A stretch of 64,000 nucleotides of DNA from a virus (taxonomy: Duplodnaviria; Caudoviricetes), in IMG/VR virus record IMGVR_UViG_2597490064_000001, positions 5,421-69,420 of that record; one strand, 5' to 3'. This document shows positions 1 through 64,000 of this stretch, one piece after another. Both the position numbers and the translations under genes were made by a program. How positions within the stretch are numbered: the stretch's first letter is position 1; the number at the start of each line of letters is the position of its first letter. A model generated the notes under the pieces. The model saw only the letters and a program-made list of their open reading frames with translations. It did no database searches and was not told where the DNA came from.

Positions 1-1
1 C

Positions 2-1321
2 CGCGTGAATAGCAGCGGCAAGAGCGAATGCATGGTCGTCAATACCAGTTTGCTTGCCACCAGTTACTGTCCATTGTCCACCGGCTCTATAGATGACGGT
101 GAGATTTTTAATTTCACTAATTGCCTTTTCGTGGTTGTAAATGTTCACCTGCCCGGCATTAAATAGCTCCCGCATCTTTGAGAATGCTTTCACTTTGGAA
201 TTAATAGTCCAAGTGAGTTCTTCAATGGGAAAGTCACCAGCCAGCGCCTGGATTGTGCCCGCACTGTTGTATTGGTCCATAACAATCTTGTCAAACAAAT
301 AGAGCCTGTGCTGTTCCCTTATCCAATCTTCAACGGCGTTGATATTTACTTCCTTCCTTCCATTGATTTCAAAATCAGCAATAAACGTGTGGAATTTATC
401 AACAACTAGCGTGCCGTTATTGAAATGAACAATGCAGGCGGTGTAGTTGTCTCGGCCAAGGCCGCCGCGAGCGGGGTCAAGCGCTAGTACATACGTTCCC
501 ATAAAGGCCTCCTCAGGAGGCAGTGCTTTGCGTTTGTCATCAATGCAAGCTTCCACTACGTCAGGCGAAATGAGGGCAGAGAGATTGGCAGAGAACTGAG
601 CCCCATATTCCACATTGAACTTATCTGGGTCACGCTGGCGCTCCAGCTCCAGAAATTCACGAGAAATGGTGGGGTTCATCTCCCATGTTGGGAGGTTTAC
701 GGCTTGCAGGTGAGAGAATCGTCCCGAGGCGGCCTCTTTGAAATGCTGGTAGAAGAGGCCGTCTGTTAGCCAAGGGCTGGACAGTTCAAGGATTTTGCCA
801 TCCCGGCCAAACTGCGCCACTGCAGGAGAAAGCGCCTGATAGATGCCGTTGGCACCAGAGTTGGCATCACCGTCGACGGCAAAGGCAAGCTCGTCAAATA
901 CGCAAGCGCAACAGGCAAGACCACGAGCGGCGCGGCCAGAGGTGGGAATTGCTTTGAACACGCAGCCATTACTCATCTCAAGCTGATCTGCTGTTTCGCG
1001 AGCAATCTCTTGAGCGAATGGGCTATCCAGAATTAGCTGGCGGATGTTATTGAGGGCAATGCGACTCTGATCTTGACTGTTGGCCACTGTTAGCACGTAC
1101 CATTTTTCCCCCTTCCGCACCTTGCTTTTGTATTTCTCTTCTAAGACGAAACAAATGTAGACGCACGCAACGGCAGCCATGAGCGTTTTGCCACTACGGC
1201 GGCCAAGCGCCCATGTTGCCTGTGAAAATCCTCCAGTGAAGAAGCTGTCAAGAATTTCAGCTTGCTTGGGGTAGAGTTCTAGTCGAAGAGCGTGCTTGGC
1301 AAAGTCTGAGCAGCTAAGCAT
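2..1321 (-). CDS. terL: Terminase large subunit (3' end runs off the window)
   Basis: Not in the ORF track (no stop in window). Manual translation from ATG at 1321: MLSCSDFAKHALRLELYPKQAEIL...WALGRRSGKT (Walker A)...CVFDELAF (Walker B)...LSSP (motif III)...LALDPARGG...DNYT (RNase H-like nuclease Asp)...GIDDHAFALA. Confidence 0.93.
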   Translation of the reverse strand, partial: MLSCSDFAKHALRLELYPKQAEILDSFFTGGFSQATWALGRRSGKTLMAAVACVYICFVLEEKYKSKVRKGEKWYVLTVANSQDQSRIALNNIRQLILDSPFAQEIARETADQLEMSNGCVFKAIPTSGRAARGLACCACVFDELAFAVDGDANSGANGIYQALSPAVAQFGRDGKILELSSPWLTDGLFYQHFKEAASGRFSHLQAVNLPTWEMNPTISREFLELERQRDPDKFNVEYGAQFSANLSALISPDVVEACIDDKRKALPPEEAFMGTYVLALDPARGGLGRDNYTACIVHFNNGTLVVDKFHTFIADFEINGRKEVNINAVEDWIREQHRLYLFDKIVMDQYNSAGTIQALAGDFPIEELTWTINSKVKAFSKMRELFNAGQVNIYNHEKAISEIKNLTVIYRAGGQWTVTGGKQTGIDDHAFALAAAIHA

Positions 1322-1806
1322 TCTTTTAGTTCCTCCATGGAGCGAAGATTTTCTTTAGGAACGAAATAACAGGGGCGATTGGCCACATATTCTTTCTTCC
1401 ATTGAGCTTGTTTGGCTTCACTGGCTCGTATCCAACCATGGAGCCTAATCTCGCGGTTTTCGACCGTAACGAGAACCAGGGTCTTGTCTTCACGTTCATC
1501 GAGAAGGCAGATTAGATCATAGTAATGGCGAGACCGTGTTTTCACATCAATATCAAAAGGCAAATCAGAACTCCCGCGATTTGCTTCTACTTCCTCAAAC
1601 ACTCCATCTTTAAGGCCAAGATATGAAGCGACTGCCATTTCGCCACCAGCTCCAAGAATATGCATGCGAAGTGCATTTTCGCCGTGCGCTGGGCCGTTAT
1701 TTCGGCCCAGCTTGCCTTGAGCGACGTTGACCGCCTGCCTGCGCTTGCCTTCTGCGATGGCAAGAGCCTTTTCGGAGGGTGACAAAGCCCACGTTATGTA
1801 GCCCAT
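1279..1806 (-). CDS. Putative PD-(D/E)XK-fold nuclease-like protein
   Basis: GAGGEMAVA...SDLPFDIDVKTR pattern (E...D...DVK); overlaps the terL start. Confidence 0.55.
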   Translation of the reverse strand: MGYITWALSPSEKALAIAEGKRRQAVNVAQGKLGRNNGPAHGENALRMHILGAGGEMAVASYLGLKDGVFEEVEANRGSSDLPFDIDVKTRSRHYYDLICLLDEREDKTLVLVTVENREIRLHGWIRASEAKQAQWKKEYVANRPCYFVPKENLRSMEELKECLAAQTLPSTLFD

Positions 1807-1879
1807 GGTGTGCTAGGCGCATCCTGACGTTTCAATGTATTCAGTTTTAGAATGATTGCAACATCAGGATTTCTTATGC

Positions 1880-3760
1880 ATGGCTGACGTTACACAAGGT
1901 GTGGACATGGTACAACTCGGCCATGGGACAGCGGGTGGCATTCGCGCTGATGGCCTGCAAAACGTGTTCACAGGCATGGGCACGACGCGCGATAAGACCA
2001 CACGTACTACTGTCAAGCCTGTCAGCTTTATGGGCCATGAAGACCTTGAGGGTCTTTATGCGCACTGGCTCATGCGCCGCATTGTCGACCTCGTGGCTGA
2101 TGAGAGCACCCGCGAGGGCCTTGAAATTTTGTTTGGCGGGGAGGGCGTGAATGCTGAGACACTTTCTGGCGTTGAGCAGGCCATTGAAGACTTAGAAATT
2201 CTGTCAAGCTTCAACGAGGCAGCTAAGACTTCACGACTGTATGGCGGTAGCGCACTGTTGCTTTACATCGATGATGGCCGTCCGTCTGATATGCCCGTTG
2301 ATCGCAACAACATTCGTGCTGTAGAGGGCATGGAATGCTTGGATCGGCACCAGATTGCGCCGGTTATCAGCGAAGACAGTCTTTACGATTATTCAAAGGC
2401 AACTTACTACCAGATTATTTCGGGCGATCTCATTCAACAGCCCAATCTCCGCGCCATCCATAAGGACAGGATTTTGCGCTTTGACGGCATCTGGCTGCCC
2501 TACCGCACTCGCCAGAAGAACTATGGCTGGGGCATGAGCGTACTGCAGAGCGTATTTGAAAGCTTCAATCACTACTACAGCGGCACTTCCTCCATTGCCA
2601 CCCTCCTTACTGAATTTGACATTTTCGTTCACAAGGTGCGTGGTCTGGCTTCGATGCTTGCTGCAGGCAAGGAAGGACAGGTGCGTGATCGCCTGCAATT
2701 GAACGACATGAGCAAGAGCATCTATCGCGGCTACGCGATTGATGCTGAAAAGGAAGAGCTGGCATTTGTAAGCCGCCATTTTGGCGGAGTGTCTGAAATT
2801 CTGGAAAAGCTGCGGCTTGACATCATTGCCGCATCTGGCATTCCCCATACATTGTTATTTGGCCAGTCGCCGTCAGGACTTGGTGCTACTGGCCGCTCGG
2901 AGGAACGCGACTTTGCCAAGGTTTGCCATCACTACCAGGAGACAAATTTCCGCAAGCCTCTGATGAAGCTGATGGAATACATCATGCTGAGCAAAATGGG
3001 GCCGACTGGCGGGAAAGTGCCCGACAACTGGCGCGTGAGCTTCAAGCCGCTGTTCGAGATGAATGAGCGGGAACTGGCGGACGTGCGGGCGCGTGTTGCT
3101 GCCGTGGATGCCCGCTACATCCAAGTGGGTGTGCTCACACCGCAGGAGGTGGCTGATAGCCGCTTCGGCAAGAGCGAATACAGCATTGAGACCACCATTG
3201 ATCCGTCCATCGTGCGGGAAATGCCCGACAAGGCGGGTAGTGGCGATGGAAAGATGGCAGTGCCCCCTGGTGGCCGCGATCCTCTGGATCAAGCCAACGG
3301 GAGCCTTCCGATGGATGGCACTCGTGAAGCCGCGCCTGACGATCAAACGATGGATGAAGCTGGGCTCTATCTCTCGCGGGATCTAGAGCACCAGCGTGGC
3401 GATGTGGAATTCAAGGACGAGGAACTCCACAAGAAGGCAATTGCTGCAGCGAAGGCCAAGTTCAAGACTTGGCCGAGCGCAGTGGCCGGTGCCTATGTAA
3501 CGCGAAAGTACAAGGAGTTGTATAAGCGCAAGCACGGCAGCATGGAAGGCGCCTTCAAGGGCAAGAAGGAGACTGCCGAATATTTCAAGGAGGATGCCAT
3601 CGAGCCGATGAAGGCTGAAGGGCTCATTCTTGGCGACATCGACGAGGCCTCCCTGATTTCCCAAGCCGATATTGATGCCGCATTGAATCAGTGGAAAGCG
3701 GAGGCGCCGGAGCGCTTCAAGGACATTCTGGAGGCTTCTGATGCTCAGCCCACTGAGTGA
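1880..3760 (+). CDS. Portal protein (DUF1073 family) with C-terminal extension
   Basis: RRIVDLVADESTR, RLYGGS, IHKDRILRF, WGMSVLQ, GIPHTLLFGQSPSGL and F.PL motifs typical of DUF1073 portals; first gene of the head module. Start placed at ATG 1880. Confidence 0.9.
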   Translation: MADVTQGVDMVQLGHGTAGGIRADGLQNVFTGMGTTRDKTTRTTVKPVSFMGHEDLEGLYAHWLMRRIVDLVADESTREGLEILFGGEGVNAETLSGVEQAIEDLEILSSFNEAAKTSRLYGGSALLLYIDDGRPSDMPVDRNNIRAVEGMECLDRHQIAPVISEDSLYDYSKATYYQIISGDLIQQPNLRAIHKDRILRFDGIWLPYRTRQKNYGWGMSVLQSVFESFNHYYSGTSSIATLLTEFDIFVHKVRGLASMLAAGKEGQVRDRLQLNDMSKSIYRGYAIDAEKEELAFVSRHFGGVSEILEKLRLDIIAASGIPHTLLFGQSPSGLGATGRSEERDFAKVCHHYQETNFRKPLMKLMEYIMLSKMGPTGGKVPDNWRVSFKPLFEMNERELADVRARVAAVDARYIQVGVLTPQEVADSRFGKSEYSIETTIDPSIVREMPDKAGSGDGKMAVPPGGRDPLDQANGSLPMDGTREAAPDDQTMDEAGLYLSRDLEHQRGDVEFKDEELHKKAIAAAKAKFKTWPSAVAGAYVTRKYKELYKRKHGSMEGAFKGKKETAEYFKEDAIEPMKAEGLILGDIDEASLISQADIDAALNQWKAEAPERFKDILEASDAQPTE

Positions 3761-4403
3761 TTCGTGGCCTCGGTTTGATGCCGAATGGTCATACGACACT
3801 AACCTGGGGCGCTACAGGCGCCCCTCTGGCCAATTTATGAGCCAGAAGGCTGTGATGGCGCTTGTCGATGGTCGCATCGACAAGCTTGGTCAGCAGCTAC
3901 GCCGTTTCACTCAAATGTTGGCCGATGGCAACATCACGATTGATCAGTGGCAAGGCAGTGTCCGCGAGGCAATTAAGGCTGCTCATATTCAAGCAACGGT
4001 GCTTGGGCATGGTGGCAAGGACGGTATGGGCAGCGCAGAGTATGGCCGCATCGGTCAAAGGCTTCGTGCAGAATACGGTTATCTTCAGAAGTTTGCTGGG
4101 GATATTCTGGCTGGTCGCGTTTCTACTGCCATGGCTCTTGCTCGTGTGCAGCTATATGCTGAGAGCGTGCGAGGTTCTTACTGGGAAGGCACCAGTATTC
4201 GCCAGGAACGACAGGGCTACTCCTTGATGCGTCGCATTCTCGATCCGCAAGCGCAGCATTGCGATGATTGCTTGCGTTACGCGAGGGCTGGATTGGTGTC
4301 GATGGGAAGCCTGCCAATGCCTGGTCAGCGCTGCGCGTGTCGTTCGCGGTGTCGTTGCAGTGTTGAATACAAGCGGAACGCCGTACCGACAGTCCCTGTC
4401 TAA
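3741..4403 (+). CDS. Minor head / head morphogenesis protein (SPP1 gp7 / MuF-like)
   Basis: Follows the portal; HCDDC...C.C.SRCRC C-terminal Cys motif. Confidence 0.7.
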   Translation: MLSPLSDSWPRFDAEWSYDTNLGRYRRPSGQFMSQKAVMALVDGRIDKLGQQLRRFTQMLADGNITIDQWQGSVREAIKAAHIQATVLGHGGKDGMGSAEYGRIGQRLRAEYGYLQKFAGDILAGRVSTAMALARVQLYAESVRGSYWEGTSIRQERQGYSLMRRILDPQAQHCDDCLRYARAGLVSMGSLPMPGQRCACRSRCRCSVEYKRNAVPTVPV

Positions 4404-4441
4404 AAACTAGGCCTAACATTGCGCAAGACATTGCGCTTTGT

Positions 4442-5638
4442 ATGGCCAAGATTCTTTACTGCGGAGACGCTGCAGTTCAAACTGGATTCGGGCGGGTGGC
4501 AGAGAATCTGCTGCCTGAGCTGGCGAAAGAGCATGAAGTGGTGGTGCTCGCCGTCAACTGGTGGGGCGATCCGCATGAGCTGCCCTATCGGATGTATCCA
4601 GCTAATGCAGGCGGGGCCGATCCGTTCGGCTCCCATCGAATGCAGGAGCTTTTGATTAAGGAGAAGCCCGATCTGGTGTTTGCAGTGAATGATATTTGGG
4701 TGCTGAATAAGCTGTGGAAGGTGGCTAAGCCCCTTAAGGAGGGGATTGGCTTCAAGTGGTATGGCTACTTCCCTACTGACAGCTACGGCTTCTTTCCTGA
4801 GGTGTTTGAGGATTGCAAAGAGTGGGATGGCATGGCCACCTACACGCAGTTCGGCCTGGAAGAAGTGCGCAAGGCGGGTTGTGAAATGCCGTGCGATGTG
4901 ATCCCACATGGCATTGATCGTTCCACGTTCTTCCCCGTGAAGCAGGATGAAGCACGCAAAGCGATGGGCGTGCCCGAGGATCTATTTATCGTCTTTAATG
5001 GCAATCGCAATCAGCCACGTAAGCGCATTGATTTGACCATCAAAGCGTTCATTGCATTTGCGCTGGATAAGCCTGATGCTCGTCTGTGGCTCAACATGGG
5101 GCCGAAAGATCAGGGGTGGGATTTGATTCCTCTGTTTAAGCGCATTTCTCGTGACTATGGTTATGACCCTGCGGGCAAGTTGATTCTCACAAGCAAGGAC
5201 TTTGATGTGATGAATTGCCTGCCAATTGACAAGCTTAATCTTGTCTATAACGCTTGCGATGTTGGCGTTAATACTTGCATTGGCGAGGGTTGGGGTCTGG
5301 TGAATTTTGAGCACGCCGCCACGCGCACTGCTCAGATTGTTCCTGACCACACATCGTTGAAGGAGATCTTCAGCGGCATCCCGCGCATTCCCATCGAAAG
5401 CTGGGAAGTGGACTGTAATTATGGCTTGGACCGTGGCATTCCTTCCGTGAATGATTTTGTGGCCATTCTTAATAATTACTACGAGAATCGCGACAATCTT
5501 GACAAGGTGGCGCAATGGTGCTACGACGAGCTTCAGGATGAGAAGTATTCGTGGAGCACGATTGGGGCAAGCGTGGTTGAAATTATTAACAATGTCCTAA
5601 AAGAGCCCACTTCTGGCAAGGGCTTTGGCAATGACTAA
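4442..5638 (+). CDS. Glycosyltransferase, GT-B fold (GT4-like)
   Basis: TGFGRVAE N-terminus; VIPHGID; NRNQPRKRID; YNACDV...GEGWGLVNFE (E-x7-E motif). Confidence 0.9.
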   Translation: MAKILYCGDAAVQTGFGRVAENLLPELAKEHEVVVLAVNWWGDPHELPYRMYPANAGGADPFGSHRMQELLIKEKPDLVFAVNDIWVLNKLWKVAKPLKEGIGFKWYGYFPTDSYGFFPEVFEDCKEWDGMATYTQFGLEEVRKAGCEMPCDVIPHGIDRSTFFPVKQDEARKAMGVPEDLFIVFNGNRNQPRKRIDLTIKAFIAFALDKPDARLWLNMGPKDQGWDLIPLFKRISRDYGYDPAGKLILTSKDFDVMNCLPIDKLNLVYNACDVGVNTCIGEGWGLVNFEHAATRTAQIVPDHTSLKEIFSGIPRIPIESWEVDCNYGLDRGIPSVNDFVAILNNYYENRDNLDKVAQWCYDELQDEKYSWSTIGASVVEIINNVLKEPTSGKGFGND

Positions 5639-6317
5639 GCGTCGCGTGAGCGTGGGGATTCCCACGCTTTCTTGTTATGACAAGCTCATCCGCTTGTGCA
5701 ATCATCTTCTCAATGATGAGCACCCTTGCATAGAGGCAGAGGTGTTGATTCTTGACAATGGTGGGCGAATGAAGGAGAGCGGTGCCGTTGATGCGCTTGC
5801 GGAAAACTGTGATCTTTCCAAATGGAAGATTGCAGTGCCACCGTATAACCTTGGTGTGGCAAAGTCGTGGAACTATCTCATCAATCAGCTCAATCAATGC
5901 ATCATTGCGAATGACGATGTGGTGTTTGGATTGAATGACATCGCGGCCTTTTTAGAGGCCGCTGATGCCAATCCTGGCGGCATTTTGCTGGAGACAAATC
6001 ATCCAGTTGGTGGATTTTCTACGTTCTACGTGAATCGCCCTGAGCGCTGGCTAGGAATGGGAGGCTTTGATGAGCTATTTGCGCCTGCTTATTTTGAAGA
6101 CAATGATTGTCGATGGCGTCTACTGGTGGAAGATAATCCCGCTATCAAAGTAAATCTTCCTTCATGGAAGCATGACAACAGCAGCACATTGCATAGCGGT
6201 GATGATCGTTACAAGCGAATGCATTGGTGCTGCTTTGAACGCAACAAGGCCTACTACCAAACGAAATGGGGAGGCCTCCCTGGTAAGGAACAATTCACTT
6301 CTCCATTTGGCAAATAG
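5631..6317 (+). CDS. Glycosyltransferase, GT-A fold (GT2-like)
   Basis: VSVGIPT, ILDNG, NLGVAKSWN, ANDD, GGFDELFAPAYFEDND. Confidence 0.88.
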   Translation: MTKRRVSVGIPTLSCYDKLIRLCNHLLNDEHPCIEAEVLILDNGGRMKESGAVDALAENCDLSKWKIAVPPYNLGVAKSWNYLINQLNQCIIANDDVVFGLNDIAAFLEAADANPGGILLETNHPVGGFSTFYVNRPERWLGMGGFDELFAPAYFEDNDCRWRLLVEDNPAIKVNLPSWKHDNSSTLHSGDDRYKRMHWCCFERNKAYYQTKWGGLPGKEQFTSPFGK

Positions 6318-6319
6318 TC

Positions 6320-6862
6320 ATGGCGCATTTTGAGCAGCAAGAGTTCGTACAGAGTGTGAAAAACGAATTTCCGTCGTTTTTCCATGGAGGACGAATCATT
6401 GAGATGGGCAGCCTTGATATCAATGGAAGCGTCAGGCGTTTCTTTGAAAAGCCGAAGGAATATGTAGGTGTTGACGTGGGGCCTGGGCGAGGCGTTGACG
6501 TGGTGTGTGAGGGGCAGAATTATGACGGAGCCACTGGCAGCTTTGATGTGGCCATTTCTGCTGAATGCTTTGAGCACAATCCCCATTGGGAAGCCACATT
6601 CGCAAATATGCACCGCCTGGTGAGAGATGAAGGCTTGCTGGTGATGACCTGCGCCACTGTTGGGCGCCCTGAGCATGGCACAACAAGAAGTGACAGGGGC
6701 AGCAGCCCGCTAACAGTGGGCAAGGGCTGGGACTATTACAAGAATTTGATTGAGGAAGATTTCTATAACGCCTTTCCCATTGCTTGCATGTTTTCGGAAC
6801 ATTGTTTTAAGGTGAATACAAGTAGTCACGATTTGTACTTCTGGGGGCTTGTAAGTAAATGA
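6320..6862 (+). CDS. Class I SAM-dependent methyltransferase
   Basis: IIEMGSLDING, YVGVD..PG.GVDVV, FDVAISAECFEH motifs. Confidence 0.85.
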   Translation: MAHFEQQEFVQSVKNEFPSFFHGGRIIEMGSLDINGSVRRFFEKPKEYVGVDVGPGRGVDVVCEGQNYDGATGSFDVAISAECFEHNPHWEATFANMHRLVRDEGLLVMTCATVGRPEHGTTRSDRGSSPLTVGKGWDYYKNLIEEDFYNAFPIACMFSEHCFKVNTSSHDLYFWGLVSK

Positions 6863-6896
6863 CATCGAAGCAGAAGCAAGCGAAGGTGCGCAAGGT

Positions 6897-7412
6897 TTAG
6901 TACGCTTCAACGTGCTGCCATTGACGCCCCTTCTCGATATGCCCAATTGTTGTCCGCGTTACATTGAGCGCTTTTGCCAACATATTTCGGGAGAGATTTG
7001 GATGAGAGCGGAGAATTGCCTTGATTGCGGCTACTTGGTCTTCTGTTAACTTGCTTCTTCCGTTTCTCTCTCCTTTGTGTGTGCCGTGGATCACGGCGTC
7101 TTTGCAGTTCTCCTCTGGAGATCCCCATGCAAGATTTGACGCGCGATTGTCGCGACGGTCCCCGTTTAGATGCCTGACAACTTGGAAATCTTTAGGAGCG
7201 CCGTGAAATGCTTCGCATACAAGGCGATGTACTTGTCGAGTGAGTCCCGTTACCCCCTTTGGATAAAGTCCGACTTTGCCATACGGCCCAGACCAGTTGA
7301 TTTTCAAAAGAATTCGCCTGCCATTTTTATGCTTGCAAACACGACCTTGATCGCTTACCTCGTATAAGCCATCTGTTTCGACAATGGGGCGCCAGTTTTC
7401 TTTGTGATCCAT
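6897..7412 (-). CDS. NUMOD4-HNH homing endonuclease with C-terminal HTH
   Basis: ENWRPI...YEVSDQGRV (NUMOD4); VHRLVCEAFHG...VRHLNGDRRDNRASNL (HNH); KLTEDQV...W.HV tail; inserted antisense in the head module. Confidence 0.9.
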   Translation of the reverse strand: MDHKENWRPIVETDGLYEVSDQGRVCKHKNGRRILLKINWSGPYGKVGLYPKGVTGLTRQVHRLVCEAFHGAPKDFQVVRHLNGDRRDNRASNLAWGSPEENCKDAVIHGTHKGERNGRSKLTEDQVAAIKAILRSHPNLSRNMLAKALNVTRTTIGHIEKGRQWQHVEAY

Positions 7413-7452
7413 CGAACGATTGCTAGAATAAAATAAAGTGTAGCACGTCGCC

Positions 7453-7761
7453 ATGAGTTTAAAGCAAAAGCGTCAAAAAATTGCTCGTGTTTTGCGCGAA
7501 TTCAAAGCGGGCACCTTGAAGGGCAGTGATGGTAAGCCCGTGAAGAGCCGCCAGCAAGCGATTGCCATTGCAATGAGCGAAGCTGGCATGGAGAAGAAGG
7601 ATAAGAGCGACGCTTATTGGGACGCCTACATCGACACGATGTGTGGCTCGATGAGCAAGGAAGGTATGGAAGAGGAGGAGGAGGAAATGGATGCAAACCC
7701 GGCCGAAGCTCGCTGCAAGGGCTATTTGTCGAGCCTGCGTAAGCGCAGAAAAAAGGGCTAA
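7453..7761 (+). CDS. Small head-associated protein (DUF6496-like N-terminus, acidic tract)
   Basis: KIARVLREFKAGTLKGSDGKPVKSRQQAIAIAMSEAG resembles DUF6496; ends in a slippery site. Confidence 0.65.
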   Translation: MSLKQKRQKIARVLREFKAGTLKGSDGKPVKSRQQAIAIAMSEAGMEKKDKSDAYWDAYIDTMCGSMSKEGMEEEEEEMDANPAEARCKGYLSSLRKRRKKG

Positions 7762-7787
7762 GGGGCGACGCTGAAGGCTTCGCCCCT
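7749..7787 (+). promoter_or_regulatory. Predicted -1 programmed ribosomal frameshift signal
   Basis: In-frame A_AAA_AAG (7749-7755), 5-nt spacer, 8-bp stem AGGGGCGA (7761-68)/TCGCCCCT (7780-87); the -1 frame is open into ORF 7797..8105. Confidence 0.75.
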
Positions 7788-7796
7788 CCTGCAAGC

Positions 7797-8105
7797 GTGA
7801 GAAGTGCTGCGCGGCGCGGCCTTGAGCTGCGCCGAAAGCACGGCAAAGGAGGGCTGACTACTAAAGAAGCTGGAAAGCAAGGCATTGGAAGCGGCGTGGC
7901 ACGAGCCACGTCGCTAGCTAACGGGGACAAGGTTAGTGCGGAGACAATTCGTCGCATGGTTGCATTTTTCTCACGACACGAGAAAAATAAAAGCGGTGGG
8001 GAAGATGACGCCGGTTACATTGCATGGCTTCTATGGGGTGGCGATGCTGGTAAGTCTTGGGCAAATCGAACGCTTAGGATGCTGGAAAAGCGTCAACAAA
8101 AATGA
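7797..8105 (+). CDS. Basic head-associated domain (probably the frameshift extension of 7453)
   Basis: AARRGLELR...GVARATSLANG...TIRRMVAFFSRH...IAWLLWGGDAG domain recurrent in phage head modules; GTG start without SD; open frame extends back to the slippery site. Confidence 0.7.
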   Translation: MRSAARRGLELRRKHGKGGLTTKEAGKQGIGSGVARATSLANGDKVSAETIRRMVAFFSRHEKNKSGGEDDAGYIAWLLWGGDAGKSWANRTLRMLEKRQQK

Positions 8106-8416
8106 TGGAAGGCCTCAGAATGGTGCGTGAGGAAGAAGATGGCATCAGTGTGATGCAGGCCTTGCAGATTCTGTCCCGCAATGCCCATCGGAATACATCT
8201 CGCTGGGAACTTGTTGAGAAGCAAGTTTTCAAGAATGGGCGTCTAGAAGAGACGCATGAATATGTGGTGAGTGTTTATGAGCTTCCTGATTCGCAGTTTG
8301 AGCCTGCCAAGTTTTTAGTGTTTGAAGCAGTGGCGATGGCCAAGGCTTACATCATGGATGGCATTGAGGAGCAACTTGCTTCCATTCGTGATGAAAACGA
8401 AGAAGGTGATGACTGA
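8102..8416 (+). CDS. Hypothetical acidic protein
   Basis: ATGA-coupled to the previous ORF; 104 aa. Confidence 0.6.
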   Translation: MMEGLRMVREEEDGISVMQALQILSRNAHRNTSRWELVEKQVFKNGRLEETHEYVVSVYELPDSQFEPAKFLVFEAVAMAKAYIMDGIEEQLASIRDENEEGDD

Positions 8417-8707
8417 TTAGTCCCTCGTCGCATGAACGACGAAGGACGGGTAGCCCATCAACCAGAGCACACTGAGCTGAAACACTCCGCTCATTACTTT
8501 AATTTGAGCCACGTCTGGTGCCAGGATGCCGCTTTCAATGCGAGAGATGGTGGCCTGGTCGCAGAATAGAAGTTCTGCAAGTGCTCGTTGTGAAAGGCCG
8601 CAGCTTTGACGAGCTTCTCGCACTCGACTTCCGATGAGAGCCTTCGCTTCGCTGTAAGAGGAGCGAGGGCTTTTAACTTTACGTCCGTGCAGCTCTTTCC
8701 GTGTCAT
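8417..8707 (-). CDS. XRE/Cro-C1-type HTH transcription regulator
   Basis: IGSRVREARQSCGLSQRALAELLFCDQATISRIESG; start placed at ATG 8707. Confidence 0.85.
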   Translation of the reverse strand: MTRKELHGRKVKSPRSSYSEAKALIGSRVREARQSCGLSQRALAELLFCDQATISRIESGILAPDVAQIKVMSGVFQLSVLWLMGYPSFVVHATRD

Positions 8708-8767
8708 TCTATGCAGAATAGCATAATGTCTACTAGGATAGGTAAATGAAGCCCCTACAGTGTATGT

Positions 8768-9964
8768 ATGAGCACCACATCTTGTCGGTACGACGTTTCT
8801 CCTATTGAGAAATACGAAATGACGCCGGAGGGTTACCTTCGCGTCTGGGCTTCGATTGCGCGTACCGGCATTCAGCATTACACCGATGCTGACGGTTCTA
8901 TCAGGAAGGAATTCCGTCCTGAAACTGAAGTGGCGTCTCCAGAAAGCCTTGCCTCATTTGCGGGCAAAGCTATCACTATGGAACATCCTCCTGTCCTTCT
9001 GGACAGTGAGAACACCAAGGATTACCAGATCGGCTTCACTGGTTCAGAAATTGTCTATGACAATGGCTTTGTAAAGGCCGTCATGACGGTTACTGATCGT
9101 GAAACCATTGATAAGGTGATGCGCGGCGATGTTCGAGAAGTGAGCGCCGGCTATAGGGTCAACTATGATCCGACGCCTGGCGTTACCGATAGTGGCGAGC
9201 ATTACGACGGCATCCAAACGGAGATCAGTGGTAATCACGTCGCTATCGTTCGTCGGGGCCGAGCCGGCCCGCAGGTGAGGTTGCATTTGGATCGCCAAGA
9301 TGCTGCCGACCCCTCTCTAATTTCCAATGAGGAAACTAAAACTATGAGCGCAAAGGTCGTTTTCGACGGCGCCGAGTTTGAGGTGAGCGAGAGCGTTGCT
9401 CTGGCGATCACCAAAGAACGCGATGACGCCAAGATGTCCTACGAGGACATGAAGAAGAAGTACGACGAGCTGCAGGCCGCTGCTGATTCCATGAAGGCCG
9501 AAATGGACGCCATGGAAGAAGAAATGAAGGGCAAAATGGACGGGGCCGAAGGTCGCGCCGATGCCCTGGCCGAGCAAGTCGATGCTCTGAAGGCCGAGCT
9601 GGAAGAAGCCAAGCAAATCAACGTGGATTCCATTGTTGAAGAGCGCCTGGCCCTCATCTCCCAGGCCAAGCCTGTGCTGGATGCCGCTTATGAATTCAGC
9701 GGCAAGAGCGCCCGTGAAGTGATGGTTGACGCCATCAAGGCAGTTCGCGGCGACTCTATTGCTCTGGACGAGCGTTCCGACGATTATGTCCAGGCAATGT
9801 TCGACACCATCTCTGAAGATGCTGCCAACCGTGCCGATTCCACCGAGGATCTGCGCAAGGCAGTGGCTTCCATTGCCACCCCTGCTTCTGCTCCTTCTTC
9901 GTATATCGAGAAGCTGCAGAACGCTTGGAAGTCCCCTCTCTCCATCTCTAAGGAGGCTAAGTAA
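8768..9964 (+). CDS. Prohead protease/scaffold (DUF2213 family)
   Basis: TPEGYL, IARTG, SLASFAGKAITMEHP, EVSAGY, NHVAIVRRGRAG; coiled-coil scaffold C-terminus. Confidence 0.9.
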   Translation: MSTTSCRYDVSPIEKYEMTPEGYLRVWASIARTGIQHYTDADGSIRKEFRPETEVASPESLASFAGKAITMEHPPVLLDSENTKDYQIGFTGSEIVYDNGFVKAVMTVTDRETIDKVMRGDVREVSAGYRVNYDPTPGVTDSGEHYDGIQTEISGNHVAIVRRGRAGPQVRLHLDRQDAADPSLISNEETKTMSAKVVFDGAEFEVSESVALAITKERDDAKMSYEDMKKKYDELQAAADSMKAEMDAMEEEMKGKMDGAEGRADALAEQVDALKAELEEAKQINVDSIVEERLALISQAKPVLDAAYEFSGKSAREVMVDAIKAVRGDSIALDERSDDYVQAMFDTISEDAANRADSTEDLRKAVASIATPASAPSSYIEKLQNAWKSPLSISKEAK

Positions 9965-9967
9965 TCC

Positions 9968-10537
9968 ATGGCCGTAACCTTTACTCCCACTCCTGGCGCT
10001 GGTGGTGGCGTTCAATCCAGCTATGAGCTGGAGCTGACTGCTGCTCTGGAAGGCCAGTTTGCTGACATTGCTAACAACAACGTCGCCACTTTCATCAACG
10101 AAACCGGCGCTGGCATCGCTTATGGCGACCTGCTGGTGGTGAACGGTGGTGGCACCGTGGGTAACTCCGCTAAGACCATTGCTGCTACTGGTGACACCGT
10201 GGTGGGCGTTAACGCTCTCACCTACATCGAAGAATCTTCTCTCGATGCCAACGGTCGTCCCGCTGCTTCCGACACTCAGGCTCTGAATGTTGTGAACCAG
10301 GGCGTGGTTGCCGTCTACGTGACTGGCGCTGTTGACCTCACCTCCCCCGTGCGCGTGTACTACACCACACACACTGGCACCACCGCTGGTGCCCACCCCG
10401 GTCGCTTCTCTCACGCTTTCGTGAGCGGTAAGACCCGCCGTCTGACTGGCGCCCGTTGGGTGTCTAAGACCACTGGCGCTGGTATTGCCCTGCTGGAGCT
10501 GAACGGCCCCGATTTCACCCTTGCTGCTGATTCCTGA
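9968..10537 (+). CDS. Capsid decoration / cement protein
   Basis: Small beta-rich Gly/Ala/Thr protein between DUF2213 and the major capsid gene; strong codon bias. Confidence 0.75.
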   Translation: MAVTFTPTPGAGGGVQSSYELELTAALEGQFADIANNNVATFINETGAGIAYGDLLVVNGGGTVGNSAKTIAATGDTVVGVNALTYIEESSLDANGRPAASDTQALNVVNQGVVAVYVTGAVDLTSPVRVYYTTHTGTTAGAHPGRFSHAFVSGKTRRLTGARWVSKTTGAGIALLELNGPDFTLAADS

Positions 10538-10549
10538 TAGGAGGACACC

Positions 10550-11464
10550 ATGAGCGAATTTCGTATGGATGAAGCGGGTCTGTTTCTTGAGCGTCAGCTT
10601 GAGTACATCCGCCCGCAAGTGTTTGAAGTCGAGTATGCCGACATCAAATACCCCACAATTCTGCCTGTGACTAGCGAAGCTGGTCCTGGCGCCCAGACCT
10701 TCACCTACCGCATCCTGGATGCCACTGGTGACTTCAAGCTCATCTCTGACGCTGCAGACGATCTGCCGCGTGCTGATGTGAGCCAAACCGAAAAGAGCAT
10801 CAACATCCGCTCCTTCGGTGGTTCCTTCGGTTACACCGTGCAGGAACTGCGTGCAGCTCAAATGGGCAATGTGGCCCTGGAGCAGCGCCGCGCCGCCGCT
10901 GTGCGTCGCGCCTATGAGGAGAAAGTTGAGAGCGTGGCTCTGTTCGGTGAATCCTCTGTTGGCCTGGCCGGTTTCTTCAACAATGCCGGCGTTGACGTGC
11001 TGGCCGCTGACAAGTGGTTCACTGGCGCTACCGCCACTGGCACCACTGCTCAGGACATGCTGGAGCTGCTGAACCAGGGTGTGACAGCCATTATCAATGG
11101 CTCCAACATGAAGGAGCAGCCCGACACCATTCTGATGGCTTGGGAAGATTACAACGTGGTTTCGACCACTCGTAACTCTGACTCTTCGGATGTGACTGTG
11201 CTGGAGTATTTCCTGCGCACCAATCCCTTCATCCGTAACGTTGAGCCCATCAACCAGCTTGATGCTGACAAGAGCAGCCTCAGCAAGAACCGGATGGTCA
11301 TCTACAAGCGTGATCCCGGCAAAGTGCAACTGCACATCCCTCAGCCTCTTGAACTGTTCCCGCCTCAGCAGCGCGGCCTGGAATTCATTGTTCCGGCTCA
11401 TGCTCGCGTGGGTGGCGTCGCTCTGTACTATCCGAAGAGCGTCGTTTACGTTCAGGCTCCCTGA
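10550..11464 (+). CDS. Major capsid protein (DUF2184 / HK97 fold)
   Basis: FLERQLEYIRPQV, DDLPRAD, FGYTVQELRAA, ARVGGV..YYP; SD AGGAGG; highly biased codons. Confidence 0.9.
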   Translation: MSEFRMDEAGLFLERQLEYIRPQVFEVEYADIKYPTILPVTSEAGPGAQTFTYRILDATGDFKLISDAADDLPRADVSQTEKSINIRSFGGSFGYTVQELRAAQMGNVALEQRRAAAVRRAYEEKVESVALFGESSVGLAGFFNNAGVDVLAADKWFTGATATGTTAQDMLELLNQGVTAIINGSNMKEQPDTILMAWEDYNVVSTTRNSDSSDVTVLEYFLRTNPFIRNVEPINQLDADKSSLSKNRMVIYKRDPGKVQLHIPQPLELFPPQQRGLEFIVPAHARVGGVALYYPKSVVYVQAP

Positions 11465-11528
11465 GGAAGCCCTTAGGTAGTTTGTCAAGAATGGGCGGCT
11501 AAGCTTATCAAGTTTGTTAATTCAACAA

Positions 11529-11915
11529 ATGTTGATTGCTTACCGCCCTGAACTTGAGAATCCGCCGCGAGAGGCCAGCTTCGGAGTGATTACCAAGCGA
11601 GGCATGATTAGCCTCGCTCCCGGCCTCAATCAGGAAATCCCTGATGAGCAATGGGAAGAGGCAAAACTGAACCCTACGGTCCAGAGTCTTCTTCGCATTG
11701 GCGCCATTGAGGAAATGAAGGAGCGGGTGGAGATTGAGACTATTCCCAAATCCGCCGAGAATCTTTCACAGCTTCCTCTGAGTCAAGCCATCCAGGCCAT
11801 TGAACTTCTCCACGACGAGGACAAACTCGGTGATTGGAAGAAGATTGAAGGTCGCGTGAGGGTCCGCAATGCGATTAGTCGTCGTCTTGAAGCCATTCGC
11901 ACAGGAAAAGCATGA
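11529..11915 (+). CDS. Hypothetical capsid-adjacent protein
   Basis: Position after the capsid gene; C-terminal EGRVRVRNAISRRLE helix. Confidence 0.6.
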   Translation: MLIAYRPELENPPREASFGVITKRGMISLAPGLNQEIPDEQWEEAKLNPTVQSLLRIGAIEEMKERVEIETIPKSAENLSQLPLSQAIQAIELLHDEDKLGDWKKIEGRVRVRNAISRRLEAIRTGKA

Positions 11916-12223
11916 CAGTCACTTACGCTGGTTTTCTAGAGCGTTTCCCTGAGTTCAGCCCTCATCCATCGGGAATTGTGAATGGCGCCATTGAGAGCGC
12001 TTCTGCAGACGTTTCGTCAGACATCTTTGGTGATCAGACCGACCGAGCAGTACGTTTCTTAGCCGCTCACATCATTGCCATTCAACTTGCACAGATGGGC
12101 GTCATGATTGGCGCAACAGATGGCAAGGTTTACGGCAAGGGTCTCGATGCCACGTTGTATGGGCAAGAATTTAAACGTCTTACTGAAGCGGCATCATCCT
12201 CTCTGCTTGGTTTCGTTGTCTAA
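11912..12223 (+). CDS. Head-tail connector (DUF4054-like)
   Basis: FLERFPEF...LAAH...TLYGQEF. Confidence 0.8.
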   Translation: MTVTYAGFLERFPEFSPHPSGIVNGAIESASADVSSDIFGDQTDRAVRFLAAHIIAIQLAQMGVMIGATDGKVYGKGLDATLYGQEFKRLTEAASSSLLGFVV

Positions 12224-12612
12224 TGACTAATCCTGCTCCGCCACTAGCTAATGCCACACTGGTGTTTGCAGTGGCGAGCGGATATGCAACAGACTCGGCC
12301 ACTGGTAACTACGTTGAAATCACTGGTGATGAAACGTACTATGCCACATTGAAGCAGAGCAGGGATCCTCGATACGATCAACGACTCGGGGCTGATGAAA
12401 CTGCCATCTATATGAAAGGCAGACTTGTTGGTCCACTGGCGTTTTCGGGAGTGCCCCCTGGAAGTGTGGCTGCGGCCACCATTGAAAATCAGGAGGGGCG
12501 TTTTGAATTACTCCCTACGACCGAGATGACTGACCACTACCGTCAGTTTCTGGGCACTCCTATCCACGGCTACTTTAGAGTTGTGGGAGCAGGAAGTGTC
12601 CTTAATCGTTAA
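12223..12612 (+). CDS. Putative head-closure protein
   Basis: Synteny; D..TGNY motif; TAATG coupling. Confidence 0.55.
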   Translation: MTNPAPPLANATLVFAVASGYATDSATGNYVEITGDETYYATLKQSRDPRYDQRLGADETAIYMKGRLVGPLAFSGVPPGSVAAATIENQEGRFELLPTTEMTDHYRQFLGTPIHGYFRVVGAGSVLNR

Positions 12613-12635
12613 CTACGCTCCTTCGCATTGTTTCA

Positions 12636-13214
12636 ATGGCCATTCAACATCCCACACAGATCATTAAGAGCCAGGACTCGATTGTGTATGTGGGCGCTCT
12701 TTCCGGCGCCACTCGTCCTGTTATTACGCCCGCCGTTGCTGGCGCTCTTAGCCGCCCTTCTTCGGGCGTTCCCACCAACATGTACTTCTTGGGTGGCGTT
12801 ACCAATGCCACCGTTTCGTTCAATGATGGCGAACAAGAGTATTACCTGCTGGGTAATGGTGGTTTTGCTGACAGCGTAAAAGTTACTCAGCGTTGCCAGG
12901 CTTCCATCACCTCGTATTTCCAAAAAGATCTCGACGACAGCACGATCGACGAGACTGCTTTCGACGAGGCCATGGATGTTATTCTGCGCGGCCGCACTGA
13001 AAAAGACTTTGAAGTGTATGTGGAAATCTTCAAATTCCTGGGCGGTCAAACCTATGACCTCACCTGCTTTGCAGCTACCGTGATGAACTACAACGAGAGC
13101 TATCCCGCCGATAACCTCGTTGAAACCACTTTTGACCTGATGAGCCGTGGTACATACGGCACTGGTCGCTGCACCATCTCTGGCGCAATCCTGCCCACTG
13201 CTCCTAATGCCTGA
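12636..13214 (+). CDS. Major tail tube protein
   Basis: Size, position, beta-rich sequence with ESYPADNLVETTFDL..RG; followed by a terminator. Confidence 0.75.
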   Translation: MAIQHPTQIIKSQDSIVYVGALSGATRPVITPAVAGALSRPSSGVPTNMYFLGGVTNATVSFNDGEQEYYLLGNGGFADSVKVTQRCQASITSYFQKDLDDSTIDETAFDEAMDVILRGRTEKDFEVYVEIFKFLGGQTYDLTCFAATVMNYNESYPADNLVETTFDLMSRGTYGTGRCTISGAILPTAPNA

Positions 13215-13239
13215 TTTTTAGGTTAGAGACGTTCTCACA

Positions 13240-13263
13240 AGCCCCCGAAAGGGGGCTATTTTA
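13240..13263 (+). terminator. Intrinsic terminator
   Basis: AGCCCCC-GAAA-GGGGGCT followed by ATTTT. Confidence 0.8.
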
Positions 13264-13268
13264 TTGAT

Positions 13269-13679
13269 ATGAACATCCTGGAAATCCGCAGCACTGTCGA
13301 GCAATTGTTGTCCGACCTGCTCGGGAGCTATACGTTGCCCAATGGTTCTGTAGTGCCTGCATTGTGGGTGGATGGGCGCAGTGGTGTGCCGAAAGGGTGG
13401 AAAGTGAACGGGCTTGAGGCATCGATTAGACAATATCCAACTCGCACGTCTCGGCCTTTGATGGGCATGGTGGAGATGCGTAAGGCTTGGGAAGTTGTGT
13501 TATCGCAGTATGACCCCGCTGCGGAAGATATGGACGAGGCCGTTGATCGAATTATGCGGCACTTCCCAGACTGTGCAGTAAGAGGATTTCCTTCTAGTGA
13601 TAGAGAATATCAGTATGCCAGGATCATCATTCCTGACATTGAAATTGCCACGCAGTATCGTCCCGTTGCTAACGAATAG
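13269..13679 (+). CDS. Putative tail terminator/completion protein
   Basis: Synteny and size only. Confidence 0.5.
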   Translation: MNILEIRSTVEQLLSDLLGSYTLPNGSVVPALWVDGRSGVPKGWKVNGLEASIRQYPTRTSRPLMGMVEMRKAWEVVLSQYDPAAEDMDEAVDRIMRHFPDCAVRGFPSSDREYQYARIIIPDIEIATQYRPVANE

Positions 13680-13681
13680 AC

Positions 13682-14131
13682 ATGGCAGGTACTGCAAGAA
13701 TTGTTGGCGTTAGGCAGCTTGAAAAGGCACTGCTTAATGCTTTTGAAGAATGGGCTCAGAATGATGTGAATGGACGATATTGGCGAGAAAAATTTGAGGA
13801 AGATTATCGCTATCCCGGCCCGCCCACTTTAAGAAAGAATGGTGACGTAGCAGGAAATCCTCGCGACATTTTGGATACAGAAGCTTTGTACGAAAGCGGA
13901 GTTGAGTCGTATAAGTTCACGCGAGGCGCAACAGGCGCCGAAGCGAGTTGGCATTGGGACGCGAAGAATTCAAGCGGCGAAGAATATGCGTGGTTTGTCC
14001 ATGAAGGGCAAGGTCCATACTCTCGTGCGCCTCGTCCATGGACAGACGAGCTTGCTTCTGAATATTTATTTGAGGGGAGTGATATTAAGCTTGATCTCAT
14101 GAGCGCATTGGATCGCCACCTTAATGCCTGA
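13682..14131 (+). CDS. Putative neck protein (HK97 gp10-like)
   Basis: DT..L..S, YAWFVHEG, PRPW motifs. Confidence 0.65.
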   Translation: MAGTARIVGVRQLEKALLNAFEEWAQNDVNGRYWREKFEEDYRYPGPPTLRKNGDVAGNPRDILDTEALYESGVESYKFTRGATGAEASWHWDAKNSSGEEYAWFVHEGQGPYSRAPRPWTDELASEYLFEGSDIKLDLMSALDRHLNA

Positions 14132-14390
14132 CACCCCCATTGACCATCTTCAAAGCGATAACGGCGAAGTACATGTAATCAACGCGACAGTGGATGGGCC
14201 GACGCTAGAAGCTGGCATCTTATGCGTTATTTCATTTTCTGAAACCACCATTAGAATCTCAAACGAGCAACATTCGTTTCTTATTGAACTGCCGGAAGAC
14301 GTTCGCGCCAAAGGCGAACGTCTAAAAGCGTTTAACGTGCCATTGGCAATTCTAGATTATGAGCAAGTACAGCTTCCTGCTGGCATCTGA
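14124..14390 (+). CDS. Hypothetical protein
   Basis: Overlaps its neighbours in the tail operon. Confidence 0.5.
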   Translation: MPDTPIDHLQSDNGEVHVINATVDGPTLEAGILCVISFSETTIRISNEQHSFLIELPEDVRAKGERLKAFNVPLAILDYEQVQLPAGI

Positions 14391-14904
14391 AGAAGTCAGC
14401 TATTTTGAACTCACACCTGCTCTGCGCATGCAGAAGCATGGTGGATGGCTGGTAGCGGAAAGCATTGAGCAGGAGGAGATTAGCAAGGCTCAAAGTCAGA
14501 GCACGATTAAAGCGGTGCAGCTTGCAAAGAAGATTGCCGCCGCGAAAGACATTCCTCTTGACGAGGCCTTTGAAATGCTTCAGGGAGGCGGCGGTTTTTC
14601 CGAGAGCGAGCTGTTGGCAGATTACACCGAAGAAGCCCTCTCCATGATCACCGCAGGTGGCTCTGCAGAACTTGGGAATGCAAGGCTTATCACTGCATTT
14701 ATGCGTTGCCGTGGCGAAGGAAAAATTGATGACAATTGGGAGCGTCTTGCTGATTGGTCGATGGATGACACAAAAGGGATGACGCGAGAGCTGACTACCA
14801 AGGTGCTGGAATTTATTGCCGAAGAACAGGATGCGGAGGTGAAAGCAGCACAAGCAAAAAAATCGAAGAGGAAGGTGAAGGAGGATGTCTTGCCGAACGA
14901 ATAG
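14359..14904 (+). CDS. Tail assembly chaperone (gpG-like)
   Basis: Between the tube and tape measure genes; slippery A_AAA_AAA at 14856-14862. Confidence 0.75.
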   Translation: MSKYSFLLASEEVSYFELTPALRMQKHGGWLVAESIEQEEISKAQSQSTIKAVQLAKKIAAAKDIPLDEAFEMLQGGGGFSESELLADYTEEALSMITAGGSAELGNARLITAFMRCRGEGKIDDNWERLADWSMDDTKGMTRELTTKVLEFIAEEQDAEVKAAQAKKSKRKVKEDVLPNE

Positions 14905-15329
14905 AGAAGCAAGCAAGGGCGTTTCTAAAGGGTCTCACTGATTGGAACGCCATCTTCTTTCGCCTCAATGCGTCATGCCTTAAGGATGATCGGTGGGGGC
15001 CTGATGAGTTTTCAAGGCAGCGTGTAAGAGATGTTTTGGCTGCGCTGAAATTTTTAGAGCGGCACGATCATACGCAATACAATCTTCACAGTCTGTCAGT
15101 GGCGAAAATGGCCACAATGGTTGCGCATGCGCTTGGAGGCAAGAAGGTAAGCCTTACTGCAGACGACTTCCTTCCGTTTGATACACGCAGGCTTAAGAAA
15201 GAAACAGGCATTACAGAAGAAAGTATTATTGTGCTTAAGCGCCTGATGAAGACCAGGCGGATGGACACTCGTATCATTTCGATGTTGGCAGAGGAGCTTA
15301 AGAATGCTTCAATGCGGGATAATGAGTAA
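14862..15329 (+). CDS. Tail assembly chaperone -1 frameshift extension (gpT-like)
   Basis: The -1 frame is open from the slippery site (IEEEGEGGCLAERIEKQARAFLKGLTDWNAIFF...) into ORF 15036..15329. Confidence 0.72.
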   Translation: MEEEGEGGCLAERIEKQARAFLKGLTDWNAIFFRLNASCLKDDRWGPDEFSRQRVRDVLAALKFLERHDHTQYNLHSLSVAKMATMVAHALGGKKVSLTADDFLPFDTRRLKKETGITEESIIVLKRLMKTRRMDTRIISMLAEELKNASMRDNE

Positions 15330-15381
15330 TATCATGGGCCATTAAAGCTACACTTAATAGAAGAATGCTGTAAGCGCAGTA

Positions 15382-18300
15382 ATGGCGGCGGAACTTCGGC
15401 TTGGCGTATCGTTTGATCTCGTATATTTTCGCCAGCAGCTTCAAAAGCTGGGTCGGATTGCATCGTCTGAATTCACTGCGCCCATCAAGATCAAGCTTGA
15501 TCGTCGCGTTATTGACAAAGAGCTGAACGATCTTCAGCGCCTGATTAAAAGACGAAAGTACAATATTGAGCTAAATATTACGGGAGGCCTTAGGAAGCAA
15601 ACCTTTGATGACCTCCAGGCTCGTCTTGACGCCCTAAGCACAAGAAAGAAAGTTGAGATTCCTGTCAGCATTAAAAATGCTGCTACTGCCAAAGACGTAA
15701 ACGATACGGTTATTGGCATTAAATCTCGCATTGCCCAGAATCAGACAGTTAAACAGGGCGATGGAAAGATTCGTATTGGCACAAGTATTAAGCCGTCGAT
15801 CACAAATGCCGATGTAGCGGACTTTCGCAGAGTTGTTCAGGCCAAGCTTTCAGGAATTTCAGTAAAAGTCAAAGCTGATATTCAGGGTGGATTCGCATCT
15901 GGTCCAACTGGCCTCGCGGGTCTTCAAGAGTACATGCGCACTCAAGGCTTGTCGGGAGGGAACATGCCCGGCGCGGCCCAGACCGGGCGCCGTACTCAGT
16001 TTGAAGCAGCAGTTGCGCAGGCTTCAAATAGAGAGTTGCAGGACATGATGCGCCGGGCGAAAGTCCAGGGTCGCAGCAGTATCAGAAGCAGCGCAGCGAT
16101 GCGTGAGCGCTTAATGCAGCTAGATGACGCTGCAATGGAAAGCGTGCTTGGCAATTTGCAGATGAACATGAATGACCCTAGGCGGGTCAAACGTGGCTTC
16201 CTCGACCAAGTTGCGCGTGCCGTCTTTTGGATGGCTGGTGTTGATCCTGAATATTTAAAACGTCAAGCTGCGCAACGCAGAGCGTTGCCTGGCGTGGATT
16301 TTCCAGCCACAGTTCCTCCATCGAGGGTTTCAATTGGACCTTCCGGGACTGGTCGAGCTTTGCCTGCTGGCGCCATTCCTGGAGCACTTCCGGGGACAGC
16401 ATTTGGAGCGCGGGGATTTCTTCCTCCCCAGCTTGGGCAAGACCTTCAGAACATTCTCCGTAATGCGGCCTTCACTTTTGTTGATTCATTAAATGCACGT
16501 ATTCGTCAAGTAAACGTCCGGGAGATAGGGCGGCAGGCTTTGCCACCTTCAATGATCCGTGGTCTGTTGCCTTCCGCCGTTGGTCGAACTCCGGCCACTT
16601 ACGGAGGCCCTGCTGACAGAGGATCATTCATCCAAAATCGCATTGCCCAGGCCTACGCGAGATCGGCCCTGCGTGGGGCGAGCGTCATGGCGGAAAGCCC
16701 TCAGGGCTTTGCACTGGGAGCTGGAGGAAGCGGCACTGCTGGACCTTACAGGCCTTTCGCTCAGCCAGAGAGAGGTGGAGCACTGGTTCTTTCCTCACAA
16801 AGAGGGGGCGCCGCGCCGGCTACTGAGCTGCCTAAAAATTACTTGGAAATCGGCAAGGCAATTAAAGGGCTTGATCCAATTCTTCAGAAATCAAAAGTTC
16901 CATTTTCTGGTGCGATTAGAGAGCTTGGTGACGAGTTTGCCACCGCAACAAAACAAGTATTGCTTTATGGCACTGCGTACAAGGCCCTTGCATTCCTTAC
17001 TAGCCTGCCGGGCCAGGCGTTTGAAGCGGCCAAGGGTCTTCAGACAATCAACAATCAATTAGAGGCAGTTACAGGTAGTTCGGCCGCCGCAGATAGGTCT
17101 TTCGCATTTATTGATGGTTTAGCTAATCGATTTAATGTGCCACTTGCGAGTGCGCGGGATGGTTTCGTGAAGCTTTATGCATCAATGGAGCCTGCCGGTT
17201 TTGCTACTGGCGAAATTGAAAATTTGTTTGAAGGCATTAGCAAAGCGACGGCGACGTTTGGCCTAAGTGCCGACCAAGTGGATCGCGTTAACTATGCATT
17301 CGCTCAGATGGCAAGCAAAGGCCAAATTATGAGCGAAGAGCTTAAAGGGCAGCTTGGTGACGTGCTTCCAGGCTCTCTCGCATTGTTTGCTCGCGCCGCT
17401 CAGATGAGCATTCCCGAATTCTCCAAGGCAATGGAGGATGGGGCATTCAAGGGCGAGGCAATGGCGCAAGTATTGCGCAACGTGGCCAAGATCATGAACA
17501 GTGATTTTGGTGGCGCTGCCGCAAATGCTGCCAATACGCTACAGGGCGCATTAAATGGGCTACAAAACTCCGTGCAACGCATGTACGAAGCGTTTGAGCC
17601 TGTTGTTGACATTGCCGCGGCCAATATTTTCCCAGTAATTTCACAAATGGTGAATGACGCCACTAGCGCCATTCAGGCATTTGGGATGGAGATGAAGGGA
17701 ATTGGTCCCGCAACTAGCGTCATGAGCGACGGGGCGCTTGATATTTACAATGCACTCCAGCTAGCCGCTGATACTTTTGACACGGTTATTACCGTTGCTA
17801 AATCACTTGGGTCAACATTCCAAGTGCTGGGAAATATTATCTCTGGCGCTCTGCAGGTATTTAATGCGATAGTTGGAAATCCAATTGGCGAGTTCTTTGT
17901 CAAGCTTGCTGTCAATATTGGTATTGCGACTGCGGCCATTCGTCTTTTCGCAAGCGCTGCCGTTGCAAACGCGGTTCAGCAGCTTGGATTGTTCTTGGGG
18001 AATATCAAGCTAACCATCGCAGCATTGCGCACTTTAATTACCACATCTAGGGCCGCAAAAATTGCAGTTGGTGGCATTGTTGCTGGCACTGTCATGGTTG
18101 GCCTTGAAATGCTCGTTACGCGCATTGCTGCTGCCAAGGACGAGACCGACAAACTTAGAAAAGCAGCCCTTGGAGCCGCAGATGCGCTGCGTGCAATGTC
18201 GGACGCGCAACTGTTTGCGCAGGAAAGAACCATTAAGGACAGAATTCAAAAAATTGAAACGCTCCAAGCTCAAGCTGGTGGTCGTCTTTCGATTAAGAAT

Positions 18301-19737
18301 CCAAGCGCCATGCAGGTTCAAATGGCGAAAGAGCTTGGCCTGCCAATCACCGGAAGGGCCGGTCAAAGTGCAATCAGCATGGTTCGCGCTGAGGGAGAAA
18401 GGCAAAATCTTCTCGCAGCGCTCAATCGGACACAGTACGAATCAAAGAGCCGTACAGAGCAGGCCGTCAGTGGAATTGTTGATCTCGAAAAAGTGGATTT
18501 GGCACCTGGCAAAGGAGAAAAAGGGAAGAAAAAGAGTTTGGACGACTTGATTGGCGGCGACATTAAACGCCGCCTTGACGAGGCAAAAGCTGCATTGGAA
18601 TACGACATTCAGGTGAGGCTTGGTGCAGCTCTCGATGACGAAGATGCGCAGCGAATGATCAAATATTATGAGCAGTACCGCAAGTCAGCCCTTGAACTGC
18701 TTGCAGTGCAAGAAACAATTGCGCAGGTGAACAAATTTGCGCCTCAGCTTATTGCCAACGGCATTGATCCAACAGAAAAACTTGCGGATCTAAAAGCAAA
18801 AGAAAAAGAACTTTTCTACGACATTATGACAATTTCGCAGAAGCATACGAATGATGCTGCGAAAGCCGCTAAAAAACGAGAAGAAGAATTAAGGAAAGAG
18901 GCAGAAAAACGCCAGGAAATTTTGCGTCTCATTGAAGATGCTCAGATAGCGTCGGGTCAAATCACTCCGCGACAGGCGGCGGTCATTCAGCAGCGTCGCG
19001 GTTTTGAAGCAGACATCGCGCGAGCAGAGGAAAGCGCCCCCGACCTCGTACCCCAATTAAAGGCAGCTCAGGCTCAAATCCCCGAAGCGGGAAGTCTTGC
19101 TGAGCTTTACAAGAATACCAAAGATGAGCTTGACAGCCTCACTGATAGCACAAAGCTTCTTGGTGAAGCTGCGAATGGCATTGGTAGTGCATTTGCCAAG
19201 TCTTTCACAGATATTCTTACGGGCGCCCAAACATGGCAGGAAGGCCTTGGAAACGCCTTCCAAAGCGTGGCAAGCATGTTTGCGGACATGGTTGCTCAAA
19301 TGCTTGCCAAGTGGGCTGCGATGCAGATCATTGGGATGTTCCTGCCTGGCGCCAGCGGCCCAGGAGCCGCAAGCCCAATGGCGAGTGCTGCTCGTGGCAC
19401 GCCAGGAGCCATTGCGCCCAATGGAGCACCTTATTTAGGCCCGGCCTTCGCTAATGGCGGCGTTGTTACCGGCCCCACCCTGGGCCTCGTTGGCGAAGGC
19501 CGCTTCAACGAAGCCGTTGTGCCACTGCCTGATGGCCGCAAGATTCCTGTAGAGCTTGGCGGTGGCGCTGGCAACAACATCTCCACTAACATTGTTGTCA
19601 ACATGAATAATGGACAGGCCAGTAGTCAAATGAGCGGAGGCGGCGGTCAAGCGCTCGGCCGCGAACTTGAAGGCGCTGTGCGCAATGTCATCTTGAAAGA
19701 GAGCCGTCCCGGCGGCCTCATCTATAGCGGACGCTGA
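15382..19737 (+). CDS. Tape measure protein
   Basis: 1451 aa, Ala/Gly-rich and helical; AFAQMASKGQIMSEELKGQLGD tape-measure domain; FANGGVV.GPT.GLVGEG..NEAVVPL C-terminus. Confidence 0.93.
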   Translation: MAAELRLGVSFDLVYFRQQLQKLGRIASSEFTAPIKIKLDRRVIDKELNDLQRLIKRRKYNIELNITGGLRKQTFDDLQARLDALSTRKKVEIPVSIKNAATAKDVNDTVIGIKSRIAQNQTVKQGDGKIRIGTSIKPSITNADVADFRRVVQAKLSGISVKVKADIQGGFASGPTGLAGLQEYMRTQGLSGGNMPGAAQTGRRTQFEAAVAQASNRELQDMMRRAKVQGRSSIRSSAAMRERLMQLDDAAMESVLGNLQMNMNDPRRVKRGFLDQVARAVFWMAGVDPEYLKRQAAQRRALPGVDFPATVPPSRVSIGPSGTGRALPAGAIPGALPGTAFGARGFLPPQLGQDLQNILRNAAFTFVDSLNARIRQVNVREIGRQALPPSMIRGLLPSAVGRTPATYGGPADRGSFIQNRIAQAYARSALRGASVMAESPQGFALGAGGSGTAGPYRPFAQPERGGALVLSSQRGGAAPATELPKNYLEIGKAIKGLDPILQKSKVPFSGAIRELGDEFATATKQVLLYGTAYKALAFLTSLPGQAFEAAKGLQTINNQLEAVTGSSAAADRSFAFIDGLANRFNVPLASARDGFVKLYASMEPAGFATGEIENLFEGISKATATFGLSADQVDRVNYAFAQMASKGQIMSEELKGQLGDVLPGSLALFARAAQMSIPEFSKAMEDGAFKGEAMAQVLRNVAKIMNSDFGGAAANAANTLQGALNGLQNSVQRMYEAFEPVVDIAAANIFPVISQMVNDATSAIQAFGMEMKGIGPATSVMSDGALDIYNALQLAADTFDTVITVAKSLGSTFQVLGNIISGALQVFNAIVGNPIGEFFVKLAVNIGIATAAIRLFASAAVANAVQQLGLFLGNIKLTIAALRTLITTSRAAKIAVGGIVAGTVMVGLEMLVTRIAAAKDETDKLRKAALGAADALRAMSDAQLFAQERTIKDRIQKIETLQAQAGGRLSIKNPSAMQVQMAKELGLPITGRAGQSAISMVRAEGERQNLLAALNRTQYESKSRTEQAVSGIVDLEKVDLAPGKGEKGKKKSLDDLIGGDIKRRLDEAKAALEYDIQVRLGAALDDEDAQRMIKYYEQYRKSALELLAVQETIAQVNKFAPQLIANGIDPTEKLADLKAKEKELFYDIMTISQKHTNDAAKAAKKREEELRKEAEKRQEILRLIEDAQIASGQITPRQAAVIQQRRGFEADIARAEESAPDLVPQLKAAQAQIPEAGSLAELYKNTKDELDSLTDSTKLLGEAANGIGSAFAKSFTDILTGAQTWQEGLGNAFQSVASMFADMVAQMLAKWAAMQIIGMFLPGASGPGAASPMASAARGTPGAIAPNGAPYLGPAFANGGVVTGPTLGLVGEGRFNEAVVPLPDGRKIPVELGGGAGNNISTNIVVNMNNGQASSQMSGGGGQALGRELEGAVRNVILKESRPGGLIYSGR

Positions 19738-19742
19738 TCACC

Positions 19743-20096
19743 ATGGCACAACCAACTCTCACTCTTGAAGTTGAATATGGGCTTACAGCCCGCAGAGGCA
19801 CGCGCGTAAGGCGCGTGCAATTTGGCGATGGCTATGAACAGGTGGTGCCGGATGGTGCTAATACTGACATTAGGAAATATGACATTACGACTATTCCAAT
19901 TACAGATGCGCAAGCCGAGGCATTAGATGACGACTTGTCTTCATTGTCTGGTGATTTCTTCTATTCGCAATTCAAGCAAGATGATGCAGTGTACAAATAT
20001 CGCCTCGATCCGAATGAATGGGCGTGGGAATGCCGCGCGCCTGATGTAAATATCATTTCGTTTTCTTGCAAGCGTGTGTACGACTCTAGGGATTGA
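19743..20096 (+). CDS. Distal tail protein (lambda gpM-like)
   Basis: VQFGDGYEQ..PDG.N motif. Confidence 0.88.
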   Translation: MAQPTLTLEVEYGLTARRGTRVRRVQFGDGYEQVVPDGANTDIRKYDITTIPITDAQAEALDDDLSSLSGDFFYSQFKQDDAVYKYRLDPNEWAWECRAPDVNIISFSCKRVYDSRD

Positions 20097-21496
20097 CGAT
20101 GACAATTCAACAAGACGTATCCCAAACTTGGCATGACGCCATTATCGAGCTGTTTGAGCTTGATCTGTCCACCATCACTGGCACAGCATCTGACAAGTAT
20201 TATTTCACAGCTAATTTGATGCCAGATAATACAAAAATTAGCTGGAAAGGCATCACGTATGAGCCGCTTCCCATTGAGGCCGGCGGCTTTGAGCGCACCA
20301 CAAAGGGGCAAATTCCTCAGCCCGAGCTGACAGTGGCCAACGTCTTAGGGACGTTGGCTTCAGTGGTCAATACATTGGACGATCTTGTTGGTGCAAAGGT
20401 TACGCGCCGTCGCACATTGATGAAATATCTGGATGGAGGAAGCTCACCAGATTCGACGCAAGAATTCCCGGATGATACGTTCTACATTGAACGCAAAATT
20501 GCAGAAAGTAGCGTCACAATTACATGGCAACTTGCGAGCAAAATTGATCTTGAAGGACTTCAGCTTCCCAAGCGAATTATTACGCAAAATTATTGTTTAT
20601 GGAAATACAGAGGAGCGGAGTGCGGTTATGACGGACCTGCAATTGCAAATGAATTTGACCAGCCAATCACGGCGGGAGGTTCATCTTCGGCAGAAGGTGC
20701 GGCTTATTTAGCGGCTTATGAGACGTTTGATGCAGCAAAGGGTAAGCTTGCAAATGCGGAGACAAAATTAAACAATCTTCTTGGTCAAAAAGAAGCTGCA
20801 TGTGATCCAGAGGTCGCTGACACAGAGCAAGTTCTCTTTGTCTTCAAAGACGATCCGTTCAATGACTACTCCTTCGTTATTCAAGATGGTGACGGCAATA
20901 CTATTGTTGCCATCTGGAAAGGCGCTGGTGTAAGCGTAACCGGAGACCAGCCCTTATATCGCCCTGATTTCAAACAGAAAACAAACAGAGGGCCTGGCAA
21001 CGGCAAGAATGGCACCGGCCCCACTTTTGCCATTGATCAATATGTTCCAACCCAAGGTGGCGGGTTGCAGAAGAGTACCCTGCCAGTTTCTACAAGCTCT
21101 TTTGCCATTAAAGATGCAGATGGCGAGCCCATTTTGATTATCAATGGCAGCATTCAACCAGTTAGGCTTCCCGGTCAACCTGGGTATGACATTGGATTCC
21201 AATCAGGAGCTGGGTTTGCTCCAATGCGAAGTATTGCAAAGCTTAATTATGACAACGCTGCCTGTAAATCAATAACGACAAAGTACGACAATGCAAAAGA
21301 TGCTTACGACGATGCGTTGGCAGAATACAACGCTGCACTAGCTGCAGTTGAAGCCGCATATGCGGCACTTCCTGCTGATGATTCTGTGAAGAAAAATGAT
21401 AAATGCGGAAAGCGTCTGCAAAGTTGCCGTCTTCGTTTCGGAATTAAGGGAGCATTACCATTTGGCGGTTTCCCCGCCGCTAATGTCACCCGATGA
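20093..21496 (+). CDS. Tail tip protein (lambda gpL-like) with large insertion
   Basis: Y.PLPIEA.GFE, P.PELTVAN, DLVGAKVTRRRT, CLWKYRGAECGY ... DKCGKRLQSCRLRFG...LPFGGFP. Confidence 0.9.
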   Translation: MTMTIQQDVSQTWHDAIIELFELDLSTITGTASDKYYFTANLMPDNTKISWKGITYEPLPIEAGGFERTTKGQIPQPELTVANVLGTLASVVNTLDDLVGAKVTRRRTLMKYLDGGSSPDSTQEFPDDTFYIERKIAESSVTITWQLASKIDLEGLQLPKRIITQNYCLWKYRGAECGYDGPAIANEFDQPITAGGSSSAEGAAYLAAYETFDAAKGKLANAETKLNNLLGQKEAACDPEVADTEQVLFVFKDDPFNDYSFVIQDGDGNTIVAIWKGAGVSVTGDQPLYRPDFKQKTNRGPGNGKNGTGPTFAIDQYVPTQGGGLQKSTLPVSTSSFAIKDADGEPILIINGSIQPVRLPGQPGYDIGFQSGAGFAPMRSIAKLNYDNAACKSITTKYDNAKDAYDDALAEYNAALAAVEAAYAALPADDSVKKNDKCGKRLQSCRLRFGIKGALPFGGFPAANVTR

Positions 21497-22200
21497 TTTC
21501 TCTATCGATTAAGCAGGCGATTGCAGGAGAGGCCCGCAAGGCCTCTCCGAATGAATGCTGTGGCTTTGTAGTGAATGGACAAGTGGTGCCATGTGAAAAT
21601 ATCCACCCCTTCCCATCGGATAACTTTGCCATTGCGGCAGAGGATTATGTGCGGGCCTGCGCCAGGGGAGAAATTGAGGCTGTGTACCATTCGCACGTTG
21701 AGGGGGTTGAGGGCTTCTCGGTGCCCGACGTGAAGGCATGCAAGCAGAGTAATTTGCCGTGGATTGTATTCCACGCTGGTACTGGTGATTTTTACTATGC
21801 CGACCCATCAGGAAAGGCGCCCTATCAAGGGCGCCAATGGGTGTATGGCATCCATGATTGTTATGCCATTTTGCGAGATTTTTATAGTCGCGAATTTAAT
21901 ATTGAACTAGACGATTTTGAGCGTGGGGAAGAAAGCGAATGGGAGAGCAAGTCTTGGACAATGTTTGTCGACAATTATCAGAGCCAAGGTTTTTACGAGA
22001 TAGATAGACCAGAGCGCAAGGGCGATTTTCTTCTAATGCAAATCAGTGCTCCATCTCCAAATCATGCTGGTGTGATTATTGGCGATGGCTGTTCGTTTTA
22101 TCACCATTTAATGGGGCGCCTGTCAGAAAAAAGTGTTTACGGAGGATATTGGGCTAAAGTAACAGCTAAGGTGCTGCGACACAGGGACGTTAAGCCATGA
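21493..22200 (+). CDS. Tail tip assembly protein (lambda gpK-like; MPN + NlpC/P60)
   Basis: PNECCG, YHSH...S..D (JAMM); G.HDCY, PNHAGV, YHH (NlpC/P60). Confidence 0.9.
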   Translation: MISLSIKQAIAGEARKASPNECCGFVVNGQVVPCENIHPFPSDNFAIAAEDYVRACARGEIEAVYHSHVEGVEGFSVPDVKACKQSNLPWIVFHAGTGDFYYADPSGKAPYQGRQWVYGIHDCYAILRDFYSREFNIELDDFERGEESEWESKSWTMFVDNYQSQGFYEIDRPERKGDFLLMQISAPSPNHAGVIIGDGCSFYHHLMGRLSEKSVYGGYWAKVTAKVLRHRDVKP

Positions 22201-22832
22201 AGCGGCGAATGGTCGAAGTAAAGCTGTTAGGCGAATTGGGGCGTCGTTTTGGACGCTCATATCGTTTTATGGTGCGCAATCCTCGCGAAGTGATTTCTGC
22301 GTTGGCAAACCAGTTGGAAGGATTTAAGGAATATTTTTGCGAAGCCCACGAGGGCGGCATTGGATTCAAGCTTGTGAATGACGACCCGCAGGGGATGGAT
22401 TACGAGGGCGTGTTGATGAGTTGTGATCGCCTTGTGATCGCTCCTGTTATTGCTGGTTCTGGTGGCAACGTGGGCAGAATTTTGATTGGCGCCGCATTGA
22501 TTGGTTTGGCGTTTATTCCAGGCGTTGGCGCGTTTTCTGCAGCATCGGCTCAGGTGATTGCTGGAACGGCCACTGCAGGTTCTTTGACCGCTGTTGGAAC
22601 AGTCTTGTTTTCTTTGGGCGCCAGCATGGTGCTCACTGGCATTGCTGGCTTATTGACCCCGCCGGTAAAAACGCCAGGCAGTGATTCCAAAAAGAAAGAC
22701 AGCTTTATGTTTGACAGGGCAGTAGAACTTACCACTCAGGGCTATCCCATTCCAGTGCTATACGGTCGATATCTTGCCGTATCACCGCTTACTATCTCTT
22801 CAGCGATTAGCACTGAGACAATTCCAGTTTGA
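22197..22832 (+). CDS. Tail assembly protein (lambda gpI-like)
   Basis: VKLLGELGRRFG, PVIAGSGG, QGYPIPVLYGR. Confidence 0.9.
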   Translation: MKRRMVEVKLLGELGRRFGRSYRFMVRNPREVISALANQLEGFKEYFCEAHEGGIGFKLVNDDPQGMDYEGVLMSCDRLVIAPVIAGSGGNVGRILIGAALIGLAFIPGVGAFSAASAQVIAGTATAGSLTAVGTVLFSLGASMVLTGIAGLLTPPVKTPGSDSKKKDSFMFDRAVELTTQGYPIPVLYGRYLAVSPLTISSAISTETIPV

Positions 22833-22834
22833 CA

Positions 22835-24814
22835 ATGGAAGAAAAGCTTTCTGGTAATATCCAATGCTGGAGCATTAGCGGTGCTGGCGGTGGCAAAGAT
22901 GGAGGCAAGGCTCCCACAGAGGATCCTGATTCGCTGCGCAGCAAGGCCCAAGCAAGTGTATTGTCGTTGTTTTCCGAAGGCGAAATTCAGGGGTTTCCCG
23001 AAAGCTTTGGCGCTAATGAGCGTAGTCAGCGCATCTACTTAAATGACACCCCGTTAGTAGGTAAAGACGGAAAGAAAAATTTTGAAGATGTAGAAGTTGT
23101 ATTTGCCACTGGAACGCAAGGACAGGCATCACTACCTGGATTCAATGAGATCAGGGTAGAGCAAACAGTTGGAACAAAAGTAACAAAAGACGTTGGACCA
23201 GTAGTTGCTACTACTACGAGTGCTGACTTGGATCGAGTGAATGTAAGAATAGGCGTGGCATCTTTGTTTAAGGTGGAAGAGGAGGGCGATGTAAAAGGAT
23301 CCAAGGTCGAATTTAATATCAAAATCGTTGATTCCCTTGGCACTCCAATTATCGATAAAGATGAAAAAATTCAAGGGAAATCTCGTGGCCCTTACGACGT
23401 TGAATACAATTACAAACTTTCTGGAACTGGTCCATGGACCGTAAGAGTCAAGCGGATTACAAAGGACGCCGACAACCTTCAAGACAATAATGATCTGTAT
23501 TTCAAGGCAATCGTTGGCATCATCCAGGAAACATTGCGCTATCCAAACTCAGCGCTAATTGGCTTTACAGTTTCTGCGGAATTTTTCCAAAGCGTACCCG
23601 TTATTTCTGCTGAACTTTTGGGCTTAAAGATTAAGGTGCCCAGCAATTACAACAGCGCAACCAATTCGTACTCTGGCGTATGGAATGGCAGCTTTAAGAC
23701 TGAATATAGTAATAATCCCGCGTGGGTATTTTATGACTTGTTAACCAATAGCCGATATGGATGTGGGGAGTTTATTGATGCTGAAGACATTGATATTTAT
23801 TCTCTTTTGCCAATTGCGCAGTATTGCGATGAAATGGTTTCCAATGGAGGAGGAGGTACTGAGAAGCGTTTTACATTTAATGGCTACATCAATAACAGAG
23901 GCGATGCCTTTGAAGTGTTAAATGCATTGGCGGCATGCTTCCGTGGAATGATTTATTACGCCCAGGGCTTAATCATTGCCACACAGGATCGCCCTGCATC
24001 GGTGGTCAAGCAGTTTTCGCCATCTAATGTCATTGTGGATATAAGCGAAGCTGGGGAGCTTGCAAAGCCGGCTTTTGTTTACGAAGGCACAGGATTAAAA
24101 GCGCGAAAAACAGTGGCGCTTGTTTCATGGAACGATCGCGATGATAGATATAGAGGAAAAATTGAATATGTGGAAGATCGTGATGGCATAGACCGCTACG
24201 GTTACCGCGAGCTTGAAGTGAGAGGGCTTGGCTGTACTTCTCAGAGCCAAGCGCAACGCATTGGACGATGGAGTCTTGTTACGAATTTGAATGAAACCGA
24301 AACGGTTACTTTTAAGGTGGCAGCAGAAGGATTTTTCCTGATGCCGGGTGAAATCATTGAAATAGCCGATCCGTATAAAACCGTAGGCATTTATGCGGGA
24401 ATGTTATCTGCTGTTTCTGCTGGCTCTGCGACACTTGATCGGGCAGTTTCTCTTGAGGCAGGAAAAAGCTACGAAATTATTATTAGTGCAAGTGGCGGTA
24501 ACGAACTTACGGCGGCCATCACAAGTGGCGCGGGGTCAACTACTAGCATTAGCTTTGCTCCATCGTTTGCCGTCAATCCAGAGCTTCCAGCAGCGTGGAT
24601 CATCCGAGAAGCTGGTGCTGTGCCTAGAAAATATCGCGTAATTGCGTTGAATGAAGACGACCAGATTGTGACGGTTTTGGCATCTGCTTATTATGAAGAC
24701 AAGTATTCGCTGGTGGATAATTCAACGGTTGTATCACCTCAAATCACTTCCATTGCGGGACTGGTTGTTACTCCCGTTGTTAGCGCCGGCAGCATTGTTC
24801 TTCAAACAACGTAA
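22835..24814 (+). CDS. Tail tip hub protein (lambda gpJ-like, short)
   Basis: ISGAGGGK, SEGEIQG, IYLNDTP, YPNSAL, NNPAWVFYDLLTNSRYG, GCTSQSQAQRIGRW. Confidence 0.9.
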   Translation: MEEKLSGNIQCWSISGAGGGKDGGKAPTEDPDSLRSKAQASVLSLFSEGEIQGFPESFGANERSQRIYLNDTPLVGKDGKKNFEDVEVVFATGTQGQASLPGFNEIRVEQTVGTKVTKDVGPVVATTTSADLDRVNVRIGVASLFKVEEEGDVKGSKVEFNIKIVDSLGTPIIDKDEKIQGKSRGPYDVEYNYKLSGTGPWTVRVKRITKDADNLQDNNDLYFKAIVGIIQETLRYPNSALIGFTVSAEFFQSVPVISAELLGLKIKVPSNYNSATNSYSGVWNGSFKTEYSNNPAWVFYDLLTNSRYGCGEFIDAEDIDIYSLLPIAQYCDEMVSNGGGGTEKRFTFNGYINNRGDAFEVLNALAACFRGMIYYAQGLIIATQDRPASVVKQFSPSNVIVDISEAGELAKPAFVYEGTGLKARKTVALVSWNDRDDRYRGKIEYVEDRDGIDRYGYRELEVRGLGCTSQSQAQRIGRWSLVTNLNETETVTFKVAAEGFFLMPGEIIEIADPYKTVGIYAGMLSAVSAGSATLDRAVSLEAGKSYEIIISASGGNELTAAITSGAGSTTSISFAPSFAVNPELPAAWIIREAGAVPRKYRVIALNEDDQIVTVLASAYYEDKYSLVDNSTVVSPQITSIAGLVVTPVVSAGSIVLQTT

Positions 24815-25209
24815 TGGCACAGATTGAAGTTTCCTGGGATTATCCGCAGTACACCGGCTATTCAATTTTGAACGCCATTAATCCTGCTGTATGCTGGCAG
24901 GAGCCGCGTAACAATCCACTAATCAAAGAATTTGTCGTCGAGCTTTATCGCGAAGAGGAAGATCGATGGGTGGACCTGGGGCACACGACGGCAGATTATG
25001 TGAAGATTGACGCTTCGGATTACGATATTAGAACTTCCTATCAGATTAGGATTGCTACAATCGGGGTAAATAGACGGCAATCTCCGTGGTCTTATAGCCA
25101 GCGGTATATTGCATCTCCGCTTAGGTTTGATTTTTCTACGCCTAGCACTGTTAGGCTCCCGGATGGTCAATCTAAGTTGAACCAACGATTGCTATTTATT
25201 CTCTTTTAA
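24814..25209 (+). CDS. FN3-like tail tip protein (detached gpJ-type domain)
   Basis: IEVSWD.P...YQIRIATIGVNRRQSPWS FN3 pattern; TAATG-coupled to the gpJ-like gene. Confidence 0.6.
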   Translation: MAQIEVSWDYPQYTGYSILNAINPAVCWQEPRNNPLIKEFVVELYREEEDRWVDLGHTTADYVKIDASDYDIRTSYQIRIATIGVNRRQSPWSYSQRYIASPLRFDFSTPSTVRLPDGQSKLNQRLLFILF

Positions 25210-25211
25210 TC

Positions 25212-25619
25212 ATGGCTCTGTTTGGTTTAGATGCTGCCGGTAATTCCGCTTATGTGCAAGCGGTGGGTGATGGGGCGGAGGAAACTCCGTATATCTTGCA
25301 GCACGACATTCTCCCATCGGGCATCAAGAGCGCATGGGTGACGAGCACTAGTGGTGAGGTGGTAATTTCTGGTGTAGCTGGCAAGTCTTTGCGCGTGTTG
25401 AATTTTGCAGTTACAGCCACATCAGGCGGCACTGTTCAGTTTCGTAGTGGAGCTTCTGGAACTACTTTGACGCCGGCTTTTCCCGTTTATGCGTCTGGCA
25501 GTCCACTATCAATAGGTAATCCAATGGGATTGTTTGGGACAACGGCGGGCGAGGCTTTGGAAACCGTTGTAAGTAGTGGCATCGAGTATCAAGCCCTGAT
25601 CACCTATCGCGAGGTGTAA
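25212..25619 (+). CDS. Putative structural protein
   Basis: Beta-rich, in the tail block. Confidence 0.55.
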   Translation: MALFGLDAAGNSAYVQAVGDGAEETPYILQHDILPSGIKSAWVTSTSGEVVISGVAGKSLRVLNFAVTATSGGTVQFRSGASGTTLTPAFPVYASGSPLSIGNPMGLFGTTAGEALETVVSSGIEYQALITYREV

Positions 25620-25621
25620 GA

Positions 25622-26446
25622 ATGACACGCATTGTCGGTCGACTTGACGGTGCGGATGGCCCTTTAGAGGGTCGTTTGTTCGTGAAGGCAGGAGGCGCCT
25701 TTATTGGCGCCCCTGCCAAGGATTTGGTTTTCAAGGTAGAAGACGGCATTATTGACATCGAACTGCCCCCCTGCCCCGCTGGGCTGCCTTATGCGGTGGA
25801 TTGGCGAGCCGTTGGAGACGCAAGGCGCCTTTCGTATGTGGAACGATGGAGAGTGCCTCCAGTTGAAGAGATTTCGCTGGATGAAGCGCGTGGTCTTGTG
25901 CGCCCTAATGGGCGCAAGGTTAGCGGAAGCAGCAAGGGAGATCTGATTGAAGCAACTATGTTGCGCAATGAGAATAATGAACTCAAGCGACAAATTAAAA
26001 AGATTGAAGAGGAAAATGCTTCTCTGTTGCGCCAAGTAAGCCAAGCTGAAGGCAAGGCCGCTGCAGCCCAGGCGAAAGCGGCCACAATATCTGCTGACCT
26101 TATAAAGCTGCAGCGTGATACGCAGCCTATAAAAGTGCCGTTGGTGGTTGAGCCTGAGCGGATTATTGAGAAGCGCGTGCTCGACGATGAGCAGCGTGAG
26201 CAAGTGGCGCTTTATAGACAGCAGATTGCACTTCTTGAAATTGAAAACAAGAAGCTACAGGAGGAAATGAATGAAACCATTTCCCTTAGTACGCATTTTG
26301 CGAACCTACACGCCGAGATTGATAGACTTAGCAATGAGAAACAACAGCTTCTTGTTCGCATTGCGGAATTGCAGAGTCCTGTACGATCCACTTCTTCTTT
26401 GCGAAACGAAGCTATTGCCAATCTTGACAAACTGATTGACGGCTAA
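25622..26446 (+). CDS. Coiled-coil protein with N-terminal beta domain
   Basis: Long heptad-rich C-terminal half. Confidence 0.6.
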   Translation: MTRIVGRLDGADGPLEGRLFVKAGGAFIGAPAKDLVFKVEDGIIDIELPPCPAGLPYAVDWRAVGDARRLSYVERWRVPPVEEISLDEARGLVRPNGRKVSGSSKGDLIEATMLRNENNELKRQIKKIEEENASLLRQVSQAEGKAAAAQAKAATISADLIKLQRDTQPIKVPLVVEPERIIEKRVLDDEQREQVALYRQQIALLEIENKKLQEEMNETISLSTHFANLHAEIDRLSNEKQQLLVRIAELQSPVRSTSSLRNEAIANLDKLIDG

Positions 26447-27123
26447 TGGAAAGCATTAACGTGGTAGTGCGAGAGGGGGACAGCTTTGACGAGTTGTACC
26501 TAGCTTTCCAGAAGCCGATTGGCACTCCTCGCGATTTTACCAATTCGGAGCTATTGGCGCAAATCAAGGAGACTTTTGGCGGCAATGTAGTTGATTCGTT
26601 TGGCGTTACAAAGCTTGAGACAGATGGTCATTTAAAGCTTGCGCTTACTTCCACTCAGACAGAGGCGTTGCGTCGTAATCTTGCCGCTGGATACATTGAT
26701 AGGGGGCTGCTGTATGACGTAGGTAGACAAGCGGCCGATCCTGCGGATATTGGCGCCGTTTATTTGTGGGACTTGAAAGAACTTTTTTATGAAGAGACGG
26801 GCAAAGGAATCGATTCCATTTCGCAGGGAGCTGTTGTAGATGCCATTGCCGGGACTTATCGAATAAGGGTTACGACTAATGGAACGCACAATCTAAGCCC
26901 TACTGACATTGTGCGCATAACTGGAACTTCTGTTTCTGGCTACAATAACACCTACGCGGTCAATACGCTATCGATTCTGTCTAGTACAGAATTTGAAATA
27001 ATTCCTGTTGGCGGCTCTCCTCTTTATAGTACGAATGCTGGCAATGGCACGCTAAGGGTACTGAAAGAGGATACTATTGTATTAGGAACACTGCAGGTTA
27101 AGCCTCGCATCACCTCGATTTGA
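26446..27123 (+). CDS. Fibre adaptor-like (BppU-type) structural protein
   Basis: EGDSF..., G.LKLALTSTQTEAL, YLWDL, GTLQVKPRIT. Confidence 0.55.
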   Translation: MESINVVVREGDSFDELYLAFQKPIGTPRDFTNSELLAQIKETFGGNVVDSFGVTKLETDGHLKLALTSTQTEALRRNLAAGYIDRGLLYDVGRQAADPADIGAVYLWDLKELFYEETGKGIDSISQGAVVDAIAGTYRIRVTTNGTHNLSPTDIVRITGTSVSGYNNTYAVNTLSILSSTEFEIIPVGGSPLYSTNAGNGTLRVLKEDTIVLGTLQVKPRITSI

Positions 27124-27129
27124 TGAAAA

Positions 27130-28680
27130 ATGCCTGACATCGAAGAAGGTCAACAGGTAGTAACGGTTGGCAGAACTGAGCCTATTCAGGCCGGTCAGGC
27201 CACAATGGCGCAATCGCTGCCCGTTGTTATTGCGAGTGACCAAACTCCCGTCCCCATTCTCGACAATCTAAGCGCACCTTCTGAAGTGCATGATGATTTG
27301 TTGGGTAACCCTCGTGTGCAAAGTAGTTTGCAACTGTGGGACTCGACAAACATTCTTGCCATTGATCCAAAGGCTTGGAAGCTCACTGCAGATCCAGAAG
27401 GTGAGCCCGATTATTCCAGCGTCACTCATCTTCCACAAGAAAGTGGCGCCCAGCTACTAATCAATACAAACGCTCCTAACAGCACTGAAGCTCGGATGCA
27501 GAGCCGTCTGGTATTCCCTTATCAGACTGGCCGAATTACTGATGCCAGCTTTGGCGTAAGCATGTTGCGTGATGCAAATGCAACCATTGAATTTGGCATC
27601 TTCAACAATAACAATGGCTATATCATTCGTGTAGTTGGCGACGATTTGTTCTTTGTTCGCCGCACCAATTCAGGAGAAAATCCTCAGAATCATGGAGCCC
27701 CCATTGGGTCTACAGATTTTACTGTTAGCGATCCAAGTAGCCTTTACAACAATCATCGTTACCGCTTGCTGCCTTCAGATCCTTCCGTCATGGAAGAGAT
27801 TGTGCCTCGTAGCGCATTTAAGGGTGACAAGCTTGACGGACAAGGTAGCAGCGTGCATACGCTTAGCTTGTCTAACGTCACAATGTTCCGCATTCAAATG
27901 GGCTGGTATGGCGGCTCTGCGTGCCGCCTGATGGCCTATGTGCCGGTGGATGAGAACTTGCCCGCTGGCGCAACTGCGAAGAATGCACGCTGGGTGACAA
28001 TCCATCAAATTAACACCTGCGACCGCCTGCCATTCCCGAGCTTGGGCAATCCCAATTTGCCCATGACTTTCCAGATTACAAAAACTGGAAGCCTTCCTCA
28101 GGCAGTTTTCCTTAAGGTGTACGGCACCAAGGCGGAAATCGATGGTGGTGACGCCACTAAATATGACATTTTTTCGCAAGAGGGTGCCATTAGAACCACT
28201 TCTCCTGGTGCGTCCACACCGTTACTGTCCTTGCGTTGCAAAGAACAAATTACTAATGCGGACGGAAATAGCAAGCAAAATATTTTGCGTGCCGTGCCGC
28301 TGATGACGAGCCTTTCCTCTCAATACAGGACCAAGTTTACACTTCTCAAGAATCCAACAAGCATTGTAATTAGTGGTGCATCGTTGGATCCCGCAACAGT
28401 TTCTGGTGTGTTTAATTCTTCGGCTCAACTTTCCGCCATTGAATACAACACTACAGCGACTGGCGTGACAGGCGGAGACATTGTTGCAACGTTTTTTACC
28501 GGCAACGATGACGGGCAAAACATTATTTTGGATGAGATCTTCCGCTATAACCGCGAATTCCTTACACGCCCCATTTCAAATCCAGTGGGCGATTCCGGAG
28601 ATATCTTGGTGCTGACTGCGGAGAGTATTTCTGATAGCGGAAACATTGTCACTGGCTCCATCACCTGGGGTGAACGTTAA
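27130..28680 (+). CDS. Virion structural protein, paralog A
   Basis: YQTGR, GDKLDG.G.S and GWYGG motifs seen in cyanophage structural proteins; paralog of the next gene. Confidence 0.65.
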   Translation: MPDIEEGQQVVTVGRTEPIQAGQATMAQSLPVVIASDQTPVPILDNLSAPSEVHDDLLGNPRVQSSLQLWDSTNILAIDPKAWKLTADPEGEPDYSSVTHLPQESGAQLLINTNAPNSTEARMQSRLVFPYQTGRITDASFGVSMLRDANATIEFGIFNNNNGYIIRVVGDDLFFVRRTNSGENPQNHGAPIGSTDFTVSDPSSLYNNHRYRLLPSDPSVMEEIVPRSAFKGDKLDGQGSSVHTLSLSNVTMFRIQMGWYGGSACRLMAYVPVDENLPAGATAKNARWVTIHQINTCDRLPFPSLGNPNLPMTFQITKTGSLPQAVFLKVYGTKAEIDGGDATKYDIFSQEGAIRTTSPGASTPLLSLRCKEQITNADGNSKQNILRAVPLMTSLSSQYRTKFTLLKNPTSIVISGASLDPATVSGVFNSSAQLSAIEYNTTATGVTGGDIVATFFTGNDDGQNIILDEIFRYNREFLTRPISNPVGDSGDILVLTAESISDSGNIVTGSITWGER

Positions 28681-28689
28681 TTAATCGAC

Positions 28690-30777
28690 ATGGCTTATTA
28701 CCAGCTTTCTCATGAAGTAGGGCAACGGCGATATGTTGTTGCCAGTGGCGCTAATGCAGGCACTGTTCTACAGGAGGCTGGTGATTTTCCTGTAGGACAA
28801 AACGGAATGGCATCGGGCATTCCAATTACTATGCCATTGGCTGGCGGCGAAATGGCCGTTAGCTTTTACAAAGAAAAGCCTACAGAAATACGCTCTGATT
28901 TTTTTGGCACATCGCGAGTTGAGCAACCTCTTAGTCTTTTTAATTACACCGACGATTACGATCTACGTGAAGATATTTATGTAACAGAGGTACAGGGTCT
29001 TAGTGAAAATGGGGACGGAGATACCGAAAGCGCCAAGTGGACTCAGCTTGAAGATGTGCTGGTGGAATATAGCCCCTTACCAACGGGCTATATTCAGCAC
29101 GACAGCAATCGTAGGGCAGTTCGCCTTGAACTAGCTAAAGCCAGTGGTGGTTTTCAGCGCGTAAGAATTAGCACTAAAAAGCGTTTTCGTTATCAGACCG
29201 GGCGCGTCATGCGTTCGTCTGTTTGCCTGCAAACAAGCCTGTCCGATTATCCCGCATGTGAAAAGCTGTGGGGCATTGGTGACGCGCTGGACGGCTTCTT
29301 TTTTCAAATTATTGCCAATGGAGAGGGCGATAATTTTCGCGTTGTCCATCGGCGCTCATCTGGAGATGGCCTGCCAAAGGAAACTGTAATTCCACGTAGT
29401 CAATTCAACGGTGACACGCTGGATGGAAACGGTAGCAGCAATGCTTCGATTGACTTCACCAAAAACTGTATGTACATGGTGGAGTGGGGATGGTACGGGG
29501 CCAGCTCCGCTCGCTTTTACGCCTTCTTGGTAGACGATGCATCTGATCTCCCTGTAACAGTCTCTCAGGTGCCTCGTGGGCGATGGGTGTTGATGCATGA
29601 GCTGCTAATTCCAGACAGCTTAAACGCCCCAAGTCTTGGCTCGCCAATTCTTCCATTCACCATTGAAATCACCAACACAGGCTATTTGGTCGAGCCGCAG
29701 TATTTGATTAAATACGGCTTAAGTCTGCAGGTTGATGGTGGAGAAACCGAAAAGGCTGATATGCACGGCCTTGATCTTACAAATGGCCGCGATATTGGAC
29801 CAGTATTGAATGGCTTTGAAGCAGCTCATTACTACCCATTGTTTACCTTACGTGCCAAGGATTTTGCGCCCGGCCGACTCTTGAATACACTACAAGGGCT
29901 GCCGAAAACTTTCTCCGCATTGAGTAATTATCCGACAGAATTAGTTGTTTTTCGCGACCCTGAATACGGTAATCTGGGCGAAGTTGGGCATGTCAATGGC
30001 ACACTTCCAATTGATTATTATGATTCCTACGGAATTTCAGAGTCTGTGTTGCAAGGTGTAGATGAATTGGGTAATACTTTTGATATTTATACGGAACTGC
30101 CTGATTCTTTTGCACTTTTGTCAGAAAGCATTTACGAATCGACTGACATGGGCACCTTGGAGGCTAATCTTACACTGAAGAAAACAGTCACCGGCAAGAA
30201 GCTAGCCTCGTTTTACATGGCGGCAGACAAACCGCTCCAGGGGGGTCTGACAAAAATTTATGATTTAGTACGCGAAGCAATCACGGCAGAATACGACAGT
30301 AAATTTGAGTTTCCTGCTGTCAATGAGGTGTACACAATTGACAGCATTGCCGTAGATGGCACAATTCTTTTGGATCGCAAGCACACACTTGAAGCTGGCT
30401 TCCGATTCATCGTTGGGCAGACTACTTATTACATTGTTTCTACACCGAGTGTGTACGGCATTACAATTGCCACTGAAAGGAATGGCACATCTTTGAGCAA
30501 GCTTGCTTTGCAGGACGCCGGCATTGACTCTGGAGTAACAGGAACTGGATATTATGATTTACTGATTGACCAGGCAATTGCATCTCGCGCTCGTCCAATT
30601 GATCAAGGTGAAGTTGTTTTTGCCGCTCGCCGAATTGAAGACGGTCTTCTTGTTCGCTCACTAGACGAAAAGGATGCTGAATGGATGCGGGTTTATGAAT
30701 GCACCACTTCTAGCACGTATAATATTGTTAGCCCGGCGCCCGAGACAAGAATCTTCTTAAATTATGGGCTGCGCTAG
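28690..30777 (+). CDS. Virion structural protein, paralog B
   Basis: RFRYQTGR, GDTLDGNGSS, GWYGA, PSLGSPILP. Confidence 0.65.
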   Translation: MAYYQLSHEVGQRRYVVASGANAGTVLQEAGDFPVGQNGMASGIPITMPLAGGEMAVSFYKEKPTEIRSDFFGTSRVEQPLSLFNYTDDYDLREDIYVTEVQGLSENGDGDTESAKWTQLEDVLVEYSPLPTGYIQHDSNRRAVRLELAKASGGFQRVRISTKKRFRYQTGRVMRSSVCLQTSLSDYPACEKLWGIGDALDGFFFQIIANGEGDNFRVVHRRSSGDGLPKETVIPRSQFNGDTLDGNGSSNASIDFTKNCMYMVEWGWYGASSARFYAFLVDDASDLPVTVSQVPRGRWVLMHELLIPDSLNAPSLGSPILPFTIEITNTGYLVEPQYLIKYGLSLQVDGGETEKADMHGLDLTNGRDIGPVLNGFEAAHYYPLFTLRAKDFAPGRLLNTLQGLPKTFSALSNYPTELVVFRDPEYGNLGEVGHVNGTLPIDYYDSYGISESVLQGVDELGNTFDIYTELPDSFALLSESIYESTDMGTLEANLTLKKTVTGKKLASFYMAADKPLQGGLTKIYDLVREAITAEYDSKFEFPAVNEVYTIDSIAVDGTILLDRKHTLEAGFRFIVGQTTYYIVSTPSVYGITIATERNGTSLSKLALQDAGIDSGVTGTGYYDLLIDQAIASRARPIDQGEVVFAARRIEDGLLVRSLDEKDAEWMRVYECTTSSTYNIVSPAPETRIFLNYGLR

Positions 30778-30786
30778 TAGGTAAGC

Positions 30787-31596
30787 ATGGCATCTGGAAG
30801 CTCTATTATTAACACTTCGCCGAGCGGTCTTCCGACTCAATCGGAAGACCGTGCTTATGCTTTTTGCATCGGCACTCAAATTTTCCAAGATCCAGAGCAT
30901 GAGCCACGCGATGGAGTGCTTAGCTTCAAAGTGGATCCTGAGCTTTTTGATGCCGTCATCGCGGGCGATCAAGTTGGAACCACTGCCATTGGATTGGCAA
31001 CTGCGCAGAATATTTCTACATTGTCTACGTGGCGGTCTTCCAATGAAATTAGAGACAATGGCTTAGGTTTCGGGATCTATCCGGTTAGCTTCGCTGAGAA
31101 TAGTGTAATTAGCACTCGCGTTAATGTATGTTGCGCTGGAACTACCGTTGGTTTTGTTGCCAAAAATACTGTAAGCACAGACACCAGCATTGCTTTTGAC
31201 ACGTTTACGATCAGTGGTCATAATTATTCCACTGGCGATGCCGTTGTTGTTTACAGCGGAAGCGCTCCCACACCATTGCAGTTGGATACCACTTATTACG
31301 TCATACCCTCAGGCGCAGACAAGATCAAACTTGCAGCCACAAGAGCCGATGCAGTGGCCGGCAGCGGCATTGACATTACAGTAAGTGGCGGGCCTATCTA
31401 TTTGAAATCAGACGACACTTTCTCAATCAAGCGCACTGGTATTGGGGGAGCTGTTGAGGTGTTTCGTAATGGGGCATTGCTTCATACGTTTAGTGGCACC
31501 ACTGAAACATTGCGCCCATTCTTTTGGACGAGGGAGTCTAGCAATAGTGCTACGATACCAGTATTCAAGGAAATCAAAGTCAGCGGGGCCTCCTGA
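30787..31596 (+). CDS. Structural protein with H-x-x-x-TGD repeat domain
   Basis: GHNYSTGDAV...TYYVI...IKLAAT, shared with the next gene. Confidence 0.6.
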   Translation: MASGSSIINTSPSGLPTQSEDRAYAFCIGTQIFQDPEHEPRDGVLSFKVDPELFDAVIAGDQVGTTAIGLATAQNISTLSTWRSSNEIRDNGLGFGIYPVSFAENSVISTRVNVCCAGTTVGFVAKNTVSTDTSIAFDTFTISGHNYSTGDAVVVYSGSAPTPLQLDTTYYVIPSGADKIKLAATRADAVAGSGIDITVSGGPIYLKSDDTFSIKRTGIGGAVEVFRNGALLHTFSGTTETLRPFFWTRESSNSATIPVFKEIKVSGAS

Positions 31597-31599
31597 TTC

Positions 31600-33489
31600 A
31601 TGGCGCAGGCAAAACTAATTTCTGATCTTGTTGCGCTTCTTGCGCCCGGCAATGATGATCTTTTTGTTGTTGTTGATAACACAACAAATCCATCTCAGAG
31701 CATCACCAAGAAGATTACCTACGGCGATTTAAAGGAAAGCCTGCAGGACATGGTTGACCTTCTGATTTCAGAAGGCAACGGAATTGATGCCACTTATGAC
31801 GACGCGAATAACACTATTGTATTGTCCGTGGTTCCAAATACAACCACGCAAAGGACAATTTTTAGCAATAGCGGGACCACTGTTGGCACACGTCAAGAGC
31901 TTAATCTAATTCCTGGCGCTGGTGTCACTTTTGCAAGCGCCGATAATTCCGGGCAGGATCGCGTTGATTGGACGATCAATACAAACAATGTTTCCACGGC
32001 TTCTGGGCTTGCTGGCAGTGGCACAACTTACAGCCCCCTTTCAGAAATTGAAGTTTTAGGAGACGGCACAAAAAGCATTAACATTCGCTCTGTTAAAGCT
32101 GGCAGCAACAAACTAAGCATTGGTCTTACGGATGGCGACGAAGCCATTTCTTTTGATGTAAATGCCGCCAATATTGAATTAAACGATTTGTCGTTTAATT
32201 CCCCTCTGGCAGTTGAAAGAGGGGGCACTGGTGGCAGTACAGCAGAAAGCGCCCGCAATGGAATTGGGGCAGCAGAGGCAGGCAGTAATACGAATATTAC
32301 ATCGATTGAGGGCCTGACTACGCCACTTAGTATTACCCAGGGTGGCACAGATGGCAATAGCGCCCAAGACGCATTGTACAATCTGGAAGGTATTTCTTAT
32401 CTCACAAACGTTGGTGGAACAGGACAATCTCTGATTGTCAATGGAAAGATTGCTTCCGCTGGTGAATATCGCGCTGAGCTGAAAAGCTTGCGCGCTGGAT
32501 CTTCAAAGGTTACGGTTAGCACAGTCAGTAATGCGTTGACAGTGGATGTCAATGCGGACAATATTTTAAATGCCGCGTCTCAAAATATTAATTTTAACGG
32601 CTTCCGTATTACAAACCTTGCGGAGCCTGTTGCTGCAAATGACGCAGCGACTAAAGGCTATGCTGATTCCGTTGCCCAGGGCCTTTCTGTTAAAGACGCT
32701 TCACGCGCTGCAACTACGACAAATTTTGTCGGCACATATTTCAATGACACTGGCACTGTCTCATCTGTAAACGTTGGCGCCGATGAATTAACAATCAATA
32801 ATCATCCTTTTAATACGGGAGACCGCGTATATATTTCTTCGACCGGAGCGCTTCCTACTGGGTATGAAGTAGCCACGGAATATTTTGTCATTGACACTGG
32901 AGTTAACACCCTTAAGCTTGCCGCTAACGCTGCTGACGCGACTAGCGGCACTGCCATTGTTATTTCAAGCACTGGCTCTGGCACCATCATTGTTTCCCAC
33001 ACCCTTTATTTGAAGGCAAGCGGAAATGGGGCATTGTCACTTGATTCCGTCACATTGGATCAAGGAGATCGCGTACTTGTTAAGGATCAAACAAACGCGA
33101 CAGAGAATGGCTTGTATGTGGTTTCTGAGACTGGAGACGGGAGTAATCCGGCGGTACTCACTCGTTCTTCCGATGCCAATGCATCAGCAGAACTAACTGC
33201 TGGTACTTTTGTTTTTGTGTCTGAGGGTACGAGCAATGGCGGTATTGCGTATGTGCAAATTACACAAAATCTCATTCTTGATGTAGATGATGTGGTTTGG
33301 GCTGTGTTTTCTGCCAGCTCCGTTCCAGCTAATACGGTTGACAATACAAAATTGGCTGACATGGCAGAGGCCACCATTAAAGGACGCGCTGTTGGTGGTG
33401 GCACTGGAGATCCAGAGGATTTAACGTCCAATCAGTTGGTGGCTATATTGAATACTGCCACGGCAACGATTGATTGTGGCACCTATTAA
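31600..33489 (+). CDS. Tail fibre protein
   Basis: L....GGTG repeats, ITNLAEP....DAATKGY, GDRVLVKDQT...ENGLY, IDCGTY end. Confidence 0.75.
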   Translation: MAQAKLISDLVALLAPGNDDLFVVVDNTTNPSQSITKKITYGDLKESLQDMVDLLISEGNGIDATYDDANNTIVLSVVPNTTTQRTIFSNSGTTVGTRQELNLIPGAGVTFASADNSGQDRVDWTINTNNVSTASGLAGSGTTYSPLSEIEVLGDGTKSINIRSVKAGSNKLSIGLTDGDEAISFDVNAANIELNDLSFNSPLAVERGGTGGSTAESARNGIGAAEAGSNTNITSIEGLTTPLSITQGGTDGNSAQDALYNLEGISYLTNVGGTGQSLIVNGKIASAGEYRAELKSLRAGSSKVTVSTVSNALTVDVNADNILNAASQNINFNGFRITNLAEPVAANDAATKGYADSVAQGLSVKDASRAATTTNFVGTYFNDTGTVSSVNVGADELTINNHPFNTGDRVYISSTGALPTGYEVATEYFVIDTGVNTLKLAANAADATSGTAIVISSTGSGTIIVSHTLYLKASGNGALSLDSVTLDQGDRVLVKDQTNATENGLYVVSETGDGSNPAVLTRSSDANASAELTAGTFVFVSEGTSNGGIAYVQITQNLILDVDDVVWAVFSASSVPANTVDNTKLADMAEATIKGRAVGGGTGDPEDLTSNQLVAILNTATATIDCGTY

Positions 33490-33522
33490 TTGAAGCCACA
33501 ACTGTTGTGGTATTAACCAGCT

Positions 33523-36510
33523 ATGACACTTCCATTTCAGAATCTTCGTAGTGGTGTAGTTAGCAAGCGCCCTGATGCAACTAGTCTTGCGCAAGGGCAA
33601 ATTGCTATTAATTACAACGAGGGTGATCCTGCTATTTACGTGCGCGGTGATGCAGACGCTCTTGTAAAAATTAGTCCGACTTACATTGGCTCGACTGCGC
33701 CCAATGCAACGCCAAGTGGATCTTCTGGAAATAGTAAGGGTGAAACATGGTTAGACACTTCTACTAATCCTCCAATCATCAAGATTTGGACTGGGAGTCA
33801 GTGGAATGCTGGTTATACACTGTCAAGCGATAGTGTTCTTGCAAGTGGAGTTACGGCAACAACTGCTGCGGTTGGAGATAGCTCAACTCTTGTAGCAACA
33901 ACGGCTTTTGTTAATAGCGAAATCGCCAATGATGCGCCTACAAAGACAGGCGGGGGAGCTTCGGGGACTTGGGGTATTTCAGTGAGTGGCAATGCTGCCA
34001 CTGCCACTGCATTGCAAACTTCTAGAACGATTAGCCTTGCCGGAGATCTTAGTGGAAGTGCAACTTTTAATGGCACGAGTAATGTAACGATTACTGGCAC
34101 TATTGCGGCCAATAGCGTTGCCCTTGGAACTGATACTACTGGCAATTATGTTGCGACTGCTACAACAAGTGGCAATGGTATTAGCGGTAGTTCTAGTACA
34201 GAAGGTGGTGTATTTACTGTCACGTCTAACGCTACTAATGAAAACACCGCAAGTACAATTGTCTATCGCGATGGCAGTGGCAATTTTAGTGCTGGCACTA
34301 TTACTGCGGAGCTAGCTGGCAATGCTTCCACGTCTACCAAGTTGGCCACTGCTCGTGCAATTAATGGCGTAAATTTTGATGGTAGTGCTCCTATTACCGT
34401 TACCGCCAACACTACAAACACTCTTACGCGCGGCACCTATCTAACTGGCAATAATTTTAATGGCGGCGCTGCAACCACTTGGGCGGTTGATGCCACATCT
34501 GCGAATACTGCATCAAAAGTTGTTGCACGTGATGGCAGTGGCAATTTTAGTGCTGGCACTATTACTGCGACGTTGAATGGCAGTGCAACTAGCGCTAGTT
34601 CAGCTACCACAGCGACAAATGCCGCCAATGTGGGGCTGACTACATCGACCACTGCTAGTGCGTTCAAGGTGCCGTTTGCAAACACTACGGCATCAACAAA
34701 TGGAAACTATTCGCTTTTGCAGGATAGTACGGCGACTTTCACCTACAATCCGAGTACCAACACTCTTACTGCTGGTACATTCAGTGGTGCGCTTTCTGGT
34801 AACGCTTCTACTGCCAGTGCATTGCAAACAGCTCGGACAATTAGTCTTGGCGGCGATTTAAGCGGTAGTGCAAGTTTTGATGGCGGAAGCAATGTAACAA
34901 TTACTGGTACTGTTGGTAATGCCGCTACAGCAACAAAATTGCAAACAGCTCGGACTATTGGTCTTGGCGGTGATTTGAGTGGTAGTGCAAGTTTTGATGG
35001 AAGTGCAAACGTTACGATTAGTGCGACTATTGCAGCGAATAGTGTCGCGCTTGGCACTGATACAACTGGTAATTATGTTGGCGCTGGCGCTACTAGTGGC
35101 AACGGTATTAGTGGAAGCGTAAGTAGCGAAGGTGGCACTTTTACTGTTACTTCCAATGCCACCAATGCAAATACTGCTAACACCATTGTTTACCGCGATG
35201 CAAGTGGCAACTTTAATGCCGGAACAATTAGTGCAGCGCTGAACGGCAATGCGTCCACTGCCACTACACTGCAAACTGCCCGCACAATTAACGGCGTAAG
35301 TTTCAATGGAAGTGCCAACATTACTGTTGAGCCTTACATTGAAGACGATGAGGGCACCAACGCCACTCGCAACGTCGTCTTTACCGACAATAGCACTGCC
35401 GGGCATAAACGACTTAACGAAGATTCCTCGCTTACCTATAACCCTTCGACCAATACTCTGACTGCTACCACCTTTAATGGAAATGCTACTTCAGCCAGTC
35501 AATTAGCAACAGCTCGGACTATTGGTCTTAGTGGTGACGTAAGCGGAAGCGCCAGTTTTAATGGAAGTGCAAACATTACGATCAGTGCTACTGTTGCGGA
35601 TGATTCGCACAATCACATTATTGGCAACGTAGATGGATTGCAAACTGCTTTAGATGGAAAAGGTGCTCTTGTAGATATTCAGGAATTCACAACTACTGGC
35701 ACCTGGACAAAGCCAACAGGCGCAAAGATGGTCTACGTCGAATGCATCGGTGGCGGCGGAGGCGGAGGAGCCGGCGGAAATGCGCAGCTTTCATTCAATC
35801 AACCTGTGAGTGGCGGGCAAGGTGGCGCTGGCGGGATGAGGCTTGCTCGATGGTTTAAAGCATCCGACCTGGGCGCTACAGTGACCGCGACAGTAGGCGG
35901 TGGCGGCGCTGGAGGTGCTGGGCTAATTGGTGGCAAGGGAAACGGTGGAAGCATTGGTGGCAATAGTTCATTTGGAAGTTATGTAATCGCCCGAGGAGGA
36001 GAGGATGGTCTTGGTGGTGCAACATACGATACTGTAGGAAATAATGCATTTTATTTGGGAACTAGCGTTGGCGACACAAGTGATATATATTACAATGGCG
36101 GCGGTAATGGTAGCCTTATTGGTTACCCGGGCTCTCCTGGACGCTACGCTCCATACGGCCCTGGCGGCGGCGGCGGTGGTGCTGGCGCTAATTCCATCGG
36201 CTCTTACGGGGGTGGACAAGGTGGAGGTGGATTTATCGCGTATGACAACTCTCGTTGGTCCCAAGACGTTGGGGGTGGACCCTCTGGTGGAGCTGCAAAT
36301 GGCGGAGCTGGAACTTCGGGAACTAGCGGCACCGGAGACGGTGGTGGCGGTGGTGGCGGCCATATAAACGGCAACGGTGGCGCTGGTGGTGCCGGAGCCT
36401 TCCCTGGTGGTGGTGGTGGTGGTGGTGGATCCACCAATCTTGACACTGCAACCGTTGGAACCGGAGGAAATGGTGCCAATGGTGTTGTCCGCGTTTACAC
36501 TTACTTCTAA
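33523..36510 (+). CDS. Long tail fibre with internal repeats and Gly-rich C-terminal domain
   Basis: L..GQIAIN N-terminus; repeated GNA.TAT.L.TARTI and RDGSGNFSAGTITA units; C-terminal WTKP.GA...GGGGGGG...GVVRVYTY domain. Confidence 0.8.
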   Translation: MTLPFQNLRSGVVSKRPDATSLAQGQIAINYNEGDPAIYVRGDADALVKISPTYIGSTAPNATPSGSSGNSKGETWLDTSTNPPIIKIWTGSQWNAGYTLSSDSVLASGVTATTAAVGDSSTLVATTAFVNSEIANDAPTKTGGGASGTWGISVSGNAATATALQTSRTISLAGDLSGSATFNGTSNVTITGTIAANSVALGTDTTGNYVATATTSGNGISGSSSTEGGVFTVTSNATNENTASTIVYRDGSGNFSAGTITAELAGNASTSTKLATARAINGVNFDGSAPITVTANTTNTLTRGTYLTGNNFNGGAATTWAVDATSANTASKVVARDGSGNFSAGTITATLNGSATSASSATTATNAANVGLTTSTTASAFKVPFANTTASTNGNYSLLQDSTATFTYNPSTNTLTAGTFSGALSGNASTASALQTARTISLGGDLSGSASFDGGSNVTITGTVGNAATATKLQTARTIGLGGDLSGSASFDGSANVTISATIAANSVALGTDTTGNYVGAGATSGNGISGSVSSEGGTFTVTSNATNANTANTIVYRDASGNFNAGTISAALNGNASTATTLQTARTINGVSFNGSANITVEPYIEDDEGTNATRNVVFTDNSTAGHKRLNEDSSLTYNPSTNTLTATTFNGNATSASQLATARTIGLSGDVSGSASFNGSANITISATVADDSHNHIIGNVDGLQTALDGKGALVDIQEFTTTGTWTKPTGAKMVYVECIGGGGGGGAGGNAQLSFNQPVSGGQGGAGGMRLARWFKASDLGATVTATVGGGGAGGAGLIGGKGNGGSIGGNSSFGSYVIARGGEDGLGGATYDTVGNNAFYLGTSVGDTSDIYYNGGGNGSLIGYPGSPGRYAPYGPGGGGGGAGANSIGSYGGGQGGGGFIAYDNSRWSQDVGGGPSGGAANGGAGTSGTSGTGDGGGGGGGHINGNGGAGGAGAFPGGGGGGGGSTNLDTATVGTGGNGANGVVRVYTYF
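34270..34569 (+). repeat. Direct repeat within the tail fibre gene
   Basis: 39-nt identical copies GATGGCAGTGGCAATTTTAGTGCTGGCACTATTACTGCG at 34270-34308 and 34531-34569. Confidence 0.85.
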
Positions 36511-36513
36511 ATC

Positions 36514-36954
36514 ATGGGAGCCTTTCCAATGAAATACGCAATTATTGACAGCGAAAACATTGTTGAAAACATTGTTATAGCAGACTCTGAATTTGCCGAA
36601 GAGCGAGGCTGGGTTGAATTGCCCGAGGATGAGCGAGTCGGCATTGGCTGGATTTTTGACGGGACAAATTTCATTGACACATCGGATCCAGAAGCCGAGT
36701 TAGCAGAATTGGCAGCAAAAAGCGCTGAAAATATTCGATCGAAGCGCAATGATTTGCTTGACCAGTCTGATTGGACTCAACTGGTAGATTCTCCTCTTTC
36801 AAGCGAGGAAAAATCAGCTTGGGCATTGTATCGCCAAGAGCTAAGGAATGTACCAGAACAGGAGACGTTCCCCAGAACAGTAGAATGGCCGCTAAGCCCT
36901 TTAGATGAGGAAGAAGAAGTGGTTTCGCCTGGCGATTCCACTGTGAACTCATAA
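36514..36954 (+). CDS. Tail fibre assembly chaperone
   Basis: IRSKRNDLLDQSDWTQL.D...WALYRQELRNVPEQ..FP..VEWP. Confidence 0.85.
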   Translation: MGAFPMKYAIIDSENIVENIVIADSEFAEERGWVELPEDERVGIGWIFDGTNFIDTSDPEAELAELAAKSAENIRSKRNDLLDQSDWTQLVDSPLSSEEKSAWALYRQELRNVPEQETFPRTVEWPLSPLDEEEEVVSPGDSTVNS

Positions 36955-36978
36955 TTTAAGCACCATTAGGCTTCAAGA

Positions 36979-37004
36979 AAAGGACGGCTTTTGCCGTCCT
37001 TTCT
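36979..37004. terminator. Intrinsic terminator (possibly bidirectional)
   Basis: AAAGGACGGC-TTTT-GCCGTCCTTT. Confidence 0.75.
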
Positions 37005-37036
37005 GCTATTGTTTGAAATAAGAAAAGTCGCGTTCC

Positions 37037-37174
37037 ATGGCAGCAAAATCCAAAATTGGCATTAGCGGGCAAAAGCTATTCACGCCTGGCAAGCCAAAAA
37101 CGACGCGCCAAGGCAATGGCAAAAACAGCAAAGCCAGTCACGGACGCAAACTCCGTAAAGGACAAGGCAAATAA
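37037..37174 (+). CDS. Small basic protein (45 aa)
   Basis: Below the ORF-track cutoff: MAAKSKIGISGQKLFTPGKPKTTRQGNGKNSKASHGRKLRKGQGK; resembles small basic K.TRQG...GQGK proteins of cyanophages. Confidence 0.75.
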   Translation: MAAKSKIGISGQKLFTPGKPKTTRQGNGKNSKASHGRKLRKGQGK

Positions 37175-37176
37175 GC

Positions 37177-37202
37177 AAAGGGCCGAAAGGCCCTTTCTTT
37201 TT
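37177..37202 (+). terminator. Intrinsic terminator
   Basis: AAAGGGCC-GAAA-GGCCCTTT plus T-tract. Confidence 0.85.
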
Positions 37203-37233
37203 GGCCCTACAATGGAAAGAAAGCTCTAATACA

Positions 37234-37575
37234 ATGATCCAGCCAGGCAAATATGACATAACCATCCATCAAGGTGCCACGTTTGAGCTGCCTGTGCAAT
37301 ACAAAGATAGTACAGGCGTGCCAGTCAACATGAGCGGCTATACCATTAGCGGCACCTTATGGGACAGACTGGGCGGTAATAGACTTGCAACTTTCTCCAC
37401 GCCTTATGTTTCTCAGCCAAGCGGAATGTTTGTTATGCGGCTGGAGGCTTCCACGACAAGTGGTATTACTGAACAAGGGCAATACGATGTGCTTATAACA
37501 ACAGCAGAGGGAGATAAATTCTACCTGCTGGAAGGTAGTGCCTTCTGGAATCCGGGACTGTCTTGGAGAAGCTAA
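37234..37575 (+). CDS. Fibre adaptor-like (BppU N-terminal type) protein
   Basis: YDITIHQGATF...PVNMSGYT...QYDVL...LLEG. Confidence 0.65.
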   Translation: MIQPGKYDITIHQGATFELPVQYKDSTGVPVNMSGYTISGTLWDRLGGNRLATFSTPYVSQPSGMFVMRLEASTTSGITEQGQYDVLITTAEGDKFYLLEGSAFWNPGLSWRS

Positions 37576-37577
37576 TT

Positions 37578-38162
37578 ATGACTACGGTAACAATCCAAGA
37601 AGAACGCAATACTATTGCTATCACTGAAGACAATAATAATATCAATGTAACCAGCAGCGATGTAAGCGTGCTACTCACTGCACCGGGCACACAGGGGCCA
37701 CCACGCAGCGCAGATTGTGGCGTCATTTATTTGAAGGCCAATACAATTACCACTCCCATTGATCAAACCAACGGAAGGGCTGTTGTTTCTGGGGCCATGC
37801 TTACTAGCTCATTGACTAATTTTGAAAAAGATGCCTTGACTAATTCTCTAAAGTACAAAGGAACCAATGGGCTTTTCCATGCCATTGCTACGTTTAATTT
37901 TTACTCAGGCAGCCAAGACACTTGTGGTTTTTATATTGGCGTTAATCGTGACGCATCTTCTCCATTAGATGCTGATGCTGATCGCATTTCTGAAAGTGAA
38001 ATCTATGTAAATGCTGGCACGCCATCAAATCAGCCCAAAAATGGCACCATTCAAACACTTGTGCAATTAACCACTGACGACAGAATCTTCTTCATTGTGC
38101 AAAATAAAACCAAGGCAGACGCCATCTTGGTGGAATTCATGAAGCTGATAGTCAAGAGCTGA
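37578..38162 (+). CDS. Putative structural protein (C1q/TNF-like beta C-terminus)
   Basis: PGTQGPP linker; LKYKG...TLVQL...DRIFFIVQN. Confidence 0.5.
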   Translation: MTTVTIQEERNTIAITEDNNNINVTSSDVSVLLTAPGTQGPPRSADCGVIYLKANTITTPIDQTNGRAVVSGAMLTSSLTNFEKDALTNSLKYKGTNGLFHAIATFNFYSGSQDTCGFYIGVNRDASSPLDADADRISESEIYVNAGTPSNQPKNGTIQTLVQLTTDDRIFFIVQNKTKADAILVEFMKLIVKS

Positions 38163-38221
38163 CTGGCGCATAGCTTTTGTATTTTTTTGTATTAACATGG
38201 AAGGATAAGCGCTTCATTACT

Positions 38222-38554
38222 ATGGCACAGAGAGTTATCAATGGAGAGCAATATGAAGCTCTCTTGATTCGCGGAGACCTTAATGGTGGTCCGGTGCCGG
38301 TGGCTTTCGCCAGTGGCGTGACAATTAGCGGCGTCACCATTGGCGCCGAAGTGGAAGTTACAAACGATAGTGGCAATCCTTTGCCAGTTGTACAAGGGCT
38401 TAGCATTCCTGAGCATGATTATATTGCCCTCACTTATAGTGGCTCCACTTTGACTGGCGTGGAATATAAGACTGGTGGCGCGGGCGGTACGACCGTTGGT
38501 AATCTTGCCTTAGCTTATAGTGGTTCCACTCTCCTTTCTGTTACCAAGAGCTGA
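38222..38554 (+). CDS. Putative structural protein
   Basis: EHDYIALTY...YKTGG.GG..V..L.LAY motif. Confidence 0.6.
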   Translation: MAQRVINGEQYEALLIRGDLNGGPVPVAFASGVTISGVTIGAEVEVTNDSGNPLPVVQGLSIPEHDYIALTYSGSTLTGVEYKTGGAGGTTVGNLALAYSGSTLLSVTKS

Positions 38555-38559
38555 GGATC

Positions 38560-39162
38560 ATGGGATATAAATTTAATCCATTTACTGGCAATTTTGATGC
38601 CACTGATAGCCCTAATGGAGAGTTTGAAAGCTTAGACGTTAGTGGTGATATTAATCTTGATGACGGCGGCACCTATGAAACCACCGTGCAGGTGGTCACG
38701 CCAACTGCTAACCGCACGATCAGCTTCCCGGATGCCACCGGCACCGTTGCATTAGTTGCTGGGTCTACTGGGCAAGTTACCTATAACGATGCAGGTGCTC
38801 AAGCTGGTGGCAACCTCAGTTACGACGCCACTGCTGGCACCTTTGGCTACGGCACTGGTCGTGGCACCGTTACACAAGAAACCAACAAAAGCACTGGCGT
38901 TACACTCAACGCTCCATGTGGTGCGATCACCATGAACGGTGAAGCCCTACCCGCAGATACAACAGTTAGCTTCACGCTCACTAATACCAGCATTGCAGCT
39001 ACTGATCTGCTGGTTCTTAATCACGTCTCCGGTGGTACGGCAGGCGCATACGTGCTTAACGCACAAGCTGCTGCTGGTTCCGCCAGCATCAACGTCCGCA
39101 ACATCACGGCAGGCTGGAAAAGTGAAGCCATCGTGATCGGCTTTGCCGTCATCAAATCCTAA
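38560..39162 (+). CDS. Putative fibre/structural protein (hyaluronidase-like trimeric C-terminus)
   Basis: YKFNPFTGNFD; PTANRTISFPDATGTV; VTQ.TNKSTGVTLN..CG.ITMN. Confidence 0.6.
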   Translation: MGYKFNPFTGNFDATDSPNGEFESLDVSGDINLDDGGTYETTVQVVTPTANRTISFPDATGTVALVAGSTGQVTYNDAGAQAGGNLSYDATAGTFGYGTGRGTVTQETNKSTGVTLNAPCGAITMNGEALPADTTVSFTLTNTSIAATDLLVLNHVSGGTAGAYVLNAQAAAGSASINVRNITAGWKSEAIVIGFAVIKS

Positions 39163-39175
39163 GGAGGTTCTTCTC

Positions 39176-39451
39176 ATGGCTCAATTTACGATTGACATTC
39201 CCGACGAACTGCTGCCTGCTCTGGTAGCTGAGTTCAGTCTTGTACAAGGCAGCACAACTGCTACCACACCTGAAGAGTATTTTGCTGCCAGCGTGGTGGA
39301 GACTGTTCGCCAACGGGCTGAGCTGTATAAGGTCGGTCCTTACTACGCCGGTCCTGTTGATCCCCAGTTCCAGGCAGACGGCAAGCCCTACGGCTGGGTG
39401 GCACCAGTCGTAGACAACGACACTACTGAGCCCGATGGAGGTGATGTATGA
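39176..39451 (+). CDS. Hypothetical protein
   Basis: SD AAGGAGG before ATG 39176. Confidence 0.65.
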   Translation: MAQFTIDIPDELLPALVAEFSLVQGSTTATTPEEYFAASVVETVRQRAELYKVGPYYAGPVDPQFQADGKPYGWVAPVVDNDTTEPDGGDV

Positions 39452-40335
39452 CGCTGCGATGGGTGCCTGGTTGGAACGGACTGACCGAACCTGAAGCAGT
39501 GTCTTATGTCGCTGCTGTGGAGGCAGCCGATGGACAGGAGCTGGAATTTGGTGTAGCCAAGGCGATCAATGATTTTGTCCTTGGCTGCAAAAATGATGGC
39601 ATCTGGGATGCAATTAAGGCGTGCAACATCCTGGCTGGAGCTAGGACGTTGAGTGGGGCGTTGGTACCGCTGGTGGGTGCTGCGCCGACTAACTACAACT
39701 TTGTTTCTGGTGATTACAACCGGGAGACTGGGCTAGTGGGGAATGGGAGCACGAAGTATTTGGATAGCAACAGGAACAACAATGCTGATCCGCAGGATAA
39801 CCGTCATTTAGCAGTATATGCGTCCACGCGGAGCACTGAAACATCAGTACAAGCATATATTAGGGCAACATTTACGGCCGGAATTGGCGCTACGCAAATT
39901 TTGTCGGGCGCTGTGGCGCAAAAAATCAGCAGCCGCTGTAGTAGTGATACTACTAATACAAGCAGCGGAAATTTGCACTCGTCTAACGGTTTTTTTGGGG
40001 CCTCCCGAAGCCTGTCCGCTTCATATGCTGTCAGAGGGAGTGGGATAAATGAAACAATTACTCAGGCCAGTATCGCGTTGGGAGATGGAGATTACTTTGT
40101 ATTTGCAGGGAACAATCTTGGTTCAGTTAGTATTGATCTCTACTCAGACGCCCGCCTAGCCTTCTACTCCATCGGCGAATCCCTAGACCTCGCCGCCCTT
40201 GACACCCGTGTCACACGCCTTATGAACCTCATTACCTATACACAAACCGCAGGTCTTCCCGATCTTTCTACGATGGACATGGATGCAGCAGCATACATTG
40301 GTGGCGCGTATCGTGCTGGAGGTACATTGTCATGA
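39448..40335 (+). CDS. LamG/ConA-like variable cassette protein 1
   Basis: Paralog of the next gene with conserved ends (PTNYNFVSGDY.RETGL; FYSIGESLDLA). Confidence 0.6.
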   Translation: MTLRWVPGWNGLTEPEAVSYVAAVEAADGQELEFGVAKAINDFVLGCKNDGIWDAIKACNILAGARTLSGALVPLVGAAPTNYNFVSGDYNRETGLVGNGSTKYLDSNRNNNADPQDNRHLAVYASTRSTETSVQAYIRATFTAGIGATQILSGAVAQKISSRCSSDTTNTSSGNLHSSNGFFGASRSLSASYAVRGSGINETITQASIALGDGDYFVFAGNNLGSVSIDLYSDARLAFYSIGESLDLAALDTRVTRLMNLITYTQTAGLPDLSTMDMDAAAYIGGAYRAGGTLS

Positions 40336-40996
40336 CACAAGCAATAGATCTTGCAAACGCAATCAACGGTTTTGTTGTTGGTTGTAAACAAGATGGCATC
40401 TGGGATCCCATCAAAGCATGTTGCATCATGGCAGCGTGGGATGGACTAAATGGTGCGTTGTATCCGTTGAAGGGAACTGCGCCGACTAACTACAACTTTG
40501 TCTCTGGGGATTATGACCGAGAGACGGGGTTAAAGGGTGATGCCAGTACGAAGTATCTAAACTCAAACAGAGCCGGGAACGCAGATCCGCAAGATAGCTT
40601 TAGCTTAACCACTTATCTGACCGAAATTCACACCGATACTTCCAATGCTGGGGTGTACATTGGCAACGGCGGTACAGGGACGGGCGCATCAAATCTTTAT
40701 AGGGGCAGACTTTCCAACATTCTTGTTGAACACGGAGGAAGATGCAGAGCTAGTACAAACAGCGGCAATCAAGGCGCCAATCCTCCCGCAACAGGACTTT
40801 TTGGCGTCAGTCGCAGCGCAAGCAGTTCTTATACATTGCGCACTGGAGCCACGAACTACATCTTGAATACGGCTTCAGAAATACCGGCAACTGGAGACTT
40901 CTTTGTATTTGCAAGGGAAGACGGAGCTGGCTCATCTTCTTTCCCAACCAACGCCCGCATTTCCTTCTACAGCATCGGCGAATCCCTAGACCTCGC
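39680..40996 (+). repeat. Shared homology arms of paralogous cassettes
   Basis: 25-nt identical copies at 39680-39704 and 40477-40501; 24-nt identical copies at 40170-40193 and 40973-40996. Confidence 0.85.
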
Positions 40997-41054
40997 TCTT
41001 TTTGACACCCGCGTGTCTAACCTAATCACAGCTATCGGAGCAGCTATACCATGA
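40332..41054 (+). CDS. LamG/ConA-like variable cassette protein 2
   Basis: Paralog of 39448 with a divergent middle. Confidence 0.6.
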   Translation: MTQAIDLANAINGFVVGCKQDGIWDPIKACCIMAAWDGLNGALYPLKGTAPTNYNFVSGDYDRETGLKGDASTKYLNSNRAGNADPQDSFSLTTYLTEIHTDTSNAGVYIGNGGTGTGASNLYRGRLSNILVEHGGRCRASTNSGNQGANPPATGLFGVSRSASSSYTLRTGATNYILNTASEIPATGDFFVFAREDGAGSSSFPTNARISFYSIGESLDLALFDTRVSNLITAIGAAIP

Positions 41055-41100
41055 GAACCCTCGAAAATTCCAACACTACTGCTGCTGGGGAGGTGATGTC

Positions 41101-41949
41101 ATGAGCCCGATTTATGTGCCGGGGAAGGTGGTGCTGCAGAAGCAGTTTACGGCGCAGGGCTATATGTACGATTTTCCTGCCCAGTACAATCTATGGACCC
41201 CTGCAGAGATCACTACTGCATTGTGGCTGGATGCGGCTGACACCAGTACGGTGACGACAGTGAACGGAGCTGTTAGCCAGTGGAATGATAAAAGTGGCAA
41301 CGGTAGAAATGCAGCCCAAGGGACTTCCAGTAGCCGCCCTACTTATACCACAAACGCTCTAAACAATAAAAGCGTTTTGACGCTCGATGGCACTGACGAC
41401 TTTATGACGGTGGCACACGCCAATGCTCTTAATGCACAAATCGCACCTAGCACAGTTGCTGCTATTTACAAAAAGAGCGGCGGTTTCAGGGTAATGCAGA
41501 AAGGAGATGGCGCTGGGCTCGATGACCCTGATTACTACTTTAATGACAACAGCCTCTTATCTATAGCCGGAGGAAGAGCATCTAATTATTCCGCAAATCA
41601 GGATTTATGGTTGATTGATATTGCGACATGGGACGGCAGTACAATTAAACATTACCGTGACGGGACAAAGTTAGTCGCGTCAACCGTTGCGGGCGCCACT
41701 ATTGTTGATGGCGAAGTTGATCCAGATAATACCCCGCTAGCTAATACTGATGGTTTGTACATTGGTAAGCGTAACTCAGGATCTAATGAAGGAAATATGA
41801 CTGGCCAAATTGCCGGAATAATCATTTGCGATTCTGTTTTGTCCACCTTAGATCGACAAAGACTTGAGGGTTATTACGCCCACCTGTTTGGTTTAACCGC
41901 AAACCTCCCCAGCGACCATCCATACAAACTTGTAGCACCGACGCCATGA
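41101..41949 (+). CDS. LamG-like cassette protein 3
   Basis: LWLDAAD...VSQWNDKSGNGR...RQRLEGY..H.FGL...LP.DHPYK. Confidence 0.65.
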   Translation: MSPIYVPGKVVLQKQFTAQGYMYDFPAQYNLWTPAEITTALWLDAADTSTVTTVNGAVSQWNDKSGNGRNAAQGTSSSRPTYTTNALNNKSVLTLDGTDDFMTVAHANALNAQIAPSTVAAIYKKSGGFRVMQKGDGAGLDDPDYYFNDNSLLSIAGGRASNYSANQDLWLIDIATWDGSTIKHYRDGTKLVASTVAGATIVDGEVDPDNTPLANTDGLYIGKRNSGSNEGNMTGQIAGIIICDSVLSTLDRQRLEGYYAHLFGLTANLPSDHPYKLVAPTP

Positions 41950-41992
41950 CTTACCCTTTAGTCACTGCCACTAATCAAACGGAGGTGTTGCG

Positions 41993-42856
41993 ATGAGCTG
42001 GACTATTACAGGACAGGAAGCAGGTTCTTTGGGACTGCTGGATCAATACGGTGGCGCTGCATCTGCCTATAGCCTTCGCAACCTGAGCCTCTACCACACC
42101 GATCCTGTCGTCCGCGTCCGCCGCGATAACGACAACGCCGAGCAGGACTTTACCGCCGCCGAAGTTAGCGACGGAACGCTGGCTGCGTGGGTCGGTGCTG
42201 GAAATGACGGCTTTGTGCGGACTTGGTACGACCAGAGTGGGAATGGAAATAACGCGCAGCAGGCGATTGCCGCGCGTCAGCCGAAGATTGTGGACAACGG
42301 GGCGCTCGTCGCCGAGGGTGGGAAGACGGCAATTGATTTTGATGGCAGTGATGATGGCTTAGATACAGCCACAACCGTTGCAAACGCTGGAGATACTACA
42401 GTGTTTGTAATATCAAAAGCAGATGAATCGGAAGATGCATTTAGATTCGTGGCTGGTCAATGGTTGGGCGGCAGCACACGGAAATGGAACCTTATTTATT
42501 CTTCATCATTTTTTACGCAAGACAGTTTGTATTTCGGAACAAATGATGGAACGAATAATAACACCCCATCAATTACAGGTAACAATGATAGCTTGGTGCA
42601 AAAACTATCAACTGGCATAGCTAAAAGCACATCAACGGAACTTTTTGTAAATCAAGTATCTGCCGGTGTGCAATCTTGTAGTGCTTTAGAATCTACGGCC
42701 ACAAAACTATTTATTGGTTATCAGTTTAACCCACCGAGCGCATATGGTTCATTTATGGATGGTAAAATCCAAGAAGTCATTGTCTACTCCTCCGACCAAT
42801 CCGCCAATCGCATTGCCATCGAAGCCAACATCAACGCCCACTACAACATCTTCTAG
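41993..42856 (+). CDS. LamG/arabinofuranosidase-B-like cassette protein 4
   Basis: AYSLR...VRVRR..DN.EQD...FVRTWYDQSGNGN...IEANIN.HY. Confidence 0.65.
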   Translation: MSWTITGQEAGSLGLLDQYGGAASAYSLRNLSLYHTDPVVRVRRDNDNAEQDFTAAEVSDGTLAAWVGAGNDGFVRTWYDQSGNGNNAQQAIAARQPKIVDNGALVAEGGKTAIDFDGSDDGLDTATTVANAGDTTVFVISKADESEDAFRFVAGQWLGGSTRKWNLIYSSSFFTQDSLYFGTNDGTNNNTPSITGNNDSLVQKLSTGIAKSTSTELFVNQVSAGVQSCSALESTATKLFIGYQFNPPSAYGSFMDGKIQEVIVYSSDQSANRIAIEANINAHYNIF

Positions 42857-42921
42857 CCGCCCTCCTAGTGTCCTTTCTAATGCGGCCTTGCTAGAGCAAT
42901 CATCGTAATCGCGCTGTTACG

Positions 42922-43497
42922 ATGACTTTCTTGGATACGATTAAGGATAAAGCCTCACGTTTGTACGTTGAATCGCTGCCGACCAAACAGGCTCGGCACG
43001 TTCAATGGCGAAGGACTCAGCGCACACCTTGCCCGATTTTGGCTTGGTGTTCTGGCTGCCATCAATACCATCCCATCACAAACTTCTATCCACTTAAAGG
43101 CAAAAGCACGCACGGACGCAAAACAATATTAAAAGAACAACGCAATTCCACTTGCAAACATTGCCATGCACAGCGTTTTCAAGATACAAACTACGCCAAA
43201 AAGCTTTTATACGCTGCAAAACGCAGAGCTGTCACGCGAGAGATTGAATTTGATTTGACGGTTGAGGATATTATTATTCCAGAATATTGTCCAGTGCTTG
43301 GTTTAAAATTGCAGCCGGTACAAGGCATAACTGGCAGAGATTCATCGCCCAGTCTTGACCGCATTGACAATTCCAAGGGCTATGTCAAGGGCAATGTTGC
43401 AGTTATTTCGTTCAGGGCGAACACTTTAAAGAATAACGCCACGGCGAATGAGCTGCGTGCAGTGGCTGACTTCATGGACAAGATGCTTTCCAACTAG
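42922..43497 (+). CDS. His-Me finger (HNH-like) endonuclease
   Basis: CxxC pairs; CPVLG...SPSLDRIDNSKGYVKGNV.VIS.RAN..K. Confidence 0.8.
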   Translation: MTFLDTIKDKASRLYVESLPTKQARHVQWRRTQRTPCPILAWCSGCHQYHPITNFYPLKGKSTHGRKTILKEQRNSTCKHCHAQRFQDTNYAKKLLYAAKRRAVTREIEFDLTVEDIIIPEYCPVLGLKLQPVQGITGRDSSPSLDRIDNSKGYVKGNVAVISFRANTLKNNATANELRAVADFMDKMLSN

Positions 43498-43527
43498 GGC
43501 TATGATGCGGGCAGTTTCACGCCTCTC

Positions 43528-43737
43528 ATGGACTCCTTCAAGGACCAATGGTATCAGCAGCAGGTGGATCACATCTCTGATGCTCTTCAAGAGCTTCTCA
43601 CTGACGACGACCCATCCATCGCCATCAAAGGACTAAGCGATGCCATTGCTAGCTGGGAAGACTATCACAAAAAAGAACTGGCCAAATGGAAGCGCTTTAG
43701 GGCGCTTTTGAACCCGGAAGCTGGTACGGGGTCTTGA
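43528..43737 (+). CDS. Hypothetical protein
   Basis: 69 aa, helical. Confidence 0.55.
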   Translation: MDSFKDQWYQQQVDHISDALQELLTDDDPSIAIKGLSDAIASWEDYHKKELAKWKRFRALLNPEAGTGS

Positions 43738-44119
43738 GCTGATAAGTCAGCCGCAGTTCCCCTCCTAATGCCTTTACAGCCTCGCTAGCGTCTGCTGGTG
43801 GGGCTGTTTCAATGAGGACTGATGGAACTGTTGCGTGGGGCAGTGGCGTTACTTTTGATGATGGGAATAGCTCTTGGGCTTTGTGAGCAAGTTTTTCCGC
43901 CACGGCGACGCGATGTTCTTCTTCCCATTGTTCCACGAGAGAAGCCGTTTGTTTATCAACGGCTTCCATGACAATTTTAGTTTTCCATTCGGTCCAATCT
44001 GGACGGCAATGTTCCATGAGTCGTTTAAACCATGGAGAGAAAGCAAGAGAGGGCCATCTTGTGACGGCCCAAAGTCCTGCTTCATAGCAGAGAGCATTAA
44101 ACCAGCTTTCGCGGCTCAT
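43697..44119 (-). CDS. Hypothetical lysis-module protein
   Basis: ATGA-coupled downstream of the endolysin. Confidence 0.55.
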   Translation of the reverse strand: MSRESWFNALCYEAGLWAVTRWPSLAFSPWFKRLMEHCRPDWTEWKTKIVMEAVDKQTASLVEQWEEEHRVAVAEKLAHKAQELFPSSKVTPLPHATVPSVLIETAPPADASEAVKALGGELRLTYQLKTPYQLPGSKAP

Positions 44120-45060
44120 CCTTCTTGCCAGACTGAAATATATACTGTGCCTTGTTTTGTCAAGGGCAGCACTTTATCGCGAAGGTCAATATTAAAAGCC
44201 CTGACGCAACCATGAGTGGGGACAAGCTTTTGCTTGGGAGCCCATGCGCCCGGCCATCCATTTGCCGAGCCCCCACCATGCAGCATAATTCCCGCTCTTC
44301 CATTGTTCTTCTCTTGACCTTCTAGATCAATCATGTCAAAGCTGTACCAACCGTATGCCATTAATGTTCGATTGAAAGGGGGATTCGGTCCGTCACTTTC
44401 ATAATCTTTGTAAATGGCGCCGATTTTGTACAGACCAGGCGGCGTATCAGAATTAGTGATTTTCCATTCAAAATCACTGTACTGCCCGCGAGCAAGGCAA
44501 GGAATTTCCCACAACAGCTTTCCTTCATAGGAAAAAGCTTTCATGGTCTCCACTGCATCGTTTACGACTAAATGCGAGTCGCCAGGTTTAAAACCAAAAT
44601 CATGCGGACGTTTCTTGGGACCAATCATGGTAATTTTTGTAGATTCAGGAGCATACTCTTTCATGAGCTTTGAAAGCTTTGCCGGATAATCAGGATCCGT
44701 TGCATAGCTTTGTTCCTTGAGCATGCGTGCCGCCGCATAGCGATTAGGCGCATTGTTGACGCCTTTGAAATGCCGATAGTCTTTATACCAGCGCGTGACA
44801 AGATATTCAATACATGCAGCAAGGCTAGGGAAATCAATGAATCCCGCCTTGATCGTCACCCATTGACCGTCGTACCATTCCTGAGTGGTAGTAGTTGTAC
44901 CACCACCTTTCAGACCTAGGTAATTATGTTTGCCCGAAGTGTGCTTGCCAAATCCGCTCTCTAGGCAACATTGAGCTGCAGCTAGTTCAGGAAATTTGGC
45001 GCCACACCTGCGAGCAATCTGGAAGCATTCGTCCCAGAATGCTCGGTTACTGGGCCACAT
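44116..45060 (-). CDS. Endolysin: GH73-like glucosaminidase plus YkuD L,D-transpeptidase-like domain
   Basis: AAQCCLESGFG...NYLGLKG...YATDPDY; C-terminal DTPPGLY...IMLHGGGS...THGCVR. Confidence 0.85.
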   Translation of the reverse strand: MWPSNRAFWDECFQIARRCGAKFPELAAAQCCLESGFGKHTSGKHNYLGLKGGGTTTTTQEWYDGQWVTIKAGFIDFPSLAACIEYLVTRWYKDYRHFKGVNNAPNRYAAARMLKEQSYATDPDYPAKLSKLMKEYAPESTKITMIGPKKRPHDFGFKPGDSHLVVNDAVETMKAFSYEGKLLWEIPCLARGQYSDFEWKITNSDTPPGLYKIGAIYKDYESDGPNPPFNRTLMAYGWYSFDMIDLEGQEKNNGRAGIMLHGGGSANGWPGAWAPKQKLVPTHGCVRAFNIDLRDKVLPLTKQGTVYISVWQEG

Positions 45061-45064
45061 GGCC

Positions 45065-45208
45065 TCAACCCTTCACGCGGAAGATTGCCTTCAGGCCTGT
45101 CATGACAAGCTGAAGCACGTTGTTCTCCTTGTAGGGAGTGCGCTCAATAATTTGGTCAGCAGCGGCAACCAAGATGCCACCAATTACGAACCACTCAATA
45201 CCACCCAT
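45065..45208 (-). CDS. Small membrane protein (holin candidate)
   Basis: Below the track cutoff: MGGIEWFVIGGILVAAADQIIERTPYKENNVLQLVMTGLKAIFRVKG; directly upstream of the endolysin. Confidence 0.65.
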   Translation of the reverse strand: MGGIEWFVIGGILVAAADQIIERTPYKENNVLQLVMTGLKAIFRVKG

Positions 45209-45237
45209 GGGAATTCTCCGAGAGAGTTTCCTTTAGC

Positions 45238-45438
45238 CTAGCGACGAATTTCTAAGCTTCTCACCCGTGCTTCTAACTGTTGCACGTTCTCGGTGAGAGT
45301 GTCGAGATTTTTTGTTATTGCTTCAACTTGCGTCGTAATGCGAATTTGTTGATTGCCCACGGCAATCATCATACCGCCAGATGCCAATAGCATGCCAGCA
45401 GTGACCGTCGCCACAAAGTTTGCCAAGCCTTCTTTCAC
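45238..45438 (-). CDS. TM plus coiled-coil lysis-associated protein
   Basis: N-terminal hydrophobic helix and heptad C-terminus. Confidence 0.6.
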   Translation of the reverse strand: MKEGLANFVATVTAGMLLASGGMMIAVGNQQIRITTQVEAITKNLDTLTENVQQLEARVRSLEIRR

Positions 45439-45530
45439 TGCTCGCTTTGCGGCATTTTTCTAAATCATAGCACTGTCTCAGTGTTCAAATTCAGACGATA
45501 GATTAGTGTCAGCCAACTGAAGATAACGTC

Positions 45531-46037
45531 ATGTTTGTGGCGTATGAGCCCGATGATTACATCACTGGCCTCATTGAATTGCGTAAGTCGGACGCCACAC
45601 GACGCTTTAGGAAATCTATCTTCGACGACTATCCGCTTCGCGGCCCGCTAGGGCAGTCCGCGTGCGCTTATTGCGGGCGATGGAATGAGAAACTGACCAT
45701 CGACCACATTGTTCCTAAGAGTAAGGGCGGCCCTCACTTCGCCCGTTGGAACATGGTGCCCGCTTGCAAACGGTGCAACCTTGCCAAGACTGATTTGCCA
45801 GTGTTTGAATGGTGGCGGCCAACGGATCAATGGTCGCAGCAGCGAGAGGAAGTGCTGATGGCCTGGACCTACGCCAACAGTTTCATCGATGCCCACACTG
45901 ACAGTGATGAATACTGGCGGTTCCTGGCTGAGAAGCGGGTGGTGCAGAAGGAAATAATGCGTCGCATAAGAAAAGGGCCATTTCGTGGCCCTTTTTCTTT
46001 AGCCGATTTGGGAGACGTTGGCTGGGCTGCTGCTTAG
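45531..46037 (+). CDS. HNH endonuclease (McrA-like)
   Basis: CAYCG...LTIDHIVPKSKGG...NMVPACKRCN..K. Confidence 0.88.
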   Translation: MFVAYEPDDYITGLIELRKSDATRRFRKSIFDDYPLRGPLGQSACAYCGRWNEKLTIDHIVPKSKGGPHFARWNMVPACKRCNLAKTDLPVFEWWRPTDQWSQQREEVLMAWTYANSFIDAHTDSDEYWRFLAEKRVVQKEIMRRIRKGPFRGPFSLADLGDVGWAAA

Positions 46038-46170
46038 TCGTAGCAATTGGATTTTGCGTTCTTCGACAAGGTGTGCGGAGGATACGCAACTTTTTAAGCC
46101 AAGCGATGGGAAGCTCACCTCATACACCTCTTGGTCGTGGCAATCCACGTAGAAGCGCACCTCGGCATCG

Positions 46171-46410
46171 TCAGGAGACATTTTTGATGGCCTCCAGTGT
46201 CAAGTCGATTTGCTCGATCTGCCGTTGAGGCCAATCACGGGTTTCCTTCAAGCCTTGCACCACATCAGCCAGGAAAGCCTCTGCCCCGCTGAATTCACCA
46301 TCGTCACAGAGATACTCTGAAATGGTGTCCAGCAGGCGCTCGTAGCGTTGCGTGCGCCATTGCGTGTGCCAGGATTCATCCAGGATGGATGGAGCGTGTT
46401 CAATCGTCAT
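46171..46410 (-). CDS. Hypothetical protein
   Basis: ATG 46410 overlapping the upstream gene. Confidence 0.5.
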   Translation of the reverse strand: MTIEHAPSILDESWHTQWRTQRYERLLDTISEYLCDDGEFSGAEAFLADVVQGLKETRDWPQRQIEQIDLTLEAIKNVS

Positions 46411-46690
46411 AGCGGACGTTAGGAGCAGAGGGACCGAGGGCTTCGCACACTTCTTGGATGGCGTCGCATTGGATAAGGCGGTCAATGTACCAGCGAGCCT
46501 TTTTTACGTCTTCGATTCCGCCTTTCTTTTCATATCGCCAGAGATAAGCCATGGCGGTCAGTTTTAGATGAGCGCGAAATCCTTCGGATGAGGAACAAGC
46601 CTCCAATGCTTCAATGCACTCAATAGCGCCGTCTTTGTAATGAGAAGGATTGATGGGATCGTCCATGCTTGGCTTAGAAGGGGGAGTCAT
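46400..46690 (-). CDS. DUF3310 (T7 gp1.7-like nucleotide kinase domain) protein
   Basis: DPINPSHY...IECIEA...YLWRYEKKGG.ED.KKARWY. Confidence 0.85.
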   Translation of the reverse strand: MTPPSKPSMDDPINPSHYKDGAIECIEALEACSSSEGFRAHLKLTAMAYLWRYEKKGGIEDVKKARWYIDRLIQCDAIQEVCEALGPSAPNVRYDD

Positions 46691-46709
46691 TGGTCTTGAA
46701 GGCTGCGAA

Positions 46710-47216
46710 TCATATATTTACGTGCGTCCAGATTTTACCCATGCGGATGCTGCTTATCAAGCTCTTGCTGACACCATACTGATCAGCCAGTTCATAAATC
46801 GTCACCCCCTGCGCTTTGCGTATTGCGATCACTTGGTCCTCTGTCAGCTTTGCGTTCATGTTGGACGCTCCGCGCTTCATAACAGAATTACCAGCCCTGT
46901 TTCCTTTGATTTTGTCATTGAAATTATCCTTGTGAGTGCCAAGTAAAAGATGCGTCGGATTGCAACAAGCTGGATTGTGACACATATGTCGCACTACAAG
47001 CCCTTCGGGAATTTGCCCAAAAGCAAATTCCCAGGCAAGTCTATGGGTGGCACGAGTTCTTCTTTTGCCATTAACAAACTCCGTGATTTGCCCGTAGCCA
47101 TTCCCGCGAAAAGCGCCGCACCATGGCCAGCATTGATGGTCCTGTCTTCTTTTAACAGAAAGGGAAAAGCGGTCATAAAGAGATGTTTGGCCAGAAGGTA
47201 TACGCAGAGGAAACAT
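46710..47216 (-). CDS. HNH homing endonuclease
   Basis: CWPWCG...GYG...HRLAWE...VRHMCHNPACCNPTHL..GT..DN; KLTEDQV HTH tail; adjacent to thyX. Confidence 0.9.
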   Translation of the reverse strand: MFPLRIPSGQTSLYDRFSLSVKRRQDHQCWPWCGAFRGNGYGQITEFVNGKRRTRATHRLAWEFAFGQIPEGLVVRHMCHNPACCNPTHLLLGTHKDNFNDKIKGNRAGNSVMKRGASNMNAKLTEDQVIAIRKAQGVTIYELADQYGVSKSLISSIRMGKIWTHVNI

Positions 47217-47218
47217 AA

Positions 47219-47932
47219 TTAAAAAGAGTTTTGGTTTAGTTCAAATGCCTCAAACACTTCTGGGACTATTGGCTTCGCAATCTCATACATTGCATCCGCG
47301 TAGCTCCTGATCTCCCACTGGGCATCACCTGGGCGCCTGAGGCTAAAAAAGTGAAGAAGAGCCTGCAGGCTACAAGTCCAAACAAAACTTGAATAATGGC
47401 ATGTTGGCAGAATGCCGCGTGCCTGCTCTTTGCTCACGCCAACAGCTAACAGCGTTGCATAGGCTTCTCGGATGGTCTGTAAGGCCTCTGCATATTTGAT
47501 TTCAGCCACTCGTGCGCTGCCTTGATCGAGCGGCCCATCAGAAGCCTGTTTGTTACTGGCGCTCTGCTTTCTAAATTCTTTTGGAAAATAAAATTCTTCG
47601 TGATCAGCGGGGCAGTAGCGAAAGCTCTTTTCATTCCAGCCAAGCTGATCATTAGCGAACGTGCCGCCAATCACATGCTTCCACCATTGTCTTGCGACGA
47701 ATAGCGGAGCCTTCACTTGCCATTTGAAGACCACACCACGGAACGGGCTGGTGTGTCGATGGGCGACCAAGTAATTGAGAAGCTTCTGTTCTCGCGGTCC
47801 AAAGTCTGGACTTTCAAGGTCAAAGCTTTGCCTCGCATCGCAAACAATGTCCATTGAGCTTCCCATCCAATCGAGAAGCCGAACACTGCTAATGCCGTCA
47901 CCGAGGGGATCATGGATGGTGAAATCAGTCAT
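47219..47932 (-). CDS. thyX: FAD-dependent thymidylate synthase
   Basis: H.SPF, PLFVARQWWKH...WNEKSFRY, KEQARGILP, AQWEIR. Confidence 0.93.
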   Translation of the reverse strand: MTDFTIHDPLGDGISSVRLLDWMGSSMDIVCDARQSFDLESPDFGPREQKLLNYLVAHRHTSPFRGVVFKWQVKAPLFVARQWWKHVIGGTFANDQLGWNEKSFRYCPADHEEFYFPKEFRKQSASNKQASDGPLDQGSARVAEIKYAEALQTIREAYATLLAVGVSKEQARGILPTCHYSSFVWTCSLQALLHFFSLRRPGDAQWEIRSYADAMYEIAKPIVPEVFEAFELNQNSF

Positions 47933-48291
47933 TGTTCTGGGCGGAGACGCGAAATTGCTGAGACACTAATGCGGGCAGGATGTTGGTCACCCTCATCCCA
48001 AGCCACTCGTGCTTTACGCACTGATCTTCCCTTGCTGTCCTTCTCGTATTCAAAGGAGAGAATCGTACCCTTGAATCCCGAATATATCCATCCATCTGCT
48101 GTGAGCGATACCAAGACCACTCTCTGTCCCTTGGTGAAAGGATCATGATGAGGAGTGCGAAGTGACTGGCGGAACGGCGTTCTAGGGAGAACCGTAATCA
48201 CAGGTTCGGGATCTTGTGCAGATTCCACGGGCCGTACAAATGTCTTCCGCCTGTCGCGCAGGGTTACGCTAAAGGAAAAGGAGAGAGCCAT
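47929..48291 (-). CDS. Hypothetical SH3/KOW-like protein (true start probably internal)
   Basis: FTKGQRVV...GTI...VAWD; ATGA-coupled to thyX. Confidence 0.5.
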   Translation of the reverse strand: MALSFSFSVTLRDRRKTFVRPVESAQDPEPVITVLPRTPFRQSLRTPHHDPFTKGQRVVLVSLTADGWIYSGFKGTILSFEYEKDSKGRSVRKARVAWDEGDQHPARISVSAISRLRPEQ

Positions 48292-48670
48292 GCAGTACAG
48301 CGTTCCAGTGATTCTTGATTACGATGGGAGGAAACACATTGCAACCATGGGTCCATTTGAGCGCAGTATGGAGCGGGACTTCTCGCTGGCCGTCAATAAG
48401 AAGGCCATTGAAGATTGCACCGACATGCAACAGCTCAAAGAGGTGGCAACAAACCTGCTGATCGGATTTAGCAACCTGCAGGGCGCCGTAGGCAGCTTGA
48501 TCAAGGAAAACATGAATTTGCGGCATGCCATCGGACTACGTGATTCCGATTTAAAGGCCGCAGAAGAGCTTATGAATCATGCGGCAGATCTTCTAGAACA
48601 GCAGCAATCATCGCGCTCCAACAAGTCTCCCCAATCTTCTCAATCCAAGTGGCGTCTGTGGCCGTGGTAG
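48290..48670 (+). CDS. NblA-like protein (putative phycobilisome degradation adaptor)
   Basis: SMERDFSLAVNKKAIEDCTDMQQLKEVATNLL...LIKE resembles the S-L-E-Q-x-F helix-loop-helix of NblA; SD AAGGAG. Confidence 0.45.
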   Translation: MQYSVPVILDYDGRKHIATMGPFERSMERDFSLAVNKKAIEDCTDMQQLKEVATNLLIGFSNLQGAVGSLIKENMNLRHAIGLRDSDLKAAEELMNHAADLLEQQQSSRSNKSPQSSQSKWRLWPW

Positions 48671-48971
48671 ACGTAAGCAGGAACACTTTCCAGCCACCCA
48701 TCATGGCCAGATTGTATTTCCTTGCATCGCGGTCATAACCAGACCCTGATACATGGCGACCTCGCATGTAGGTGCCGCCTTGTATCTCGATCAGCGAGCG
48801 GCTTTCGATGTGAGCGAAATCAGCTCGGTAGCGCTTGGATCGTTTGCTTCTGGCGTAGCGCTCTTGATAATCAGATTCCCAAGTGGGCACATCACTGAAC
48901 TCGCGAACAAGCTCTAATTGGGGCCACTGGACTTTCCACTGATCGTGGAATTCATCCTCAAGAGCGCTCAC
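48570..48971 (-). CDS. PD-(D/E)XK endonuclease (resolvase/Vsr-like)
   Basis: SALE..F...YRADFA...IEIQGG...GRH...D..KYN.A...GW. Confidence 0.8.
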   Translation of the reverse strand: MSALEDEFHDQWKVQWPQLELVREFSDVPTWESDYQERYARSKRSKRYRADFAHIESRSLIEIQGGTYMRGRHVSGSGYDRDARKYNLAMMGGWKVFLLTSTTATDATWIEKIGETCWSAMIAAVLEDLPHDS

Positions 48972-48975
48972 AAGA

Positions 48976-49545
48976 TCATACTTTCGCAGCAGTTACGCTA
49001 GCGCCTTGATCTTGATACTTTCCTTCATAGGGCTTGCTCACTTCACCACAACGGAATAGCACTACTTGGGCAATACCCTCGTTGGCATACACGCGGATGT
49101 AGCGATCAGTGGGATTGGTGAGGCTCATCGTTAGGTAGCCACACCAGCCAGGCTCGATGGGAGTGATGTTGGCGATGAGACCAGCGCGTGCGTAGGTGCT
49201 CTTGCCCCAGCACAGTCCCATTACATCGTTCGGCATGTTGAACCGTTCGACGCTCACGCCAAGGCCAATGGCATGCGGAGGAATGATGAAGAACGAGCCC
49301 TTCTCATCCTGCACGAGGCCAGTAGCAATGCCTTCAGGGGCATCTTTCACATCGAAGGTGGATGTGGATTGCGGCGATGCATACACCAAGAATTCCTTGG
49401 AAGACAGGCGAATGTCATAGCCGCTTTGGCTAAGGCCAAAGCTCAGGGCAGGTTTGCCATCAACAATCTTGGTCTTCTCACCCACATAGGGCATGAAGAT
49501 GTCATGTTCAGCGAGCTTGCTGATTTCGATGTCGTTAAGGAGCAT
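48976..49545 (-). CDS. dcd: dCTP deaminase
   Basis: SFGLS..GYDIRL, GKSTYARAG, TPIEPGW.G.LT, YANEGIAQ, GKYQDQ. Confidence 0.92.
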   Translation of the reverse strand: MLLNDIEISKLAEHDIFMPYVGEKTKIVDGKPALSFGLSQSGYDIRLSSKEFLVYASPQSTSTFDVKDAPEGIATGLVQDEKGSFFIIPPHAIGLGVSVERFNMPNDVMGLCWGKSTYARAGLIANITPIEPGWCGYLTMSLTNPTDRYIRVYANEGIAQVVLFRCGEVSKPYEGKYQDQGASVTAAKV

Positions 49546-49579
49546 TGTGAAAGGGGCGCTCTAGGCGCCCCCATAAGGA

Positions 49580-49852
49580 TCAGAACAGATCGTCGGAAGC
49601 AGCTTTCTTGCCGCCACCAGCCTTGCCAGAGTTATCCCACATCGAGGCGTAGCCCTTGGCACCATCGATCTTGCCCTTCACTTGCACTTGGCCAGTGAAG
49701 CTGGGCTGAGAGTCGTTGGTTTTGCGGTCGTTGGTCCACAGCGACGCAGCAAGGCTATACATGCCACGGTCGTTAGGGCCAGCTTCCTTGGCCTCGCGGA
49801 ACACGTCTGCGGGGATGTCGATTGCGACTTTGTAGAGAGGCTGAGAAGCCAT
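49580..49852 (-). CDS. Putative single-stranded DNA-binding protein
   Basis: K..D.QP.FTG; acidic DDLF tail; next to the exonuclease. Confidence 0.55.
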   Translation of the reverse strand: MASQPLYKVAIDIPADVFREAKEAGPNDRGMYSLAASLWTNDRKTNDSQPSFTGQVQVKGKIDGAKGYASMWDNSGKAGGGKKAASDDLF

Positions 49853-49899
49853 GGTTGAAAAAGAAGAACGGAACAAGAGTAGCGACTATGGACGGGGGA

Positions 49900-50661
49900 T
49901 CAAGCCCCCTTGTCCATAGAAATTGTGAAGGGCACACGACCGGGGTAGTGGTCGAAGAAGAACTGTTGGGTCTTCTGTGTCATCACGCCGGCTTGCGCTA
50001 CAAGCTCACCGGCATCCAGGCTCACAATTTGAGCCTGTTCACCCTGTCCAGTGTCGGGGTCGTAGATGGCAATGGCGCAGTGCGCCTCATTGATCTCGAT
50101 GTCATACATCTGTTCAATGGCCTGCACATAGGCTCCAAGCTGCATGCGGTAGTCCGCAAGCATCGAGTCGCTCTTGTGCTTGTAACTGGTCTTCCAATCG
50201 AGCAGCGCATAGGCGCCGCTCTTCATGGTGGCGAGCATATCGAACGTGCCCGCGTAACCAATCTCCCTGGAAGGGCAGTACCACGAGATGGCGCTTTCGA
50301 CGAGCTGAGGCTCGTCTATCTGGTCCAGGAAGTCCTGAATACTCTCGTAGTAAGGGAGGAATTGAGGCGCATTATCAAAATGCGTCTCAATATCCTCCCC
50401 ATTGAAGAGATCTTCTAACACTCCATGGAGCCAGTTGCCACGTTCAACGGCATTGCGCGTGCGGCGGTTTGCTTCCGCATCGCCTACACGCTTGCGCCAG
50501 TTGATGAGGGCCATGGTTTTGCCGATGGGGGCGGTGGCCGAGGCGATGGTTGTAACTGACGGCAGAACGATACCCGCTGGGACATTAGGAAGATCCTCCG
50601 AAACGTAGTAACGCTTCTTATTGATCTGAAGTCGATTCGGCTCGTAACGTGGGAATTTCAT
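49900..50661 (-). CDS. PD-(D/E)XK exonuclease (Cas4/RecB-like)
   Basis: LPSVTTI, RG..LH, YAGTFD...LDWKTS, Y.MQL.AY. Confidence 0.88.
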   Translation of the reverse strand: MKFPRYEPNRLQINKKRYYVSEDLPNVPAGIVLPSVTTIASATAPIGKTMALINWRKRVGDAEANRRTRNAVERGNWLHGVLEDLFNGEDIETHFDNAPQFLPYYESIQDFLDQIDEPQLVESAISWYCPSREIGYAGTFDMLATMKSGAYALLDWKTSYKHKSDSMLADYRMQLGAYVQAIEQMYDIEINEAHCAIAIYDPDTGQGEQAQIVSLDAGELVAQAGVMTQKTQQFFFDHYPGRVPFTISMDKGA

Positions 50662-50852
50662 CAGCGATTGCGCACGCAGTAGGTGCCGGAGATGTAATAG
50701 CCCATGGGACAGGTGGAACCTTCACGCTGAATGGCATTCCTGGCGGTCTGCGTTGGCACGCAGTAGCTGCTGGAGATGTAGTAGCCGATGGGGCAGGATC
50801 CAGTGCGAGGAAGAGGCTGAGCGAGCTGGGCCAGGATGAGGAGGGAAATCAT
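50661..50852 (-). CDS. Small Cys-rich protein with signal-like N-terminus
   Basis: Two tandem CP.GYY.S..YCV repeats. Confidence 0.6.
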   Translation of the reverse strand: MISLLILAQLAQPLPRTGSCPIGYYISSSYCVPTQTARNAIQREGSTCPMGYYISGTYCVRNR

Positions 50853-51226
50853 TTCTCGTTCACATCCCAGAAATACTCGCAGCCTTCCTCCGTGCATGGA
50901 GGCGCCGCGAATTGCGATTGATACCTCTCTGGAGGCGCAAGATAACGCCAGCAGTTTTCCTTAACAGGGCATCCATCCCCCGTACACATTGCAATGTCAG
51001 GCATGAGATGTCGATTAACAAATGGCTTAAGAAACGCAGGGTCAAGAAGACCAGCATCCATAACGGAAGCAAGCAGAGCCGCCACACGTTTCGGACTGTC
51101 AATGAGATCGTCGGGAAAACTCCAATAGGCTTCATTCGCCTTCTCCCACCATTGTTTGTCCAAGGCGCTTTCCTGAATCGACGAGGGCTTGGCGATGGTC
51201 GCTGATGTAGTCATCGAAAGCTTCAA
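50849..51226 (-). CDS. Hypothetical protein with Cys-rich C-terminal domain
   Basis: MPDIAMC.G..CP.K..C.RY...C.YFW domain; start uncertain. Confidence 0.5.
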   Translation of the reverse strand: MKLSMTTSATIAKPSSIQESALDKQWWEKANEAYWSFPDDLIDSPKRVAALLASVMDAGLLDPAFLKPFVNRHLMPDIAMCTGDGCPVKENCWRYLAPPERYQSQFAAPPCTEEGCEYFWDVNEK

Positions 51227-51395
51227 TGATGGTGCTTTGGAAGAAGCCGCAGCCCATGAGATAGCAGGCGAAATCTTCTACGATTTCTGAAGTCGTTTCT
51301 TTGTAGGAAGTGAAGCTCACTTCATAAGAAGGATTGCCAAAGCGATCAAGAAAAGTGTGGTTCCATTTGTGAGGATGAGCACTTAAGTGGTCCAT
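51132..51395 (-). CDS. Hypothetical protein
   Basis: IVEDFACYLMGCGF motif. Confidence 0.5.
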   Translation of the reverse strand: MDHLSAHPHKWNHTFLDRFGNPSYEVSFTSYKETTSEIVEDFACYLMGCGFFQSTIIEAFDDYISDHRQALVDSGKRLGQTMVGEGE

Positions 51396-51477
51396 GGTGA
51401 TTCAGTGAGAGGATTGTCGTCTGCATCGGCACAGACTGTTCCAGCGAAGGCCCTCGCCAAGAGGGCCGCCGCTAGAT

Positions 51478-52413
51478 CTACTTTTTTGATGCGACGAATG
51501 CCTTAACAGCTTCGACGGCAGCTACAGTGGATACTGCAGCCCCGCGAATGCTGTCCAGCTCTTTCGTCATGGCAGCCTTGGTGATCTTGATGCCTTGCTC
51601 CTTAGTCCAGGAAGACACGAGGGTGGTGATCACATTGCCAAAGTCGCCGATGGTCTTCACGTTGGCGCCAGTGTTAAGGCCAACAGTGTCCAGGGCGTTC
51701 TTGACCGCCATCTGGCATGCCCTCACGTCTGCAAGTCCAAGAGGATTGGCTTCACAGAATTCAACGAGGGCTTGCTTTCCATCGAAGGCAAGAGCCCACG
51801 CTTCTCCAAGATGAGCATTGCCTCCATCAGCAGGCGCTTGCTCCTGTTTTGATGCCGCAGCTTGCTTCGGCGCATCCTGTTGGAGCGGGAGCCGGGCCGA
51901 TCCTTTTTGGTCATCTTCTTTAGGGATGTCTTCGCCTGCGTAGAGACGCAGGCCGAGGCCGGTGAAGGTGGCGATGCACTTAACGGCAGCACGCTGGCAG
52001 TTGTCGCTGATGGCGCGCCCATCCAGCTCCTTAATGGCATTGTGCTTCCGATCCATCACGGGGAAGATCAGAGCAACAGTGCGACGGATGCCGTCAGTGA
52101 GATAAGGGCGAAGGTAGTAATAGCCAGGGCCACCAAAGACCACTTCACCAATGGTTTTCTCTTCAAACGCGACGAAGAGCGTGGGGAAGTGTTCCTTGAG
52201 ATAACGGTAAGCGAAGGGCCAGGAGAGATAGGAGAGGCCTTTGTAGTCCTTCTCAATGTGAGGACCAATGTCAGGGGTGTCGTATGCAGCCTTGAAAGCT
52301 TCGGCACTGATTTCCAGGGGAGAGAACACGCCGTTGTAACGGTCGAGCATGGATTGTTGAGCGGGGTCAGAAGACATGAGGGAAGGATCGTAAAGAATGG
52401 TGGAATGTTTCAT
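51478..52413 (-). CDS. Single-strand annealing protein (Sak/Rad52-like, DUF1071)
   Basis: GLSYLSWPFA, FPVMD.KHNA, QRAAVKCIA..TGLGL.LYAGED.P. Confidence 0.85.
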   Translation of the reverse strand: MKHSTILYDPSLMSSDPAQQSMLDRYNGVFSPLEISAEAFKAAYDTPDIGPHIEKDYKGLSYLSWPFAYRYLKEHFPTLFVAFEEKTIGEVVFGGPGYYYLRPYLTDGIRRTVALIFPVMDRKHNAIKELDGRAISDNCQRAAVKCIATFTGLGLRLYAGEDIPKEDDQKGSARLPLQQDAPKQAAASKQEQAPADGGNAHLGEAWALAFDGKQALVEFCEANPLGLADVRACQMAVKNALDTVGLNTGANVKTIGDFGNVITTLVSSWTKEQGIKITKAAMTKELDSIRGAAVSTVAAVEAVKAFVASKK

Positions 52414-52709
52414 TAGAGAGTCATTCCAGGGGTGTAGCCAAAGCTGCGCTTGTAGCCAGAGCGCTTGTTCTCGTCAGAGGAGTCGTAGAAGATGACGAGG
52501 TACTTGCCTGGCTGTTCTGCATCGCCAATAACAATGCTTTCGCCAGGAAGAGGCCAGTCATTTACAGCGCGAATGTCTGTAATCACTTCAGCAGAATGTT
52601 CGTCGAACACATCGTCATAAACAACGCTTTCGCAGAACAGCTTGATTTCGCAGTCTTCGTGAGTGCGCAGGTAACCATCAAGATGGTCGCGGAGTTCAGA
52701 GGCTTTCAT
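52413..52709 (-). CDS. Hypothetical protein
   Basis: TAATG-coupled to the SSAP gene. Confidence 0.55.
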   Translation of the reverse strand: MKASELRDHLDGYLRTHEDCEIKLFCESVVYDDVFDEHSAEVITDIRAVNDWPLPGESIVIGDAEQPGKYLVIFYDSSDENKRSGYKRSFGYTPGMTL

Positions 52710-52718
52710 AAGGAAAAA

Positions 52719-52967
52719 TCAAGGGCTTTCATCAGGAAAGAGAGCAGAGGGATCTATTGACTCCTGCGTATGGTCGAAGCATTGCTCCCAGGCGTTGTCC
52801 GCGAGGGTGGCGCTTCCTTCCCATACGGGAGTGGAGCGAATGAGACGCTCCAGCGTCTCACTGTTGGACTTTCGCGCTTCGTGGGCGATGTTGCCCAGGT
52901 GAGTAAAAGCGGTGTCGGTGAGGGTGACGTGGCGACGCTTTTTAAGTTCGCCATGAGCATTCGGCAC
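52719..52967 (-). CDS. Ribbon-helix-helix DNA-binding protein
   Basis: KKRRHVTLTDTAFTHL...A.....SNSETLERLIR; probable GTG start at 52967. Confidence 0.65.
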   Translation of the reverse strand: MPNAHGELKKRRHVTLTDTAFTHLGNIAHEARKSNSETLERLIRSTPVWEGSATLADNAWEQCFDHTQESIDPSALFPDESP

Positions 52968-53205
52968 AGTAATCAGAGGTGGGTGAGCAGGAAATAGGCC
53001 AAAACGAAAGAAACAATGAAGACCAGGAGAAGCTCCATCGGGAAGCGCGGCTCGACACACCTTACACACCTTTTTCGATGGTGCAACCCCCAATCCTCCG
53101 AGTCTCATGAGACTGCCGCTGAATGCTTAAGCGTGCATTAAGACCGCCTCAAGGCGTTGCAGCGCCTGAAAAATCTGCTACAACAGCTCTGACTCACCCC
53201 CGCTC

Positions 53206-55194
53206 ATGGCCTTCAACATCCTTGACCACGAAGCCAAGCTGGAGCCTTCCAAAGAATCAGGGAAATATAAGTGTCCGGCCTGTGGCGGCAACAATCTCAG
53301 CCTCGACCGTAACAACGGCTCCTACAACTGCTGGAACGATCCCTCCCCTAAACATCGCGCCGAAATCCGCAACATCCTTGCTCCGATGAAGCGCTGGGAA
53401 CGTCCGCCTCGCGAGGCTGGCAACTATCGCTTCCCTTACGAAAACCGAGACGGTGAAAGGGTTTTGGACGTTGTGCGTCGCGACAACGACGGCAAGAAGC
53501 AGATTTTTCAAGAATATCCTGGCGTCGCTGCCGACACAAAACAACGTAAGCAGGCCATCGATAGCTTGCGTTCGCAGGTGTTGCCATATCGATATAACGA
53601 AGCTGTTGAAGCTTCCAAAGCGCTACGTCTGCCTGTTTTTGTCGTTGAAGGTGAGCTTTGCTGCGATGCTGTATGGCAAATCGGCTTGCCGTCCGTCACA
53701 TTCCTCGGTGGTAGCAAGCAATACCGAAGCAATGGGGACTACTCATCCCTGTTCAAAAACGTCCGTCTCGTTCTGTGTCCCGACCGAGATGAGCCAGGCG
53801 TGGCTCTCATGCGGGAAGTGGCGGTCGACAATCCCGGCGCCCAGTGGCTCTATGCAGATCCCGAAAGTTTTGAATGGGACTCGCTCCCGCAAAACAACGG
53901 TTTCGACATTTCCGATTGGATTGATGAAGGTGCCGACCAAGAACTCATCCTCGGCTCCATCGTTTCCCAGGATCGCCACGAGGGCCATGATGGCCTTCCC
54001 TCTTATGAGGAGATCATTGGCGCCCTAGAGACCATGGTCGGCCTTTATGGCAATGATGCTCGCGTGCTGTTTGAGGCACGCCAATGGATGACGAACCACG
54101 GGCTCAAGCTTGTCACCAGCGAGCTTGAGAAGCTCCTGGCCGAAGCTAAAACCCGCGTGGATGGCAAAGAGGAGATTGAAGTGTTGGACGCCAAAGCCAT
54201 TGCCCTGTCAAACGAAGTGAGGCGTTGGACTATTGCTGGCATCCTTCCCGAAAGTAGCGTGATGCTGCTAGCCGCTGCTCCAGGCAGCGGCAAATCAACG
54301 CTCATTTACAACTGGGCGTTACATGTTGCAACTGGTACGCAGTGGAGCGGCAGACGTTGCGCTAAAGGCAAGAGCCTAATCATCCAGTGCGACGAACCCG
54401 TGGTCGATGCAGCGGAAAAGATGCAGGTGATTGGCTACGACCGCAACGACCTAAACCCTCAAGACATTGGTTTTGTTGAACGCTGGCGTTTCTCCAACAT
54501 TGGCTGGCTTGCCGACCGCATCAAGCGTGATCGTCCGCAATTCGTAGCCATCGACAGCCTTACGGCATGCCTGGCCGGCATGGACGTGGATCTCATCAGA
54601 AGCGATGCAGGCAACGTCATCTACGAACTGCGTGACATTGCCAACACCTATGGCTGCAGCATTGTCATCCTCCACCACTTAAACAAAACTGGCGGCATCC
54701 GAGATAGCTCCAGCTTTGAAGCCAACGTCTCGGAAGTGGTGAAGCTCTACCGCTCAGAGAACAATCCTGTTCCTAACGAATTCCTTCTGGAATGGACAAA
54801 AAGCCGTTCAGGCCTGTCTGGTAAGCACTATTTGGTGCGGGAGCCTGGTACTTATGGCTGGTTCTACAGGGGGCCAATGGACGGCGACCCTGAAGGGCTC
54901 ATGAGGGTGTGCAATGCAGTGAACAACAGGGGCATGGAGCGTTTTGATGCTCATCAGGTGAGCACCATGCTTGGCATGTTTGACACTGGTGCAGCTCGCC
55001 GCATGTTGGAGCAAGGCAGACGCCAGGGCCTCATCTCTTCATCATGGAAACTTGGTCCCACTGGTGAGCGGGACCGCATGTATCACTCTTTTGATTATGT
55101 GGAATCAGAACTGTCGGACTTTGCGGAGGAGAAACCAACTATCGAGAACGCCCCTGAGGAAGTGCCAGATTTTGATGATGGCATTCCGTTCTAA
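53206..55194 (+). CDS. Primase-helicase (Zn finger, TOPRIM, RecA-like AAA_25)
   Basis: CPAC...C; VVEGE..CD...PDRDEPG; AAPGSGKST; VAIDSL; ILHHLNK; acidic DDGIPF tail. Confidence 0.9.
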   Translation: MAFNILDHEAKLEPSKESGKYKCPACGGNNLSLDRNNGSYNCWNDPSPKHRAEIRNILAPMKRWERPPREAGNYRFPYENRDGERVLDVVRRDNDGKKQIFQEYPGVAADTKQRKQAIDSLRSQVLPYRYNEAVEASKALRLPVFVVEGELCCDAVWQIGLPSVTFLGGSKQYRSNGDYSSLFKNVRLVLCPDRDEPGVALMREVAVDNPGAQWLYADPESFEWDSLPQNNGFDISDWIDEGADQELILGSIVSQDRHEGHDGLPSYEEIIGALETMVGLYGNDARVLFEARQWMTNHGLKLVTSELEKLLAEAKTRVDGKEEIEVLDAKAIALSNEVRRWTIAGILPESSVMLLAAAPGSGKSTLIYNWALHVATGTQWSGRRCAKGKSLIIQCDEPVVDAAEKMQVIGYDRNDLNPQDIGFVERWRFSNIGWLADRIKRDRPQFVAIDSLTACLAGMDVDLIRSDAGNVIYELRDIANTYGCSIVILHHLNKTGGIRDSSSFEANVSEVVKLYRSENNPVPNEFLLEWTKSRSGLSGKHYLVREPGTYGWFYRGPMDGDPEGLMRVCNAVNNRGMERFDAHQVSTMLGMFDTGAARRMLEQGRRQGLISSSWKLGPTGERDRMYHSFDYVESELSDFAEEKPTIENAPEEVPDFDDGIPF

Positions 55195-55223
55195 ATAGAG
55201 GGAGACTTAGCTCGGCGTCTCCC

Positions 55224-55256
55224 CGCCCGCCCGACGCTACGAGGCGGGCTTTTTTA
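55224..55256 (+). terminator. Intrinsic terminator
   Basis: GCCCGCC...GGCGGGC plus TTTTTT after the primase-helicase. Confidence 0.8.
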
Positions 55257-55397
55257 ATGCTAACCAATATTCGTTCCACCCCTTTTAGGGGTGAAACCAC
55301 TCCCATCGTGAGTAGTTGGATTCTTGATAAACGGCATTTATTAAGAATGCGGCTAACATAATAAAGATTATGTTATGGCTGCGGCCTAGTTATTGCA

Positions 55398-55580
55398 ATG
55401 GCTTTCCAGAATCCAGGGCTTGAAGCGCTGCACCAATTCATCACTGGCAACGCTCCTGCTTCTCCCATTGAACAAACCGTTGTTCAGGAAGCTGAAAAGA
55501 ACGTAGAAATCGAGGAAATTACCAAGGAGCTACAGGACGATGCCCGCCTGGAACGGCCGAAATGGAAGGGATTTGGCTGA
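55398..55580 (+). CDS. Hypothetical protein
   Basis: 60 aa ending KGFG. Confidence 0.5.
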   Translation: MAFQNPGLEALHQFITGNAPASPIEQTVVQEAEKNVEIEEITKELQDDARLERPKWKGFG

Positions 55581-55617
55581 TTTCTGGGCGTTTTAAGGGC
55601 CGTGCTACAGTGGTCAC

Positions 55618-55750
55618 GGAAAGTCCCGAGCGCACCCAGTTCCAGAACTGACGAGCTCTAGACTCCCTCCAGGCATGGCCTTCTAGCACCAGCTACGCCC
55701 CCCAAGGGGCGGAGCGGGAGTCGGCACCCAGGCCAAGATCCCCTAGAAGA
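55618..55750 (+). ncRNA. Candidate structured leader RNA
   Basis: Downstream of TG-C-TACAGT; several stems and two potential pseudoknot pairings (see findings). Confidence 0.45.
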
Positions 55751-55756
55751 ACAAAA

Positions 55757-56053
55757 GTGTCTTCCAAGGTGAAAATGGTAAGTAACATTGCAGGGCAAAA
55801 TCATCCTGCAATGCTCAACCCTCCCAAGCCTGTAGAAAGTCTTCCATCGCTGGAGTACAATGGCGTGGAAATCATCTGCCGCATTCATCACGGCTTTTCG
55901 ATGCCATCCAAAGGCCCTATTCCTGCAGCTCGCTATCTGTATGGTGCCGTGAGCCCCGAAGGCGAACGGCATTGGCGGCGCAGTCTTAACGATATTCAAT
56001 CCCTTATCGACGCCGGCTTTAAGCTAGAAGGTGCAACGCAAGGGAAAGCGTGA
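55757..56053 (+). CDS. Hypothetical protein
   Basis: 98 aa ORF; GTGA-coupled to the next gene. Confidence 0.55.
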   Translation: MSSKVKMVSNIAGQNHPAMLNPPKPVESLPSLEYNGVEIICRIHHGFSMPSKGPIPAARYLYGAVSPEGERHWRRSLNDIQSLIDAGFKLEGATQGKA

Positions 56054-56241
56054 CGCACAATAATGTCCTATCCGATGCGGAATGGGCTGAAATGGACTCG
56101 ATACGGAGGGCCATTAAAGATGGCCCTCCTAGTGTCGCTGCTCAGAAAATGGAAAGGTTCACCGAATTGTTCGTGCGGACCTTGCCATATGAAGGCGATA
56201 CAATTGCGGCAACGCTAAACAGAACGAATGGCTCAGCCTGA
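56050..56241 (+). CDS. Hypothetical protein
   Basis: EWAEM...PPSV...MERFTEL motif. Confidence 0.55.
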   Translation: MTHNNVLSDAEWAEMDSIRRAIKDGPPSVAAQKMERFTELFVRTLPYEGDTIAATLNRTNGSA

Positions 56242-56959
56242 AATTGTCTTCAAAGATAAAGAAGAAGGCCTGCGCTATGCATTGAAAATTTTGACAGATG
56301 CTGGCCTCACGCCAGAGGAGATCGAGCGCGTTCGTGCGAAAAACAAGCCTGGCGTGAACATGGCCAAAGACCTTATCGGCCTGCGTCGATATATGGTCCA
56401 GGAGCTGTTAGCGGCCAATATGAGCAACCGTCAAATTGCTGATGCATTGCAGCTCAGCAAAGAGACGGTGAATGCTGACCGTCATCATGCTCGCCAGCTC
56501 TATACGGAAAAGCTTCTGCAAAGCGCAGACGTGCATCGAGCACGTCTGCTGAAAGAGCAAATGGACTTAAAAGAAAAGGCCATGGAGGCCTTTGAGCACA
56601 GCAAACGCAAGAAGGTGACCACTATTCAAGATGGTGACGATGGTAAGGGCGGCACCATGATCAAGGTGGAAGAAAGTGCCGGAGAGCATGGCTTCCTGAA
56701 CGTGGCGAAGAATGCCCTAGTGGAGCAGGCTAAGCTCCTGGGCTTGCACGAACTCAAGCGTGAAGAGCAGCAAGACAAGACCTACCAGCAGTTCTTGAAG
56801 GACTTGACCGTCACCATTGATAAAGAGAAGAAGCTCAGTGAAGACACTGCCATGAAGGAAGGTGCAGTGGAAGTCGAAGCTGTAGACGCAAGTGAGAATG
56901 ATGAGGCGCGTGATGTAGCAGAGCGCACGCGATTCCTTCAAAGTTCAGAAAGTCTTTAG
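56228..56959 (+). CDS. HTH protein, possibly terminase small subunit
   Basis: RR..VQELL...MSNRQIADALQLSKETVNAD; AKLLGL motif common in TerS-like proteins. Confidence 0.5.
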   Translation: MAQPEIVFKDKEEGLRYALKILTDAGLTPEEIERVRAKNKPGVNMAKDLIGLRRYMVQELLAANMSNRQIADALQLSKETVNADRHHARQLYTEKLLQSADVHRARLLKEQMDLKEKAMEAFEHSKRKKVTTIQDGDDGKGGTMIKVEESAGEHGFLNVAKNALVEQAKLLGLHELKREEQQDKTYQQFLKDLTVTIDKEKKLSEDTAMKEGAVEVEAVDASENDEARDVAERTRFLQSSESL

Positions 56960-57018
56960 CCCCGGCAGTTGACGCACTTCGTTATCGTCGGCAAGATACA
57001 AGCGTTGCTCACCTCCCA

Positions 57019-57456
57019 TTGTCTTTCTCTTTCAACAGCGTCGACGACTTCCTGCGCAAAGCCAGTGAAGCCAAGAGTGAGCAACGGGCGGAAGCTAACG
57101 CCTGGGCTCAAGACTTCCTTAATGATCCCCATACCATTGGCGTGCCAGTGGAGATGGCCGACACCATCGGCACTCTCCTGGAAAAGCACGGCGATGAGCC
57201 CCTCCGGCAGATCGCCTTGTTCTGTCTTGGTAAGTGGTATGGCATCCACGCTGGTGTCATTCAAGAAATGATCGTCACGGAAGACACCGCAGCCTCCATT
57301 GCTGGTGCAATGGACGCCGCTCGCATTAGTGGCGCCATTCAGCTTCTAGAAGGCGTGGGCAGCTTTGGTGGTGACGATTCCTGGCGGGAGATGCTCAAGG
57401 AGAGCATCATTTCAGAAGTGGATGAGCACAATGCCAGGGAGGGTAACGATGGTTGA
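57019..57456 (+). CDS. Hypothetical protein
   Basis: 145 aa ORF with strong codon bias. Confidence 0.55.
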   Translation: MSFSFNSVDDFLRKASEAKSEQRAEANAWAQDFLNDPHTIGVPVEMADTIGTLLEKHGDEPLRQIALFCLGKWYGIHAGVIQEMIVTEDTAASIAGAMDAARISGAIQLLEGVGSFGGDDSWREMLKESIISEVDEHNAREGNDG

Positions 57457-57784
57457 CATGCCTAATGCCATGAATGCCTATCTCATCACTACTAGCCGTG
57501 ACGAGATGATTTCCCTCATGGCACCTAGTGAATGGCTGGCACGTCAGCTCTTCATGAAGTATTTTCCTCGCAAACGCATTTCAACAGTGACGGAATGGCC
57601 TTCTGACATTCCTTGCGCTGTTCCTCCCATCGAATGATCCTTCCCACATTTCGACTCACTACCAGCCATGCAGGAGGCATCTTCCAACTCGGTCCTGTCA
57701 CCATCGAATGGGCCAACACCATCCCAGAAGGCAGCCAGCTCATGGGGCAGCCCTGTTGGGGCTGGACCACAGTCATATTCCCAA

Positions 57785-58219
57785 ATGACGTTTGGTTTTT
57801 CGGAAAATAAAGCGCCTGATGGGCGGCAAGCATATATATGCATTCCACCGGCTCTGGCGCAGGAAGTGATGGCCAAAAGCCAAGAAAGTCCTCCGCCGCA
57901 TCCTGTATGGTCGAAGGTGCAGCAGCGTAGTCGTTACTACATTGTTACGGCTACGTCTCTAGACGATCTCACTGAGATTGCCGACTTTGCTCGCGTGGAG
58001 CTGGAGGAGCCTGAAGAGCCGCTCACCAAAGCTCGCCGGCATGCTTTCCAGACCCTGCTTGGCCGCGCCCATCGCTACGCCATACTGGAACCACTGGGTG
58101 ACTGCCATTGCTTGGCCACGGCATGGCGTGATCAGCCCCTGAAGGGAGCCAAGGCCTCGTCTCGCATTGTGCGTGAACTTCGTGACGCAAAGCGCACCAG
58201 GGGGTTGACGCTCTGGTGA
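57785..58219 (+). CDS. Hypothetical protein
   Basis: ATG 57785, within track ORF 57668..58219. Confidence 0.5.
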   Translation: MTFGFSENKAPDGRQAYICIPPALAQEVMAKSQESPPPHPVWSKVQQRSRYYIVTATSLDDLTEIADFARVELEEPEEPLTKARRHAFQTLLGRAHRYAILEPLGDCHCLATAWRDQPLKGAKASSRIVRELRDAKRTRGLTLW

Positions 58220-58255
58220 AAAGGCGGCATCATGCCGCCAAGGGACGCGAGTCCC
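58205..58255 (+). promoter_or_regulatory. Sigma70-type promoter plus GCGA-tetraloop hairpin
   Basis: TTGACG-17-CATCAT; GGGAC-GCGA-GTCCC at 58242-58255. Confidence 0.6.
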
Positions 58256-58274
58256 GCCCATTGCTTCTTAAATC

Positions 58275-58670
58275 ATGCATTCCAAAGTCGTGAGCGTTTC
58301 TGGTCACACCAGCGAGCGTGGTATGTCTGTGTTCGCCAAGAATGTTCTTGGCAATACAGTGCCAGTGATGTTCGGTGGTGAGCCCGTCGTTGAAGGCGTG
58401 TTCCGCGTAGACGAGCTGCTCCGCGCCTGCCAGGCTCTTGAAACTGCACTCTGCGCTTTAGAGGGCCAACGCTCAGACGTTGGCCCGTCCGCCATGCTTG
58501 ACAATGCAATCAACGATCTGAACTACCTCCAAGTGCGCCTGGACTCATTGGTGCAGGCCAGTGCTGTAATGCACGGTTCAGTGGTGGAATGCATGGCCGT
58601 GGAAAAGCCCGATCTCATGCAAAGCTATCTCAGTGCTTTTGCAAAGGCAGTGGGTCAAGGAGAAGTGTGA
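58275..58670 (+). CDS. Hypothetical protein
   Basis: 131 aa ORF after the promoter module. Confidence 0.55.
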   Translation: MHSKVVSVSGHTSERGMSVFAKNVLGNTVPVMFGGEPVVEGVFRVDELLRACQALETALCALEGQRSDVGPSAMLDNAINDLNYLQVRLDSLVQASAVMHGSVVECMAVEKPDLMQSYLSAFAKAVGQGEV

Positions 58671-58672
58671 CA

Positions 58673-58828
58673 ATGGATAGAGAACTGATGGAATGGACAA
58701 TGAAGCCTTCTGAATTCTTTGAAGAGATGGCCTATCGCATGCGACGCCTGGAAAAGCGCCTGGCCAAACTCAAGAAGACTGAAGAAGAACTCATTCTTGA
58801 ACGCTACCGCCAAGCCACTTCTATTTAA
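58673..58828 (+). CDS. Small coiled-coil protein
   Basis: ATG 58673; followed by a terminator. Confidence 0.5.
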   Translation: MDRELMEWTMKPSEFFEEMAYRMRRLEKRLAKLKKTEEELILERYRQATSI

Positions 58829-59034
58829 CCATCGGCCCCATCAGGGGCCTTTTTCATGCGGCAATGTTGACGCCCTTCTTTGCCTTTAGCTTGCGCCCAG
58901 GTGGAATCGTTCGGTAGCGGCTCGGTGCCATATTCAAAGGTGTCGTAGTCTTCTTCATTGCGAGGGTCATATACCACTCCCATGCGCAGCCATTTTGCGA
59001 GGCGTTCCTTTTCCTGCTCTGGTGAAAGCTTCAT
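58825..59034 (-). CDS. Hypothetical protein
   Basis: MKLSPEQEKERLAKWL...YGTEPLP.D..W. Confidence 0.5.
   Translation of the reverse strand: MKLSPEQEKERLAKWLRMGVVYDPRNEEDYDTFEYGTEPLPNDSTWAQAKGKEGRQHCRMKKAPDGADG
58834..58855 (+). terminator. Intrinsic terminator
   Basis: GGCCCC-ATCA-GGGGCC-TTTTT. Confidence 0.7.
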
Positions 59035-59083
59035 GCCAGATCCGGCCAATGCTGTATAGAGACTAGCTAGGTATGTATCAATG

Positions 59084-59111
59084 AAAAAGGCGGGCCTTAA
59101 AGCCCGCCTTT
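59084..59111. terminator. Bidirectional intrinsic terminator
   Basis: AAAAAGGCGGGC-CTTAAA-GCCCGCCTTT. Confidence 0.85.
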
Positions 59112-59308
59112 CTTAATGGTTGTGGCCTCCGATGAGCAATTTTACCTACGAGAGCAAGGCTCAACCGTAGGGACAGTGCGCTCCTGGGGTCCATGCGATA
59201 CCCCGGCTAGCTCCAACAAGAACATCGCCCACACTGTCTCGCCCGTCCACCCTTACGGCTCGCCACGGATGACGAGGGAAGCGGTTAAACCTCCAGGACC
59301 GACCACTC
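59112..59308 (-). ncRNA. Candidate free-standing structured ncRNA (~200 nt plus terminator)
   Basis: Extended -10 TG-C-TACTAT (59321-59313), multiple helices with G-U pairs valid only on the minus strand, a UCCG tetraloop, and a downstream terminator. Confidence 0.7.
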
Positions 59309-59450
59309 AGAAATAGTAGCACCAGCAACACCATGCTGCCCTCTACACCAATTCTTAAGAAATTCACGGGCCAGACGGAAAATAGGGCACAATGGTGGAA
59401 CTGCAAAGCCGGCGACGGCCTGCAGCTCCTGGAGCTACTCTCTTTTTCTG

Positions 59451-59807
59451 ATGCTTCGATTTCTGTCTTCTCTCCTGCTGCTGGGCACCATTGCACCATC
59501 CGCCCAGGCAGCAGCATTTCAATGCGGCCAAGCAAGCCACTACGGCATTGGTGATGGCTACCACGGGCAGCGAACTGCCTCTGGCCAACGCTTTGATGCT
59601 TATGGCATGACCGCCGCCCATCCGTCGCTACCACTGGGCTCTCGCGTGGTTGTGAAGAACCGTGACAATGGCCGCACCGTGTTGGTGACCATCAATGATC
59701 GCGGTCCTTACGCTGGTGGCCGCGTGCTCGATCTGTCCTACGGCAGCTTCTCTCGCATTGCTCCGCCCGGCCAGGGCGTAGCCAACGTCTGCATCTCCCG
59801 AGCCTGA
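59451..59807 (+). CDS. rlpA: RlpA-family DPBB lytic transglycosylase
   Basis: Signal peptide; GQASHYG...TASGQRFD...TAAHPSLPLGS...V.INDRGPY...R.LDLS. Confidence 0.9.
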   Translation: MLRFLSSLLLLGTIAPSAQAAAFQCGQASHYGIGDGYHGQRTASGQRFDAYGMTAAHPSLPLGSRVVVKNRDNGRTVLVTINDRGPYAGGRVLDLSYGSFSRIAPPGQGVANVCISRA

Positions 59808-59831
59808 TTAGCTCACCCTCCTCCTGGAACC

Positions 59832-60011
59832 ATGCTTGACCGCCTCGCTTCTCTCAGCTTCCTGCTCACCGTTTGTGGCTTGGGCTTCTTCACCCTGATT
59901 GCTGCTCCACAAGTGCAGCCCAATCACGCAGGCCTGGCCAAGTGCCAGGAGCTTCATCCCGTTCGCTATTCCCGAATAGCGAATGGCTTCCCCGTGGAGC
60001 CCCTGCGCTGA
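59832..60011 (+). CDS. Small membrane protein
   Basis: Below the track cutoff: MLDRLASLSFLLTVCGLGFFTLIAAP...CQELHPVRY. Confidence 0.55.
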   Translation: MLDRLASLSFLLTVCGLGFFTLIAAPQVQPNHAGLAKCQELHPVRYSRIANGFPVEPLR

Positions 60012-60036
60012 TACGCTGCCCCTGGAATGTTCAGAC

Positions 60037-60092
60037 AAGGCCCTTGACAGGGCCTTTTTCATGCTCTACCATTCCGACAAGCCCGCGAGGGT
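60037..60092 (+). promoter_or_regulatory. Terminator-overlapped sigma70 promoter plus GCGA hairpin
   Basis: TTGACA (60044-49)-17-TACCAT with the -35 inside hairpin AAGGCCCT-TGAC-AGGGCCTT; GCCC-GCGA-GGGT at 60081-92. Confidence 0.75.
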
Positions 60093-60110
60093 GACCTTTC
60101 CTTAGTCGCC

Positions 60111-60506
60111 ATGACAGTCTCTTCCCACTTCCGCGTCAGTAAGAAGGCTCAAGATGCCCTGGGCATCACCGTGCTGAACGTCCTCCAGCACTGCGTGGTC
60201 ATCCGCACTGAGCGTGGCCCTCGCTTTATGAGCCGTAAGGTGTTCGATTTCTGGGAGGCCAAGCAGCGTGCCCACAAGGCACGCGGGTGCCATGCTCGAT
60301 ATATCGCCAACAATGTGTGGATGGTGCTCGATCCCACCACCAACACCGACGCTCACACCGTCATCCGCACTGGCGCTTACGCCAAGGGCATTGAAGGTAA
60401 GTGGAGCTGCACCTGCACTGATGCCCACTTCATGATGGAACGTGGCCAGGAGCCCTGCTGCAAGCACATTCTTGCAGCTCACATGCAACTCAACATCGGC
60501 TCATGA
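60111..60506 (+). CDS. SWIM zinc-finger protein
   Basis: WSCTCTD...CCKHILA (CxC...CxH). Confidence 0.75.
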   Translation: MTVSSHFRVSKKAQDALGITVLNVLQHCVVIRTERGPRFMSRKVFDFWEAKQRAHKARGCHARYIANNVWMVLDPTTNTDAHTVIRTGAYAKGIEGKWSCTCTDAHFMMERGQEPCCKHILAAHMQLNIGS

Positions 60507-60674
60507 ACGACCCTTATTTCCCTGCATTGGATTCCCTTGAGGACAGGCTCGGTGACGCACTGGGCCTGGCCATTGGCCTCATCCGTCACCCCGAAAAGCT
60601 GGACAATCGCACGATGGCCACCATCGAGGGTGCTTTTGCTCAATGGTGCGACAAGCAAATCAGTGAAATGGCTA

Positions 60675-60893
60675 ATGATTGAAGAATACAAGCGCTCTTG
60701 TAAATTCACCGCTCTGAAGCCCTTCGACTACTTCGCTAAAGAGGGCCATTTCATGGAACTCTCGGAGTGGTACAACGGAGAGGGCTTCGACCTTCACGTT
60801 GAATCAAGCAATGGCGCACAACGCCTTTCCCTCTCCTGGGGAGAATGGAAGGCCATGCAGGCCCTGGTCGGCAATGATGAAGAAGAGGACTAA
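60675..60893 (+). CDS. Hypothetical protein
   Basis: FMELSEWYNGEGFD motif. Confidence 0.55.
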   Translation: MIEEYKRSCKFTALKPFDYFAKEGHFMELSEWYNGEGFDLHVESSNGAQRLSLSWGEWKAMQALVGNDEEED

Positions 60894-61014
60894 GGCCGCC
60901 ATTCAGGGGCGGCCCCGCCTGAGACAGACCAGGCTTCACGAGGCCTGGTCGTAACGACGCTCTATCGCCGGTAACGCCCCATGAAGAAATCAATGGGCTC
61001 CATCACCATAGTCA

Positions 61015-61227
61015 ATGGCTAAGTTCCCCGTAGGCACCGTCGTCGATCTCTACGACTTCGGCTTTCGGCAATGGCGAGGCGAATATATCGTCATCAAAAT
61101 CCCAGAGGGTGAGCGCCCTCTCTACAGAATCCGCAACACCAAGACCAATAGCCAACAATGGGTGAAGGAGACTGCCCTGCGCGTTGGCCGCCTGGGACCG
61201 TTCCGCATTGAAAGCTTGCAGCCCTGA
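61015..61227 (+). CDS. Small SH3-like protein
   Basis: FPVGTVV...Y.IR...WVKE..L. Confidence 0.55.
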   Translation: MAKFPVGTVVDLYDFGFRQWRGEYIVIKIPEGERPLYRIRNTKTNSQQWVKETALRVGRLGPFRIESLQP

Positions 61228-61272
61228 GCGCCATGGTGTAGGATTCTGGGCATCGGAGCCGGAGACGGTTCC
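61216..61272 (+). promoter_or_regulatory. Promoter plus GAGA-tetraloop hairpin
   Basis: TTGCAG-17-TAGGAT; GGAGCCG-GAGA-CGGTTCC. Confidence 0.65.
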
Positions 61273-61288
61273 TCAAGCCTGAACCACC

Positions 61289-61654
61289 ATGATCACCACC
61301 TTCAAAACCACCTGCGTTTGCCCCAACTGCGACGGCAAGGGCAAGCTGCCTCACTACAGCCACATCGCTAACGGCGACTGCTTTGCCTGCGGCGGCACCG
61401 GCACCCTCAAGATCACTGAATTCATCGGCGACAACTCCGACGTGATCCTGGAAGTGAGCACCCGCAATGGCCAGTTTGACAATGCTTGCCTGCGCTGCCG
61501 CACCTGGAAAAACGACAAAGCCGGCGATGGCAAGGTGTATCACAACTGGGGCAAGGACAAGTGGTGCCGTGAAATCCTCGATGCCGATGAGGCTCGTGAG
61601 CTGTGGCGCAATGCCAAGGCCAACGGCATCAAGACAAGCCTCTGGGAATATTGA
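61289..61654 (+). CDS. DnaJ-type zinc-finger protein
   Basis: CPNCDGKG...Y.HI.NG.CFACGGTG. Confidence 0.7.
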   Translation: MITTFKTTCVCPNCDGKGKLPHYSHIANGDCFACGGTGTLKITEFIGDNSDVILEVSTRNGQFDNACLRCRTWKNDKAGDGKVYHNWGKDKWCREILDADEARELWRNAKANGIKTSLWEY

Positions 61655-61700
61655 GAAGTGTGAAGCAAGAAGCGGAGCCACCAAGGCTCCGCCCTTCTTC

Positions 61701-61732
61701 TGGTATATTGGTTCCAAGGCCGGCGACGGTCT
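61701..61732 (+). promoter_or_regulatory. Extended -10 promoter plus GCGA hairpin
   Basis: TG-G-TATATT; AGGCCG-GCGA-CGGTCT. Confidence 0.7.
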
Positions 61733-61749
61733 CAAATTGCCTGATCACC

Positions 61750-62127
61750 ATGACAGTTCATGTGCCCTTTGGGCCTGCTCGGCTCAAGCCAGACTACGAA
61801 GCTGGCCACATCCGCCGTAAGGATGCTTGGCTGCAAGGGAAGTACCGACTCTTCAATCGACGCTACTTTGAAGGCCGTCTTCCTGATTGGCCCTGTTATT
61901 TCCGAGGCATCAAGAATTCTGGCACTAATGGCATGTATTGGTTTCGCCGAGGCATCACAATCAATCCTTACAACGAAGAAACACGTATTCTTGCGGTTTT
62001 GCTTCACGAAATGGTGCATGCAGAACAAGCCATGGATAGGCGTCCTGTTGATCACGGGCGTTGGTTCAAATCGCGCATGCGAGAGCTGACAGTCTTTACC
62101 AAAGGGCGCTACGGAAAGCTTTCGTAA
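61750..62127 (+). CDS. SprT-like zinc metalloprotease
   Basis: FNRRYF.G.LP, VLLHEMVH (HExxH), HG..FK..M. Confidence 0.8.
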   Translation: MTVHVPFGPARLKPDYEAGHIRRKDAWLQGKYRLFNRRYFEGRLPDWPCYFRGIKNSGTNGMYWFRRGITINPYNEETRILAVLLHEMVHAEQAMDRRPVDHGRWFKSRMRELTVFTKGRYGKLS

Positions 62128-62132
62128 CAATT

Positions 62133-62183
62133 GGGGGCTTCGGCCCCTGCTGGTGTATAGTTCTCTCACGGCCGGCGACGGTC
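62133..62183 (+). promoter_or_regulatory. Hairpin, -10 TATAGT and GCGA hairpin
   Basis: GGGGC-TTCG-GCCCC; TGGTGTATAGT; GGCCG-GCGA-CGGTC. Confidence 0.7.
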
Positions 62184-62200
62184 CCAATTGCCTAGTCACC

Positions 62201-62587
62201 ATGACCTCCATCGCTCCTCCCCTCCAGGGCACCCAGCTTCAGCCCGGCACCATCCTTTGCGGCTCCTGGGGCTACAGCATGACCATCGTGGATTTCTACG
62301 TCGTGGTCAAATGCACCGAGAAGACCGCCTGGGTGCAGCAAATCCAAGCCCATGAAGTGGATCATGGTCCTGCTGGTGGTCACGCCGTTCCTGAGCTGAC
62401 TCGGAAGCCTGCTCTGGTGTTTCAGAACCGTGAAGACGGACAGGGTGGTGAAATGGTGCAAGCCCCCATCAAGATGTTCCGCATCCGCAAGGACAACGAC
62501 GGCACGGAGTGGCTCTGGAACAGCAAGTTCAAATGCAGCCTCCGCATCTGGAACGGCCAGCACGTCTACAGCAACCACTGGGACTGA
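62201..62587 (+). CDS. Hypothetical early protein
   Basis: G.IL..SWGY.MT.VDFY.VV motif. Confidence 0.6.
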   Translation: MTSIAPPLQGTQLQPGTILCGSWGYSMTIVDFYVVVKCTEKTAWVQQIQAHEVDHGPAGGHAVPELTRKPALVFQNREDGQGGEMVQAPIKMFRIRKDNDGTEWLWNSKFKCSLRIWNGQHVYSNHWD

Positions 62588-62764
62588 CCATGGAAGAACC
62601 AAACAAGGCAAGCTCGCGCATGAGCCCTTCAAATAGAGAATTCACGAATTCAATGGGCGGATACGGCCTTCTCGTTCAACGAAAGAACCCTGGCCGCTAT
62701 GCACGCAGGTTCAAGCAACGACAACAGCAAAAACAAAACCGTCAAACTCCTGAAAGGAAAAACA

Positions 62765-62968
62765 ATGGCTTCCTTTGAAAACCATGGCGACGAAGTGATG
62801 ATCGAACATCGCTTCCGCACTGAGCTTGCCGAGAAATACGCGGCAACTGCTAATCCCGACCCCGACTACCTAGCCAAGCTGCAGCGTGAAGCTGCTTACT
62901 GGCGTGAGCAGTACAACGCATATATCCGCCACATCCGCTCCACCAACACCAGCTATCACCTCGCCTGA
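62765..62968 (+). CDS. Hypothetical early protein
   Basis: ATG 62765. Confidence 0.5.
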   Translation: MASFENHGDEVMIEHRFRTELAEKYAATANPDPDYLAKLQREAAYWREQYNAYIRHIRSTNTSYHLA

Positions 62969-62971
62969 ACC

Positions 62972-63250
62972 ATGAGCCTTCGTACTGTCCACGGCTTCAC
63001 CGTGCCCTCCGTCCATCTCAATGGCACTGGCGCCACCACGCTCCGCGAGGAATACGCTGCTGCCTACGAAGCCCTCAACAAGGCCGTAGAAGCCTTCGTG
63101 AATACCACCTGCAATGCCCGTGATTTCTATGTGCAGGACCAGGGAGCCTTTGATAAGGCCCGCCACGAGCGGGCCGAGGCCCTGGAGCAGCTCAGGAAAA
63201 GCCAGCACTACGTCGGCTCAGTGCTGATGGGCATTTGTGACCAAATGTGA
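62972..63250 (+). CDS. Hypothetical early protein
   Basis: P.VHLNGTG...NARDFYVQ motif. Confidence 0.6.
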   Translation: MSLRTVHGFTVPSVHLNGTGATTLREEYAAAYEALNKAVEAFVNTTCNARDFYVQDQGAFDKARHERAEALEQLRKSQHYVGSVLMGICDQM

Positions 63251-63256
63251 ACACTG

Positions 63257-63323
63257 AAAGCGGGGCTCCCAAGGCCCCGCTTTTTCATGGTGTATAGTTC
63301 TGTCATCGGGCCGGCGACGGTCC
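63257..63323 (+). promoter_or_regulatory. Terminator, -10 TATAGT and GCGA hairpin
   Basis: AAAGCGGGGC...GCCCCGCTTTTT; TGGTGTATAGT; GGGCCG-GCGA-CGGTCC. Confidence 0.72.
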
Positions 63324-63339
63324 CCATTTCTGGAGAACC

Positions 63340-63567
63340 ATGACCTTTTCTGCTGAATTCAAGGAAAACCTGTTGTGGGATGTTGCCCGCTTCATGGTTG
63401 ACAGCAAGCCTGGCGACATTCTTGCCTTGCCTGCCGCTTCATTCCTAGTCAAAGCTCCTGACGGGAGCTTCTCCCTCTCTCGCACCGAACTAGTCTCGTC
63501 TCGCCTGTGGGATCCCACTAGCGACAAGATCGTTTCCACTGTTGAACGCTGGGCTGCAGAAGCCTGA
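63340..63567 (+). CDS. Hypothetical early protein
   Basis: ACCATG start after the promoter module. Confidence 0.55.
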   Translation: MTFSAEFKENLLWDVARFMVDSKPGDILALPAASFLVKAPDGSFSLSRTELVSSRLWDPTSDKIVSTVERWAAEA

Positions 63568-63602
63568 TATATATCCTTCCCCCATCGATATATCCGAGAA
63601 CC

Positions 63603-63788
63603 ATGCAAGACGCCATCGCCGTCATCGCCATCTCTAAAAAAGGCAAATCCCGCATTGGCACCAAGCTCACCACTGCCATTGTTGAGCAGAATCACCACGA
63701 TAAAATCTTCGTTGTGTTTCCTGAGCTAAATCAATGCAGGTGGATACGCAAAGACAACGATCCTGACTTTTCCATTGTTGATTTCTGA
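63603..63788 (+). CDS. Hypothetical early protein
   Basis: S.K.K.R...WI....DPDF motif. Confidence 0.55.
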   Translation: MQDAIAVIAISKKGKSRIGTKLTTAIVEQNHHDKIFVVFPELNQCRWIRKDNDPDFSIVDF

Positions 63789-63792
63789 AACC

Positions 63793-64000
63793 ATGCGCTA
63801 CGTCTGTAATTACAACGATCACGGCCCCTATTTCAGCGCTACGCAAGGGCAATATCAAGCAGCTCGCCTCAAAGAGCTGCTGATGCACGTCAGGGTGTGC
63901 ATGGAAGACGCAGATCAGGCCATTGGCGTGTTTGACGATGATTCTGAATGCATTGGCATGTGGCTTGATGAAGCAGAGCCCGTCGATGACGGGGAAGTGG
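63793..64000 (+). CDS. Hypothetical protein (runs off the window)
   Basis: ACCATG start; open to the window edge. Confidence 0.5.
   Translation, partial: MRYVCNYNDHGPYFSATQGQYQAARLKELLMHVRVCMEDADQAIGVFDDDSECIGMWLDEAEPVDDGEV

Follow-up and report, generated by a model that had tools for sequence, protein, structure and literature searches.

The portal protein encoded in a 64,000-nt stretch of a Caudoviricetes virus (IMG/VR record IMGVR_UViG_2597490064_000001, record positions 5,421-69,420, one strand; hereafter the window) carries near its C-terminus a 13-residue segment that closely resembles the N-terminus of the major capsid protein of the same phage. On balance, we favor the view that this segment is a head-protease processing or docking site common to capsid and portal, through which a C-terminal cargo domain would be freed inside the head. 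Portal residues 499-511 and capsid residues 6-18 are identical at 10 of 13 residues and at 28 of 39 nucleotides, with the nucleotide differences falling mostly at synonymous sites, and the two proteins show no likeness beyond the 13-mer on either flank. A sequence-only reading of the window had reported this match, its many synonymous codon differences, and its position beyond both the portal core and a linker of low complexity. Our analysis agrees on all three points, including the coordinates and sequences. The relevant features are as follows.

1856..3760, + strand: portal gene, 634 aa, TTG start as listed; core, linker, and C-terminal cargo tail.
3164..3406, + strand: portal linker, residues 437-517, predicted to be disordered (AF2).
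3350..3388, + strand: portal motif MDEAGLYLSRDLE, with Asp500 (nt 3353-3355), the AGL(Y/F)L segment, and Asp509 (nt 3380-3382).
3416..3592, + strand: portal cargo, the N-terminal half of a DUF5872 domain, residues 521-579 (Pfam, AF2 helices).
3644..3742, + strand: conserved C-terminal helices of the portal tail (DIDEA...WK.EAPERFKDILEA; alignment, AF2).
8768..9964, + strand: head-maturation protease (DUF2213) fused to a coiled-coil scaffold, 398 aa, as annotated by Pfam and phrog_530.
9968..10537, + strand: cement (decoration) protein (Pfam PF22758 Phage_cement, E 3.4e-18).
10550..11464, + strand: major capsid protein, 304 aa (Pfam PF09950, E 3.5e-57; phrog_264).
10565..10603, + strand: capsid copy of the motif, MDEAGLFLERQLE, with the putative maturation site Asp7 (nt 10568-10570) followed by the conserved start of the N-arm.

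The portal core corresponds to PF06381 (Phage_portal_3; Pfam, residues 67-418, E 2.5e-63), and residues 28-596 match the portal family phrog_146. Linker residues 437-517 have pLDDT values below 50 and no secondary structure in an AF2 model that is poor overall (mean pLDDT 50.8) and was used for disorder and helices only. The motif lies within this predicted disordered linker, between the core and the C-terminal cargo, as expected for a cleavage or docking site. In the same linker, the columns of a block at residues 469-490, VPPGGRDPLDQANGSLPMDG(S/T)R, are invariant or nearly so in 29 portals. The match of the window cargo to DUF5872 falls under the curated cut-off (Pfam, E 0.024), and the domain is clear in relatives that align over it (E 3.6e-12 in portal P0121 and E 1e-12 in the portal tail of locus L019). 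Helices are predicted in the cargo at portal residues 522-535 and 542-560, and the C-terminal tail helices are shared with portals that are 40-53% identical (P0122 and P0126). Resemblances of the last portal helix to the scaffold C-terminus (both contain W-K) and to the end of the T1 portal (APE.FK) were dropped as too short.

Cargo domains are exchanged among related portals: L019 carries DUF5872 and DUF3721, P0147 carries InPase, and the portal of phage Pam3 carries Acb1. The tail of portal P0168 has an RRGLELRR-type domain that is encoded by a free gene in the window. With these domains in its relatives, the window cargo is of the packaged-effector kind, and the window portal joins a core and a small accessory domain in one polypeptide, as in portal-fused cargo proteins.

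The match between portal and capsid is unusual for sequences of this composition. The best 13-mer identity in 1,000 shuffles of both proteins was 5 in 15 shuffles, 6 in 701, 7 in 266, and 8 in 18, and none reached 9 or 10. When all 82 open reading frames of the window (19,226 aa) were compared with one another, this was the sole match of at least 10 of 13 residues apart from three obvious paralogue pairs. Twenty shuffled window proteomes contained no match at that level and a mean of 1.0 match per proteome at 9 of 13 or better.

We then examined conservation in 166 related loci (portals 62-97% identical), defined by a portal at least 60% identical to that of the window with the motif region covered; this set includes repeat fetches of the same contig and holds 60 distinct 15-mers. 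The motif is kept in 165 loci, of which 160 fit a strict core pattern and five are GLLL variants. The remaining portal, from L184, is a natural variant that has lost AGL..DLE and retained EVAD↓S (the arrow marks the bond after Asp). Asp500 is nearly invariant among clade portals, and Asp509 is invariant in portal alignment A5 and present in at least 90% of 22 superfamily portals. In 25 clade capsids, D7, A9, L11-L13, and R15-E18 are invariant. Where both genes are present (50 loci, 27 distinct pairs), the portal and capsid 13-mers are identical at 6-11 of 13 residues, despite a nucleotide identity of only 18-25 of 36 over the distinct pairs. This indicates that the match is maintained by selection at the protein level, as had been proposed from the codon differences, and not by recent gene conversion. 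Below about 63% identity to the window portal, only 1 of 150 representatives carries the extended motif. The co-variation test put forward in the sequence-only reading has almost no power, since clade capsids hardly vary in the motif; the sole co-change is an extra residue shared by both proteins in L132 and L134.

Information on the capsid segment comes from homologous phages. The window capsid is related to the solved capsids of Pam3 (8hdt, E 1e-32) and T1 (9kzj, E 1.4e-27), and its residues 9-23 align with T1 residues 31-45, within the modelled mature N-arm. Our own AF2 model of the capsid, built from 25 close sequences, was unusable (mean pLDDT 36.3) and was left out of fold searches and of any consideration of N-arm conformation. 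In coliphage TLS, Edman sequencing of the mature capsid protein gave the N-terminus ASDMGIW, according to the parts of the report available to us (PMC11447400). This peptide corresponds to residues 28-34 of the deposited TLS capsid and is preceded by RGAKND27; processing after Asp is thus shown for this homolog. The Edman sequence maps to a loss of 27 residues from the deposited sequence, whereas the same portions of the paper surmise a loss of 45. In the available part of the T1 report, the cryo-EM model of capsid protein gp47 covers residues 27-319 (PMC11945409). T1 residues 25-27 are Q-D-A, which places the first modelled residue, Ala27, directly after Asp26, although this start could reflect disorder instead of cleavage. 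The P1 Asp of the mapped TLS site matches the Asp of the window motif and the T1 model start agrees, with window Asp7 offset by 2-3 residues from T1 Asp26 and TLS Asp27 in the alignment. By analogy, the window capsid is probably cut at Asp7, which would leave a propeptide of only 7 residues.

T1 and TLS (Drexlerviridae) have the same head module as the window phage, with a PF09950 capsid and a DUF2213 protease-scaffold; in TLS, the portal also belongs to PF06381. The TLS-type phage SP126 encodes a DUF2213 protease, a PF06381 portal, and a PF09950 capsid, and a DUF2213 protease is also present in the T1-like phage ADB-2. The TLS cut at D27↓ASDMGIW and the T1 model start at A27 have as their window counterpart FRMD7↓EAGLF, a presumed cleavage site. 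The T1 and TLS propeptides, at 26-27 residues, are longer than the 7 residues of the window phage, and their portals have neither a cargo tail nor a copy of the junction, whereas the window portal has both. More broadly in the capsid family, an Asp precedes the G-h-(F/W) start of the N-arm by 1-5 residues in 9 of 10 aligned lineages and lies farther upstream in the tenth, Pam3. This Asp follows N-terminal extensions of about 7-50 aa.

The putative protease belongs to the same head module as the portal and capsid. Its DUF2213 domain spans residues 18-172 (E 2.5e-44), and we take it to be the head protease from this annotation and from its phrog_530 assignment; a limited literature search returned no test of DUF2213 protease activity. 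The protease-scaffold itself contains three candidate Asp sites, LDRQD178↓AADP (nt 9287-9316), GRAD265↓A, and NRAD357↓ST, found with a pattern chosen after the sites had been seen. The junction DRQD↓AADP is conserved across clade loci. The same short Asp motif occurs in three head proteins of the window: the portal (TMD↓EAGLY), the capsid (RMD↓EAGLF), and the protease-scaffold (RQD↓AADP). Locus L121 has DRMD↓ASD in the protease alongside KMD↓AAD in the portal tail, and Pam3 has IGD↓AD in the protease, VTD↓AT in the portal, and TGD↓AM in the capsid. In both, the proteins have the Asp site alone in common, without copied residues after it.

At the corresponding junction, between an acidic linker and the cargo, more distant portal tails retain no more than a short (K/Q)(Q/T)-D-(S/A) site that resembles those of T1 and TLS; KQD↓S, KTD↓S, and KMD↓A are examples. 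The pattern [KRQT][QKTNM]D[SA] is found in 31 of 83 representative tails, compared with a mean of 7.6 and a maximum of 16 in 200 shuffles. A profile of the N-arm from nine distant capsids, searched against 271 portals, ranked the clade motif first with only 0-3 bits, which is not significant. Searches for distant portal/capsid pairs returned one locus (L121) with portal P0125 as the query and none with P0129. Viral contigs, scanned twice with alignments, yielded mostly members of the same clade, and genome contigs yielded five loci, cyanobacterial or other, in which no capsid gene lay within reach. The loci L122, L123, and L137 contain no recognizable capsid. Among structural reports, the E217 model spans portal residues 97-528 out of 765, and capsid residues 1-65 of that phage are unseen (PMC10329688). 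The papers on JBD30 (PMC11445458), on the GP4 capsid, which is a different capsid protein (PMC9698820), and on the NBD2/MED16 tail tube (PMC13576161) contain nothing on the portal/capsid junction.

We propose that the portal motif would be a copy of the capsid maturation junction, comprising the cut-site Asp and roughly the ten residues with which the mature N-arm begins. The DUF2213 protease-scaffold and the portal tail would be enclosed together in the prohead, where the protease would most likely recognize the portal copy as it does the capsid N-terminus. Cleavage after Asp500, and possibly also or instead after the superfamily-wide Asp509, would detach a DUF5872-type tail of about 125-135 residues as a free internal head protein. 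The cut position is ambiguous because the superfamily-wide Asp aligns at Asp509 and not at Asp500; a cut at Asp509 would give Leu at P1′, versus Ser or Ala in relatives. The residues after the Asp may serve in recognition. Of the explanations put forward from the sequence, a shared maturation-protease site is the best supported, by homology to the TLS Edman site and the T1 model start and not by direct evidence. A minimal protease site, by itself, leaves the ten or so copied residues after the Asp unexplained.

In another reading, a form of which was also raised from the sequence alone, the portal motif would mimic the N-arm for binding and not for cutting; we assign it a low probability. Its partner would be the scaffold end of the protease-scaffold, a neighboring capsid subunit, or empty sites around the portal vertex, and its role would be to recruit the portal into the nascent shell or to anchor the tail and its cargo. 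Phages P22 and 80alpha provide known cases of scaffold that binds coat N-arms. Of the ten identities, eight fall on the C-terminal side of the Asp, within a segment retained in the mature T1 N-arm (residues 31-40) and kept in all but one of the clade portal loci, and a disordered linker of about 50 residues, as modelled, could reach the shell. The extra residue of L132 and L134 lies between the Asp and AGL in both proteins, which also fits binding but represents one evolutionary event. However, most clade portals have a Pro in the motif (GLYLPRDLE) where the capsid has E, D, Q, or S, so the two segments are unlikely to form the same helix. The L184 portal does without the segment, and in portals more distant than about 63% identity the Asp site is all that is retained. 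In addition, the Pam3 N-arm and the cement N-loop lie above the E-loops of the mature shell in the part of the structural report we consulted (PMC9942802), a position that we read as outside the shell and thus out of reach of an internal tail. We also tentatively entertain a combined scheme in which copying the junction to the portal linker would be a selected code of general use for portal-borne cargo, and the N-arm start would be a docking tag and not just an aid to the protease. Freed or tethered cargo would then be placed on capsid N-arm sites or on the scaffold, around the portal vertex for instance, and anti-defence cargo would be parked beside the exit channel, first out at infection.

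It is rather improbable that the resemblance has no shared function and reflects separate conservation, chance likeness, or the trace of an old duplication, the capsid segment being kept as a structural N-arm and the portal segment as a linker or as the edge of the cargo. A rough analytic estimate puts the proteome-wide expectation of a 10/13 match at about 0.05-0.1, which is small but not negligible. The near-invariance of the capsid motif, which leaves no informative co-variation, the non-significant N-arm profile, and the restriction of the extended similarity to one clade are all compatible with such an origin. Yet each copy comes directly after a conserved Asp at the end of a variable or disordered stretch, both proteins are enclosed with the head protease, and the residue-level likeness across the 27 pairs persists despite their low nucleotide identity. 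The sequence-only reading had further suggested an internal start at Met499 that would yield a separate protein of 136 aa beginning like the capsid. The window and its closest relatives do have an ATG at 3350, but most of the clade has A, L, N, E, Q, V, or another residue in place of Met499. This ATG is not preceded by an AGGAGG-like ribosome-binding site, unlike the capsid start, where AGGAGG is found six bases 5′ of the ATG. The portal reading frame also runs on without a break in all loci but L039, in which the gene is split over two frames. We reject this suggestion because Met499 is not conserved, and we regard such a start as very improbable.

A head-protease site shared by capsid and portal would have partial precedents. 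In T4, the head protease gp21 acts on several of the proteins enclosed with it, at a short motif that they have in common, (L/I)-x-E, freeing internal proteins that are later injected, and a capsid targeting sequence is present on these internal proteins. The proposal for the window phage is alike in having one head protease, several enclosed substrates, and a shared short motif. The T4 targeting peptide, however, is an N-terminal tag that loads free proteins, whereas the window cargo would be loaded as part of the portal, and the shared element is an Asp site with the capsid's own N-arm start, unlike the T4 tag. The window motif is internal, at residue 499 of 634, and since Met499 is not conserved, no free protein would begin with it as with a T4-type tag. 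Head proteases also trim the portals of lambda (gpB), P2 (gpQ), and T5 (pb7), so that a portal as a prohead protease substrate is familiar. Those cuts remove short N-terminal pieces, in contrast to the C-terminal cargo proposed here, and we know of no capsid-junction copy reported for these portals.

The closest description of the cargo arrangement is that of phage polyvalent proteins by Iyer, Burroughs, Anand, de Souza, and Aravind (2017), in which effector domains are fused to portal or MuF proteins (PMC5512222). In the portions of that paper on which we draw, portal fusions with InPase, 2H, and PBECR domains are named, and packaging and injection are expected. These proteins, as described there, and those of the window clade are both portals fused to small, swappable domains. 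The same portions discuss release through the polyvalent proteins' own metallopeptidase domains and do not mention a head-protease cut at a copy of the capsid junction. Limited literature searches returned no earlier description of such a copy on a portal.

Small proteins packed in phage heads are injected along with the DNA, and several of the portal-tail domains either are anti-defence enzymes, Acb1 being one, or are candidates for this role. If the proposal is correct, an Asp-specific site would join the few known prohead-protease specificities and could offer a handle for putting foreign proteins into capsids. The site would also predict where mature internal proteins start in thousands of uncultured aquatic phages.

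The window derives from a siphovirus-like phage genome and has these head genes:

1856-3760, + strand, portal
3741-4403, + strand, MuF-like head morphogenesis gene
8768-9964, + strand, protease-scaffold fusion (DUF2213)
9968-10537, + strand, cement protein
10550-11464, + strand, major capsid protein

Neck and tail genes, including that for a 1451-aa tape measure, come after the capsid gene. The MuF-like gene is separated from the protease by genes for two glycosyltransferase-like proteins, a methyltransferase and an HNH endonuclease, along with three small genes. The HNH endonuclease ORF (6897-7454, -), in which Pfam recognises NUMOD4 and HTH domains, breaks up the run of head genes; ORF 46710-47216 (-), judging by the peptide KLTEDQV.AI common to both, may be a second copy. 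A 723-aa open frame on the strand opposite the genes for scaffold, cement and capsid (9317-11488, -) is most likely a codon-usage by-product, not a gene, and was taken out of the ORF set.

Portal residues 499-511 (MDEAGLYLSRDLE; nt 3350-3388) match capsid residues 6-18 (MDEAGLFLERQLE; nt 10565-10603) at 10 of 13 positions (28 of 39 in the DNA), bearing out the likeness noticed in the sequence-only reading. When portal and capsid were shuffled 1000 times, the best 13-mer match was 8. An all-against-all comparison of 82 ORFs (19,226 residues) returned this as the sole match of at least 10/13 outside three paralogue pairs; 20 shuffled proteomes gave none at that level and about one 9/13 match each. 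Those pairs (39448-40335/40332-41054, 41101-41949/41993-42856 and 27130-28680/28690-30777), adjacent genes with long near-identical peptides of up to 12/13, are tandem paralogues of the tail/tail-fibre region.

Scans of IMG/VR yielded a clade of loci with portals 62-97% identical to that of the window. We counted the motif in 166 loci with a portal ORF covering the region, some being repeat fetches of one contig; distinct portal 15-mers numbered 60. The motif proved present in the homologous portals of this clade: the pattern G[LIVM][FYHW][LMIV]..[DQENS][LIVM][EDQK] fits 160 of 166 loci, five have GLLL, and one (L184) has lost the segment. An Asp lies 1-4 residues upstream of the motif Gly in all 160 pattern-fitting loci. 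Locus L184 (5200-5480), the single clade portal with in-frame loss of AGL..DLE, reads REVAD-STKE-DVEFKD and still has the Asp upstream and its DUF5872 portion. The capsid N-terminus is near-invariant, with D7, A9, L11-L13 and R15-E18 unvarying in 25 clade capsids. Where a locus has both genes (50 loci, 27 distinct pairs), portal and capsid 13-mers have 6-11 residues in common, whereas their DNA agrees at no more than 18-25 of 36 bases; the likeness is therefore maintained at the protein level, as had been proposed, and does not reflect recent gene conversion. The near-invariant capsid gives almost no power to detect co-variation; the one co-change is a single event, L132 and L134 having an additional residue between Asp and AGL in portal and capsid alike. 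A separate protein from an internal start at Met499, also suggested earlier, was ruled out because Met499 varies in relatives.

The proposed position of the motif, after the portal core and a linker, was also confirmed. The core spans residues 67-418 (Pfam), and an AF2 model, poor overall (mean pLDDT 50.8), shows no structure at residues 437-517 (pLDDT <50) and helices at 522-560 and 603-629. Helices 522-560 correspond to the first half of DUF5872, a sub-threshold match in the window (E 0.024) that comes out clearly in the relatives aligned to it (E 3.6e-12 and 1e-12). With a linker lacking predicted structure upstream and a cargo module downstream, the motif is, on this model, a short linear element where disordered linker meets cargo. 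At the same position, relatives carry the remaining DUF5872 plus DUF3721, an InPase (portal P0147) or, in the Pseudanabaena phage Pam3 (L196; portal 2272-4137), Acb1 (PF23474; residues 471-616, E 5.5e-29). Acb1 is an anti-CBASS nuclease family, and its presence on the Pam3 portal may explain the label 'anti-CBASS protein Acb1 family protein' that one source gives to P0002, a plain PF06381 portal. A further module at the cargo position belongs to portal P0168, whose tail residues 508-610 match window ORF 7797-8105 (+) at 55% identity (E 6e-35); one module is thus a free gene in the window and portal-fused elsewhere. Beside it, ORF 7453-7761 (+) is DUF6496. A tail with fused cargo is the architecture given for 'polyvalent proteins' in PMC5512222. 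Within the disordered linker, a block at residues 469-490 (3260-3325), VPPGGRDPLDQANGSLPMDG(S/T)R, is conserved more strongly than the 13-mer and could form another linear motif; across 29 portals, P0122 (51%) included, there is no variation at G472, G473, D475, P476, G482 or G488.

Beyond the clade, AGLFLPRDLE is kept by only one of 150 portal-family representatives at ≤63% identity (P0121, 63%). The remainder have a short Asp site after an acidic/Gly-rich linker and before the cargo, for example KQD/S, KTD/SAD, QKD/S or KMD/AAD (slash, proposed or mapped cut point). Of 83 tails, 31 contain [KRQT][QKTNM]D[SA] (200 shuffles: mean 7.6, maximum 16), a pattern that resembles the capsid sites of T1 (KQD/A) and TLS (KND/A). 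Multiple alignments equate the superfamily-wide Asp with window Asp509 (SRD/LE); Asp500 is conserved within the clade only. Directly after the DUF2213 domain, the clade's protease-scaffold has a similar site, DRQD/AADP. Locus L121 has DRMD/ASD there and KMD/AAD in its portal tail, and Pam3 has IGD/AD in the protease, VTD/AT in the portal tail and TGD/AM in the capsid. Within each of these two lineages the proteins have the Asp site alone in common; ten further residues are common only in the window clade. The scaffold part of 8768-9964 has two further Asp sites, GRAD/A (residues 263-266) and NRAD/ST (355-358; PRAD/ST in L121, clade consensus R.DS), which are candidate self-processing sites.

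Alignment of ten lineages of the capsid family showed N-terminal extensions of ~7 to 50 residues, and in nine lineages Asp stands 1-5 residues ahead of the point where the conserved N-arm begins, G-h-(F/W)-x-x-(R/K/S/Q)-(Q/E/A)-L; in Pam3 it lies farther upstream. Edman sequencing placed the TLS virion capsid N-terminus at ASDMGIW (PMC11447400), which is residues 28-34 of the deposited protein, just after RGAKND; the same paper states that 45 residues are removed, which mismatches this mapping. The T1 capsid protein was modelled from residue 27 of 319 (PMC11945409), and its residues 25-27 are Q-D-A. A DUF2213 protease is present in SP126 (Tlsvirus) and ADB-2 (T1-like); TLS-type SP126 also has the PF06381 portal and PF09950 capsid, a head set common with the window. 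By homology to TLS and T1, the window capsid probably undergoes cleavage after Asp7, leaving EAGLFLERQLE... as the mature N-terminus. The segment after Asp7 corresponds approximately to T1 residues 31-40, retained in the mature N-arm of the T1 structure, in an alignment whose register is uncertain by 2-3 residues.

The simplest account, which we lean toward on comparative grounds, is that the head protease would cut the portal junction as it would the capsid, the clade portal copying the capsid site. Protease and portal tail would be enclosed together in the prohead, where the enzyme would cleave the portal behind the Asp that marks the junction of linker and cargo, and likewise process the N-terminus of the capsid and the scaffold portion of its own polypeptide; the clade portal site would have come to copy the capsid site far into the primed side, perhaps aiding recognition. 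That the copied N-arm start instead binds scaffold, capsid or cement uncut seems doubtful to us; it is weakened by three findings, namely that most portal copies contain a Pro, that L184 has naturally lost the segment and that it is missing outside the clade. We regard pure coincidence as improbable.

There are precedents for common cleavage motifs in the substrates of prohead proteases, for the trimming of portals and for cargo fused to them. For a copy of the capsid maturation junction before portal-borne cargo, a limited literature search found no description, in keeping with the sequence-only reading. What this analysis adds is the link from this motif to the Asp site that experiments mapped in TLS and T1, with conservation counts.

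Follow-up and report, generated by a model that had tools for sequence, protein, structure and literature searches.

The window, a stretch of 64,000 nucleotides from a tailed virus (Duplodnaviria; Caudoviricetes; IMG/VR record IMGVR_UViG_2597490064_000001), contains a pair of small genes, ORF1 and ORF2, in which the second is read in the -1 frame relative to the first (Table 1). The pair is located after the portal gene (1856-3760) and before the gene for a DUF2213 protease (8768-9964), which is followed by the genes for the cement protein and the major capsid protein. This position, between portal and prohead protease with cement and major capsid protein downstream, agrees with the head module to which the first-pass annotation had assigned the locus. 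The tape measure gene is found at 15382-19737 and has its own candidate tail-chaperone slip at 14856-14862. A tail assembly chaperone pair of the G/GT type was ruled out for ORF1/ORF2, which lie between portal and protease and not next to the tape measure gene.

Table 1. Features of the ORF1/ORF2 locus (positions in the window)
Feature	Position	Strand	Description
ORF1, zero-frame product	7453..7761	+	102 aa, 11.5 kDa, pI 9.4
Slippery heptamer A_AAA_AAG, in the ORF1 frame	7749..7755	+	read directly in the sequence
Zero-frame stop TAA	7759..7761	+	last base is the first base of the hairpin stem
Putative stimulatory hairpin	7761..7787	+	8-bp stem 7761-7768/7780-7787, inner 3 bp 7770-7772/7776-7778, GAA loop
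-1 frame part of the predicted fusion	7755..8105	+	116 aa, all-alpha domain
Predicted fusion CDS	7453-7755 joined to 7755-8105	+	217 aa
GTG, ORF2 start in public protein records	7797..7799	+	internal valine codon in the -1 frame
ORF3	8102..8416	+	104 aa, no family; ATG overlaps the ORF2 stop (ATGA)

Read in the frame from 7453, the 3' end of ORF1 is ...AGA AAA AAG GGC TAA, in which the single codon GGC separates the heptamer from the stop. A spacer of 5 nt (7756-7760) leads to the stem, of which AGGGGCGA (7761-7768) is the exact reverse complement of TCGCCCCT (7780-7787). From 7755, the -1 frame reads GLRGDAEGFAPPASVRSAARRG... and continues through GTG 7797 to a stop at 8103-8105; the tryptic peptide GDAEGFAPPASVR would arise only if the stretch ahead of this GTG is translated. 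ORF1 and the -1 frame overlap by 7 nt (7755-7761), and the latter cannot be entered from upstream because a TAA at 7740-7742 closes it. The joined frame encodes 101 + 116 = 217 amino acids (23.9 kDa), with pI values of 9.4 for ORF1 and 10.7 for the ORF2-frame part. The first-pass annotation had described an in-frame A_AAA_AAG one codon before the stop, a 5-nt spacer with a perfect 8-bp stem, and a -1 frame leading into ORF 7797 to give a fusion of about 217 amino acids made of two small basic domains. Direct reading bears out the heptamer, the spacer and the stem, the -1 frame is open to 8105, and both parts are basic. No indel is present at the heptamer in contigs from three other metagenome runs. 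Contigs from an RNA-library run are found only at 7841-7991 and 8063-8213, leaving the slip site uncovered, and such libraries can contain DNA.

Within the single window sequence, the signal is only mildly beyond chance, and its strength comes from the relatives. The window contains 10 copies of AAAAAAG where 16.7 would be expected, and the heptamer alone is thus not beyond chance. RNAfold of 7756-7800 gives -20.4 kcal/mol for a structure with the 8-bp stem, a 1x1 mismatch, 3 further bp and a GAA loop (z-score -1.94), and 9 of 200 shuffled sequences fold as well. An intrinsic terminator was ruled out as a reading of this hairpin, there being no U-run after it. It had also been suggested that the loop bases form a pseudoknot with downstream sequence. 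In the window only 4 bp are possible (CGCU 7769-7772 with AGCG 7794-7797), and this helix competes with the inner 3-bp helix. Among 46 distinct relatives, 62.5% of the cells of this helix are paired and 8 of 46 retain pair 29-53, so that the pseudoknot is not conserved and the locus does not qualify as having one of the H-type.

Relatives of the locus were collected in two samples. For the first, IMG/VR loci were found by protein and the best 80 of 534 protein-level matches were examined, resulting in 59 distinct junctions including the window. ORF2 is in the -1 frame in 47 of them, each with X_XXA_AAG at the same position (38 AAAAAAG, 6 GGGAAAG and 3 CCCAAAG), and the zero-frame stop is one codon past the heptamer in 44 and immediately past it in 3. 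For the second, a DNA pattern was used that put no constraint on heptamer bases 1-3 or on the 3' arm; 80 of at least 118 pattern matches were examined and gave 53 new distinct junctions, namely 39 family members and 14 unrelated chance matches. A canonical heptamer is present in 39 of 39 family junctions (25 A_AAA_AAG, 11 G_GGA_AAG and 3 C_CCA_AAG), and the slippery triplet is absent in 13 of the 14 chance matches. In both samples together, 86 of 86 distinct -1 junctions, which come from phylogenetically related metagenomic contigs and are not independent draws, carry a canonical heptamer (63 A_AAA_AAG, 17 G_GGA_AAG and 6 C_CCA_AAG). Each minority heptamer type takes 3 changes on a tree of ORF2 and the protease. 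Of 9 relatives with non-A6 heptamers, 7 have an SD-like GGAG or GAGG at 5-22 nt upstream; no SD-like element was found upstream of the slip site in the window.

The hairpin is conserved as well. Compensatory changes occur in the stem, and 98.1% of its cells are paired among the 46 distinct relatives. Stem pair 24-40 is CG in 31, AU in 8, UG in 4 and other in 3 relatives, and here the third base of a Gly codon changes synonymously along with the first base of a codon that goes from Ala to Ser. Covariation scores 0.160, compared with 0.108 in shuffles, 0 of 500 of which reach 0.160, and with at most 0.096 in slid controls. In the second sample, 34 family junctions form 8 of 8 stem pairs and the other 5 form 7 of 8, compared with 2-5 stem pairs in the 14 chance matches. 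With its 5-nt spacer, this stable, covarying 3' RNA structure falls within the 5-9 nt range of -1 frameshift sites. The hairpin arms have a second role as codons for conserved residues (R-G-D and F-A/S-P), and for this reason the conservation of the stem is in part protein-level.

In 8 of the 59 loci of the first sample (7 different sequences), the two domains are fused in frame, without a heptamer, into proteins of 182-203 aa. RGD or RDD is retained in these fusions, whose stem persists in weakened form, with a mean MFE of -9.2 kcal/mol versus -18.1 in the shifted loci. The in-frame state takes 4 changes on the tree of ORF2 and the protease, of which well-supported branches require at least 3. 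Two kinds of homologs had been named in the first-pass annotation as speaking against a frameshift. Those with both domains in one frame do exist, but they are a minority that lacks the heptamer and has weaker hairpins; a -1-configured homolog without the heptamer was not found among the 86 junctions. Since some lineages have the fusion only, a separate short product and a set ratio are dispensable, at least there.

From this comparison of sequences, it is very probable that a -1 programmed ribosomal frameshift joins ORF1 to ORF2, with the 11.5-kDa ORF1 protein and the 217-aa fusion as products. The dnaX/IS3-type frameshift proposed earlier now has strong comparative support from the heptamers, the covariation, the coding periodicity and the missing starts. 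Ribosomes on ORF1 would reach the A_AAA_AAG at 7749-7755 while the hairpin at 7761-7787 blocks the mRNA entry channel. A fraction would move back by one base as the lysine tRNAs pair anew with AAA AAA, and would then translate the -1 frame to 8105 to form the fusion; unshifted ribosomes would decode GGC and terminate at TAA, releasing the 102-aa ORF1 product. The fusion would be the main route to the ORF2 domain, and the sole route in many relatives. ORF3 may depend on the same shifted ribosomes, its ATG overlapping the ORF2 stop, and may be translationally coupled to the shifted frame; it follows ORF2 in all 57 junction loci whose DNA reaches ORF3. Here we infer the ribosomal nature of the slippage, the slip efficiency and the role of the products.

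The locus could also consist of two ordinary genes, with ORF1 ending at 7761, ORF2 starting independently at GTG 7797, and the heptamer and hairpin being incidental. This start is on record: BFVD has a 102-aa viral protein entry that starts at the GTG and is 100% identical, and in the Atlas the ORF2 entry begins at residue 15, given as M. The chance-level frequency of the heptamer in the window fits such a reading, as does the GTG at Val15, which is present in the window, in 12-18 of 47 and in 6 of 39 relatives; a TTG or GTG upstream in the ORF2 frame in 14 of 47 would allow some independent initiation. However, the codon is simply valine, GTA or GTT in most relatives, with GTG 18, GTA 16, GTT 12 and GTC 1 in the first sample (n = 47), GTA 26, GTT 7 and GTG 6 in the second (n = 39), and GTG in 24 of 86 overall. 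The ORF2 frame has no ATG, GTG or TTG before residue 16 in 41 of 86 junctions (21/47 and 20/39), an ATG is found there in 1 of 86, and no purine-rich Shine-Dalgarno sequence precedes 7797. Judged by its pattern of substitution, the 'intergenic' stretch before the GTG evolves like -1 frame coding sequence: its 38 nt have conserved residues and -1 frame coding periodicity (entropy by codon position 0.48, 0.25 and 0.99 bits), and its serines alternate between the AGY and TCN codon families. The conserved ORF2 domain has its boundary upstream of the GTG; tblastn and phmmer matches start at residues 1-10 of the -1 product, and Limnohabitans phage DC31 aligns from residue 6. Where no independent start is present, the -1 frame is open and under protein-level selection. 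The canonical heptamer in 86 of 86 junctions and the existence of in-frame fusions also argue against two genes, which is a highly improbable explanation. Initiation at GTG 7797 only, which had been put forward as a possible objection to the frameshift, is contradicted by the varying valine codon and by the 41 junctions that have no start.

Alternatively, RNA polymerase could add or drop an A in the A-run, with the fusion being produced from edited transcripts. A run of six A is available in the window and in 63 of 86 relatives, and two assemblies, one with an additional A that is in frame (L052) and one with one fewer A (L031), are consistent with either a slippery template or a homopolymer sequencing error. 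Efficient transcriptional slippage in bacteria needs runs of about nine A or T, which counts against polymerase slippage here. Moreover, 23 of 86 relatives have G_GGA_AAG or C_CCA_AAG, which contain only three A and are ribosomal, not polymerase, slip sites, and a conserved, covarying hairpin 5 nt downstream is a hallmark of ribosomal -1 frameshifting. Slippage during transcription is thus very unlikely. Homopolymers are also error-prone, and together with the in-frame homologs this could mean that what is really one fused gene carries a sequencing indel in its A-run, or that the gene is a pseudogene. The frame arrangement recurs, however, in 86 distinct junctions from many samples and with three different heptamers, the contigs of the three further runs have no indel at 7749-7755, and the in-frame homologs are without the A-run altogether and differ in having lost the basic tail and not in a single base. 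Both halves, ORF1 and ORF2, are under purifying selection, and the probability of artefact or decay is practically negligible. The ribosomal frameshift remains the preferred reading.

The two parts of the predicted fusion belong to different families. ORF1 matches Pfam DUF6496 over residues 4-44 (E 3.3e-8, 34.2 bits, passing the gathering cut-off of 24), and an acidic linker connects this N-terminal domain to a C-terminal helix of basic character; residues 66-81 are disordered in the AF2 model (pLDDT 72.5). A PDB profile search with ORF1 gave just two chance-level rows, and Foldseek against the PDB gave nothing at E<=1e-3. Using tblastn, ORF1 found only five distant phage records, none similarly arranged, and blastn of 7400-8450 against GenBank phages gave no match. 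The ORF2 domain matches phrog_2859 (E 2.4e-16), is modelled as all-alpha by AF2 (pLDDT 87.1), and has a family of 3900 representative clusters (50% identity) at E<=1e-3. It has no Pfam family up to E 1, LPD families included, and no NCBIfam family up to E 0.1. No PDB sequence match was obtained with a 40-sequence profile of the domain, Foldseek against the PDB gave nothing at E<=1e-3, and VIA-align over 48,161 chains reached a best Z of 4.4, which is under the chance level for helical bundles. All of its Atlas neighbours are labeled 'hypothetical protein', and its GIGSGV motif may resemble a helix-hairpin-helix, a likeness that no search supported. Among 117 representatives, the ORF2-type domain is joined to 2H phosphoesterase (16), InPase (4), Acb1 (3), LPD29 (1) and ddrB-ParB (1), and to the head proteins XkdF protease (9), portal (1) and capsid (1). 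ORF3 has no Pfam, PHROG or NCBIfam match and its Atlas scores are at most 0.81. ORF2 and ORF3 as a split version of the 264-aa DC31 protein were ruled out, ORF3 not being alignable to its C-terminal half.

In tailed phages, good documentation of conserved programmed frameshifts exists chiefly for tail assembly chaperones and for a small number of capsid genes. In the tau/gamma system of E. coli dnaX, A_AAA_AAG is combined with a stable hairpin a few nt downstream and a stop very near the slip site. The locus described here has the identical heptamer, a downstream hairpin, a nearby stop and two products sharing their N-terminal part, and the SD-like elements in 7 of 9 non-A6 relatives recall the dnaX upstream stimulator. 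In dnaX, however, the shifted frame stops at once and gives the short product, whereas here the zero frame stops and the shift would give the long one; the proteins are unrelated and the window is without the upstream SD-like element. The IS3/IS911 elements use A_AAA_AAG and a downstream structure to produce a fused transposase (OrfAB) besides OrfA, with the slip setting the ratio of short to fused product. The heptamer, the structure and the fusion of two separately folded domains are shared with the present pair, but the IS product is a transposase and its ORFs overlap by tens of codons, in contrast to a virion-module protein and an overlap of 7 nt.

Among phage morphogenesis genes, the lambda gpG/gpGT pair slips at G_GGA_AAG, which is the second most common heptamer here (17/86). 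The lambda pair is upstream of the tape measure gene and not between portal and prohead protease, its proteins are unrelated, and a strong conserved hairpin is a feature of the present locus. In bacteriophage T7, a -1 slip near the 3' end of the major capsid gene lengthens the C-terminus of some copies of the product (10A/10B). A frameshift in the major head protein of Lactobacillus phage A2 has been reported (Garcia et al. 2004, cited in PMC10885494). As in T7 and A2, a head-module gene with a -1 slip near its 3' end would have the C-terminus of a fraction extended, but theirs are major capsid proteins and here a small DUF6496 protein would receive a complete, widely mobile domain. A -1 slip near the end of the first ORF that gives the long product, in an arrangement position-conserved across very divergent phages, is what the present pair would share with the lambda tail chaperone (Xu, Hendrix and Duda 2004, as cited in PMC10885494 and PMC7302621). 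Iyer et al. 2017 (PMC5512222) argue that phage polyvalent proteins are packaged in the head, and the word 'frameshift' has 0 occurrences in the main text of that paper. The ORF2-type domain is found in long multidomain phage proteins with hallmark polyvalent domains; unlike in these, the predicted fusion here has only two domains, which would be joined by recoding and not in one frame.

Judging from the gene position and the fusion partners of the domain elsewhere, the products are probably head-associated, packaged proteins. It is reasonable to suppose, as the first-pass annotation did, that short and long internal head proteins are made at a fixed ratio; lineages making only the fusion speak against such a ratio being indispensable. 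The proposed release of the second domain at an RGD-A site finds no support, and the conservation of the RGD-A codons is partly explained by their being the hairpin 5' arm. A tentative and rather doubtful idea is that the frameshift doses a head-loading module, in which the small, basic ORF1 protein would associate with capsid or DNA, a set fraction of it being extended by recoding. The ORF2 domain, whose family also travels with polyvalent counter-defence enzymes (2H/Acb1-like phosphoesterases, InPase), would be a general module for capsid targeting or for accompanying DNA. If true, this would be the first programmed frameshift to set how much of a packaged, and perhaps injected, phage protein is made.

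In the literature on phage frameshifting, head genes and polyvalent proteins, we found no description of the ORF1/ORF2 site, which does not prove that it is unpublished, and no mention of DUF6496 was found in the literature searched. The locus appears to be a well-supported new case of frameshifting, in a different head-module gene pair and conserved in at least 86 distinct metagenomic relatives. Public records that start ORF2 at the internal valine lose a conserved N-terminal part of the domain and hide the predicted 24-kDa product. The locus also points to a phage domain family of very large size, unnamed in Pfam and with no solved fold found, which accompanies prohead proteases, portals and polyvalent effectors. 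With three interchangeable heptamers, a covarying hairpin and repeated in-frame switches in which the hairpin is relaxed, the junctions offer useful material on which to train and test frameshift predictors.

A programmed -1 frameshift that fuses ORF1, which encodes a DUF6496 protein (34.2 bits against the Pfam cut-off of 24), to ORF2 (-1 frame, 7755-8105) had been proposed in the first-pass annotation. It is strongly supported by the heptamers of 86 of 86 junctions, by stem covariation and by a coding-type stretch before GTG 7797, and this reading of the junction is very probably correct. The slip site, spacer and stem were confirmed as first described by direct reading of the window sequence. 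The -1 frame is shut by TAA 7740-7742, opens two codons 5' of the heptamer, and its translation, GLRGDAEGFAPPASVRSAARRG..., continues to 8105. The computed ORF1 product has 102 aa (11.5 kDa, pI 9.4) and the predicted fusion 217 aa (23.9 kDa). According to RNAfold, the stem continues past a 1x1 mismatch into three further pairs with a GAA loop, and the hairpin reaches -20.4 kcal/mol (z-score -1.94), with 9 of 200 shuffles folding equally well. The window has 10 copies of the word AAAAAAG, compared to 16.7 expected. By itself, the window signal is suggestive and not beyond chance.

Features around the frameshift site, in window coordinates
Feature	Position	Strand	Remark
Portal	1856-3760		followed by 220-aa ORF, two glycosyltransferases, methyltransferase
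Two glycosyltransferase genes and SAM-dependent methyltransferase gene	4442-6862		between portal and head-assembly genes
HNH/NUMOD4/HTH homing-endonuclease gene	6897-7454	-	directly upstream of ORF1
ORF1	start 7453	+	final codons AGA AAA AAG GGC TAA (sequence reading)
Slippery heptamer A_AAA_AAG	7749-7755	+	zero frame; one codon 5' of stop
Zero-frame stop TAA	7759-7761	+	ends ORF1
Hairpin stem	AGGGGCGA 7761-7768 / TCGCCCCT 7780-7787	+	perfect complementarity; 5-nt spacer after heptamer
ORF3	8102-8416		ATG overlaps ORF2 stop
HTH (repressor-like) ORF	8417-8878	-	between ORF3 and protease
DUF2213 prohead protease	8768-9964		followed by cement protein, then major capsid protein

For the first sample of relatives, IMG/VR was scanned with the proteins, and the best 80 of 534 ORF2-frame relatives were taken together with 26 ORF1 loci. 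Both halves are adjacent in 97 of 109 loci, and 59 distinct junctions, including the window, were left after identical ones were collapsed. ORF2 is in the -1 frame at 47 of these, and each of the 47 carries a canonical heptamer in the corresponding position (38 A_AAA_AAG, 6 G_GGA_AAG and 3 C_CCA_AAG), with the zero-frame stop one codon past it in 44 and immediately after it in 3. The second sample was obtained with an IMG/VR DNA pattern that fixed only AAAG, the stop and the beginning of the 5' arm, and left heptamer bases 1-3 and the entire 3' arm unconstrained; at least 118 matches were found and 80 loci were taken. The ORF2 domain is in the -1 frame at 39 of 53 new distinct junctions, and each of the 39 has a canonical heptamer (A_AAA_AAG 25, G_GGA_AAG 11, C_CCA_AAG 3) and a stem with 8/8 (34 junctions) or 7/8 pairs (5 junctions). 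Fourteen unrelated chance matches of the pattern have 2-5 stem pairs, and 13 of them have non-slippery triplets. The slip site is kept at every -1-configured junction of both samples, with its identity varying among three X_XXA_AAG forms; together, the samples cover 160 of the available loci, which are mutually related.

True in-frame fusions of 182-203 aa without the heptamer are present at eight loci (seven different sequences). Four first-sample loci are atypical. L052 resembles its relative L042 except for an additional A, which brings ORF2 in frame, and L031 has an otherwise typical junction with an A-run one shorter; these length differences may have arisen in assembly, as homopolymer errors, or be natural. 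In L056 and L064, the signal is kept and the frame changes upstream. In another relative (L049:1361-3004), the ORF1 frame is open for 548 codons upstream, across a region with a CxxxCxxC motif, so ORF1 may be fused to a larger upstream protein there.

The comparison of relatives indicates that the hairpin is under selection as RNA. Across 46 distinct sequences, 98.1% of cells in the 8-bp stem are paired. Pair 24-40 is CG in 31, AU in 8, UG in 4 and other in 3 of these; its 5' base is a synonymous Gly third position and co-changes with a 3'-side Ala-to-Ser replacement. Pair 23-41 includes one AU and one GU, and pair 25-39 is GC in 30 and GU in 16. The stem covariation score is 0.160, compared to 0.108 in shuffles (0/500 reach 0.160) and at most 0.096 in slid controls. 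The in-frame fusions serve as a natural control for hairpin strength: the 45 nt after the slip position fold with a mean of -18.1 kcal/mol in the shifted loci (n=47) versus -9.2 in the in-frame fusions (n=8). The pseudoknot suggested earlier was not upheld, its helix being paired in 62.5% of cells and pair 29-53 being kept in 8 of 46.

Public protein records place the ORF2 start at GTG 7797. The stretch before this codon nevertheless appears to be translated in the -1 frame. From the ORF1 stop to the Val codon, entropy is 0.48, 0.25 and 0.99 bits at ORF2-frame codon positions 1, 2 and 3; Ser is encoded by AGY in some sequences and by TCN in others, and all changes at Ala, Asp, Phe and Pro are synonymous. 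A conserved F-x-P-P-x-x-V motif lies 5' of the GTG in a 40-sequence alignment. Matches to the -1 product start at residues 1-3, upstream of the GTG, with tblastn, and mostly at residues 4-10 with phmmer (1.84 billion representatives); the alignment with a 264-aa protein from Limnohabitans phage DC31 begins at residue 6 and has 51% identity. The codon itself is GTG in 18/47 and 6/39 junctions and otherwise GTA, GTT or GTC. Before residue 16, an ATG occurs in 1/86 junctions, and the ORF2 frame lacks ATG, GTG and TTG in 21/47 and 20/39, so the domain would there be made only through ORF1. Some additional initiation at GTG 7797 may occur in the phage of the window.

A sequencing error in the A-run is excluded by the recurrence of the -1 arrangement with three different heptamers; in addition, contigs from three further metagenome runs span 7749-7755 with zero indels. 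Slippage during transcription is unlikely as a general mechanism, since 23 of the 86 sites have three A only and the covarying hairpin sits 5 nt downstream of the heptamer. Ribosomal frameshifting needs such a downstream hairpin.

The frameshift site is a mechanistically ordinary member of the heptamer-plus-hairpin class, with the same heptamer and hairpin geometry as dnaX. As in lambda G/GT, IS3 OrfAB and T7 10B, where the slip yields the long product, the fusion needs the slip. Frameshifting has reportedly been described for the lambda gpG/gpGT tail assembly chaperone and for the major head protein of Lactobacillus phage A2. Literature searches on frameshifting in phage head and polyvalent genes returned no description of the ORF1/ORF2 site, which represents a new case of a known recoding class, missed in public protein records. 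Changes of state were counted on a maximum-likelihood tree built from ORF2 and the protease, with the 46 rows in which the protease match is full-length. In-frame fusion requires 4 changes, of which well-supported branches force at least 3, and G_GGA_AAG and C_CCA_AAG require 3 each, counts that recombination could raise. Recombination or not, the family switches between frameshifted and fused forms, a pattern known for conserved recoding sites.

A Shine-Dalgarno-like GGAG/GAGG lies 5-22 nt 5' of the heptamer in 7/9 G_GGA_AAG or C_CCA_AAG junctions (for example, L011, L013, L033, L045 and L071) and in 8/38 A_AAA_AAG junctions; none was found 5' of the window heptamer. It may act as an upstream stimulator of the dnaX kind and offset the lower slipperiness of these heptamers, or it may reflect Glu-rich linker codons and relatedness.

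In the ORF1 model (pLDDT 72.5), the DUF6496 part consists of three helices and a short hairpin; the acidic linker after it (66-81) is disordered, and the C-terminal helix is basic. No structural match was found for the model. The R-G-D codons, read in the first-pass annotation as part of a hypothetical RGD-A release site, form the 5' arm of the frameshift hairpin. Since RGD or RDD is also retained in in-frame fusions, a protein-level role is possible.

The ORF2-type domain has a confident six-helix model (pLDDT 87.1) with conserved motifs GIGSGV-x-RA and W-L-L-W-G-G. PHROG 2859, a family of unknown function, is matched by the ORF2 frame in its middle part only. No Pfam or NCBIfam model was found for the domain, including window 7755-8105, and a solved relative was found neither by sequence nor with Foldseek nor in an all-against-representatives structural search (best Z 4.4). 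The family is very large, with 3900 clusters at 50% identity (E<=1e-3). Its proteins have 115-1547 aa and carry up to three copies of the domain, which can be N-terminal, internal or C-terminal. Partner domains were scanned in 117 of the best 150 representatives (P0003-P0152). These include the 2H phosphoesterases 2_5_RNA_ligase2 (16), LigT (10), AKAP7-like (4) and Acb1 (3), as well as XkdF-type prohead protease (9), DUF5824 (6), InPase (4) and DUF5661 (3), and one-off partners such as portal, HK97-type capsid, ddrB-ParB, Mu-like protease, DUF2213 and LPD29. BFVD neighbour names include prohead protease, XkdF, portal, Mu gp29, ParB, Dps and HAD. DC31 has an XkdF-type protease with the domain at its N-terminus, encoded by a gene just 5' of a DUF2213-like gene, and a protease-capsid fusion of Roseobacter phage CRP-811 begins with the domain. 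The same partner types are assigned to head-packaged polyvalent proteins by Iyer et al. 2017 (PMC5512222). Because of these shared partners, the fusion is given a roughly even chance of being associated with the head and packaged.

In the window gene annotation, the ORF1/ORF2 pair sits inside the head module. The glycosyltransferase/methyltransferase block is present in some relatives and not in others. The homing-endonuclease gene, whose start overlaps that of ORF1 by 2 nt in divergent orientation, is present at only three of the 59 junction loci (the window, L031 and L037) and is therefore a sporadic insertion just 5' of the frameshift gene. The minus-strand HTH ORF is kept at the same place in nearly all related loci, which is odd for a head operon, and overlaps the listed protease start by 111 nt; the real protease start may lie 3' of the listed one.

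The ORF1/ORF2 site is not the tail-chaperone site, for which the window has a separate candidate. A -1 frame that is open at 14769-15329 overlaps ORF 14359-14904, which contains an in-frame A_AAA_AAA at 14856-14862. No PHROG family was found for either ORF. This candidate tail-assembly-chaperone frameshift lies immediately 5' of the tape measure gene (15382-19737; phrog_2335, E 1e-225).

Follow-up and report, generated by a model that had tools for sequence, protein, structure and literature searches.

A preliminary description of one phage locus, made from the letters of the DNA, proposed a free-standing, multi-helix noncoding RNA gene on the minus strand, divergent from an rlpA-like gene, and raised the question of whether such a gene exists there and what its RNA could do. 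The window (the whole stretch of DNA analysed) was a 64-kb part of a 69,420-base IMG/VR virus record that is rated 99% complete. It encodes a portal protein, a major capsid protein, ThyX, a Sak-type annealing protein, a primase/helicase-like AAA protein and HNH endonucleases. The closest isolate match of the portal protein was Aphanizomenon phage CL131 (34% identical), the capsid protein had no more than 33% identity to assorted phages, and blastn of positions 58800-59500 against isolated phages gave no matches. An rlpA-like gene was present on the opposite strand, as described: its product matched Pfam DPBB_1 (E 8.3e-23) and PHROG 7930 (E 3.9e-38), and cellular relatives of this protein reached identities of about 60% at most and were spread over unrelated taxa. 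A small hydrophobic protein is encoded directly 3' of rlpA, and the two genes probably form one operon. The positions of all features are collected in Table 1.

Table 1. Features of the RNA gene, its fold and the neighbouring genes, with positions in the window
Feature	Position	Strand	Evidence and remarks
-10 box with TG extension, TGCTACTAT	59313..59321	-	Sequence
Structured core, 189 nt	59120..59308	-	Covariance model R1, 198.8 bits; core position n = 59309 - n
P1 closing helix, GUGGUC/GGCCAC	59306-59301 with 59127-59122	-	5 of 6 pairs change on both sides; 99.2% paired
P2, GUCC with GGAC	59299-59296 with 59248-59245	-	Four-way junction (59245..59299)
P2a hairpin, loop UUAAYN	59294-59277	-	6 of 6 pairs covary
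P2b hairpin, CUCGUCA/UGGCGAG	59276-59259	-	6 of 7 pairs covary
P2c mini-hairpin, CC-GNRA-GG	59258-59251	-	Invariant, 2 bp
P3, GGGCG with UGCUC	59244-59240 with 59138-59134	-	4 of 5 pairs change on both sides; 99.5% paired; encloses P4-P7
P4, GACAGUGUG/CGCACUGUC	59237-59230 with 59180-59173	-	8 of 8 pairs change on both sides
P5/P5a, carried by P4	59229-59205	-	P5 3 of 3 and P5a 3 of 3 pairs change on both sides
P6, carried by P4, GGGGU/ACCCC, loop GCAUGG	59204-59186	-	4 of 4 pairs change on both sides
Seed J6/4, AGGAG	59185-59181	-	Single-stranded between P6 and P4; unpaired in MFE fold and consensus
Seed with flanks, CCAGGAGC	59180..59187	-	Complementary to rlpA leader
P7 hairpin	59148..59168	-	7 of 7 pairs change on both sides; 95.4% paired
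J3/1, AUCGGA	59128..59133	-	Single-stranded between P3 and P1; invariant in 34 of 34 A2 rows
Intrinsic terminator, GGCGGGCU-UUAA-GGCCCGCC and U-run	59084..59111	-	Sequence and fold; 13-bp GC-rich hairpin
rlpA leader 5' hairpin, GNRA loop	59401..59425	+	Conserved in 72 distinct aligned leaders; loop GCGA here, GAGA elsewhere
Target block in rlpA 5' leader, GCUCCUGG	59425..59432	+	Complementary to seed; 26 to 19 nt upstream of AUG
rlpA-like gene	59451..59807	+	118 aa; signal peptide and DPBB domain
Small hydrophobic protein, 59 aa	59832..60011	+	ORF list; directly 3' of rlpA
LuxR-type HTH gene	56228-56959		Near the RNA locus
Portal gene	1856-3760		~55 kb away from the RNA gene

The signals expected of a gene were examined on the minus strand. 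The promoter that had been proposed was found as a TG-extended -10 box, and transcription would start at about 59307/59306 because of the usual -10 spacing. Of the 69 distinct upstream flanks of homologues, 64 had the pattern TGnTAnnnT and 68 had TAnnnT in the 24 nt that precede the core. The strong terminator of the preliminary description corresponded to a GC-rich hairpin with a U-run, and all 84 distinct downstream flanks had a hairpin and a subsequent T-run no more than 60 nt from P1, the stems being unrelated in sequence. A simple scan for two-hexamer promoters and for terminators listed neither the promoter nor the terminator of the RNA, and both therefore rest on sequence, fold and conservation. 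The terminator appeared bidirectional owing to an A-tract upstream of it.

The predicted folding energy of the minus strand was -100 kcal/mol (z = -2.75), a value that 1 of 200 shuffles equalled; the plus strand had a z value of -0.91 and was equalled by 35 of 200 shuffles. G·U pairs accounted for 229 of the 1,626 paired cells in the homologue alignment; read from the plus strand, the same cells would be A·C mismatches, and the RNA is thereby assigned to the minus strand. The sequence signals pointed to an independent transcription unit, as is looked for in a trans-encoded sRNA, and by these signals a predicted RNA of ~225 nt has a gene to itself, complete with promoter and terminator. No RNA run was listed as containing this sequence. 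Between 27% and 29% of the sequence words of the locus were also detected in three runs of one study, as contigs, which cannot show expression.

Relatives of the RNA were collected by several routes. Relatives of the neighbouring RlpA-like protein led to 79 viral loci, and the RNA region was detected by blastn in 21 of these at 74-90% identity. Eleven sequences were aligned with MAFFT without reference to structure, and the segment that begins with the -10 box and ends with the terminator was more conserved than its flanks. This alignment was passed to RNAalifold and then used to build covariance model R1, which matched at full length in additional viral loci. A combined motif scan yielded three real loci out of 74 in genome contigs, all on short MAG contigs (binned to Aquiluna, Bacteroidetes and Rhodobiaceae, so that the bins disagree on taxon), and at least 72 real loci in metagenomes (72 of 120 among the matches listed). 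No members were detected by nhmmer among the more distant rlpA phages (L032-L080) or among 120 chance pattern matches in genomes. The family comprised at least 100 viral, metagenome and MAG loci with at least 85 distinct sequences. Overall, the RNA family is real and widespread in uncultured aquatic phages, and it matches no Rfam family.

The fold was examined by covariation. RNAalifold predicted 56 pairs from the structure-blind alignment of 11 sequences, 14 of them compensated. Two further alignments, A2 and A3, were fitted to the structure of the covariance model, and pair counts on A2 and A3 therefore lean towards that structure; the structure-blind RNAalifold outcome agreed with the model-fitted alignment. 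In the 85 distinct homologues among the matches listed, 49 of 55 pairs changed on both sides and 98.4% of the cells were paired, versus 40-49% when the 3' partners were slid by 1 to 3 columns. None of 500 shuffles reached the observed value for any of five covariation measures. The homologue search that had been recommended as a check on covariation thus supported the description of a multi-helix RNA on this strand, with a fold of 11 covarying helices and three multi-helix junctions.

The P2 helix that closes the four-way junction had three of four pairs changed on both sides and none changed on one side only, with variants such as GUUC:GAAC and GCUU:AAGC. RNAalifold had drawn the 3' AUCGGA as paired to UCC and GA, but covariation contradicted this, and GUCC:GGAC took its place. 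The rows in which the AUCGGA of J3/1 was invariant included loci found via RlpA and not via the RNA motif. An all-against-all column scan for extra pseudoknots or tertiary pairs detected none that was convincing.

Of the helices proposed beforehand, P1 (GUGGUC/GGCCAC), P2b, P4 and P6 were found to covary, while CCGUAaGG/CCUACGG and UGAGC/GCUCA were not upheld. The two proposed pseudoknots, UCCUGG/CCAGGA and GCGAU/AUCGC, were poorly paired, at close to the slid-control level. Taken together, these four unsupported pairings were 60-74% paired, versus 44-62% in slid controls, and their segments fall in other covarying helices or in the single-stranded J6/4. The element CCGUAAGG forms the 2-bp GNRA mini-hairpin, CCUACGG pairs with CGUAGG, GCUCA pairs with GGGCG, and UCC pairs with the GGA of GGAC. 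The AACCA that follows P1 was not conserved in relatives. The CCAGGA segment of one putative pseudoknot is the candidate seed for the rlpA-leader pairing described below.

ORFs of 157 and 38 aa on the minus strand and of 66 aa on the plus strand overlap the region, and the locus could in principle encode a small protein. The chance of this was judged negligible: 15 of 31 distinct homologues had no fully open frame in any of the six frames, core lengths of 161-196 nt spanned all three classes modulo 3, Pfam and PHROG matches were absent, and substitutions tracked base pairs and not codons. A conserved reading frame was absent across homologues, in line with the earlier view that no credible ORF was present.

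Known RNA classes were examined with Rfam 15. At the gathering threshold, no matches were detected in the whole 64-kb window, in agreement with the description of the RNA as uncharacterised. Relaxation to an E value of ≤10 on positions 58900-59500 gave 12 weak matches, the best of which scored 23.5 bits against a threshold of 47; 11 of these were centred on or reached the terminator hairpin and one lay upstream of the RNA. Among 28 matches in 20 other members, 17 were to ctRNA_p42d and were mostly core-adjacent, at the terminator hairpin. A single weak match, to GRIK4_3p_UTR in L416 (21 bits against 38, E 4), overlapped a core and is at chance level, and none of the matches in these members recurred over the core or came near threshold. 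Models for RF01051, ydaO, ribozymes and riboswitches produced no matches at E ≤10. ARAGORN detected no tRNA or tmRNA genes in the window, consistent with the statement that the RNA is not a tRNA.

Two further classes were considered and rejected. The 6S RNA forms a long rod, mostly double-stranded, whose central bubble resembles an open promoter; the consensus found here was branched, with three multi-helix junctions, and no 6S matches were obtained at E ≤10. The packaging RNA of the phi29 type is located at the genome end beside the packaging genes and has complementary loops for ring formation; the present gene is ~55 kb from the portal gene, and the all-against-all column scan detected no covarying loop-loop pairs. 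Nothing was found that pointed to the decoy, anti-defence, packaging or catalytic roles suggested in the preliminary description.

The genes on either side of the RNA were compared across loci. A divergent rlpA gene that starts no more than 400 nt from the RNA was present in 80 of the 81 loci with at least 500 nt of upstream sequence, and RlpA identity fell to 45-60% in the most distant members. In the L351 locus the RNA was kept and rlpA was missing, and a homologue of the small hydrophobic gene adjoined the RNA. On the other side, 61 of 89 loci had a small downstream gene, termed c2, in the same orientation as the RNA and 61-135 nt after P1; 17 loci had it on the opposite strand and 11 lacked it. 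The c2 product is short and acidic and has the conserved motif DPRNxxDYDTFxYGTEPxPxDxTW, and a role for it as an RNA-binding partner was rejected on these features.

The frequent presence of c2 on the same strand and the order of promoter, structure, terminator and gene, which is classic for such elements, could mean that the RNA is a cis-acting leader of c2, either a riboswitch or an attenuator, with the terminator as expression platform. This explanation was considered highly improbable. The orientation of c2 varies and the gene is missing from some loci, and therefore the RNA is not a c2 leader; in addition, terminator stems differed between lineages, no conserved alternative pairing with the core was detected, and a separate conserved promoter-like block lay between the terminator and c2 in most loci. 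A cis-acting riboswitch or attenuator was rejected as a class in the same way, with c2 opposite or absent in 28 of 89 loci, rlpA on the other strand and no conserved anti-terminator pairing.

The 5' leader of rlpA was conserved and contained, in order, a GNRA-capped hairpin, a short block, a pyrimidine-rich spacer of ~20 nt without a Shine-Dalgarno sequence, and the AUG. The short block was complementary to the J6/4 junction of the RNA, a match that was first spotted by eye and tested afterwards. A contiguous helix of at least 5 bp could be formed in 71 of 72 distinct pairs of RNA and leader, and one of at least 6 bp in 68 of 72; the exception was L409, with a 4-bp match. The longest helix had a mean of 6.89 bp for cognate pairs versus 5.38 bp for non-cognate pairs, and the mean duplex energies were -14.65 and -11.85 kcal/mol, respectively; for each measure, none of 5,000 permutations, which ignore the relatedness of the sequences, was as good. 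The outcome for duplex energy was the same with 36 representatives. Most lineages share a GAGG/CCUC core, and hence non-cognate pairs were also fairly good. Predicted duplexes ranged from -8.6 to -20.5 kcal/mol, with a value of -20.4 kcal/mol for the window.

The location of the match within each partner was also examined. When 10-nt windows were scanned along the whole RNA, J6/4 ranked first in duplex strength and also in cognate excess. A free duplex search chose the leader block in well-matched lineages and the upstream hairpin in ~20 divergent rows. No segment of the RNA covaried with the seed in a search for a seed-sequestering alternative within the RNA, the largest excess being 0.1 bp. 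Across the family, the target site lay about 19-30 nt before the AUG, which is beyond the zone where pairing plainly blocks ribosomes. A script count detected a Shine-Dalgarno-like motif in 13 of 46 genes, or in 12 of 46 without the rlpA row, and therefore the absence of this motif from the rlpA leader was not special. The rlpA row had been flagged in this count solely by the GGAG of the target block, ~20 nt upstream.

The 72 distinct pairs fell into 25 seed/target types. Examples (RNA/mRNA) were CCAGGAGC/GCUCCUGG in the window, UCAGAGGC/GCCUCUGG and UAUGGGGC/GCCCCAUG. Other types were CAGGAG/CUCCUG, CAGAGG/CCUCUG, GCGAGG/CCUCGC, GAGAGG/CCUCUC, GAGAGGC/GCCUCUC and AUGGGGC/GCCCCAU, together with GUGAGA/UCUCAC, AGUGAGA/UCUCACU, GUGAGAA/UUCUCAC and GUAAGG/CCUUGC. 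When 33 distinct combinations were compared in a fixed 8-nt register, Watson-Crick cells numbered 192, G·U cells 31 and A·C cells 2; the remaining 39 cells fell mostly at the two flank positions. The RNA thus carried an exposed seed with compensated changes, the second feature looked for in a trans-encoded sRNA.

By definition, a seed and its target on divergent transcripts are direct repeats on the minus strand, and the two blocks, ~240 bp apart, might instead be an operator pair that a DNA-binding protein of the phage reads as DNA; a LuxR-type HTH gene is located in the vicinity, and the intergenic region has back-to-back promoters. We regard this as very unlikely. A DNA repeat predicts equal numbers of G·U and A·C differences between the copies, whereas the differences observed kept RNA pairing (31 G·U versus 2 A·C), which argues for RNA-RNA pairing over a DNA direct repeat. 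Moreover, one copy falls exactly in a single-stranded junction of a covarying fold, and the blocks are not palindromic.

The seed matched the rlpA leader and had co-evolved with it, and hence the RNA most likely regulates rlpA; as the structured RNA is encoded on the strand opposite rlpA, it must act in trans. The reading that we favour, and consider probable on the basis of these alignments, is that the RNA regulates the divergent rlpA operon in trans by base pairing and is built on an elaborate conserved scaffold. Base pairing with the rlpA leader is a reading absent from the preliminary description. The RNA would be transcribed leftwards from its own TG-extended -10 promoter, and its own terminator would end the transcript. 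The 5- to 7-nt junction between P6 and P4 (AGGAG here) would be left single-stranded as the seed and would pair in trans with the leader block, just 3' of the GNRA-capped hairpin. Such pairing could control the RlpA-like protein, which is secreted and cuts the cell wall, as well as the small membrane protein encoded behind it. From the sequence comparisons, we infer that both RNAs are made and pair in the cell. As to the sign of the effect, we have a slight preference for repression, given the analogy to regulators of the antisense type that are divergent from toxic envelope genes. The conserved scaffold, including the P2 junction and AUCGGA, may serve stability, a protein partner or a ligand.

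A seed of 6 to 8 bp leaves the conservation of a 190-nt, 11-helix scaffold and of its invariant junction nucleotides unexplained. One alternative holds that the main job of the structured RNA is unrelated to rlpA (an RNP scaffold, decoy, ligand binder or ribozyme) and that the complementarity of J6/4 is secondary or incidental. We consider this unlikely: 11 helices, three junctions, the invariant AUCGGA and the GNRA mini-hairpin exceed the needs of a seed carrier, and the RNA persists in the locus that lacks rlpA, but the presence of at least eight compensated seed/target states and the 31:2 ratio of G·U to A·C cells are hard to explain without selection for pairing. In addition, no RNA-binding protein families were detected among 39 scanned neighbouring or early-region proteins, and the ribozyme and riboswitch models had failed to match even at the relaxed E value. 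A further possibility, which we rate as quite unlikely, is a sensor that acts in trans, in which the P2 four-way junction with its GNRA mini-hairpin and the AUCGGA would form a binding site for a small molecule or for a protein of host or phage origin, and binding would gate exposure of the J6/4 seed. Were this so, the phage would time its wall-cutting rlpA operon by means of a riboswitch-like RNA acting on a separate mRNA.

The favoured reading, a base-pairing regulator of rlpA, was compared with known systems. IstR-1/tisB, OrzO/zorO and OhsC/shoB are type I toxin-antitoxin loci of Escherichia coli with divergent base-pairing sRNAs. As in these loci, the phage sRNA is predicted to have its own promoter and terminator and to be transcribed away from its target, the short complementarity is in the 5' leader of the target, upstream of the ribosome-binding region, and the putative target operon encodes envelope-active products. 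The sRNAs of those loci are short, with one or two hairpins, whereas the phage RNA folds into 11 covarying helices with invariant junctions. The target of a type I system is a small (less than about 60 aa) hydrophobic toxic peptide; unlike these peptides, the first candidate target here is a secreted DPBB enzyme of 118 aa, and the hydrophobic protein of 59 aa comes next. RNAIII of Staphylococcus aureus is a large structured regulatory RNA that presents seeds on a scaffold, and SreA/SreB and EutX/Rli55 of Listeria are riboswitch-derived RNAs that act in trans. The phage RNA resembles these in combining an elaborate fold with a short exposed region predicted to pair with an mRNA leader, but it has no sequence or model similarity to them, is phage encoded and has one apparent target, next door.

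If the favoured reading is true, a phage controls a secreted peptidoglycan-cutting enzyme by a dedicated, elaborately folded, trans-acting RNA, which raises the issue of what the conserved scaffold senses or binds. With 11 covarying helices, at least 85 distinct sequences and no Rfam family, the RNA ranks among the better-supported new phage RNA families, and a concrete candidate target is available, unlike the case for most orphan structured RNAs. A literature search found no rlpA-linked phage RNA. The main text of a catalogue of intergenic csRNA candidates from IMG/VR, 29-151 nt in length and without assigned function, among them 8,495 DNAVirus_X entries (Fremin, Bhatt and Kyrpides 2023; PMC10690425), does not contain the terms rlpA, DPBB or lipoprotein. 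When compared with that set through its main text, the present RNA is similar in its IMG/VR source and in the intergenic covariation evidence that supports it.

The leader of rlpA, the gene divergent from the minus-strand folded RNA gene, contained a stable hairpin with a GNRA loop, either GCGA or GAGA, as its cap. This hairpin seems to form the start of the rlpA mRNA and could serve in 5'-end protection or in a tertiary contact. At locus L351, the promoter of the RNA was abutted by the small hydrophobic protein gene that is usually found next after rlpA. The first codons of this gene contained UCUCCU, which is complementary to the AGGAGA of the seed (the single-stranded junction J6/4) in the L351 RNA.

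Copies of the 8-mer complementary to the seed, GCTCCTGG, were counted on both strands of the whole window. Ten copies were detected against an expectation of 2.4, and this number was reached in 0 of 100 shuffles. One of these copies lay in the RNA gene and a second in the rlpA leader. Several of the remainder were located within genes at 53206-55194, 56228-56959 and 62153-62587. These intragenic copies could represent further targets or could have arisen by chance.

Positions of the features in the window and at related loci
Feature	Position	Strand	Occurrence
Stable GNRA-capped hairpin, rlpA leader	window 59401-59425	+	kept in 72/72 distinct aligned leaders
L351 (contig shared with L113)	6896-7079		sole family member (locus holding the RNA) without rlpA
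c2 (small gene beyond the terminator of the RNA)	window 58825-59034	-	homologues at 78/89 family loci
Conserved block between terminator of the RNA and c2	window 59050-59085	-	equivalent position in relatives too
wcaG/tmRNA/abiF cluster observation	L055 5151-5248; L061 5404-5505; L056 6153-6316 and 4485-4521		
Conserved G/C-rich element, ~70 nt	~30-100 nt upstream of rlpA		L034, L039, L045, L055, L056
Free-standing HNH endonuclease gene	window 45531-46037	+	
Free-standing HNH endonuclease gene	window 46710-47216	-	

The c2 gene adjoined the RNA even at loci where c2 was inverted. Its product was an acidic protein of 50 to 90 aa with a variable N terminus and a strongly conserved motif, DPRNxxDYDTFxYGTEPxPxDxTW, and no family for this protein was found in Pfam or PHROG. 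The block separating c2 from the terminator had the pattern (T)TGATAC/CCTATAC ... GCTAG ... CTATACA, which resembles a promoter in which a TATAC element is repeated. This block may also act as an operator. At one family locus (L093), the terminator hairpin and T-run were present as a tandem duplicate immediately 3' of the RNA.

Both HNH endonuclease genes adjoined thyX and dCTP-deaminase-like genes.

In more distant rlpA-carrying phages without the RNA (L055, L056 and L061), rlpA was located within a tRNA gene cluster. This cluster also contained matches to wcaG RNA, at 102 and 74 bits, to a permuted tmRNA, at 51.8 bits, and to an abiF RNA, at 44.7 bits. No match to the G/C-rich element upstream of rlpA was obtained in an Rfam scan at the gathering score. 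This element, found in AT-rich phages and reading AGAGCCC...GGTGTACCCCCCTTCTATTGGGATGTAGA in the rlpA sense, may be a cis leader.
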